A DNA stretch of 32,000 nt from the NCBI RefSeq assembly GCF_001997385.1, contig NZ_CP019633.1, positions 1,410,001 to 1,442,000 on the forward strand, written 5' to 3'. Positions 1 through 32,000 of the stretch are shown here, one piece after another. The notes beneath the pieces were generated by a model. It was not told where the DNA came from. It worked only from the letters and a program-made list of their open reading frames with translations, and ran no database searches. This DNA comes from Sedimentisphaera cyanobacteriorum. GTDB taxonomy: Bacteria > Planctomycetota > Phycisphaerae > Sedimentisphaerales > Sedimentisphaeraceae. A program made the position numbers and the translations under genes. Numbering within the stretch: the stretch's first letter is position 1; every line of letters begins with the position of its first letter.

Positions 1-1
1 A

Positions 2-652
2 AGCAGGGATTTAGAAGAAAAGCTCAAATGCAGAGCCATACCTTCAGAACGGATTTTCTACTTCCCGAATGCAGTCCGCCTGGAGCCGCCAAAGGAATTT
101 CATTTCCACAGCCCACCTGTTATAGGAACAATGAGAAGACTGCATCACGAAAAAGGCTGCGATGTGCTGCTTAAAGCCTGCGGGATACTGAAGCAGAGGG
201 GAATTGAGTTTAGTCTGGTTGTCGGGGGAGAAGGCGAGCAGAGACAATCATTGGAAGATCTCTGCAGCGAGCTTGGCATTGAAGATTCAGTAAGCCTGCC
301 GGGATGGGTAAAAAACAAAGAGAAATTTTTCAGCGAAATAGATATCTTTTGTATGCCCTCAAGAAAGGAAGGGCTTCCCGTGGCCCTGCTTGAGGCAATG
401 TCTTTCGGTAAACCCTGCATTACAACAAACCTGCCCGGCCCTTCCGAGGCGATAAATAAAAATGGCGGCGGGATAATAATTGAAAAAGAAAATCCTGAAA
501 AACTTGCAGACGCCCTTGAGAAAATAATAATAAATGAAGATTTTGCAGCCGGCCTTGGCCAGAAGGCTCGGCAGACTGTACGGGATGAATACTCGTTCGA
601 GATGCAGAAGAAAAGACTCAGTGATATTTGTGAAAGAATAGTCAGGCTTTAA
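2..652 (+). CDS. Glycosyltransferase family 4 (GT-B, Glyco_trans_1 type), C-terminal part; the 5' end lies upstream of the window
   Basis: The reading frame is open from base 2, with no stop before the listed ATG at 131. The translation ...RIFYFPNAVRLEPP...PPVIGTMRRLHHEKG... and EGLPVALLEAMSFGKPCITTN match the conserved C-terminal half (E-x7-E region) of retaining GT-B glycosyltransferases. Confidence 0.85.
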   Translation, partial: SRDLEEKLKCRAIPSERIFYFPNAVRLEPPKEFHFHSPPVIGTMRRLHHEKGCDVLLKACGILKQRGIEFSLVVGGEGEQRQSLEDLCSELGIEDSVSLPGWVKNKEKFFSEIDIFCMPSRKEGLPVALLEAMSFGKPCITTNLPGPSEAINKNGGGIIIEKENPEKLADALEKIIINEDFAAGLGQKARQTVRDEYSFEMQKKRLSDICERIVRL

Positions 653-655
653 GAT

Positions 656-1681
656 ATGAGAATAGTACACTCGGATAATATAATGATCCGCCGATACGGG
701 CTTACCAAGGTATCAACCGGAAGGAAGCTTTTTAACGGCATGATCAGGAACAACTGGAAGGTGATCGAATACAGCGAGAGGGATATTGCAAAATTCGAGG
801 CTCCTCTGCATATAAAACCGCTTGGGGTGCCCGCAGCGAACAAGAAGTTTATAGAAGTTTGCAGGAACTGGAATCCTGATCTGATTATCATCGGCCACAG
901 CGACCTTATCACAAACAATACGCTGGACAGGGTGAAGGCAATTATGCCGAATGTACCGATAGCATATATAAACGTTGACCCTCCTTGGAGAGAGCGGAAC
1001 GTTAAAAAGCTGCACTGGCGAAAGAATCACGTTGATGCGATGTTTATCACTTCCGGAGGCGATTTTCTCAGGCAGTTCTGCACGGGAAGAAATATCGTCA
1101 GCTTCATTCCCAACGCAGCCGACCCATGCATCGAAGATATGGACAATTCAAAGAAGGACGAGCTCGAATATGATCTGACGTTTTGCGGCAAAGGCAGTGA
1201 AACAGACGACCGCTATCCTCTGATAGTTAATCTGCATAATGACCTCAAAGACAAGCTGAAATTTGAGACATTCGGAATCTACGGAAACCCCGCTGTATGG
1301 GGGCAGGAGTACGACAGCGTGCTTTCAAAAACGAAGATGAGCCTCAATCTGAATCGCTATGAAGGCTGGAAATATTATTCATCTGCTAGAATCTCACAGC
1401 TAATGGGCAACGGAATCCTTGCATTTATATGGGACGCAGGGCAGATGAAGGATATTATCCCGGAAAACTGCGCCGCATACTTCAAAGATGAAGATGAGCT
1501 GAAGAAAAAGATTATTGAATTTCATAACGATAACCAAATGAGAAAAGATATCGCCGGTGCAGGAAGAAAATACTACCACGATAATTTTTCCGGTCAGCAG
1601 ATTATCAAATATATCGCCGAAACAACCTTCGGCAAACCATACTCAGAAGATTACATCTGGCAGGGTGAGGTGTATAAATAA
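656..1681 (+). CDS. Putative glycosyltransferase, CgeB-like / Glyco_trans_1_2-type C-terminal domain
   Basis: 341-aa ORF starting 4 nt after the previous stop. The C-terminal region (LTFCGKGS...RYPLI...YYSSARISQLMGNGILAF...YFKDEDELKKKI) resembles the CgeB-type GT-B C-terminal domain. The N-terminal half is not recognised. Confidence 0.5.
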   Translation: MRIVHSDNIMIRRYGLTKVSTGRKLFNGMIRNNWKVIEYSERDIAKFEAPLHIKPLGVPAANKKFIEVCRNWNPDLIIIGHSDLITNNTLDRVKAIMPNVPIAYINVDPPWRERNVKKLHWRKNHVDAMFITSGGDFLRQFCTGRNIVSFIPNAADPCIEDMDNSKKDELEYDLTFCGKGSETDDRYPLIVNLHNDLKDKLKFETFGIYGNPAVWGQEYDSVLSKTKMSLNLNRYEGWKYYSSARISQLMGNGILAFIWDAGQMKDIIPENCAAYFKDEDELKKKIIEFHNDNQMRKDIAGAGRKYYHDNFSGQQIIKYIAETTFGKPYSEDYIWQGEVYK

Positions 1682-1683
1682 AG

Positions 1684-2580
1684 ATGATTGGAGAGTTGGA
1701 TAACTTTTGGAAGAAACTAAGATACTTTTCACTGCGCCACGTAAACCTCTTTCTATCCTCATTTATACTAAACTCAGACAAAAGGAAAAAGTTTCGTGAA
1801 AATGCAGATTCGCGTTTAATTGAGCATTTCAGGAAAGACATAGATAAATTCATCTCTCTTTATCCAGCAGCTTACTGCGATGAGGAAACTCTAAGAGAGA
1901 TATTGCATTCGAAAAAAAGCGTATGCAGATTTGGCGACGGCGAATTCAAGCTGATAGTTGGAGAAAGGCACAAATCTTTTCAGGATGTAAACAGTGAGCT
2001 GAATCGCAGAATGCTTGAGGTGCTAAAGAGCAATAAGCCTGATATTATTGTTGCAATATTTCCGGTCAGCGATTTTGATTCTCTTGGGAAAGTCTGGCAG
2101 AAATTTGCTGTAAGGATTGGTGATAAAGTTCTCAAGCTTTTAGAGCCCGAGCGAAAATACTATTCAGCCCTGTGCTTCAGAAATCTTCCAACTGATGGTA
2201 AATCCAAGTTTATCGAAAGAGTGCAGCTTATAAAGCAGATCTGGCAAAATAGAAAGATTCTTATTGTTGTCGGCAAGGCGGGACGGTTCACGTTCGAAAA
2301 GGAGCTTTTCAATAATGCCCGAAGTGCTGATATTGTTTATGCGCCCGCGAAAAATGCCTTCGCCAAATACGATATTATACTTAATAAAATCAAAGCCTAT
2401 AATCCAAAGGAGTATCTTGTTCTGCTGGTTTTAGGCCCAACGGCTGCAGTTATGGCTTATGATCTGGCCAAATTAGGTTATCAGGCAATAGATTTTGGCC
2501 AAATGCCCGGGACATTCAGAAGGACTAAGAAAAAACTTTTCGGCAGCGAGGATCATATCATCGAAGATTTGTTTGAATGA
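1684..2580 (+). CDS. GT-D fold glycosyltransferase (DUF1792 family)
   Basis: The motif SVCRFGDGEFKLIVGE...SFQD followed by ...ILIVVGKAG... and LGPTAAVMAYDLAKLGYQAIDFG is the pattern I associate with DUF1792/GT-D enzymes. The gene starts 3 nt after the preceding gene. Confidence 0.6.
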   Translation: MIGELDNFWKKLRYFSLRHVNLFLSSFILNSDKRKKFRENADSRLIEHFRKDIDKFISLYPAAYCDEETLREILHSKKSVCRFGDGEFKLIVGERHKSFQDVNSELNRRMLEVLKSNKPDIIVAIFPVSDFDSLGKVWQKFAVRIGDKVLKLLEPERKYYSALCFRNLPTDGKSKFIERVQLIKQIWQNRKILIVVGKAGRFTFEKELFNNARSADIVYAPAKNAFAKYDIILNKIKAYNPKEYLVLLVLGPTAAVMAYDLAKLGYQAIDFGQMPGTFRRTKKKLFGSEDHIIEDLFE

Positions 2581-3284
2581 AAATTGATTTGCTTATCATT
2601 TTGGATTTTCGTAATAATCCTTTTCGCCTTTGCCGGCAGCCAAAGCAGCAGTGCGAAAACCAGAGGCGGCTTTGAGACTGCCCTGAACTCCACAGCGATT
2701 CTGTCAACGCCCTGTTCGAGGCAGATTGAGATTCTGTGGTGGCCTTGGTCTAAGGTGTCCAGCACGCCGAAGCTGCGGCAAACCATAATGCTGATTGGAT
2801 GCTCATCTTTGTAGCCCTGTTCCCTGATCTGCTTTGAAAGCTCTTCGTATTTGCCCGCCCTCTTGCTTTCCGGGATTCGCCATTTGGGGTTTCGGATTCC
2901 GTATGCATTTTCTTTTGTTCTTATCCCCCGCTCTATCCCCATCATTCGGATTTCTTTTGCGCTTATATGATAGATGCCTGCAGAGCTGTATTTGAATTTC
3001 TTTCTTGCAAACTTAAACATACTGAGAATACTCAGGAAACGCGGCATATTATTTTTGAAAGCAATTCTTGCCGGCACATATTCTATCCCGTTTTCAGCTG
3101 CCTTGAAAGCCTTTGCTTTTCCCTTTACCAAGAAATCTGCCTCGCCTTTTTGAGCGTTTCCTATAAGCACTGCGAAATCCTCGCTGAATCTGCCCTCCAG
3201 CCTGTCCGCATCGGGGTGAACAGGCAGAGAAGCGAGGTCTTTGGGGTCCAGCTTGTATGTTTCGGATGATTTGAGAAATTTCAT
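2553..3284 (-). CDS. Hypothetical protein with a ParB N-terminal/sulfiredoxin-like (D-x-G-H-H-R) domain
   Basis: 243-aa ORF whose ATG overlaps the FkbM stop by 4 nt (ATGA). HPISIMVCRSFGVLDTLDQGHHRISICLEQGVDRIAVEF fits the ParB/Srx-fold signature. A hydrophobic segment (PPLVFALLLWLP) lies near the C-terminus. The first ~160 aa are unrecognised. Confidence 0.5.
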   Translation of the reverse strand: MKFLKSSETYKLDPKDLASLPVHPDADRLEGRFSEDFAVLIGNAQKGEADFLVKGKAKAFKAAENGIEYVPARIAFKNNMPRFLSILSMFKFARKKFKYSSAGIYHISAKEIRMMGIERGIRTKENAYGIRNPKWRIPESKRAGKYEELSKQIREQGYKDEHPISIMVCRSFGVLDTLDQGHHRISICLEQGVDRIAVEFRAVSKPPLVFALLLWLPAKAKRIITKIQNDKQINFHSNKSSMI

Positions 3285-4093
3285 TGAGTTTTATTCTTTT
3301 TATAGAGCCCGTTGCCGTTTGTTTTTCTAACAAGGTTGTAGCCCGATTTTACAAGCATGTCCTGCAGGTCTTCCTGCCAGCAGTTTTTGTGGGCAAGCTC
3401 TAATACGATTGCTTCAGGAAGCAGTTTATTCTCAGCAGCTTTGAGAAATGGGGCAAGTGCTTTATCTTCCGCACCTTCAATATCGATCTTCAATCCGCCG
3501 ATTGATTCAACTTTCAGCTCTGCAAGTATTTCTATGAGCGGCTTTGTCTGGATTTTTATCGTTTTCTCGCCCTTATTCTCATTGCATATACTTGCAATAC
3601 CGAGATTCCCGCTTACATCCAGCTCAAAGCTTTCGCCGTCTGCCGCTCCAAAGGGAGCAACAGAAACCTTTGAATCAAATCCATTGATCTTTATATTGTA
3701 ATTCAGCCTGCCTATCGCTTCAGGATTAGGCTCCACTGCTGCAACTCTGGATGCACCCTGCTTGGCTAATGTGAGGGAGTAATATCCTATATTTGCTCCT
3801 ATATCTACGAAAGTTTTGCCTGAGCAAGCCTCGCTGAGGAAATCAATTTCTTCATTGTCTTTTTCTGCTCTGGAAAAGAAAAGCTTTTTATCTGTTAAAT
3901 TGTCATCTACTTTCAGCCTGTATTTAATTCCTCTTATTTCGCAGTCGATTATAGGCCCGAAAGACTTAACCCAGTAAGAGTATAGTTTTTTTCTAACAGA
4001 ACCTCTGCTTAACCCCATCGAAATAAGGCGGGATATAAAGTCCCCTTTTGTTGTTGGTCTATACTTGCCCCAATCAGATTGTAAATCCATCAA
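3281..4093 (-). CDS. FkbM-family SAM-dependent methyltransferase
   Basis: TFVDIGANIGYYSLTLAK (SAM motif I) and GGLKIDIEGAEDKAL are hallmark FkbM-family motifs. Confidence 0.85.
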   Translation of the reverse strand: MMDLQSDWGKYRPTTKGDFISRLISMGLSRGSVRKKLYSYWVKSFGPIIDCEIRGIKYRLKVDDNLTDKKLFFSRAEKDNEEIDFLSEACSGKTFVDIGANIGYYSLTLAKQGASRVAAVEPNPEAIGRLNYNIKINGFDSKVSVAPFGAADGESFELDVSGNLGIASICNENKGEKTIKIQTKPLIEILAELKVESIGGLKIDIEGAEDKALAPFLKAAENKLLPEAIVLELAHKNCWQEDLQDMLVKSGYNLVRKTNGNGLYKKNKTQ

Positions 4094-4164
4094 TTACCTT
4101 GCTTCCCTAATAACTATTTCAATTTCAAATAAGACTGTAAAGTAAATTTCTGCAAACGGCAAAT

Positions 4165-5028
4165 CTATTCTTTTCTTCGCTTTGAGCGATTTGGCGAACC
4201 TTTAGTCTGTTTAATGCGGTTCTTGTTTCTGCTTGCGGGTCTGGTGCTGTTTTTAGCCGGTCTTTTACGTTTTGTCATTTTCCGGGGGTTTGCCGGCTTT
4301 TTGTTTTGCGGTTTCTGCATAATGAACAGGTAGTTGAAGCCTCTCAGGAAGAAGTTCTGTTCGTCTGCTGCTTTTCTGTAGTTCCCCATTTCGAGCGTTT
4401 TATTATGCCGCACAACGGAAACTATATCTTTCGGCGTGAATTTTTCCCGCATAATAGCGAAGAGCTCAAAGCCTATCGGAAAAAAGCCCTTCTTGAGCTC
4501 GAATGAATCGCAAACGTAGAGTCCGAAAAACTTTCCCGGCTTGAGTATGCGGTGAATCTCGGCTAACACCTGCCTCATTGAATCGTAGTATTCTTTTTCG
4601 CCTGCGTGGAGCTTGCCGATGCAGCGGGGGTCATCGCTGTAGTTGATGTGGGTGGAGTATGGTGGGTCTATGAAAACGAAATCCGCCTTCTCGTCCTCCA
4701 GCGGGAGCTTTCGTGCATCCACATTGAATATATCCGGCCTCGTCGGGTTTACATCATACCCGAGAGCTCTTCGCCCCAGGTCTCTGGCCACATCCAGCGT
4801 TGTGCCGCTGCCGCACATCGGGTCAACTGCCAGATCGTTCTTCTTGGTATAACGCTGGAGCAGATTCCATATCACGTAGCTCGGCGTGGCTCCGATATAG
4901 CTGGTATCGCCCTGCTCTGAGCCTCCGTAATTCTGCGATGGATAGTCCCATAGCGTGGTAACTTCCTTTTGCAGAGAAGGCTTTTCGAACCGCTGCTTTT
5001 TGCTTTTACTTTTCGGCTTTTCTGGCAT
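4165..5028 (-). CDS. DNA methyltransferase of the N6-adenine/N4-cytosine (DPPY) type, SAM-binding half first, with K/R-rich N- and C-terminal tails
   Basis: ATPSYVIWNLLQRYTKKNDLAVDPMCGSGTTLDVARDLGRRALGYDVNP (motifs X and I) is followed by FVFIDPPYS (motif IV) and HRILKPGKFFGLYV...FNYLFIMQK. The C-terminal 45 aa are K/R/P/N-rich. No restriction endonuclease candidate is adjacent. Confidence 0.7.
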   Translation of the reverse strand: MPEKPKSKSKKQRFEKPSLQKEVTTLWDYPSQNYGGSEQGDTSYIGATPSYVIWNLLQRYTKKNDLAVDPMCGSGTTLDVARDLGRRALGYDVNPTRPDIFNVDARKLPLEDEKADFVFIDPPYSTHINYSDDPRCIGKLHAGEKEYYDSMRQVLAEIHRILKPGKFFGLYVCDSFELKKGFFPIGFELFAIMREKFTPKDIVSVVRHNKTLEMGNYRKAADEQNFFLRGFNYLFIMQKPQNKKPANPRKMTKRKRPAKNSTRPASRNKNRIKQTKGSPNRSKRRKE

Positions 5029-5295
5029 AAAGGATTATTTTAGCAATCCCCGCAAAATTGCAATCTTTTCTGTGCCTGATTAGTCGCCGAGAGAGACATA
5101 AAAATCCGCAGGCTGCACTGACTACACGATTTTTTAATGTATTTAAAACATTGATAATAGACAACTTGCAAACAATCTTCGCTGTCCTGTCCGAATCATA
5201 CAATTCACATCGCCGCAGAACACGCTAAGGGGTATATATTTTTAATGAAAGGCCAAGCATTTTAGGATTGCTAAAGAAAGCTTAGCTGAAAAAAA

Positions 5296-5889
5296 TTACT
5301 TGAGCGGCCAAGCATCCGGGCAGTAATCCATCCAGTAATTCGCTAAGACGGCAGAATCCAGCATATCTACATTGAAATCCTGATTCAGGTCTCCGGGACA
5401 TTTCATTTGCTTGAGCCAGTCATCTGCAAAGCTGTAGAGGTCTTCCAAGGACACCCTGCACGCCTGGACGGCATCCGAAACAGCAAAGTTTACCCAGCCG
5501 ATATTCTCGCCCCATGCCCAGCCTGAAAACTCGCCGTCCGAATCGATGGTTACCCCTCCGCCGTTAGGGGCGAAATTGATCCAGCCTGCGTTTTCAGCCC
5601 AAGCGAAGCCTGAGAGATTTCCGCTGCCGTCGTTTATAACGCCTCCGTAATTCGAAGGCGAGAGGTTTATCCAGCCGATGTTCTCTGCCCACACAAACCC
5701 CTGTACTGAATCAGAAGAGACTTGCACGCCGCTGCCCTGAGCGGGCTGAAAATTGAGCCAGCCGGCATTTACGCTCCAGGCATACTGACTGCCGTCTTGG
5801 TATGGGTCTATATTTTCAGCGAAACAGAAAAACCCGGCTGCAAGAATCAGAAAGGCAAGGGCAGAAAGCTTTAATATATAAGTATTCAT
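5296..5889 (-). CDS. Secreted repeat protein: four ~30-aa W-x-E-N-x-G-W-x-N-F repeats plus a dockerin-like C-terminal motif
   Basis: Signal peptide MNTYILKLSALAFLILAAGFFCFA. Repeats are AWSVNAGWLNF / VWAENIGWINL / AWAENAGWINF / AWGENIGWVNF, each followed by a G-rich linker. The C-terminus GDLNQDFNVDMLDSAVLANYW is dockerin/EF-hand-like. An AAAGGAA RBS lies 33 nt after the upstream gene. Confidence 0.7.
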   Translation of the reverse strand: MNTYILKLSALAFLILAAGFFCFAENIDPYQDGSQYAWSVNAGWLNFQPAQGSGVQVSSDSVQGFVWAENIGWINLSPSNYGGVINDGSGNLSGFAWAENAGWINFAPNGGGVTIDSDGEFSGWAWGENIGWVNFAVSDAVQACRVSLEDLYSFADDWLKQMKCPGDLNQDFNVDMLDSAVLANYWMDYCPDAWPLK

Positions 5890-5922
5890 TACAGTTCCTT
5901 TCTTTTGAACAGCCCTTGGCGA

Positions 5923-6978
5923 TTACGGAGCATGATTCGTTCCCACTGTACTGCTGCTGTCGGTATAAATGTTCGAAATGCCATTATCTACGGCTGCGTT
6001 GCTGTCGATATAACCATTGCCGGAACAATGGATTCCGTAGCTTGTGTTGCTGCAGGCAACATTATCTACAAACAGGCAGTTTTGAGCCCCGTGGATTCCG
6101 CCGGTTCCGTTTTCATTAGCGGTATTGCCCTTGATGCAGCAGTTATCTGAAGCATAAATGCCGTAAACTTGGTTTGATGAAACAACATTTCCCTCAATCC
6201 TGCATCCGTCGGCATTTGTATGAATTCCATATTCATCATTGCTGCAGGAAACATTATCCTTGATTATGCTTGCCCCATAGCTCACTATTCCTGAATCGCC
6301 GTTTAAGCAGCACCTGTTGCCTGTAACAATATTCCTATTGTAAGCAACTATCCCTTTATCAGCGTTGTTAACAACTGTATTATTTCGTACAGTTCCGCCT
6401 CCCATAATCAGAATACCATCGTTGCTGTTGTCTCTGATTATGCAGTTTTCGACCAAATGCTCACTGCCTGTGAGGCTTAATGCATCAAAAGTGGGATAGC
6501 CGGGTCCCGTTCCTGAAATAGTTACGCCGGAAATTTTATGCCCTTTCCCAGTCCCGGTCCTGTTGAATTCTGCTATTCCGCGTAGAGAGAAGCCTGTAAT
6601 CGTTCCGTTCAAGACAGCAACATTGCTGCAGCTCTGCATGAGTATTCCAGTACCCGTAGAGCCGTCTTCCGCTGAGAGGGTGTATCCGCATAGGTCTATC
6701 GTAACGTTTCCCACACCTGAACCGAGGTAAATGCCTGTGCCTGAACATACTCTATTGCCGGTGAGGTAGTATGAGCCCGAACCATCAATCTGAAATGTGC
6801 TTACAGGCTCATCAGAGCCCGAGATGGGGATTCTCGGCTCAACCTCATCAAGGGTTTTCATTGTGCCTGAAGAGGGAGGGGAAGACGGCTCCAGCTCGCC
6901 TGCGGACAAAACTGCCGGATAAAGCACCATAAGAACAAAGGCAATAGGAATGCACGCTAACACTTTTGTGAATTTCAT
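5923..6978 (-). CDS. Secreted right-handed parallel beta-helix repeat protein (pectate-lyase/NosD-like fold)
   Basis: Signal peptide MKFTKVLACIPIAFVLMVLYPAVLSA. An N-terminal TLDEVEPRIPI...GSYYLTGN segment is followed by many ~22-aa turns (NGTITGF, CIIRDNSNDGILI, NTVVNNADKGIVA, GNVVSSNQVYGIYA, GNTANENGTGGIHG, etc.). Confidence 0.8.
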   Translation of the reverse strand: MKFTKVLACIPIAFVLMVLYPAVLSAGELEPSSPPSSGTMKTLDEVEPRIPISGSDEPVSTFQIDGSGSYYLTGNRVCSGTGIYLGSGVGNVTIDLCGYTLSAEDGSTGTGILMQSCSNVAVLNGTITGFSLRGIAEFNRTGTGKGHKISGVTISGTGPGYPTFDALSLTGSEHLVENCIIRDNSNDGILIMGGGTVRNNTVVNNADKGIVAYNRNIVTGNRCCLNGDSGIVSYGASIIKDNVSCSNDEYGIHTNADGCRIEGNVVSSNQVYGIYASDNCCIKGNTANENGTGGIHGAQNCLFVDNVACSNTSYGIHCSGNGYIDSNAAVDNGISNIYTDSSSTVGTNHAP

Positions 6979-7062
6979 TTTGAATTCCTTTCATAAAAAC
7001 AACTCTTGAAATTTGCGGCATTACAATAACCGCTGAATATTCAAAGTACTATCACAGCTTAG

Positions 7063-7105
7063 CACAAATAAAAACCGTTTCAAGTAAAACCACACTGAAA
7101 CGGTT
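7063..7105 (-). terminator. Intrinsic terminator downstream of the GH53 gene
   Basis: Perfect 10-bp stem AACCGTTTCA (7073-7082) / TGAAACGGTT (7096-7105). On the minus strand it is followed by TTTTATTTG. Confidence 0.6.
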
Positions 7106-7161
7106 CGATTAACGGAAAAACTGTAATAAATACCAGCTGCTTGAAATCCAGCTTAAACTGG

Positions 7162-8268
7162 TTATTTATGTTTTAGCGGGGTTTTGAGGGCTTCGAGGGC
7201 TTTGCCGTTTTTATCGAACATAGCCATCGCTGCGTTCATCCATGTATGCATACCTTTTACATTAATTGATTCGGGGTACCAGTAGAATATGCCGATGCAT
7301 TTGCCGTCTGGGGTGGATTTTGCGGTTTTTACAAGCTGGGCAAGGAATTGAGCCTGCCCTTCTTCTGTCATTGGCCAAGCCATACGTTCTTCTGTCCAGC
7401 TGCCCTTGCCCTTCGAGAAGTTTTCTTTGCGGGGATAGGCGGTTTCAGCGATTATGATTTGCTTATCGTATCTGCCCGCCATAAACTTCAGGTTTTCCCC
7501 TATCTCTTCAAGCGTCCCGTGCCACCAAGGGTAGCAGCTTTGGGCGATAACATCATAATCAACTCTGTATTTTTCCATATAATCAAAGAAGGTTTTTGTG
7601 GCGGCGGTATTCCCGCCAAGGGCTGTATGGATAACGGTTTTGATCCTTTTGCCCTCTGGCGAGGCCTTACGGACGCCTCGTATTCCCGCCTTTATCAGAT
7701 GTGCAAAGCGAAGCCAGCTTTTTTCCTCCTTCCACTTTATCCTGCCCTCCGGCCAAAGGAAGCCCGGGTTAATCTCGTTTCCGATTTGCACCATCTCCGG
7801 GCAGATTCCTTTATCACAGAAGCTTTTGATAACCTCTGCTGTATAGCTTTCAACCTTCTCTCTGAGGCGGTAAAAATCCAGAGATTCCCAAGCTTCGGGC
7901 TTATTCTGGTGGCCGGGATCTGCCCATGTGTCAGAATAATGCAGGTCTATCAGCAGATCCATCCCCGCTTTCTTTGCCCTTTCAGCGAGTTTCAGAGTGT
8001 ATTCAAGGTCGTTTACAACTGCTCCTTTGCCGTTTGGATTTACAAAGAGCCTCAGCCTTGCGCAGTTCCAGCCGTTTTCGGCGAACAGCTCCATAGCATC
8101 AGCAGGGCTGCCCGCGCTGTCTTTGAATTCACCTCCAAGCGATTCCACCTTGCTTAGTGCGGAAATATCGGCGCCGTAGTAAAAAACGTCTTTAGCTGCC
8201 TCGTCTGCAAGGCAGAGAGCTGCAAAAAACACAGCCGACAAAAGAAATGCTGATTTGTTTGTCATCAT
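7162..8268 (-). CDS. Arabinogalactan endo-beta-1,4-galactanase (glycoside hydrolase family 53), secreted
   Basis: YYGADIS...GWNCARLRLFVNP...DLHYSDTWADPGHQNKP...VQIGNEINPGFLWP...IIAETAYP are typical GH53 blocks, including both catalytic Glu contexts. An N-terminal signal peptide is present. Confidence 0.9.
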   Translation of the reverse strand: MMTNKSAFLLSAVFFAALCLADEAAKDVFYYGADISALSKVESLGGEFKDSAGSPADAMELFAENGWNCARLRLFVNPNGKGAVVNDLEYTLKLAERAKKAGMDLLIDLHYSDTWADPGHQNKPEAWESLDFYRLREKVESYTAEVIKSFCDKGICPEMVQIGNEINPGFLWPEGRIKWKEEKSWLRFAHLIKAGIRGVRKASPEGKRIKTVIHTALGGNTAATKTFFDYMEKYRVDYDVIAQSCYPWWHGTLEEIGENLKFMAGRYDKQIIIAETAYPRKENFSKGKGSWTEERMAWPMTEEGQAQFLAQLVKTAKSTPDGKCIGIFYWYPESINVKGMHTWMNAAMAMFDKNGKALEALKTPLKHK

Positions 8269-8550
8269 AAGCTTCCCTAAAATTAGAATGCAAATATATT
8301 TTCTTCACTATTAGATGTTTGAAAGGCGTAAAATTTTGCCAGAAAAAATCAAGAAACCCGGATAATTCCGTTCTCCCAAGAATTTTGGAAGCAATAAGTT
8401 TGGAATTGTTATAACCAAAGACCACGTAAAAGATTCAGACCAGCTTGAGTAATTTGAAAAGCAGCCCATGATAAATCATACTTTCCCAGCTGAGAGAGAG
8501 GATATCATACCCCAGTCTGAAGCAGAAGTTAGTCCCGATGCTCTCTCTGG

Positions 8551-10233
8551 CTATTGGCTGGGAGTTTGAAGAACGCAAGAGCGTTTTTCAATGCATTCGG
8601 GAAGCTTAAGCTCAATGCATCCGCGAACTGAATTAGTAAACACAATCGCATCGGCCTTGAGCAGGTCTTGCAGGTAAAGCCTTCTTACAAGAACATTATT
8701 CTCTCTGATGAAGGCAGCCCTTTCAACGCCCGGAAGAAGCCCGGACTCTGCGGGAGGGGTAATGCAGCGGTCTGCAAATCGCAGGAAGAGATTGGAAATA
8801 GAGCCCTCGAGCAGTTCGCCGGAACTGGTGTGGAGTATGTGCTCGGTGAAGTTTTTCAAATCGAGATTGAGCCTTCTGGAGGTTTTGTGCATAGTGAAAG
8901 CCTTGGGCCTGCTTGGAACTTGCCTAAGCCCAATCCACCCCTGCTTCCAAGGGATTAACGGGAAAGACTCAACGGCAATCTTCCCCCTCGAATTAACTGA
9001 AAGCCGCACGCGTTTATCGGACGAGAAGCCCAATGCTGAGAGCAGCCTTTCTCTGAGAGCTTCTCTGCTGCAGGGAATTTTAAAAAAGCCGAGAGATTTC
9101 ATAATCCTTTCCAGATGCTCGTTCAGGCGTGCAAATTCCCTCTTTTTGCTGTCCCATAGGATTGATTCAAACACTCTGAATTCGCTTCCAGCCTCGATGA
9201 ATTTGGTTTTCAGGAGCGTTTCCTCATATTCCTCCGCCGGCTCGGAGCACACTGTAATCCCGCTGCCCGCTCCCATGCGTGCTTTTCCGTTTTCTATCTC
9301 AACGGTTCGGATTGCGATTGCATGGAGCATACGGTCTTTGCTGTTCAGGCCGATTGAGCCGGTATAGAGACCTCTTGAGGAGCTTTCAACCCGTCGGATA
9401 ATATCCATCGTGCTTTTCTTGGGGGCTCCGGTAATAGACCCGCACGGGAAAAGCGCCTCGATTATTTTCAGGAAAGATTTCTCTCGCAGAGTCCCGCAGA
9501 TTTTGGAAGTCATCTGATACAGCGATTTATACTCTTCCACCTCAAGCAGCTCAGGCACATGCACATTATCGCATATCCTGTTGAGGTCGTTGCGGAGCAG
9601 ATCAACGATCATCACGTTCTCAGCAACATTTTTTTCATCATTCCTGAGAAAATCCTCGCCCTGCTCTAAGCGGCAAGTGCCTTTCATCGGCCTTGAGTAT
9701 ATACTGCGTCCCTCGGCGCAGAAGAAAAGCTCAGGAGTTGCTGAGATGATATACCTGTCTTGAAGTTTTATAATTGTGTTGTAGGCAGTGGGCTGGGTTT
9801 TCAGAGAATGGATGAAGAATGCCAGAGGGCAGCCGAAAAAATTGAAATCCACGCTCGTAGTGTAATTCACCTGATAAGTTCTGCCTGCCTCGAGCTCGGC
9901 TTTAATCTCGGCAAGGGCATTGCAGTAATCACTTCGTGATTGAGAAAGCCTAATCCCCGTAACTGCAAAATCACTGCAGGGCCTTATCGCAGGCTTGGAG
10001 CAGGTTTTGTAGAAAAGCAGGGTGCCGAGGTTTGAGCCATCTGCCTGATTGACCAGATATTCGCCGAGCTGGTAATTCAAAATCGAAACGACATACCCGC
10101 CATTTTCCGCATATTCCTGCGCAAAGCGAAGCGCATCTGAGAAATTGGCAGAGCTCAAATTTATCACTTCTTCAGGCGAGCTGAATTTAACCAGCCTTCC
10201 CGGGAGTTTTGTAATTACAGTAAAATCATCCAT
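8551..10233 (-). CDS. pabB: Bifunctional aminodeoxychorismate synthase component I / aminodeoxychorismate lyase-like (PabB-PabC fusion)
   Basis: Chorismate-binding motifs occupy aa 1-346: SATPELFF, SRPMKGT, DEKNVAENVMIVDLLRNDL, LFPCGSITGAPK, RGLYTGSIG. From aa ~351 there is a class IV aminotransferase/PabC-like fold (FESILW...HLERI...VRLSV...HKTSRR...EGSISNLF...ITPP...GLLPGVER...FTNSVRG). Confidence 0.8.
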   Translation of the reverse strand: MDDFTVITKLPGRLVKFSSPEEVINLSSANFSDALRFAQEYAENGGYVVSILNYQLGEYLVNQADGSNLGTLLFYKTCSKPAIRPCSDFAVTGIRLSQSRSDYCNALAEIKAELEAGRTYQVNYTTSVDFNFFGCPLAFFIHSLKTQPTAYNTIIKLQDRYIISATPELFFCAEGRSIYSRPMKGTCRLEQGEDFLRNDEKNVAENVMIVDLLRNDLNRICDNVHVPELLEVEEYKSLYQMTSKICGTLREKSFLKIIEALFPCGSITGAPKKSTMDIIRRVESSSRGLYTGSIGLNSKDRMLHAIAIRTVEIENGKARMGAGSGITVCSEPAEEYEETLLKTKFIEAGSEFRVFESILWDSKKREFARLNEHLERIMKSLGFFKIPCSREALRERLLSALGFSSDKRVRLSVNSRGKIAVESFPLIPWKQGWIGLRQVPSRPKAFTMHKTSRRLNLDLKNFTEHILHTSSGELLEGSISNLFLRFADRCITPPAESGLLPGVERAAFIRENNVLVRRLYLQDLLKADAIVFTNSVRGCIELKLPECIEKRSCVLQTPSQ

Positions 10234-10242
10234 GGCAGAACC

Positions 10243-10280
10243 AAAAAAGAAACAGGCAGGAAATTCCTCCGGCCTGTTTC
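10243..10280 (-). terminator. Intrinsic terminator after sppA, ending 9 nt upstream of the pabB start codon
   Basis: Perfect 9-bp stem GAAACAGGC (10249-10257) / GCCTGTTTC (10272-10280). On the minus strand it is followed by TTTTTT (10248-10243). Confidence 0.6.
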
Positions 10281-10352
10281 GGTGTATTATTTAATTTAAG
10301 GAGAATAAATTAAATCTCAAATTTTTGCGTAAGCCATTATCTTTAATCGGCC

Positions 10353-10844
10353 TTAATTATCAAGCTTCCAAAGATACATAAGTTCAGGGGTGTTGATTTT
10401 CTGGAGAGTCTGCTCAGCATTTGGGAAAAATCCCGTATCCGCTGCGGCATTGCGAAAGAGATATTCCAAACTGAAGGTTTGCTTAAACCCGAAAATTTCG
10501 GGGTCTTCAAGTCCTTCATCTTCTGCAATCTTATCTCTCAGGCTTTCAAGATAGCTTACCCCGTCAATCAAGCCGTTATTTACCGCCTCGTCGCTGTAAT
10601 ATATGCTGCCGTCTGCAAGCTTGAGCACCTGTTCTCTGGAGAGCTTCTCGCGCCCTTCATCCACAAGAGTAACAAAACGCTCATAGGCGGGGGTTATCAT
10701 CTTGCTTTTTATATAATCAAGCTGCTGCTGGGTTACCTCGTCGAACATCTTAGGCCAGTCTTTCTTTTCGCCTGATTTTACTGTGATATTGTTTATCCCC
10801 AGTTTCTCATTCATAAGGGTTTCGAGATTGAAAGACTGCATAAT
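10353..10844 (-). pseudogene. sppA: sppA (signal peptide peptidase, S49) 3' fragment, separated from its 5' part by an IS insertion
   Basis: The translation ...MQSFNLETLMNEKLGINNITVKSGEKKDWPKMF...QQQLDYIKSKMITPAYERFVTLVDEGR...LADGSIYYSDEAVNNGLIDGV is the C-terminal half of 36K-type SppA and includes the catalytic-Lys region. It is in frame with the 5' fragment once the IS is removed. Confidence 0.85.
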
Positions 10845-12379
10845 TAGTCGTTCCTGAAAAATCAATGATTTTGGGGAAACTAAAAAAATATATCAGGCTA
10901 ATCGAGTCTTTAATTTGCTTTTCATTGCCAAATTTCTGTAAAATTCAATAATTTTAAGCATAAAAATATAGGCAAAAGTAAACTTCTTTAGAAGTTTACG
11001 CATATTGTACCCAAAAGCGCTGCCGAGGGCGTTCATTTTGTCCCCTTCTACACCTTTCAAGAAGTTTCTTCCCAACCTGTTGTCTTCTTTGAGGTGGCCT
11101 ATCGTTGGTTCTATGCTCGATCTTCTCTTAATCCACCTCTTGATACTTCGTTTCTTTTTTCGCCAGCCCTTTTCTACAATTTCAACATTTCCAATATCTT
11201 CGCAGCCATGTTTCTTGTATCCTCCATCAACATAAACATCTCCAAGCTTTTCTCTCCCGATTAAATTCATTGTCTGCTTCAGATTAGCCCGAAGAGTATG
11301 GCCATCATAAGGGTTTCCTTCAAAGCCCAACGCTCCTACGATAAAATTATTCTTGGCAGTAGTTACAATTCCAACCTTATTTCCAAACTCATATTTCTTG
11401 TGGCTTTTGCCTTTCCCAATGCAGCAGACGTGAGGTTCGTGAATACTGTAGAGCTTATTTTTGCTTTTCTTTGTCTGGGCTAAAAGCTTCTTAGCGGCTT
11501 GAAGCAATGTATCAAAAATTATTCTTAACTGCTCATTGCCTGCTATATTCCGCTCGACCTCTTTCGTAATTCGCCGCAGGTAGTTCCTTAATTTCTTCAC
11601 TTCTTTTTTAGCTCTTTTGAACTGTTTTGCACGTCGATACCTGCCCTGCATTACATACGCCCTTTTTCCAACCCTTTCGTAGCTTTGGCGAAGTTGGAGT
11701 TTTGAGGCTTTTGCAAGATCTACAAGCTTAATGCGCAGTTTGTGGCAGAGTTTTGCGTCGGTCGGATAAGTGATGTTCTTCTGCTGAACGGTTGTATCTG
11801 CAACGAGCTTGTTGAAATCGTTCTTTTTGATAACCTTAAGCTTCAAGCCGGCTTTGATAGTTTCTTCGAGCAGCTCTTCAAGACCATCAGATTTTACCTT
11901 ATTACGCCACTTAGTCATACTGGTTGGATCAATAGGAGGCTCGTACTGGAAGTATCTTTCGCCGCAGAAATACTGCCAGTAAGGATTCTCAACCCAGCCG
12001 GCAACGATTGCTTCATCGCTGAGATTGAAAGTGTACTTGAGATACTGAAGGCCGACCATCAGGCGAATCGGCTTGGCCGGCCTGCCTGAATCAGGACTGT
12101 ATAAACTGCCAAACTTCTCTTCAAAGCGAGACCAGTTGACAACCTCTGAGAGTTGGACTAAAGAGTGATCAGGATTTACAAGAGGTTTTAATGGCTGCTG
12201 AAAGAGTAAGCCTGCTTTATTGTTTTTTGCCTTCATTATTTTGTCCCAATATTGCAATGTTTTGATAGATGGAAGATAAACACTTGCAATATTATACCAT
12301 ATCTCGAAAGCTTTTCAATCATATAAACCATTATCAGAAAAGAATTTAAGGAAATTTAAAACTTTTTCAGGGGCGACTA
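10845..12379 (-). mobile_element. IS5/IS1182-superfamily insertion sequence (~1.53 kb) inserted in sppA
   Basis: Terminal inverted repeats are TAGTCGTTCCTGAAAAA (10845-) and TAGTCGCCCCTGAAAAA (reverse complement of -12379), matching at 15 of 17 positions. The palindromic 6-mer TAATTA occurs at both junctions (10841-10846, 12378-12383), so the TSD/IR boundary is ambiguous by +/-2 bp. One transposase ORF lies inside. Confidence 0.85.
10893..12257 (-). CDS. IS5/IS1182-type DDE transposase (DUF772-like N-terminal domain)
   Basis: The N-terminus has GRPAKPIRLMVGLQYLKYTFNLSDEAIV...NPYWQYFCG. DDE candidates are VADTTVQQKNITYPTD, VYVDGGYK and IEPTIGHLKEDNRLGRNFLKG. Confidence 0.85.
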   Translation of the reverse strand: MQYWDKIMKAKNNKAGLLFQQPLKPLVNPDHSLVQLSEVVNWSRFEEKFGSLYSPDSGRPAKPIRLMVGLQYLKYTFNLSDEAIVAGWVENPYWQYFCGERYFQYEPPIDPTSMTKWRNKVKSDGLEELLEETIKAGLKLKVIKKNDFNKLVADTTVQQKNITYPTDAKLCHKLRIKLVDLAKASKLQLRQSYERVGKRAYVMQGRYRRAKQFKRAKKEVKKLRNYLRRITKEVERNIAGNEQLRIIFDTLLQAAKKLLAQTKKSKNKLYSIHEPHVCCIGKGKSHKKYEFGNKVGIVTTAKNNFIVGALGFEGNPYDGHTLRANLKQTMNLIGREKLGDVYVDGGYKKHGCEDIGNVEIVEKGWRKKKRSIKRWIKRRSSIEPTIGHLKEDNRLGRNFLKGVEGDKMNALGSAFGYNMRKLLKKFTFAYIFMLKIIEFYRNLAMKSKLKTRLA

Positions 12380-13143
12380 ATTACACCTATAGACCCGGTG
12401 ATTGTGGTGGGCTCGGCATAAATCTCATCACAGGCAGCGGAAACATAATATCCGCCTGAGGCCGCAACACCGGACATAAAAGAATATACGGGAATGCCGG
12501 TGTCTTTTTGGAAGCTTTCAATGTAATGGTGGATCTGGTCGCTCGCAGATACAGAACCGCCCGGAGATGTTACACGAACAATCAAAGCTGCAACGGAGTC
12601 ATCCTTCTGAGCTTTTTTGATTTGGCTCCTGAATTTTTGGCTGGTCTCAAAAGTTATTAGATTCTGCACGTCTATAAGTGCGATTCTGTTATCTCTGCTG
12701 CCTTCCATAATTACGGTTTCATTGAAGCCGCCTCTTGCTAATCTCGAGCCCTCTTCAATATCTATAAATTCATCGTGGCTGAACACAGCAGCAAGGAATG
12801 CCACAATAAACAGCACTACCATAATAAAATACGGTACTGTAATCACCATATAGATAAATTTCATCGCAGACCACAGCCTGCACCAGAACCCCTTTTTCTT
12901 TTTCGGCTCTTTCTCTGGTTTCTTGCCGGCCTTTTTATCGCCCTTCTTGCTCTGCTGCGCAGCCTCTTTAGCGGGCTGTTCCTGCTTCACTTCACGCGCA
13001 GGCTCTTCAGTATTATATCCTTCAGGCTCACCGGAGAGCTCTAATCTTTCATTGTTTTGATAATCCTGATTCTGCTCCTGGTCATCCTCTTTTTCAAAAG
13101 GTGCGTTCTCATCGCTATTTTGATTTTTATAGTCTTCATCCAT
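12380..13143 (-). pseudogene. sppA: sppA 5' fragment: low-complexity N-terminus, TM helix and catalytic-Ser half
   Basis: ...IALIDVQNLI...AALIVRVTSPGGSVSASDQIHHYI...IPVYSFMSGVAASGGYYVSAACDEIYAEPTTITGSIGVI is followed by 3 IS-encoded codons (SRP) and a stop. Confidence 0.85.
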
Positions 13144-13173
13144 TATCTTAGCTCCTTAATAAAGGCATTAATA

Positions 13174-13368
13174 TTAGAGGTTCCAAGCCTTTGCGAAGGC
13201 CTTGAAGCTTCTGTCGTATGTTTTCTCCACATCATCAGGAAAACAGCAGGCTGGAAGCTGTTTCATACGCAGGTGGTACTGAATACAATCGCAGCATACA
13301 CCTTTTCTCGGGCACGGTTCGTAGGTGCAGTTGCAGTTTTTCATATTATCTTGTTTTTTGCATTCCAT
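13174..13368 (-). CDS. Small cysteine-rich protein (resembles the DUF6485 type)
   Basis: [62 protein letters not shown] has 9 Cys. AGGAGA lies 4 nt upstream of the ATG at 13368. The longer ORF start at 13389 lacks an RBS. Confidence 0.6.
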
Positions 13369-13391
13369 AAATTCTCCTGAAAAATTCAATC

Positions 13392-13859
13392 TCAGTATTT
13401 CGAATAACGCTGCATATCCCGTTTGAGATCTTTTTCTTTGATAGCAGCGCGTTTATCGTGCTTTTTCTTGCCCCTTGCAAGGGCGAGCTCAAGCTTTGCT
13501 GTTCCCCGCTTGTTGAAATAAATCGCAAGCGGAATCAGCGAATAGCCCTTTTGTTCAAGCTTTGTATGCAAACGCTTAATCTGAGCCTTGTGCAGAAGAA
13601 GCTTTCGCTTTCTCTCGGGGTCGTGATTGTTATACGTGGCTTCTTTATATGGCTCAATCTTGCAGCCTATGAGAAAGCATTCATTATTGTAAATTCTTCC
13701 ATAAGCAGCGTTTAAATCAGCGCTTCCCGTTCTGAGCGATTTCACCTCACTGCCCTTTAATTCCAGGCCCGCCTCGATTTTATCAAGAATCTCGTAATCG
13801 TGAAACGCTTTTTTGTTTTTTATCCTTGGCCAGCTGGATTTCTTTTCTTCTTTTGCCAT
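13392..13859 (-). CDS. smpB: SsrA-binding protein SmpB
   Basis: [29 protein letters not shown]...[16 protein letters not shown] is canonical SmpB. Confidence 0.95.
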
Positions 13860-13981
13860 CTATCCTAATTTACTTTCTAACCGGCTGTTTGCAAAGAACT
13901 AATTTGGAATAAACACCATAAAAAAAGGCCGCTTGGAAAAAATGCACCCAATACGACCTTTTTTGTAAGTCAATTTTGGAA

Positions 13982-15163
13982 TTATTCCTGCTCGGAAGCA
14001 TTCTCCTGATTTTCCTGCGGGGCAGTTTCTTCCTGGAAGTTTTCACCCTCATTCGCATCAGTCTGCTGCTGGTCATCGTTCGCCGCAGTTTCAGCTTCAG
14101 TCTGCTCCTGAGCTGGCTCAGCGTCCTGCTGTTGCTCCTGCTGGTCGTTTTCAACCTCGCCTACATCCGTTGAAACGTCTGGAGTTTCGCCGGTTTGAGG
14201 CTCAATTTCAGGCTGTTCTTCTGCGGGCTGCTGTTCGCCTCCGCCGCCGAAGAGATTACTGAAGAAATCGGTTATGAAATTCGAGCCGCCCGTTTCGGCT
14301 TCTTCAGCAGGCTGAACCTGAGGCTGAGGAGACAGCATTTCGTTGGGCTTAACGAATTTATCCATCTCTATCACATCTGGATGATTCTCAAAGTCTTCAG
14401 CATATTTGCCGATCTTTATCTTCACCCGAACCCTGTATTCATCATTAACAAGCATTCTCGCCCTTGCCAGACCAAAGGTCGGGAAATCAAAATCAAGCCC
14501 TCTGCGTTCTTTAAGCAGGGCAATCTTTGAAGGATTCTGCTCAATTTCATACATCATCAAAGAGAATGCCTTTTTCACAAGCATTGCGCCGGAATAGACA
14601 TAGTCGCTGTCCAGCCTGATCGGGTCAATATCCCCAATGAACATATTGATTCCTGTAATGATGATTTCTTTCCTTCGCTCTGCCTGATTTGCGTAGGTTA
14701 TATCGTCGAAGTCGCCGGGAAGTGAATACTCAAGCTCGATTCTTCCTCTGCCTGCCGTGCCTCCGTAGAGGCCAAAGTTAGACTGTTTCTCTTCGAAGAC
14801 AAATGCATATTTCCGGGCGAGGCGGTTGTTGTCCTGCCCGAATACTGCGGCATTCATCCATATTGCAGCTCCGTCATCCTTCTGCCCCCATGAAGCAACA
14901 GAATTCTGATTTTCGGATACATACTCACCCATCTCGTCCTTCTTTATCTCAGGAAGGATGTCTGTGGAGGTGTCGAAGCTAATCTGCATTTCATGGAAGC
15001 GGTCGAAAATGAGCTCGTCTTCGGGTGCAGAAACGCTGTTTAAGCTGCTGCAGCCTCCTGCAAATAAAACCATAACCGAAACGGCTAATACGCTAAGCGA
15101 TAATCTCAAAGCAATCCCTTTCTTCTCATAAGGAAAACTTGCTGTAAATAGATGCAGGAGCAT
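13982..15163 (-). CDS. Probable lipoprotein of unknown function with an ~85-aa E/Q/D-rich acidic C-terminal tail
   Basis: Signal and lipobox-like sequence ...LSLSVLAVSVMVLFAGGCSS. The globular region is not recognised. The C-terminal low-complexity acidic tail is EQQPAEEQPEIEPQ...QENQENASEQE. Confidence 0.6.
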   Translation of the reverse strand: MLLHLFTASFPYEKKGIALRLSLSVLAVSVMVLFAGGCSSLNSVSAPEDELIFDRFHEMQISFDTSTDILPEIKKDEMGEYVSENQNSVASWGQKDDGAAIWMNAAVFGQDNNRLARKYAFVFEEKQSNFGLYGGTAGRGRIELEYSLPGDFDDITYANQAERRKEIIITGINMFIGDIDPIRLDSDYVYSGAMLVKKAFSLMMYEIEQNPSKIALLKERRGLDFDFPTFGLARARMLVNDEYRVRVKIKIGKYAEDFENHPDVIEMDKFVKPNEMLSPQPQVQPAEEAETGGSNFITDFFSNLFGGGGEQQPAEEQPEIEPQTGETPDVSTDVGEVENDQQEQQQDAEPAQEQTEAETAANDDQQQTDANEGENFQEETAPQENQENASEQE

Positions 15164-15187
15164 TTTTCAGCTCCTGCAAAGTTATAC

Positions 15188-16189
15188 TCAAACTTCTTTA
15201 GAATCGATCCAGCTCATCATCTTACGCAGTTTTCTGCCTACTTCTTCCAGCTGGCAGTCATGATCGGCTTGATATAGAGCCTTGAATCTCTTCAGACCGT
15301 TATTGTACTCATTTATCCATTCTTTTGCAAACTCTCCAGACTGAATTTCTCCAAGAATTTTCTTCATTTCTTTCTTGGTCTCGTCTGTGATGATTCTCGG
15401 GCCGGAGATCATATCGCCCCACTGAGCAGTGTTGGATATGCTGTATCTCATATAGTTGATTCCGCCCTCATACATAAGATCGACAATGAGCTTGACCTCG
15501 TGCATACATTCGAAGTATGCGATTTCAGGCTGATATCCTGCTTCAACGAGAGTTTCAAAGCCTGCTTTTATCAGCGATGTTAGTCCGCCGCAAAGTACTA
15601 CCTGCTCGCCGAAGAGATCTGTTTCTGTTTCCTCTTTGATGGTGGTCTCCAGTATGCCGGCGCGGGCGCCGCCTATACCGTTGCCCCATGCAAGAGCTAC
15701 TTCTCTTCCCTTGCCGGTTTTATCCTGCTCTACAGCTACAAGACACGGTACGCCGCCGCCTTTAACGAATTCGCTCCTTACAAGATGACCAGGGCCCTTA
15801 GGGGCTATCATAACCACATTGTTCTCTTCAGGCACATCGATAAGCCCGAAGTTGATGTTGAATCCGTGGCATACGCCGATTGTCTGGCCGGGCTCGAGAT
15901 TAGGCTTGATGTTTTCGGTGAATATCTTCGCTGTAATCTCATCGGGAAGAGTCATAATGATAAGGTCTGCGCCTTTCATGGCTCCCGCGATGTCTTTGGG
16001 CTCGAAACCGTGCTGCTGGGCAAGCTTATAATTATCAGAGCCTTGAACCTCTGCCACTGCCACCTCAACTCCGCTGTCCCGAAGGTTTTGCGAGTGTGCG
16101 TGTCCCTGGCTGCCGTAGCCAATAACTGCCACCTTGCCCGATTTGAGGGCATCAATAGGTGCATCTTGTTCATACAATACTTTTGCCAT
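15188..16189 (-). CDS. ilvC: Ketol-acid reductoisomerase (class I)
   Basis: VAVIGYGSQGHAHSQNLRDSG, GDMISGPRII and a length of 333 aa. Confidence 0.95.
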   Translation of the reverse strand: MAKVLYEQDAPIDALKSGKVAVIGYGSQGHAHSQNLRDSGVEVAVAEVQGSDNYKLAQQHGFEPKDIAGAMKGADLIIMTLPDEITAKIFTENIKPNLEPGQTIGVCHGFNINFGLIDVPEENNVVMIAPKGPGHLVRSEFVKGGGVPCLVAVEQDKTGKGREVALAWGNGIGGARAGILETTIKEETETDLFGEQVVLCGGLTSLIKAGFETLVEAGYQPEIAYFECMHEVKLIVDLMYEGGINYMRYSISNTAQWGDMISGPRIITDETKKEMKKILGEIQSGEFAKEWINEYNNGLKRFKALYQADHDCQLEEVGRKLRKMMSWIDSKEV

Positions 16190-16223
16190 TATTATCTCCT
16201 GTAATCAAATTATTTCTTAATTG

Positions 16224-16715
16224 CTAACTTTTATCACCTTTGCGGTATCTGGGCATAGCGATAGTACCCGTTCTGGCAGTAGCTTTTATGCCGTAATGCC
16301 GGCAGGCATCTATAAAAGCTTCCATTTTACTCTCAGGGCCTGAAATTTCAACCATAACGTTTTTCGGCCCGATATCAACCACTTTGCCCTCAAACATAGA
16401 AACAAGAGCCTGAATTTCTGCCCTTTTCTCCGCTCGGCAGTGAATATTAATTAGCATAAGGTCTCTTGCCACGACATCTCTTCCGGCAAAATCCTGAATT
16501 TTCACGACAGAAACAATCTTTCCGAGCTGCTTTCTAACCTGCTCGAGAACTTCGCTTCCGCCTACTACAACTATAGTCATTCTGCTGAGGTTCGGGTCGT
16601 CTGTTCTTCCAACTGCGAGGGAATCAATGTTGAAGGCCCTTGCAGCGAACATACCGGCAACGTGTGCCAGTACACCAGGCTTATTCTGAACCAGAGCGCT
16701 TATTACATGCTTCAA
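16224..16715 (-). CDS. ilvN: Acetolactate synthase small (regulatory) subunit
   Basis: (M)KHVISALVQNKPGVLAHVAGMFAARAFNIDSLAVGRT is the ACT domain typical of IlvN/IlvH. The start is assigned to the TTG at 16715, 6 nt after GGGAGA. The longer listed ORF overlaps ilvB and is rejected. Confidence 0.85.
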   Translation of the reverse strand: MKHVISALVQNKPGVLAHVAGMFAARAFNIDSLAVGRTDDPNLSRMTIVVVGGSEVLEQVRKQLGKIVSVVKIQDFAGRDVVARDLMLINIHCRAEKRAEIQALVSMFEGKVVDIGPKNVMVEISGPESKMEAFIDACRHYGIKATARTGTIAMPRYRKGDKS

Positions 16716-16731
16716 TTTCAATCTCCCAGAA

Positions 16732-18438
16732 TTAAGGCATTTTTTCAAAGATTTCCAGGCCGGCCATTTCATCGAGCGCTTTGCCCGGTGAAACCATAGG
16801 CCACACATTTTCCTCTGCCTCTATGCGGCAGTCCAGCACGCACGGGCCGTCGTAGGAAAGCATCTTTTCTACAGCTCCGGGAACTTCATCTTTTCTCTCG
16901 ATGCTTATTCCGCCTGCTCCGAGCGCCTTTGCCACTTCCGCAAAGTTAGGATTCAAGAGGTGGCTGTGTGAATATCTTCTCTGATAGAAAAGCTCCTGCC
17001 ACTGCCTGACCATCCCCATATATCCGTTGTTTAGGACAACTGCTTTGACGGGCAGATTGTACATTACAGCGGTTGAAAGCTCGGTCAATGTCATATTGAA
17101 GCTGCTGTCGCCGTCGATATCTATCACTGTGCTTTCCGGCCTTGCAACCTGAGCGCCGATTGCCGAAGGCAGTCCGAAGCCCATAGTTCCGAGCCCGCCG
17201 CTGGTGATGAACTGACGGGGGTACTTGTATTTGTAAAACTGAGCTGCCCACATCTGATGCTGGCCTACGCCTGTTGTGATTGTGGCCTCTCCCTTGGTCT
17301 GATTCCACAGCTCTTCGATAACATACTGAGGCTTTATGTTTGAGGCGTTTTTGTCGTAGGTGAAAGGATGCGCCTTCTTCCATTCGCTTATCTGGGCGAA
17401 CCACGACTCACGAGGCTTGTGTTCAAGCAGCTCTGTTATCTCAGGGAGAACCAGCTTCGCATCGCCTACCACAGGTACGTGAACCTGAACGTTTTTGGAT
17501 ATGCTTGCAGGATCTATATCTACATGAAGGATCTTTGCGTTCGGGCAGAACCGCTTTAGCTGACCGGTAACTCTGTCGTCGAAGCGAGAGCCTACAGCGA
17601 TGAGCAGATCCGAATTCTGAACTGCCATATTTGCGTAAGCCGCTCCGTGCATACCGAGCATATCTATCGAAAGCGGGCTGTTCTGGTCGAAAGCTCCCAT
17701 GCCCATCAATGTGGTTGTAACGGGGATATTGGCCTTCTCGGCCAGAGCCGTAATCTCTCGGGAGGAATTAGAGATGATTACACCGCCCCCAACATAAAGC
17801 ACCGGCCTTTCGCTCTTGTTTATTGCATCAGCTGCTGCTTCGATTTGCTTTTTGTGTCCTTCAACCCGCGGCTTGTAGCCGGGCATATCAATCTCAGAGG
17901 GAGGATTGAGCCTTCCAGTACCCACTGATACATCTACCGGAATATCAACCAGCACCGGCCCTGGCCTTCCTGTTGAGGCGATATAGAAGGCCTGCCTGAG
18001 CTCTTCAGCCAGATTGTTTACATCCTTTACAATTATATTGTGCTTTGTGATGGGACGTGTTATGCCTGTGGTGTCCACTTCCTGAAACGCATCCCCGCCG
18101 ATCAGCTCGGTACGAACCTGTCCGGTAAGGGCAACCATCGGGACAGAATCCATCATAGCATTCGCTATTCCAGTGGTTAGGTTTGTAGCTCCAGGGCCGG
18201 ATGTTGCAATGCAGACTCCTGTTTTTCCCGTGCAGCGGGCATAGGCATCTGCCATATGAGCCCCGCCCTGTTCGTGGCGCGGCGTGATAAACCTTATATC
18301 AGTATCGTAAAGCTTATCAAATATAGGAAGGACGACACCGCCAAGATAGCCGAACATAGTATCTACGCCCTGCTCCTTGAGGATTTCAACAATAATCTGA
18401 GCACCCTGCATCTGAGGTGCATTAGAAGAATTTTTCAT
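16732..18438 (-). CDS. ilvB: Acetolactate synthase large (catalytic) subunit, biosynthetic type
   Basis: GAQIIVEILKEQGVDTMFGYLGG..., SGPGATNLTTGIANA and the TPP motif GLGTMGFGLPSAIGA...IDIDGDSSFNM. AGGAGA RBS is present. Confidence 0.95.
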   Translation of the reverse strand: MKNSSNAPQMQGAQIIVEILKEQGVDTMFGYLGGVVLPIFDKLYDTDIRFITPRHEQGGAHMADAYARCTGKTGVCIATSGPGATNLTTGIANAMMDSVPMVALTGQVRTELIGGDAFQEVDTTGITRPITKHNIIVKDVNNLAEELRQAFYIASTGRPGPVLVDIPVDVSVGTGRLNPPSEIDMPGYKPRVEGHKKQIEAAADAINKSERPVLYVGGGVIISNSSREITALAEKANIPVTTTLMGMGAFDQNSPLSIDMLGMHGAAYANMAVQNSDLLIAVGSRFDDRVTGQLKRFCPNAKILHVDIDPASISKNVQVHVPVVGDAKLVLPEITELLEHKPRESWFAQISEWKKAHPFTYDKNASNIKPQYVIEELWNQTKGEATITTGVGQHQMWAAQFYKYKYPRQFITSGGLGTMGFGLPSAIGAQVARPESTVIDIDGDSSFNMTLTELSTAVMYNLPVKAVVLNNGYMGMVRQWQELFYQRRYSHSHLLNPNFAEVAKALGAGGISIERKDEVPGAVEKMLSYDGPCVLDCRIEAEENVWPMVSPGKALDEMAGLEIFEKMP

Positions 18439-18638
18439 TGTATTCTCCTGACTAACTTTATTTTAGCTATATACAGCACAGCAGTACGCGCGGCCGTCAG
18501 CCTGCGCCCCTGAGAGCTTTTCTAAAAAAGCATACAGAGCATCGCAAGCCCGCAAGGCCAAATCCGCTGAGCCTTTTATCACATCCTGTTTCGTGAATCA
18601 GGCGCTTCAGACTGCTTTTACAGACCGAAACATAAGCA

Positions 18639-18665
18639 ATTATAACGCAACTTTGAACTTGTCAA
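18639..18665 (-). promoter_or_regulatory. Candidate sigma70-type promoter for ilvB-ilvN-ilvC
   Basis: On the minus strand, TTGACA (18665-18660) and TATAAT (18644-18639) are both consensus hexamers, but the spacer is only 15 nt. This would give a ~190-nt leader. Confidence 0.4.
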
Positions 18666-18790
18666 AGAAAAATAAGTATGAAAATTGAAGTTTTTTATTT
18701 TTTAAATTTTTGAATCGGCAATTTATATGTTAATATCTCTAAAGAAGATGTTTTCTGAAACAGAATATGATTTATCTAAAGGAGAATCTT

Positions 18791-19843
18791 ATGAGTAATA
18801 ATCTGGAATCAATTCTCGGAAGTGAGGCCAAGGGGCTTCTGGAACACCAATGCAAAACTATTGATAACCAAATGCTCCATCTGCCCGGCCCTGATTTTGT
18901 TGACAGGGTTGTCTCGCAGACCGACCGCGGGCCTCGTGTGCTGAGGAATCTGCAAAACGTTTTCGAGCACGGACGCCTCGGCGGGACGGGATACCTTTCG
19001 ATACTCCCCGTTGACCAAGGAATCGAGCATACTGCGGGGGCATCTTTCGCTCCGAATCCGATTTACTTCGACCCTGAGAATATCGTTAAGCTTGCGATTG
19101 AGGCAGGCTGCAATGCAGTAGCGTCCACATTCGGCGTGCTTGGAGCGGTTTCGAGGAAATACGCCCACAAGATTCCGTTTATCGTAAAGATAAACCACAA
19201 TGAACTGCTCACCTATCCAAACACGTTCGACCAGAGGCTCTTTGCAAGCGTAGAACAGTCTTACAATCTCGGAGCTGCGGGCATAGGAGCTACAATATAC
19301 TTCGGTTCAGAGGAATCAAACAGGCAGATTGAGGAGATAGCAAACGCATTTGAAATCGCCCACAGCCTTGGAATGTTTACTGTGCTTTGGTGTTATTTGC
19401 GGAACAACGACTTCAAGACCGGCGGGAAAGACTACCATACCTCCGCTGATATGACCAGCCAAGCAAACCACCTCGGTGTTACAATCGAGGCCGATCTGAT
19501 CAAGCAGAAACAGCCCACGCTCAACGGCGGGTTTAAGGATATCGGATTCTCCAAAACCAGCGATCTGGTTTACAACAAACTCACAAGCGATAACCCGATA
19601 GACCTAACGAGATATCAGGTTGCCAACTGCTATATGGGAAGAGGAGGCCTAATAAACTCCGGCGGGCCTTCAGGCGAAAACGACCTCCAGCAGGTGGTTA
19701 AAAGCGCAGTTATAAATAAACGTGCCGGCGGAATGGGGCTTATCAGCGGAAGGAAAACCTTCCAGAAGCCGATGGATGAAGGAGTTAAGATATTCCACGC
19801 AATCCAGGATGTTTATCTGGATGATAACGTTACTATCGCTTAG
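18791..19843 (+). CDS. fbaB: Class I fructose-bisphosphate aldolase (FbaB/DhnA family)
   Basis: There is near end-to-end similarity to E. coli FbaB as I recall it ([49 protein letters not shown]). The start is assigned to the ATG at 18791, preceded by AGGAGA. Confidence 0.95.
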
Positions 19844-19924
19844 AGCTCAGATTATTGATCAAATCTTAATCTGATAAAAAGCCTTTATGGAATTACCCTG
19901 AAGTTGAAAGCATTATCAAGAAGC

Positions 19925-19955
19925 AAAAAATGGGGCGTCCGAAATGGAACGCCCC
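19925..19955. terminator. Bidirectional intrinsic terminator between convergent fbaB and the flavodoxin operon
   Basis: Stem GGGGCGT (19932-19938) / ACGCCCC (19949-19955). It is flanked by AAAAAA on the left (a T-run on the minus strand) and a T-rich stretch on the right. Confidence 0.65.
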
Positions 19956-20012
19956 TTCATTTCAATAATGTTTTTTGGTGTATGATTGTTAAGCAGGTTC
20001 TCGCTGAAAGAT

Positions 20013-20489
20013 TTATTCCGCAATTTTGAGCGTAAGCTCTGCGATACGCTTTCCAAATCTTTTGCACTGCTTCTCTACTCTTTCATTCGGCTTTGAAAGC
20101 GATACGGGGCCGTAATGGTCGCCCTGAGGGTCGCCCTGAATTACAAACCCGTGCACAAGAAGGCAGCTGAGTATGCCCATAAGCGTGGTTTCATTTCCCC
20201 CGCCCACATTCACAGCACTTGTAAACGCACCTCCGACTTTTCCGTCGAACCGGCCATGCCTTTTTACAGTCTCATCGAGGAGCTTCTTCATTTCGCCTGC
20301 CATCTGTCCGTAGTATGTTGGCGACCCGAGAATCACAGCATCAGCTTCTGCCAGCTCTTCCACAGTTACATCTGCTACAGCCTTGCATTCAGATTCGAGA
20401 CTGCTCTCACTGATCGAATCAGAGATCAGCTCGGCCATACGTTTGGTATTTCCGCTGCGTGAGTAGTATATAACAAGTGCTTTAGCCAT
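20013..20489 (-). CDS. Flavodoxin-family protein (FMN-binding)
   Basis: MAKALVIYYSRSGNTKRMAE (FMN phosphate loop), AVILGSPTYYGQM and GKVGGAFTS. Confidence 0.8.
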   Translation of the reverse strand: MAKALVIYYSRSGNTKRMAELISDSISESSLESECKAVADVTVEELAEADAVILGSPTYYGQMAGEMKKLLDETVKRHGRFDGKVGGAFTSAVNVGGGNETTLMGILSCLLVHGFVIQGDPQGDHYGPVSLSKPNERVEKQCKRFGKRIAELTLKIAE

Positions 20490-21243
20490 TTTTTTCTCCC
20501 TTTGATTTACTTCCGGTTTTTTCTAATCTCTTTATATTCTCTGAAAAGCCTTCAGGAGTTTCAACGGAAAAATCTTTTCTTTTGATTTTTTCGTCTATCT
20601 TTATGCCGCTGAAGCTGATCTGCATTGTTTCGCTCTGGCCTTTGAGCTTTGCGGTTATCTTCTTCGGAACAAACAGTTCTTTATCAATATCTATGACGAG
20701 CTCTTTGTTTTTATCGCTTTTCTCGCCGGGCTTAAGGCCGAGGGAAATGTTTTTCTCATTTTCCTCAAGCAGTGTAATCTTATAGTCTTGCTTAAGCTTC
20801 TTTCTGCTGCCAAAGCCTACAATAGGGAAATCCTCGGCAAGAAGGTCTAAGGTGCCGATAGGTTTATCCTCAGGCGCAAGCTGCACCCTTGAAACCTGCT
20901 TCAAAGGATAGTCGAATTTTACCAGCCATACGCCGTTGAAAACGTATCTCTTCTTTTCCTTTATCGGCTCCCCGTCATCTTTTTTCTTTGTAAGGAAAAC
21001 AACCGCCGCCTTTTCTCTTTTTCTGCCATCCGCTTTTTGTCTGAAAAAGGAAAATCTGCCAGAATATTCAGTTTTAGTTTCGAAAATCCCGTTATCTTCT
21101 TCTATTGTGTATTTAATCTCGCTTCTGAGCGAGGATATGGAGTCTGCACGCTTCTCAAGCTTTGTTATTATCTTTTCAATCTTTTCCCCTCCTGCAAGCA
21201 AAGCTGAAGAGATTATTACAAGTGTTATGAAAAATCTGCGCAT
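20482..21243 (-). CDS. LolA-like / outer-membrane lipoprotein-sorting-like secreted protein
   Basis: Signal peptide MRRFFITLVIISSALLAG. The layout is typical of the LolA-like fold (..SLRSEIKYT.., YVFNGVWLVKFDYPLKQV, LGLKPGEK.., ISFSGIKIDEKIKRKDFSVETPEGF). It overlaps the flavodoxin start by 8 nt. Confidence 0.55.
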   Translation of the reverse strand: MRRFFITLVIISSALLAGGEKIEKIITKLEKRADSISSLRSEIKYTIEEDNGIFETKTEYSGRFSFFRQKADGRKREKAAVVFLTKKKDDGEPIKEKKRYVFNGVWLVKFDYPLKQVSRVQLAPEDKPIGTLDLLAEDFPIVGFGSRKKLKQDYKITLLEENEKNISLGLKPGEKSDKNKELVIDIDKELFVPKKITAKLKGQSETMQISFSGIKIDEKIKRKDFSVETPEGFSENIKRLEKTGSKSKGEKNG

Positions 21244-21349
21244 TTATATTCCTTTAACTAATCAAAATCAATTATTAGTAATAGTTCAGAAGTAATATTG
21301 TTCGCCTGTGGAGCAATACAGCTTCAGCCTTCACTCAGACCTTGCTGAA

Positions 21350-21775
21350 TTATAGTATAACATCGCTGCTTAAGACGTTCAGGCCTTTTTCGCTGAGAAC
21401 ATTTGCTGCCTTTTCGGGATTCTCAAATCGGAAGACCATAATCGCCTTGCCCTGCTGTCTTTCCATAAAGCCGTACATATACTCAACGTTCAGCCCGTTA
21501 TCGGTAACAGTATCTAATACTTCAGACAGCCCGCCCGGGCGGTCCTGTATCTCCACAGCCACTACGTCAGTTATGTTTGCAGTTACATTATTATTCCGCA
21601 AAACTTCGATCGCCTTTTCGGGCTTGTTCACAATCACCCTCATAACGCCGAAGGATTCTGTTTCTGCGATATTCAGCGCCCTTATGTCTATATCGTTCTT
21701 GCCGAAAAGCCGGCACACCTCAGAGAGCCTTCCTGCTCTGTTCTCAAGAAAAACTGATATCTGAGTAATCTTCAT
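21350..21775 (-). CDS. ACT domain-containing protein (tandem ACT)
   Basis: MKITQISVFLENRAGRLSEVCRLF... and VVAVEIQDRPGGLSEVLDTV... are two ACT-type beta-alpha-beta-beta-alpha-beta units. This is a typical partner of PaaK-like ligases in anaerobes. Confidence 0.8.
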   Translation of the reverse strand: MKITQISVFLENRAGRLSEVCRLFGKNDIDIRALNIAETESFGVMRVIVNKPEKAIEVLRNNNVTANITDVVAVEIQDRPGGLSEVLDTVTDNGLNVEYMYGFMERQQGKAIMVFRFENPEKAANVLSEKGLNVLSSDVIL

Positions 21776-21798
21776 TTCTCACCTCACAAATTGCGGGA

Positions 21799-23103
21799 TT
21801 ATTTCTGCCCTCTTTTGTCAATAACTCGCTTAGCCTTCCCTTCGCTCCTTGCAACCGTCCCGGGCTCGACAAGCCTTACTTTAACGCCCAGAGAAAGCAC
21901 CGAATCCATCTTTTCTTTAATCTGCCTCTCAAGGGCCTCGAGCTGCTTGATCTCATCAGAGAACATCTGCTGCTCAACCTCAACCTGAATCTCTATCGTA
22001 TCCATCCCGCTTTCAGCACGGTCAACGATGATCTGATAGTGAGGCTGAGTGCCTCTTATGCTGAGAAGGACATCTTCAATCTGAGACGGGAATACGTTTA
22101 TCCCTCGTATAATCATCATATCATCAGTTCTGCCCTTAATTTTGCTGAGTCTCGGGCTCGTGCGTCCGCAGCGGCAGGGAGAAACATCCATACTCACAAT
22201 ATCCCTCGTGCGGTATCTGATAAGCGGGATTCCCACTTTCGTAAGCGTTGTTATAACCAGCTCGCCGTCTTCTCCGGGCGGGAGCTGCCTGCCTGTGGCC
22301 GGGTCTATTATCTCAGGGTAGAATACATCGCTGAATATGTGCAGGCCGGCTTTGTATGTACATTCCTGACATACGCCCGGCCCGATTATCTCGCTTAGTC
22401 CGTAGATGTCCGTTGCAATCAGGCCGAGAGACTCTTCGATTTCATCTCTCATCGAATCGCTCCACGGCTCTGCGCCGAAAATACCAATCTCCCAGCTGCT
22501 CTTTGCCGGATCAAGGCCTGCCTTTCTCGCTTCGTCTGCCATATACAAAGCGTAGCTCGGCGTGCAGGCGATTATGCGGGGCTTGAAGTCCTGCATCATC
22601 TTCAGCTGACGCTGGGTGTTCCCGCTGGAGGCGGGGATCACTGTCAGCCCCATCTCGATTCCGCCGTAATGAAGGCCGAGACCGCCTGTGAAAAGCCCGT
22701 ACCCATAGGCAACCTGAAGCATATCGCCCTGCTCTGCCCCAGCAAGGCATAGACACCTTGCCACTACCGTAGCCCATAGCTGGAGGTCTTCCTTGGTATA
22801 TCCCACAACTGTAGGGTTACCTGTAGTGCCGCTGGAAACGTGCACCTCCGAGAGCCTTTTTACATCTGTGGAGAAAAGCCCGAAGGGGTAGCTGTCTCGA
22901 AGGTCTGTCTTGTTTGTAAAGGGAAGCTTTTCGATGTCTTCAAGTCCGTTGATCTCTGAGGGGTTCAAGCCTTCTCTGTCCAGCTTGGCTCTGTAAAAAT
23001 CCGAGTTCTGGTAAACGTATTTTACCAGCCTTGAAAGCCTGGCAGACTGAATCTCTCTGAGTTTATCCAGAGGCATCTGCTCGATTTCTTTGTTCCAAAT
23101 CAT
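21799..23103 (-). CDS. Phenylacetate-CoA ligase family (PaaK-like adenylate-forming enzyme)
   Basis: VHVSSGTTGNPTVVGYT (AMP-binding P-loop), YGLSEIIGPGV, RYRTRDI and KIKGRTDDMMIIRGINVFP. Confidence 0.85.
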   Translation of the reverse strand: MIWNKEIEQMPLDKLREIQSARLSRLVKYVYQNSDFYRAKLDREGLNPSEINGLEDIEKLPFTNKTDLRDSYPFGLFSTDVKRLSEVHVSSGTTGNPTVVGYTKEDLQLWATVVARCLCLAGAEQGDMLQVAYGYGLFTGGLGLHYGGIEMGLTVIPASSGNTQRQLKMMQDFKPRIIACTPSYALYMADEARKAGLDPAKSSWEIGIFGAEPWSDSMRDEIEESLGLIATDIYGLSEIIGPGVCQECTYKAGLHIFSDVFYPEIIDPATGRQLPPGEDGELVITTLTKVGIPLIRYRTRDIVSMDVSPCRCGRTSPRLSKIKGRTDDMMIIRGINVFPSQIEDVLLSIRGTQPHYQIIVDRAESGMDTIEIQVEVEQQMFSDEIKQLEALERQIKEKMDSVLSLGVKVRLVEPGTVARSEGKAKRVIDKRGQK

Positions 23104-23296
23104 TTCCGCACCGAGACTATAATATCATTTTCAATTTCAATGCTCCAACAAAGAGGATTATAATAAACTGAAACGTAATTATCAAGAAAAGGGTATTGCT
23201 ATTCGGTGATAAACTTAAGAAAAAGAAGAAAAATTGTTAAATTAGAAAAAATTTTCGTAAAATAACGCTCACTTCGGATAAGACACTATTAGAGAA

Positions 23297-23836
23297 ATGG
23301 AAAAGTTTAATGAAGACAGACGAGACGAAGATACAAACCGCTTTTTAAGACTTCTTATCAAGCATGAGAAACGCGTTTACGCGTTTATACTCTCTTTGGT
23401 ATCGAATTCGAACGATGCAGACGATATCATGCAGGAAGTTACCACTGTAATGTGGAAGAAATTCCCGAATTACAAAGAGACTATGAACTTCAGAAGCTGG
23501 GCGATGACGATCGCAAAGTATCAGGTGCTCAGCTTTTACAAGAAAAACAAAAACAGGAAAGTTAGGTTCAGCAGCGATCTGCTGGATCTAATCGAACAGG
23601 ACTACTGCAGCAGAGAGCCTGTTGATGAACAAAGCGAACTGCTTGAATTATGTATAAAAGAATTGAAGACCCAAGACAGGGACATAATCCGTCTGAGATA
23701 TGAAGATAACCTCACCCTAAAGAGCATTGGGGCTAAGATTTCCAAATCTGCAAGGGCAGCCCATTACGCCCTTGCAAGGATACACAAGCTTCTGATGAAT
23801 TGCGTGAACAGGAAGAAAGCAAGAAATGACCTCTAA
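23297..23836 (+). CDS. ECF-type RNA polymerase sigma-70 family factor
   Basis: Region 2 is DADDIMQEVTTVMWKKF...FRSWAMTIAKYQVLSFYKK. Region 4 is RDIIRLRYEDNLTLKSIGAKISKSARAAHYALARI. Confidence 0.85.
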   Translation: MEKFNEDRRDEDTNRFLRLLIKHEKRVYAFILSLVSNSNDADDIMQEVTTVMWKKFPNYKETMNFRSWAMTIAKYQVLSFYKKNKNRKVRFSSDLLDLIEQDYCSREPVDEQSELLELCIKELKTQDRDIIRLRYEDNLTLKSIGAKISKSARAAHYALARIHKLLMNCVNRKKARNDL

Positions 23837-25529
23837 ACATAATAATATAAATTTATACGCACTGATACTGGCCAACCTGGACGGGTCGGCTTCTGAGAAT
23901 ATGCAGCAGGAGCTTGCTGATATTCTGGAATCTGACGGACATGCCAGGGTCGTATATGTTGATTTTGTAAACCTCTACAGCAGATTCCGCGCAAGGGGTG
24001 TATCTGAGCTTATAGATGGGGAGAATGGGATTTTGAATATTCCCGAACAGATGTTCGAAGAGCTTCTTGAAGAGGAACGAAACGCCCCGTCACTGGGCAA
24101 AAAAGACAGACATAAACACCCACCATCAAAAAGCTGCGGGAATCATACAGAAAATCAAAACGTAAAGAGGTTTCCAAAGTATAAGCTTTACCTTTTGGCC
24201 GGCTGCGTGGCAGCTCTTATTGCGATAATTGCAGTTCCTTTCTTTTGGCAGAGCAAATTTGAACTGGCTCCGGTAGGCAGAGTAAGCGATGCGTTGGACG
24301 CACGTACTAATGCAGGCAAGCTGATCAGCTCAGGAGAAAGCGTGCTTATATCCAGAGAATCTACAATACTTGAAGATGGCTGCCTCGAAATGATGTTTGC
24401 TAACGGGGCAATTATCACGATAGAGGCTCCGGCAAAATACCAGATTGTTTCAGAAGACCGCATCGATCTGGATTACGGTATGCTTTACGCTACGGTCCCG
24501 CAGAGTGCTATAGGATTCGCAGTTAAATCAGGCAATACGAACATAGTTGACCTCGGGACAGAATTCGGCGTGCAATCAATGCTCAATGGAGATACAGAGC
24601 TTCACGTCTTAGAAGGCAGGACAACAGTAGCAGCACTTAGAGGCTTTGACCGCGTGAGTATGGATGTTACAGAAAACACTGCGATAAATGTTTCCGATTC
24701 AGACGGGAAAGTATCGCTTATAGACATTAAACCTTCTGCCTTTATACGGTATATATCTGAAAAGAACGGTATAATGTGGCGCGGAGAAGGATTTATAGAC
24801 CTCGCAGATATAACAGGCGGGGGCGCCGGCTTCGGCACCGGAAAAACAGGCTCCGGCTACCTGCCTGATACAGGCAAATATGAAACCAGCTACGAAGGCG
24901 TTTCAAAACTTCGAAAAGGCAGAAAGGGCTACAGCAAAGTGGGCGATAATCCGTTTATAGACGGGGTTTTTGTGCCGACAGGTAAATCTGCAGTGATCAG
25001 CTCTGAAGGTCATAAATTCAGCTGGGAAAGTGAGACCAACTCTATCTTCTTCAGCATAATAGCCAACGGCCCGAGCATCAGCCAACGCCCTAAATACCGC
25101 GGGAAGTATAAGGTAAAGCCATACGGTCCTCATTTGGCGTGTTATCCGCTTAAACTCGGAGATGTGAAGTACGGCACAGAAGCACACCCCGCTGTCTATA
25201 TGCACACAAATTCAGGCATCACCTTTGATTTGGAACAGATGCGGGAGCATGTGGATTTCGCACCTCTCGATAAATTCGAGGCTCGAATCGGAGTACCAGA
25301 GAATACTCTCGAAAGGACAGATGTAAACCTGAGCTGGTATCTGCTGTTTGATGGTGAGGTAAAGTATTCTCGGGTAAACACAACTGCATTAGACGCGCCG
25401 GCTGATGTATCTCTGCCTGTTGGCGATGCAAGATTCATAACATTTATGATTACAGATGCCGACGGAGAACAGGCATACGACTGGTGCCTTATGGGCGAAC
25501 CGAGAATCACACTTAAAACATCAAAATAA
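23826..25529 (+). CDS. Membrane-spanning anti-sigma factor: N-terminal anti-sigma segment, TM helix, FecR-like domain, C-terminal NPCBM-like domain
   Basis: It overlaps the sigma gene by 11 nt. The TM helix is LYLLAGCVAALIAIIAVPFFW (aa ~120-141). The FecR-like block is GCLEMMFANGAIITIEAPAKYQI...GFAVKSGNTNIVDLGTEFGV. The C-terminus LKLGDVKYG..HPAVYMHTNSGITFDL...FEARIGV...LLFDGEVKY...ITFMITDADGEQAYDWCLMGEPRI fits the NPCBM pattern. Confidence 0.75.
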   Translation: MTSKHNNINLYALILANLDGSASENMQQELADILESDGHARVVYVDFVNLYSRFRARGVSELIDGENGILNIPEQMFEELLEEERNAPSLGKKDRHKHPPSKSCGNHTENQNVKRFPKYKLYLLAGCVAALIAIIAVPFFWQSKFELAPVGRVSDALDARTNAGKLISSGESVLISRESTILEDGCLEMMFANGAIITIEAPAKYQIVSEDRIDLDYGMLYATVPQSAIGFAVKSGNTNIVDLGTEFGVQSMLNGDTELHVLEGRTTVAALRGFDRVSMDVTENTAINVSDSDGKVSLIDIKPSAFIRYISEKNGIMWRGEGFIDLADITGGGAGFGTGKTGSGYLPDTGKYETSYEGVSKLRKGRKGYSKVGDNPFIDGVFVPTGKSAVISSEGHKFSWESETNSIFFSIIANGPSISQRPKYRGKYKVKPYGPHLACYPLKLGDVKYGTEAHPAVYMHTNSGITFDLEQMREHVDFAPLDKFEARIGVPENTLERTDVNLSWYLLFDGEVKYSRVNTTALDAPADVSLPVGDARFITFMITDADGEQAYDWCLMGEPRITLKTSK

Positions 25530-25739
25530 CCTGCTAACATTGCCTTCTGTTATTGTTTAATATCCTTATCCTGCACATTCAGATTGAGACAGTTAGTATC
25601 TGCTGTCCTGCTGGTCTGTGAGGTATTAAATACACATCTCATAAAGGCCTCAACTATGCAATTACAGAACGTAAATGATTGTAAGTAAAAGATAAACAGC
25701 CGTGCTTGAAATTTTTTAATTTTCGGGATTTAAGGAATG

Positions 25740-25748
25740 AACTGTTTT
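25740..25748. repeat. Left copy of the 9-bp target-site duplication AACTGTTTT of the IS4-family element
   Basis: An identical 9-mer directly abuts both IS ends (25740-25748 and 27261-27269). Confidence 0.85.
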
Positions 25749-27260
25749 CACAGTCATCCCATAGAAGAGCAAAATACAAGATGTTTCTTTAAAATCAGCG
25801 GGGTATGAGTTACACTAATTCTTTCAGTCTAATTAAACAAATTAGGAGTAACCCATGACACCCGCCAAACATCAATATAGCATTCTTAAGCAAATATGCC
25901 AACATATTCCTGCACATCTTGTTTCAAAATTGTCTCGGTCTTTCGGTATTGACAAGCAATCACGAACATTTTCTTGCTGGTCGCACATTGTATCTATGCT
26001 TCATGTCCAGATTGCTCACAGTCTCTCGCTCAACGACGTTTCCGACACATTGCGTAATCATTCTGGAGCTTTGACTCCTATCCGCCGTGCAACCCCTCCA
26101 AGCAGGAATGGGCTTTCTCATGCAAACAGGGTTCGAGATCCTCTTATGGCAGAGACTCTCTTCTGGGAGGTGCTGTCCCATATCCAGAACAAACATCTTG
26201 ATTTTGGGAGAGGCCATAAGTATTCCGGCCTTCCGAGGCGTTTTAAGAGAGCAATATATGCGGTTGACTCAACCACGATCCAGCTTGTAGCCAACTGTAT
26301 TGACTGGGCTAAACATCGCAGACGAAAAGCGGCTGCAAAGTGCCATATGCAGCTGAATCTCCAGACGTTCCTGCCTCAATTTGCTATTGTAAAAGAAGCC
26401 TCAACCCATGATTCGACAGAAGCTTATCAGCTCTGTCAGGACCTTAAAAGCGGCGAAATAGCGGTTTTTGACAAGGCTTACGTGGATTTTAAGCATCTAG
26501 CAGATCTTGACAGGCGAGAATTATTCTGGGTTACCAGAGCCAAAGATAATATGAAATATCGTTTTGTTAAACAGAATACAGAACCAAAAGGTAATATCCA
26601 ATACGATGCTTTAATTGAACTTGAAATGCCGAAAAGCCGCGAGGCATACCCGAAGAAGCTCCGTTTAGTTAAGGCTTATGTGGAAATTAACGGCGAGAAA
26701 AAGCTTATGAAATTTATCACGAACAATATGCAGTGGGCGCCGAGCAGTATTTGCGACCTATATAAGTGCCGCTGGGGTATAGAGGTGTTTTTCAAGCAGA
26801 TAAAACAGACTTTGCAGCTAAGCGATTTCCTAGGGCATAGCCAAAAAGCAATTCTATGGCAAGTATGGACGGCTATGCTGGCTTATATTTTAATAAGGTA
26901 TATAGGTTTCCTCGGTCAGTGGAAAGGAGCATTCAGCCGATTGTTTACTTTACTGAGGGGTGTATTATTCAGCCGGCTGGATGTTTTTAGCGTTATGGCT
27001 CCCTGTGGGACAGCACGTGGTTCACCGCGTATGGTTGGCAGCCCTCAGCAGGCTTATTTGCCGGGTTTTAATATGTAGCAAGATTTTACGAAAATAAAGA
27101 GGTGAAAAGAGAGCGGGCAGTATTGAGCAAAAAACTGCCAATTGAACAAAAGCAAAAAAAAAATGCAAACTGGGGTAATTCAAATCCTTCAAGAAAAGGG
27201 CGTTTTAATACAATAAACAAGCCCTCAACGATAAATTTATGGACTTATGGGATGGCTGTG
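25749..27260 (+). mobile_element. IS4-family insertion sequence (1512 bp) with intact ends
   Basis: Terminal inverted repeats are CACAGTCATCCCATA (25749-) and CACAGCCATCCCATA (reverse complement of -27260), matching at 14 of 15 positions. It carries a 9-bp TSD and a single DDE transposase ORF. Confidence 0.9.
25855..27078 (+). CDS. IS4-family DDE transposase (DUF4372-like N-terminus)
   Basis: AVDSTTIQL and VFDKAYVDF are the D residues. YKCRWGIEVFFKQIK is an exact Y-2-R-3-E-6-K signature of IS4-family transposases. Confidence 0.9.
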   Translation: MTPAKHQYSILKQICQHIPAHLVSKLSRSFGIDKQSRTFSCWSHIVSMLHVQIAHSLSLNDVSDTLRNHSGALTPIRRATPPSRNGLSHANRVRDPLMAETLFWEVLSHIQNKHLDFGRGHKYSGLPRRFKRAIYAVDSTTIQLVANCIDWAKHRRRKAAAKCHMQLNLQTFLPQFAIVKEASTHDSTEAYQLCQDLKSGEIAVFDKAYVDFKHLADLDRRELFWVTRAKDNMKYRFVKQNTEPKGNIQYDALIELEMPKSREAYPKKLRLVKAYVEINGEKKLMKFITNNMQWAPSSICDLYKCRWGIEVFFKQIKQTLQLSDFLGHSQKAILWQVWTAMLAYILIRYIGFLGQWKGAFSRLFTLLRGVLFSRLDVFSVMAPCGTARGSPRMVGSPQQAYLPGFNM

Positions 27261-27269
27261 AACTGTTTT
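27261..27269. repeat. Right copy of the 9-bp target-site duplication AACTGTTTT
   Basis: See the left copy. Confidence 0.85.
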
Positions 27270-27284
27270 TTGATTTAATTGTAT

Positions 27285-27312
27285 TTGAAATCAGCAGCAT
27301 AGATGTTAAAAT
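27285..27312 (+). promoter_or_regulatory. Candidate sigma70-type promoter of the thi operon
   Basis: TTGAAA (27285-27290), a 16-nt spacer, then TAAAAT (27307-27312). The riboswitch starts a few nt downstream. Confidence 0.5.
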
Positions 27313-27405
27313 AGACATACAGCCGGGGGAGCTCTTTTCAGAGCTGAGAGGCCGCACGTGCGGCGACCCTTCGAACCTGATTGGTTAAGACCAGCGAAGG
27401 AAGGC
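27313..27405 (+). promoter_or_regulatory. TPP (THI-box) riboswitch
   Basis: GGGGAGCUCUUUUCAGAGCUGAGA..GCCGCACGUGCGGC..ACCCUUCGAACCUGAUUGGUUAAGACCAGCGAAGGAAGG contains the conserved CUGAGA, ACCUGAU and GCG-AGG elements and the expected hairpins. It lies directly 5' of thiFSGH. Confidence 0.9.
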
Positions 27406-27420
27406 AAAAAAGAAAAATTT

Positions 27421-27448
27421 GCACGTCCTTTGCGGGCGTGCTTTTTTT
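27421..27448 (+). terminator. Riboswitch expression-platform terminator
   Basis: GCACGTCC-TTTGC-GGGCGTGC forms an 8-bp stem with one G-T pair (27421-27441). It is followed by TTTTTTT (27442-27448), which runs directly into the ATG at 27449. Confidence 0.7.
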
Positions 27449-28081
27449 ATGGGTAAAATGAATATACAAGATAATTTCCGCAAACAGTCAGAGAGCAGCG
27501 CAAAGCTGAAGGCAGTTCTGAAGAATGCCCGAATAGGGATTGCAGGATTAGGCGGGCTGGGCAGTCATGTTGGTGAAATGCTGATTCGCTCTGGCTCCGG
27601 CAGGCTAACGACGGCCGATTTCGACAGAGTGGACTCATCCAACCTCGCTCGGCAATGCTACAGGCTTTCTGATATCGGCAAGCTGAAAACAGATGCCATA
27701 GCAGAGATTGCATCGAATATTTCCCCGAGCTGCCGTATAGATAAGCATACCGTTCGGCTGAGCAGCGAAAATGCCTGCGAGGTTTTCAGAGGATGCGATA
27801 TAGTATGCGAGTGCTTGGATAAAGCAGAAAGCAAACAGGAGCTTATCGAAACTCTGCTGAAAGCAGGCAGATTTATCGTAGTTGCAGGAAGCGGAGCGGC
27901 CGGCCTTGGCCGGAGCAACGAGATAAAGACAACGAAAATCAGCGAGAGGCTGTATATCGCCGGCGATATGAAAAGCAGCGTGGAAGAGCTGGGCAGCCTC
28001 TGGGCGCCGCGAGTTACGATAGCAGCAGCGCATCAGGCAAACTGCGTTTTAGAACTTTTAGAGGAAAAGCTATGCAAATAA
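27449..28081 (+). CDS. thiF: ThiF-family sulfur-carrier (ThiS) adenylyltransferase
   Basis: ARIGIAGLGGLGSHVGEMLIRSGSGRLTTADFDRVDSSNLARQ is the E1-like nucleotide-binding motif. The start is trimmed to lie after the terminator. The ATG at 27458 is an alternative. Confidence 0.85.
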   Translation: MGKMNIQDNFRKQSESSAKLKAVLKNARIGIAGLGGLGSHVGEMLIRSGSGRLTTADFDRVDSSNLARQCYRLSDIGKLKTDAIAEIASNISPSCRIDKHTVRLSSENACEVFRGCDIVCECLDKAESKQELIETLLKAGRFIVVAGSGAAGLGRSNEIKTTKISERLYIAGDMKSSVEELGSLWAPRVTIAAAHQANCVLELLEEKLCK

Positions 28082-28281
28082 GAGTAAACGGCAAGGATAT
28101 GAATTTCTCCGATAACAGCGCCCCTGCCACCGTGAAGGAGCTCATAGACCATTTAGGTATAGACAGCGCGGCAGTAGTTGCAGAGGTGGACGGTGAGATT
28201 GTGGAGAAACGCAATTTCGAGAATACAAAAATTAAAGATTCGCAAAAAATTGAACTTATCAGATTCGTCGGAGGCGGATAA
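28072..28281 (+). CDS. thiS: Sulfur carrier protein ThiS
   Basis: 69 aa, MQIRVNGK...ELIRFVGGG with a C-terminal Gly-Gly. It overlaps thiF by 10 nt. Confidence 0.9.
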
Positions 28282-29054
28282 TGAATGATAAAATGATAAT
28301 AGCAGGAAGAGAATTCAGCTCCCGGCTTTTTATAGGCACAGGCAAATTTGCATCAAACAGAATTATGAGCGATGCTATAGAGGCAAGCGGTTCTGAGATG
28401 GTAACTGTTGCCCTTCGCAGGGTGAATATAGAAGACAGCAGCGATGATATGCTCTCTGCGATTATGCGTGAGAACGTCCAGCTTCTTCCGAATACATCCG
28501 GAGCGAGGGATGCAAAAGAGGCCGTAAGGCTTGCCAAGATTGCCCGAGCTGCGAGCGGGATTGAATGGGTTAAGCTGGAAGTAACTCCGGACCCGTACTA
28601 CCTTCTGCCCGATCCAGTAGAAACGCTGGAAGCAGCCAAAGAGCTTGTAGATGAGGGATTTATCGTGCTGCCTTATATTAATGCAGACCCTGTTCTGGCC
28701 AAGAAGCTTGAGGATGCAGGCTGCGCAACTGTGATGCCGCTGGCAGCTCCGATAGGCTCAAATAAAGGCATCAAAACCCGCGATTCAATAAAGATAATTA
28801 TCTCACAGGCCTCAGTGCCTGTTGTTGTGGATGCCGGTCTTGGGCTTCCCTCACATGCAGCGGACGCTATGGAGATGGGAGCAGATGCAGTACTCGTGAA
28901 TACGGCAATCGCTGTATGCGATAAGCCTTCTGAGATGGCTCAGGCATTCGCAAAGTCTGTGGAGGCTGGCAGACAGGGATATCTTGCAGGCCCTGGATGC
29001 GTTAGCGAAACAGCAAACGCCTCAAGCCCGCTTACAGGCTTTTTACGAGACTGA
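28281..29054 (+). CDS. thiG: Thiazole synthase
   Basis: [11 protein letters not shown]...VTVALRR...LLPNTSGA...VKLEV...[12 protein letters not shown]...[27 protein letters not shown]. Confidence 0.95.
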
Positions 29055-29066
29055 AAGGAGGTAAAA

Positions 29067-30203
29067 ATGCAGAATAAGCAATTCAGCGTTCCGGAAGAAA
29101 TTTTCGACCCTGAGAGCAGAATCTCAAGAATTCTTGAAGAGACAACCCAGAGGCAGGCTTTTTCTGAGCTTGAAAAACCTGCTGAATATTCAATCGAGAG
29201 GCTCGCACGCCTGCTTTCGCCTGCTGCCTCAGCGAACCTGGAGGATATGGCAAGGCAGGCCAAGGATATGACCCTGCGCAGATTCGGCAGGGCAAGGCAG
29301 CTCTATGCCCCTCTGTACGTTTCCAACTACTGCCAAAACAACTGCGCATACTGCGGATTCAACTTTACGCACAAGTTTAAGCGAACCCGACTCAGCATAG
29401 ATCAGGCCGTAAAAGAGGCAGAGGCGATCCGCTCGATGGGCTTTCGCCATATCCTTCTGCTCTCCGGGGAAGACCCCGATTACGCATCTGTGGAATACTT
29501 TGAAGAGCTTGCAGGCAGGATAAGAAAGCTCTTTGCAGCTATAGATATCGAAATTTACCCATGCAGTGAAGAGAATTACGAAAGGCTCTACAACGCCGGC
29601 ATAGACGGAATAACGATATATCAGGAAACTTACGACCGCAGCATTTATTCCAAACTGCATACCAAAGGGCCTAAGAAAGATTACAACTGGCGCCTGCATA
29701 CACCACAGCGTGCAGCAGAGTCAGGTTTTAGGAGAATCGGTCTCGGTTCACTGCTCGGGATAAGCGATTGGAGAAAAGAAACCCTCGCAATGGCCGAACA
29801 CGGCAATTTTTTTATAAAAAATTTCTGGAAATCCCAAGTATCAATTTCATTCCCGAGAATAAGACCGGCCGAGCAGGTCGACCCGCAGGATTTTGTGAGC
29901 TTCGTATCTGACAGAGAGACTGTTCAGATGATGCTCGCTCTTAGGCTTTGCTTCCCCGATATCGGGATAACCATCTCCACAAGAGAGACCTCCGAATTCA
30001 GAGAAAATACGCTAAGTATCTGTGTAACAAGGATTAGCGCCGGTTCTAAGACGAATCCGGGCGGGTATGCAGGCAGCGAAAATGAAACTGTTTCGCAGTT
30101 CGAGATCGACGACGACAGAACGCCTGAAGATGTAGCAAAGGTGATAAGCCAAATGGGTTTTGAACCGGTATGGAAAGACTGGGACGAGGGATTTTCTGAT
30201 TAA
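29067..30203 (+). CDS. thiH: 2-iminoacetate synthase (radical SAM)
   Basis: The radical-SAM motif YVSNYCQNNCAYCGF. Length and operon context with thiFSG also fit. Confidence 0.9.
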   Translation: MQNKQFSVPEEIFDPESRISRILEETTQRQAFSELEKPAEYSIERLARLLSPAASANLEDMARQAKDMTLRRFGRARQLYAPLYVSNYCQNNCAYCGFNFTHKFKRTRLSIDQAVKEAEAIRSMGFRHILLLSGEDPDYASVEYFEELAGRIRKLFAAIDIEIYPCSEENYERLYNAGIDGITIYQETYDRSIYSKLHTKGPKKDYNWRLHTPQRAAESGFRRIGLGSLLGISDWRKETLAMAEHGNFFIKNFWKSQVSISFPRIRPAEQVDPQDFVSFVSDRETVQMMLALRLCFPDIGITISTRETSEFRENTLSICVTRISAGSKTNPGGYAGSENETVSQFEIDDDRTPEDVAKVISQMGFEPVWKDWDEGFSD

Positions 30204-30379
30204 GCAATATTTATATCGTTACAGAAAATATTTATTTTTTTTTACTAAAACACAAATTAAACTTGAAATATTACGTAGGAAGTGTATTATCAATTAAAGT
30301 TTGAGAAACCAGGCGAGCCGATTAGCCGGTCGGTTCCCGTTATTGTTAATTGTTTTTAGATTTTGCGGAGGGTTACTAA

Positions 30380-30781
30380 ATGAAATTCAGCAGATCTACA
30401 GGTTACGGTTTAATTGCGGCAGCTTACATTGCTAAGAATGGTGATCCGAAGACTGCGATTCTTGCATCAAGCATTGCCAAAGAATTCGACATTCCTCTCG
30501 AGTATTTGCTTAAGATTCTTCAGAATCTTGTAAGGGCAAATGTCCTCAGAAGTAAGAGAGGGCCAAGAGGCGGTTTTTATCTTGCAAAGCAGCCGGGCGA
30601 TATCAACCTGCTCGAAATTATCGAAGCAGTTGACGGCCCTGCTAACAGCGAGATTCAGCTGCCGGAAAGATGTGAAGAGCTTCCTTATATGAAGCACATC
30701 ACAGATGCTTGCAAAGAGGCAGTTGACAAGACAAAGAATGTCTTAGTAAATGTCAAGCTTTCTGCAGTTATCAAAGGCTAA
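30380..30781 (+). CDS. Rrf2-family transcriptional regulator
   Basis: MKFSRSTGYGLIAAAYIAK...SIAKEFDIPLEYLLKILQNLVRANVLRSKRGPRGGFYLAK is a winged helix typical of Rrf2. It has only two Cys, so it is probably not an IscR-type Fe-S sensor. Confidence 0.85.
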   Translation: MKFSRSTGYGLIAAAYIAKNGDPKTAILASSIAKEFDIPLEYLLKILQNLVRANVLRSKRGPRGGFYLAKQPGDINLLEIIEAVDGPANSEIQLPERCEELPYMKHITDACKEAVDKTKNVLVNVKLSAVIKG

Positions 30782-30793
30782 TACCTCTCTTCA

Positions 30794-31057
30794 ATGGAAA
30801 TATCAGAATTCCAAAAATTTATTGAAGAGAAGTATGGCGAAGTTGATCGGAAGCGCGGCACTAACGCCACCTTTCTCTGGTTTATTGAAGAGGTTGGAGA
30901 GCTTGCTACCGCGCTTTCCGGCGACGACTTTGAAAACAAGCAGGAGGAGTTCGCCGATGTGTTTGCTTGGCTTTGTACACTGGCAAACATCAACGGCGTT
31001 GACTTGGAGAGCGTTATATCTAAGTATCTGGACAACCAGGTTGAGGGATTCAAGTAG
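30794..31057 (+). CDS. MazG-like nucleotide pyrophosphohydrolase domain protein (small, single domain)
   Basis: FLWFIEEVGELATAL...EEFADVFAWLCTLANINGVDLE has the E-x-x-E ... E-x-x-D metal-binding helices of the MazG/all-alpha NTP-PPase fold. Confidence 0.75.
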   Translation: MEISEFQKFIEEKYGEVDRKRGTNATFLWFIEEVGELATALSGDDFENKQEEFADVFAWLCTLANINGVDLESVISKYLDNQVEGFK

Positions 31058-31198
31058 TTCAGGCATTGTCGAAGATTAATAATGGGCTTGCTCTGTCTGT
31101 ACACACGTTCTTTGGAACATACGTTAAAAAAACTGCTAAACATGTGTTTAGGGTTGTTAAGTGTTTATTAACTTTATTTAAAACCGGGGGTTTACTCT

Positions 31199-31501
31199 AT
31201 GGCAAAGAAAACTGCTAAGAAAACTGCCAAAAAGACAGCGAAGAAAACATCAACCAAGAAAAGTGCTGCAAAGAAGACGACCAAGAAGAAGACGACCAAG
31301 AAAAAACCAGCAAAGAAGTCAGCACCAAAGGAGCCGCTCATTGTAGCGAGCAAGGTTAAGGCCTACATCAAAGAGGGCGGAAAGATGACAGCATCAGAAA
31401 CTCTTGATGCTATCAACGAAAAGATTTACGCTATGCTTGATGATGCTATGGGCAGAACAGATTCTAATAACAGAAGCACTGTTAAGCCTCAGGACCTATA
31501 A
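31199..31501 (+). CDS. Histone-fold (HBb/DUF1931-like) DNA-binding protein with an H1-like lysine-rich N-terminal tail
   Basis: aa 1-44 is MAKKTAKKTAKKTAKKTSTKKSAAKKTTKKKTTKKKPAKKSAPK. aa 45-100 is EPLIVASKVKAYIKEGGKMTASETLDAINEKIYAMLDDAMGRTDSNNRSTVKPQDL, i.e. helix-loop-long helix-loop ending in the R-x-T-V-x-x-x-D motif. Confidence 0.6.
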   Translation: MAKKTAKKTAKKTAKKTSTKKSAAKKTTKKKTTKKKPAKKSAPKEPLIVASKVKAYIKEGGKMTASETLDAINEKIYAMLDDAMGRTDSNNRSTVKPQDL

Positions 31502-31515
31502 TCAAAAGTCATAAA

Positions 31516-31546
31516 AGCGGGGCTTAATTTGCTCCGCTTTTTTTTT
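31516..31546 (+). terminator. Intrinsic terminator after the histone-like gene
   Basis: AGCGGGGC (31516-31523) / GCTCCGCT (31531-31538) form an 8-bp stem with one G-T pair. It is followed by a T-run (31539-31546). Confidence 0.7.
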
Positions 31547-31551
31547 AATCC

Positions 31552-31965
31552 ATGAAGCTCAGCACCCTGTTTATCTCCAGATTAGTATTTTCGCTTGCGG
31601 TATTGGCAACGATACTGCTAATCTATCTTACGCATGCTCCGATGGAGCAGCTCAAAGAAGATTACGGCGGATTTATCCACACATTGGGAGATAAGGCTCT
31701 TCATTTGCTAGCATACGGCGGGGTTGCATTTCTGTACTTTTTAGCAGCAAGATTTGCGGAATTTTCCCGGAAGGCACTGCACCGCCTGCTTGGAGCACTG
31801 CTTGTATTTTCGGCAGTGGATGAAGGGACGCAGGCACTTGTAGGGAGGAATGCGGACTGGCTGGATTTGCTCTTTAATCTGGCGGGGATTGTTATCGGTT
31901 TGTTCTTGAGCAAACTTTTCTATATTATTGCAAAAAAGACTGTCCGGCGTTTTTTCATGGAATAA
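31552..31965 (+). CDS. VanZ-like family membrane protein
   Basis: Four predicted TM segments. DKALHLLAYGGVAFLY and DEGTQALVGRNADWLDLLFNLAGIVIG are typical VanZ-like blocks. Confidence 0.75.
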   Translation: MKLSTLFISRLVFSLAVLATILLIYLTHAPMEQLKEDYGGFIHTLGDKALHLLAYGGVAFLYFLAARFAEFSRKALHRLLGALLVFSAVDEGTQALVGRNADWLDLLFNLAGIVIGLFLSKLFYIIAKKTVRRFFME

Positions 31966-32000
31966 CCCCTTATAAGCACCTTTAAGAGTTTTTTCTGCTT

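What the first reader, a model, noticed from the sequence alone, without database searches (positions are those of the whole stretch)
31199..31501. Bacterial histone-fold protein carrying a eukaryote-style lysine-rich tail
The 100-aa ORF has two modules. Residues 1-44 are an uninterrupted K/T/A/S tract (KKTA x4, then KKTTKKK-type units). The underlying 12-nt units differ by synonymous changes (aag aaa act gct / aag aaa act gcc / aaa aag aca gcg), so the repeat is kept at the protein level rather than by recent slippage. Residues 45-100 read as helix 1 (IVASKVKAYIKE), loop (GGKMTAS), long helix 2 (ETLDAINEKIYAMLDDAMGR) and loop 2 ending in R-S-T-V-K-P-Q-D. This matches the R-K-T-V/I-x-x-x-D signature of archaeal HMf and eukaryotic H4. 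It also closely resembles, as I recall it, the Bdellovibrio HBb (Bd0055)/DUF1931 family. The ORF stops right after that motif, so helix 3 is absent or truncated, as in the bacterial dimer-type histones. Most prokaryotic histones lack tails, so a fold plus a 44-aa basic tail is unusual. It is relevant to nucleoid compaction in PVC-type bacteria. The gene looks like its own unit, with an upstream palindrome and its own terminator.
Basis: partly seen in the sequence, partly recalled or inferred. Interest (0 to 1): 0.7.

Follow-up and report, generated by a model that had tools for sequence, protein, structure and literature searches.

The report
Tailed face-to-face bacterial histone gene
This is a real gene for a small bacterial histone of the tetramer-forming, DNA-wrapping (HLp-like) kind, carrying a long lysine-rich floppy tail; the kind is already described in Planctomycetota, so this is an extreme example rather than a new thing.

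Summary
The ORF at 31199-31501 (+) is real. It encodes 100 aa: a disordered Lys/Thr/Ala tail (aa 1-45, 21 Lys, net about +20) and a 54-aa histone fold with a one-turn alpha-3. The fold matches the crystallised Leptospira perolatii histone HLp far better than Bdellovibrio HBb (phmmer 1.5e-18 vs 6e-4; Foldseek TM 0.95, 59% identity vs 35%). It has the face-to-face (FtF) tetramer signature R86/N90/R92 and the RxTxxxxD clamp; HBb lacks the first two. It fails the Pfam DUF1931 and Histone thresholds. So the fold call is right, but the subfamily is FtF, not the HBb dimer type or DUF1931.

Relatives occur in 431 species genomes, mainly Phycisphaerae/Sedimentisphaerales and Leptospira. Their tails range from about 6 to about 60 aa. 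Schwab et al. [quoted passage not shown]

Observations I did not find in the papers I read:
- Tail length anticorrelates with fold net charge. This fold is net 0, among the lowest 3%.
- Tails grow by in-frame slippage; there is a perfect 15-nt duplication at 31271-31302.
- Relatives share a leader with hairpins of varying sequence.

Verdict: new member of a known kind, modest interest.

The parts
31199..31501 (+). Complete coding sequence of the 100-aa tailed histone, stop codon included
   Evidence: ORF list. Homologues found. PDB match to HLp, E=1.5e-18.
31199..31333 (+). N-terminal tail, aa 1-45: Lys/Thr/Ala/Ser/Pro-rich, 21 Lys, net about +20, predicted disordered
   Evidence: AlphaFold2 pLDDT is below 50 for residues 6-33, and block means are 41-53 up to residue 40. 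Codon list. In relatives the tail varies in length and in repeat unit, but the MAKK start is kept.
31205..31248 (+). Diverged 12-nt repeat (AKKT units) with synonymous differences between copies
   Evidence: TRF: period 12, 3.7 copies, 78% matches. Codons.
31271..31302 (+). Perfect 15-nt tandem duplication (AAGAAGACGACCAAG x2.1 = KKTTK KKTTK): a recent in-frame slippage or duplication
   Evidence: TRF: 100% matches, score 64. Similar perfect in-frame repeats with different units occur in the tails of L001, L015, L004 and L003.
31337..31498 (+). Histone fold, aa 47-100: alpha1 50-59, L1 60-65, alpha2 66-89, L2 with R92-x-T94-x4-D99, one-turn alpha3 97-99, C-terminal L100
   Evidence: AlphaFold2 block pLDDT 94-97 for residues 51-100. 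Foldseek to 9qt0/9qt1: TM 0.95-0.96, rmsd 0.7-0.8, 59-60% identity. The block is exactly 54 aa long in 115 of 115 motif-bearing relatives.
31454..31474 (+). Codons for R86-T-D-S89-N90-N-R92: the face-to-face tetramer-interface signature
   Evidence: R86, N90 and R92 are invariant in alignment A1. They equal HLp R49, N53 and R55, shown crystallographically to make the dimer-dimer contacts (PMC12701072). HBb has S and D at the first two positions (alignment).
31186..31190 (+). Shine-Dalgarno-like GGGGG, 8 nt upstream of the ATG
   Evidence: Read directly from the sequence. Relatives have GGAGG or GGGGG at a comparable spacing before the MAKK ATG.
31136..31151 (.). Upstream palindrome/hairpin CTAAACA-tg-TGTTTAG in the 141-nt intergenic leader
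   Evidence: perfect 7-nt arms, unique in the window, 0.03 expected by chance. Relatives carry hairpins of different sequence at a similar position. Function not established.
31513..31546 (+). Intrinsic-terminator-like hairpin (11 pairs, 6 G-C, loop of 7) followed by a T-run, starting 12 nt after the stop codon
   Evidence: Terminator scan.

Best explanation
The gene encodes a nucleoid-organising histone of the alpha3 / face-to-face (FtF) subfamily, the family of Leptospira HLp and archaeal HTkC. The host is probably a Sedimentisphaerales-like member of the Phycisphaerae (Planctomycetota).

Proposed mechanism, step by step:
1. The 54-aa fold (aa 47-100) pairs head-to-tail into a handshake dimer.
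2. Two dimers join face to face through R86, S89, N90 and R92 on one side and Q98 and the C-terminal L100 on the other. This makes a ring-shaped homotetramer.
3. The tetramer binds DNA without sequence specificity around its rim and wraps roughly 60 bp. Contacts would come from the alpha1 N-terminus and lysines (A50, S51, K52, K54, K58) and the L1/L2 beta-bridge (T64, S66, S93, T94), as shown for HLp.
4. Each subunit also carries a 45-aa disordered Lys/Thr/Ala tail (about +20). The tail leaves the fold directly beside the alpha1 N-terminal DNA contact.
5. Because this fold is net neutral, the four tails (about +80 per tetramer) would supply most of the electrostatic affinity. They would neutralise wrapped or neighbouring DNA and favour bridging or condensation, as the lysine-rich tails of linker histone H1 or mycobacterial HupB/MDP1 do.
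6. Tail length is set by in-frame replication slippage of AAG/AAA-rich repeats and drifts quickly between lineages.
7. The gene is monocistronic, with its own leader and intrinsic terminator.

What is shown here: the ORF, homology, fold, signature residues, predicted disorder, charge pattern, repeat dynamics and taxonomic distribution.

What is inferred: tetramer formation, DNA wrapping, tail-DNA binding, and abundance in the cell.
For: Sequence similarity:
- phmmer against the PDB: HLp 9qt0 E=1.5e-18 over aa 40-99; HBb 6e-4; HTkC 0.24.
- Family profile against the PDB: HLp 95 bits (1.9e-26), HBb 48 bits, HTkC 42 bits.

Structure:
- AlphaFold2 gives a confident fold and a disordered tail.
- The top Foldseek hits are HLp free and DNA-bound: TM 0.95-0.96, rmsd 0.7-0.8.

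Signature residues:
- Tetramer-interface residues named in the HLp crystal paper (R49, S52, N53, R55, T61, F63) map to R86, S89, N90, R92, Q98, L100. R86, N90 and R92 are invariant in 68 relatives.
- HLp DNA-contact residues (A13, S14, K15, K17, K21, T27, G29, T56, T57) map to A50, S51, K52, K54, K58, T64, S66, S93, T94. Seven of nine are identical.
- The protein ends one residue after the clamp Asp in 115 of 115 close relatives and in 105 of 114 singlet representatives. This fits a structural role for the C-terminal carboxylate, as described by Schwab et al. 2024.

Distribution:
- 431 species genomes hold a relative, mainly Phycisphaerae/Sedimentisphaerales plus Leptospira.
- 2062 cluster representatives match at E<=1e-3.

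Tail and charge:
- Tail length anticorrelates with fold net charge. Spearman rho is -0.50 over 188 proteins, -0.25 across 75%-identity clusters (p=0.03), and -0.52 within clusters.
- This fold has net charge 0; only 8 of 238 relatives are at or below 0. The tail is +20.
- Perfect in-frame tandem DNA repeats with different units occur in several long tails.

Gene unit:
- Terminator. Shine-Dalgarno-like run before the tail's ATG.

Literature:
- Schwab et al. 2024 (PMC11390915) report FtF histones in Planctomycetota and positively charged tails as common in bacterial FtF histones.
- Hu et al. 2025 (PMC12701072) show that HLp forms tetramers and wraps about 60 bp.
Against: - No oligomer could be predicted or measured here. 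The tetramer rests on conserved interface residues only. Two of the six HLp interface positions differ (T61 to Q98, F63 to L100).
- The fold is net neutral. Long-tailed relatives have lost basic residues at positions 61, 88 and 91. Positions 88 and 91 lie within the R86-R92 stretch that forms the dimer-dimer interface, where HLp-DNA_2 shows DNA bound. Wrapping may therefore be weaker or differently routed than in HLp.
- HLp was studied in its short 63-aa form, so there are no data on what a long tail does in this family.
- Expression level is unknown. No sigma-70-type promoter was found by the consensus scan.
- The charge/tail correlation is not phylogenetically corrected beyond crude clustering.
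Confidence: 0.8

Rival explanations
1. HBb-type 'bacterial dimer' histone. The protein works as a dimer that bends DNA or coats straight DNA end-on, and forms no tetramer.
For: It shares the truncated alpha3 fold with HBb (Foldseek TM 0.86-0.90, rmsd 0.7-0.8). HBb is a significant sequence hit (6e-4; 9.5e-12 with the profile). Bacterial dimer histones also occur in Planctomycetota (PMC11390915).
Against: The HLp match is far stronger (95 vs 48 bits; 59% vs 35% identity). The family-defining difference is that dimer histones lack logo positions R48 and N52. This protein has both (R86, N90), and they are invariant in relatives. It has RSTV rather than the RKTV of dimer histones.
Confidence: 0.08
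2. Tail-driven condenser. The lysine-rich tail is the real DNA-binding and condensing module, acting like linker histone H1 or chlamydial Hc1/Hc2. The neutral fold serves mainly as an oligomerisation hub that makes the tails tetravalent. The result is bridging or coacervation rather than nucleosome-like wrapping.
For: The fold net charge is 0, against about +5.4 on average in tail-less relatives and +3 in HLp. Basic residues are lost at positions 61, 88 and 91 in long-tailed relatives. Total charge still rises steeply with tail length, from 6.6 to 20.4. The tail gives weak compositional hits to HC2, Rv3852-family and Burkholderia H1-like models.
Against: Seven of nine HLp DNA-contact residues, including K52, K54 and K58, are still conserved. 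This argues that the fold still touches DNA. The H1-like hits are far below their cutoffs and are explained by composition. There are no functional data.
Confidence: 0.15
3. DUF1931-type pseudodimeric histone-fold protein (Aquifex Aq_328 / Thermus type) that does not bind DNA.
For: There is a weak Pfam DUF1931 hit (E=0.019-0.052). The depositors' name for 9qt0 is 'DUF1931 domain-containing protein'.
Against: The score is below the gathering cutoff (14.2-15.6 vs 21.8 bits) and covers only 39 of 138 model positions. The protein has one fold, not two. DNA-contact and RD-clamp residues are present. The literature places DUF1931 pseudodimers in a separate cluster from FtF histones.
Confidence: 0.01
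4. Spurious low-complexity ORF, or a mis-called start so that the tail is not translated.
For: The tail is low-complexity, and it produces a mirror ORF on the minus strand (31192..31353). For Leptospira HLp, the authors concluded that the longer annotated N-terminus is not translated.
Against: 31199 is the first start codon after an in-frame stop. No in-frame ATG, GTG or TTG occurs before M63 (codons of aa 1-46; aa 47-62 read from the sequence). An SD-like run lies 8 nt upstream. M1, A2, K3 and K4 are at least 90% conserved, and tails stay in frame across hundreds of relatives despite length changes. Repeat periods are multiples of 3.
Confidence: 0.02

Closest known systems
HLp, face-to-face (FtF) histone of Leptospira perolatii (PDB 9QT0/9QT1/9QT2; Hu et al. 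2025, PMC12701072)
   Same: It has the same 54-aa fold with a one-turn alpha3, at 59-60% identity, TM 0.95 and rmsd 0.7-0.8. It keeps the same tetramer residues (R49, N53, R55 = R86, N90, R92), the same RD clamp, and 7 of 9 DNA-contact residues. Both proteins end one residue after the clamp Asp.
   Different: HLp as studied has only about 9 residues before the fold and a fold net charge of +3. Here there are 45-46 residues of Lys-rich tail and a fold net charge of 0. Interface positions T61 and F63 are Q98 and L100 here. The phylum differs: Spirochaetota versus Planctomycetota.
Tailed bacterial FtF histones surveyed by Schwab et al. 2024 (PMC11390915), e.g. D0LYZ1 of Haliangium ochraceum and E1WYC3 of Halobacteriovorax marinus
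   Same: The architecture is the same: a positively charged, non-conserved N-terminal tail on an FtF fold. Planctomycetota are listed among the main bacterial hosts.
   Different: Those tails were described as 'H3-like'. This one is a short-period KK-small-small repeat and lies at the long end of the range (16 of 238 relatives are as long or longer). The fold-charge trade-off and slippage dynamics are not mentioned in the passages I read.
HBb (Bd0055), bacterial dimer histone of Bdellovibrio bacteriovorus (PDB 8CMP, 8FVX, 9EZZ)
   Same: Both have a truncated alpha3 histone fold, alpha1 lysines and an RD clamp. TM is 0.86-0.90.
   Different: Identity is only 34-35%. HBb has S and D where this protein has R86 and N90, and RKTV where this has RSTV. 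HBb is a dimer that bends or coats DNA and has no long tail.
HTkC, archaeal FtF histone of Thermococcus kodakarensis (PDB 9F2C)
   Same: It has the same fold (TM 0.90) and belongs to the same tetrameric FtF class. The profile E-value is 8e-10.
   Different: Identity is 24-25%. Archaeal FtF histones generally lack tails.
Lysine-rich repeat tails on other bacterial nucleoid proteins: mycobacterial HupB/MDP1 C-terminal tail, chlamydial Hc1/Hc2, Burkholderia H1-like protein, and the eukaryotic H1 C-terminal domain
   Same: All are disordered Lys/Ala/Pro/Thr repeats appended to, or acting as, a DNA-compacting protein. Weak compositional hits were found to HC2, the Rv3852 family and hist_H1_lk_Burk. 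The review PMC10919886 treats such tails as easily gained.
   Different: The folded domain is unrelated (HU or none, versus a histone fold). All hits are far below family cutoffs, so this is convergence, not homology.
Asgard-archaeal and eukaryotic core-histone N-terminal tails
   Same: They are disordered, net positive, lysine-based, and alternate between small and basic residues.
   Different: No motifs are shared. The tail here is not conserved even among close relatives, whereas eukaryotic tails are highly conserved. No reader or writer machinery is implied.

Membership tests
alpha3 / face-to-face (FtF) histones (Schwab 2024; HLp, HTkC) | Single histone fold with alpha3 truncated to about one turn | tested here: met
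   AlphaFold2 model: alpha1 50-59, alpha2 66-89, helical turn 97-99, block pLDDT 94-97 for residues 51-100. TM 0.95 to 9qt0.
alpha3 / face-to-face (FtF) histones (Schwab 2024; HLp, HTkC) | RxTxxxxD motif (RD clamp plus L2 threonine), typically without the K of RKT | tested here: met
   R92-S-T94-V-K-P-Q-D99. R92, T94 and D99 are invariant in 68 relatives.
alpha3 / face-to-face (FtF) histones (Schwab 2024; HLp, HTkC) | Tetramerisation residues: logo R48 and N52 (HLp R49, N53, plus R55) | tested here: met
   R86, N90 and R92 have the same spacing (+4, +6) and are invariant. Their roles in the HLp crystal structure are given.
alpha3 / face-to-face (FtF) histones (Schwab 2024; HLp, HTkC) | Conserved solvent-exposed alpha1 lysines | tested here: met
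   K52 and K54 are invariant and K58 is at least 90% conserved. They equal HLp K15, K17 and K21, which contact DNA.
alpha3 / face-to-face (FtF) histones (Schwab 2024; HLp, HTkC) | Significant sequence similarity to a solved FtF member | tested here: met
   HLp: 1.5e-18 and 1.9e-26 with the profile. HTkC: 8.3e-10 with the profile.
alpha3 / face-to-face (FtF) histones (Schwab 2024; HLp, HTkC) | Forms a torus-shaped homotetramer (the feature that defines the class) | not testable with these tools
   Only single-chain prediction was available. The tetramer is inferred from the conserved interface residues.
alpha3 / face-to-face (FtF) histones (Schwab 2024; HLp, HTkC) | Non-specific DNA binding with wrapping of about 50-60 bp | not testable with these tools
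   This needs EMSA, MNase, TPM or a structure. Seven of nine HLp DNA-contact residues are conserved.
Bacterial dimer histones (HBb/Bd0055 type) | Absence of the FtF dimer-dimer residues (logo R48, N52) | tested here: not met
   This protein has R86 and N90. HBb aligns S and D at those positions.
Bacterial dimer histones (HBb/Bd0055 type) | RKTxxxD motif with the basic residue after R | tested here: not met
   The sequence here is R-S-T. S93 is at least 90% conserved in alignment A3.
DUF1931 (PF09123) pseudodimeric histone-fold proteins | Score at or above the Pfam gathering threshold; two tandem folds in one chain | tested here: not met
   14.2 bits for the full protein and 15.6 bits for the fold alone, against a 21.8-bit cutoff. 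Only profile positions 15-53 of 138 are matched. The protein has a single fold.
Pfam Histone (PF00125), eukaryotic/archaeal core histones | Score at or above the gathering threshold | tested here: not met
   12.5 bits against 26.4. Structural matches to nucleosomal histones reach only TM 0.4-0.57 with E>=0.05.
H1-like lysine-rich bacterial proteins (HC2 PF07382; NF038053 Burkholderia H1-like; NF050153 Rv3852 family) | Score at or above the curated cutoff | tested here: not met
   18.7 vs 40, 17.5 vs 80 and 21.1 vs 100 bits. The resemblance is compositional only.
Eukaryotic-type core-histone tails | Tail sequence conserved at given distances from the fold | tested here: not met
   Tails of the closest relatives use different repeat units (KKTA here, KKPAA in P0001, KKKVA in L001, PKKAA in L004) and range from 6 to about 60 aa.

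The most novel reading that the evidence does not exclude
In one lineage of Sedimentisphaerales-type Phycisphaerae, the FtF histone may have moved its DNA-binding charge off the fold and onto a tail that can expand by slippage. The fold is net 0 and has lost basic residues next to the tetramer interface. This would make a single protein that combines core-histone-like wrapping with linker-histone-like condensation. Tail length would act as a fast-evolving control on nucleoid compaction. The conserved leader, with hairpins whose sequence varies between relatives, could give post-transcriptional or attenuation control of histone dosage.
Probability: 0.2. Interest if true: 0.55.

Novelty: new member of a known kind. 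Interest (0 to 1): 0.3.

Why it matters
Bacterial histones have been studied experimentally only recently (HBb in 2023-24, HLp in 2025). All of that structural and biochemical work used essentially tail-less proteins.

This locus is a clear natural example of the other extreme: a near-neutral FtF fold carrying a +20 tail. It comes from a phylum, Planctomycetota, for which I found no experimental work on histones in the searched library.

It would be a good construct for asking what tails do on a prokaryotic histone tetramer, in terms of affinity, bridging, condensation and modification. It also illustrates the 'tails come and go easily' idea from the eukaryogenesis debate.

It does not change the picture of which bacteria have histones, or of the fact that such tails exist.

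Tried and rejected
- Exact-sequence look-up of the window protein in the assembly index found nothing on record. The source genome is therefore not identified directly. Placement near Sedimentisphaeraceae rests on shared Rrf2-MazG-histone synteny with L004 (62% and 75% aa identity of the two neighbours) and on the taxonomy of the best hits.
- Conserved gene neighbourhood: only L004 shares the neighbours, and the closest protein hit, P0001, has a different context. There is no operon partner.
- Sigma-70 consensus promoter scan found none in 30700-32000.
- Rfam at gathering thresholds found nothing in the histone leader. The only hit in the window is a TPP riboswitch elsewhere.
- RNAalifold on a MAFFT alignment of 14 leaders predicted no consensus pairs, because the hairpins are out of register. 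The 92-nt window leader folds no better than shuffles (z=0.22). Only the family-wide z-score test gave a signal.
- Second histone copy in the window: none found (tblastn).
- Searching the supplement of Schwab 2024 for tail statistics recovered only figure legends.
- AAG over AAA preference in the tail (14:7, against 103:124 in eight other ORFs) is suggestive but too weak to interpret.
- The DUF6465 hit (19.8 bits against a cutoff of 26) is treated as compositional and was not pursued.
- Multimer prediction was not possible with the single-chain predictor and its input restriction.
Full report
1. OBSERVATION

The ORF at 31199..31501 on the + strand (ATG start, 100 aa) is present as described. 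Its product is MAKKTAKKTAKKTAKKTSTKKSAAKKTTKKKTTKKKPAKKSAPKEPLIVASKVKAYIKEGGKMTASETLDAINEKIYAMLDDAMGRTDSNNRSTVKPQDL.

Residues 1-44 contain 21 lysines and no acidic residue.

However, 31271-31302 is a perfect 15-nt tandem duplication (100% matches). Part of the tail is therefore the product of a recent in-frame duplication.

The upstream palindrome is CTAAACA-tg-TGTTTAG at 31136-31151. It is unique in the window, with 0.03 expected by chance. A hairpin followed by a T-run sits at 31513-31546. Both are real.

31199 is the first start codon after an in-frame stop. There is no in-frame ATG, GTG or TTG before M63 (for codons 1-46; codons 47-62 read directly from the sequence). A GGGGG run lies 8 nt upstream of the ATG. 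The tail is therefore part of the primary translation product.

2. WHAT IT IS

Sequence searches:
- phmmer against all PDB chains gives the Leptospira perolatii histone HLp (9QT0/9QT1/9QT2) at E=1.5e-18 over aa 40-99. Bdellovibrio HBb scores about 6e-4 and archaeal HTkC 0.24.
- A profile of 68 relatives gives HLp 95 bits, HBb 48 bits and HTkC 42 bits.
DUF1931 scores 14.2-15.6 bits against 21.8 and matches only 39 of 138 model positions. Histone scores 12.5 against 26.4.

Structure:
- An AlphaFold2 model built on the family alignment has a disordered tail (pLDDT below 50 for residues 6-33). The fold is very confident, with block pLDDT of 94-97 for residues 51-100. It has alpha1 at 50-59, alpha2 at 66-89 and a single helical turn at 97-99.
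- Foldseek against the PDB ranks HLp, free and DNA-bound, first (TM 0.95-0.96, rmsd 0.7-0.8, 59-60% identity). HBb follows (TM 0.86-0.90, 34-35% identity), then HTkC (TM 0.90, 24%). Nucleosomal histones reach only TM 0.4-0.57.

3. SUBFAMILY

Schwab et al. 2024 (PMC11390915) split the truncated-alpha3 histones into face-to-face (FtF) tetramers and several minor groups, one of which is the 'bacterial dimers' that include HBb. FtF histones are marked by an Arg and an Asn (logo positions R48 and N52) that make the dimer-dimer contacts, together with the RxTxxxxD motif. Dimer histones lack R48 and N52 and have RKT.

The HLp crystal paper (PMC12701072) names R49, S52 and N53 on one side of the interface and R55, T61 and F63 on the other. 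With an offset of +37 these are R86, S89, N90, R92, Q98 and L100 here.

- R86, N90, R92, T94 and D99 are invariant in 68 relatives.
- In the alignment, HBb has Ser and Asp opposite R86 and N90.
- HLp's DNA-contact residues (A13, S14, K15, K17, K21, T27, G29, T56, T57) map to A50, S51, K52, K54, K58, T64, S66, S93 and T94. Seven of nine are identical.
- The protein stops one residue after the clamp Asp. So do 115 of 115 close relatives and 105 of 114 singlet cluster representatives. This fits the reported role of the C-terminal carboxylate at the interface.

I therefore file it as an FtF (HLp-like) histone, not as an HBb-type dimer or a DUF1931 pseudodimer. The tetramer itself could not be tested, because only single-chain prediction was available.

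4. DISTRIBUTION AND THE TAIL

Family size:
- A scan of one genome per species found 431 genomes with a relative. The best 80 are almost all Phycisphaerae/Sedimentisphaerales/Anaerohalosphaeraceae MAGs, other Planctomycetota bins, and Leptospira.
- An exhaustive profile search of 1.84 billion cluster representatives found 2062 at E<=1e-3 and 390 at E<=1e-10.

Tail lengths:
- In 73 resolved loci (the window included) the fold is constant and the N-terminus varies. 32 have only 6-8 residues (MAKKKE...). Most of the rest have 10-29. About 10 have 30 or more.
- Among 238 non-redundant relatives, 16 have tails at least as long as this one.
- Tails of the closest relatives use different repeat units: KKTA here, KKPAA in P0001, KKKVA in L001 and PKKAA in L004.
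- Several carry their own perfect in-frame tandem DNA repeats, for example a 15-nt unit x2.7 in L001 and 12-nt units in L015, L004 and L003. Tails thus grow and shrink by slippage, and only composition is kept.

This matches what is already published. [quoted passage not shown] A review argues that such tails are easily gained and lost (PMC10919886). I found no paper in the searched library that deals specifically with Planctomycetota histone tails.

5. OBSERVATIONS THAT GO SLIGHTLY BEYOND THE LITERATURE I READ

(a) Tail length is anticorrelated with the net charge of the fold.
- Spearman rho is -0.50 over 188 proteins.
- It is -0.25 (p=0.03) across 71 clusters at 75% fold identity, and -0.52 within clusters.
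- Mean fold charge falls from +5.4 for tails of 9 aa or fewer to +2.9 for tails of 40 aa or more. Total charge still rises from 6.6 to 20.4.
- The window protein is extreme: fold charge 0 (only 8 of 238 are at or below 0) and tail +20.
- The lost charges sit at position 61 in L1 and at positions 88 and 91, within the R86-R92 stretch that forms the tetramer interface.

(b) The leader is conserved in many relatives. It contains, in order:
- a TTGCAA-N17-(A)AATAC promoter-like pair;
- a stem-loop whose sequence differs from genome to genome (GGCGGCAC/GTGCCGC, CGGCAC/GTGCCG, GCCCAC/GTGGGC, TACGGCAA/TTGCCGTA, TAACCGC/GCGGTTA, and others);
- a TTAT(G/T)GGAAC element;
- GGAGG shortly before the ATG.

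The segment from -72 to -23 folds better than dinucleotide shuffles across 72 loci (mean z = -0.98; 22% have z below -2). The loci are related, so the p-value is inflated.

The window's palindrome occupies the equivalent place but is a weak A/U-rich stem (z=-1.32 over 50 nt; z=0.22 over 92 nt). RNAalifold on an unguided alignment saw nothing, and Rfam has no family there. Whether this is a 5'-UTR stabiliser, an attenuator or something in a promoter spacer is open.

6. MECHANISM

Shown here: homology, fold, signature residues, predicted disorder, charge pattern and repeat dynamics.

Inferred from HLp (PMC12701072): handshake dimers pair face to face into a ring tetramer that binds DNA non-specifically and wraps about 60 bp.

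Inferred from geometry and charge: the tail leaves the fold right next to the alpha1 N-terminal 'paired end of helices' DNA contact (A50, S51, K52). Four tails of about +20 each would therefore lie on or reach out from the wrapped DNA. They would supply most of the electrostatic binding and promote neutralisation, bridging or condensation. This is how lysine-rich tails are thought to work on H1 and on mycobacterial HupB (established knowledge of those proteins, not tested here).

The main internal rival is that in this long-tailed lineage the fold has become mostly an oligomerisation hub, and the tail does the DNA work.

7. CONTEXT

The gene is monocistronic. It lies 141 nt after a MazG-like gene (30794-31057), which follows an Rrf2-family regulator (30380-30781), and 50 nt before a VanZ-like gene (31552-31965). 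Only L004 (Sedimentisphaeraceae bacterium JB056) shares the Rrf2-MazG-histone order, at 62% and 75% aa identity for the two neighbours. The closest protein hit, P0001, sits in a different neighbourhood. The window has 45.5% G+C and holds no second histone copy.

8. VERDICT

It is wrong about the subfamily and about how unusual the tail is. This is a new, rather extreme member of a known kind. Interest is modest (0.3). It would rise if experiments showed that long tails change the binding mode.

Noticed in passing
L002-L080, about 110 nt upstream of each histone start (window equivalent 31110-31198): Many Phycisphaerae relatives share a conserved leader: a TTGCAA-N17-(A)AATAC promoter-like pair, a G+C-rich hairpin whose sequence differs between genomes, a TTAT(G/T)GGAAC element, and GGAGG. 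The segment from -72 to -23 folds better than shuffles (mean z -0.98 over 72 loci). No Rfam family matches it.
   Followed up: partly
window 27315-27419 (+): A TPP riboswitch (RF00059, 68 bits, full length) sits directly upstream of a thiF-like gene (27419-28081), thiG (28281-29054) and a thiH-like radical-SAM gene (29067-30203).
   Followed up: partly
window 10353-13143 (-): A peptidase S49 (SppA-like) gene appears to be split by an insertion sequence. The ORF at 12367-13143 ends at S49 profile positions 2-46. The ORF at 10353-10865 resumes at profile positions 44-153. A DUF772/DDE transposase ORF (10893-12257) lies between them.
   Followed up: no
window 25855-27078 (+): A second transposase (DUF4372 plus a DDE_Tnp_1 domain) lies between an ECF sigma / FecR-like pair (23297-25529) and the TPP riboswitch.
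   Followed up: no
Proteins P0121, P0126, P0131, P0134, P0140 and others: 18 of the 150 best cluster representatives are tandem doublets: two FtF-type folds, each with RxxxNxRxTxxxxD, in one chain of about 120 aa. These look like FtF pseudodimers.
   Followed up: no
Proteins P0249, P0137, P0185, P0186, P0211, P0125: Some relatives, both singlets and doublets, start with a hydrophobic, signal-peptide-like N-terminus (for example MKRRSTKYGLCAAMACVVIAILV...) instead of a basic tail. This is odd for a DNA-binding histone. They may be mis-called starts or may be exported or membrane-anchored.
   Followed up: no
Protein P0194: One FtF relative has an 88-aa Ser/Thr/Arg-rich N-terminal tail (RS-like, K fraction 0.07) rather than a Lys-rich one.
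   Followed up: no
Relatives P0006, P0046, P0052, P0113; loci L012, L015, L063: Several Phycisphaerae relatives carry 3-5 cysteines in alpha2 and L1 of the fold or in the tail (for example NCKLYCMLDCA, or a tail ending in ...KKACASSACANKE). The window protein has none.
   Followed up: no
L004 5002-6171 versus window 30380-31501: The Rrf2-family regulator, MazG-like pyrophosphohydrolase and histone gene order is shared only with Sedimentisphaeraceae bacterium JB056 among 81 loci. This is the best clue to the source organism of the window.
   Followed up: partly
L014, L020, L021, L024, L028 (Leptospira loci): The Leptospira hlp ORFs can be read with an extra basic N-terminus (MVQKKKTTVKRKNS...) upstream of the 63-aa form used for the crystal structures. 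The authors chose the short form on the basis of Shine-Dalgarno position. The true start therefore decides whether Leptospira has a tail.
   Followed up: no
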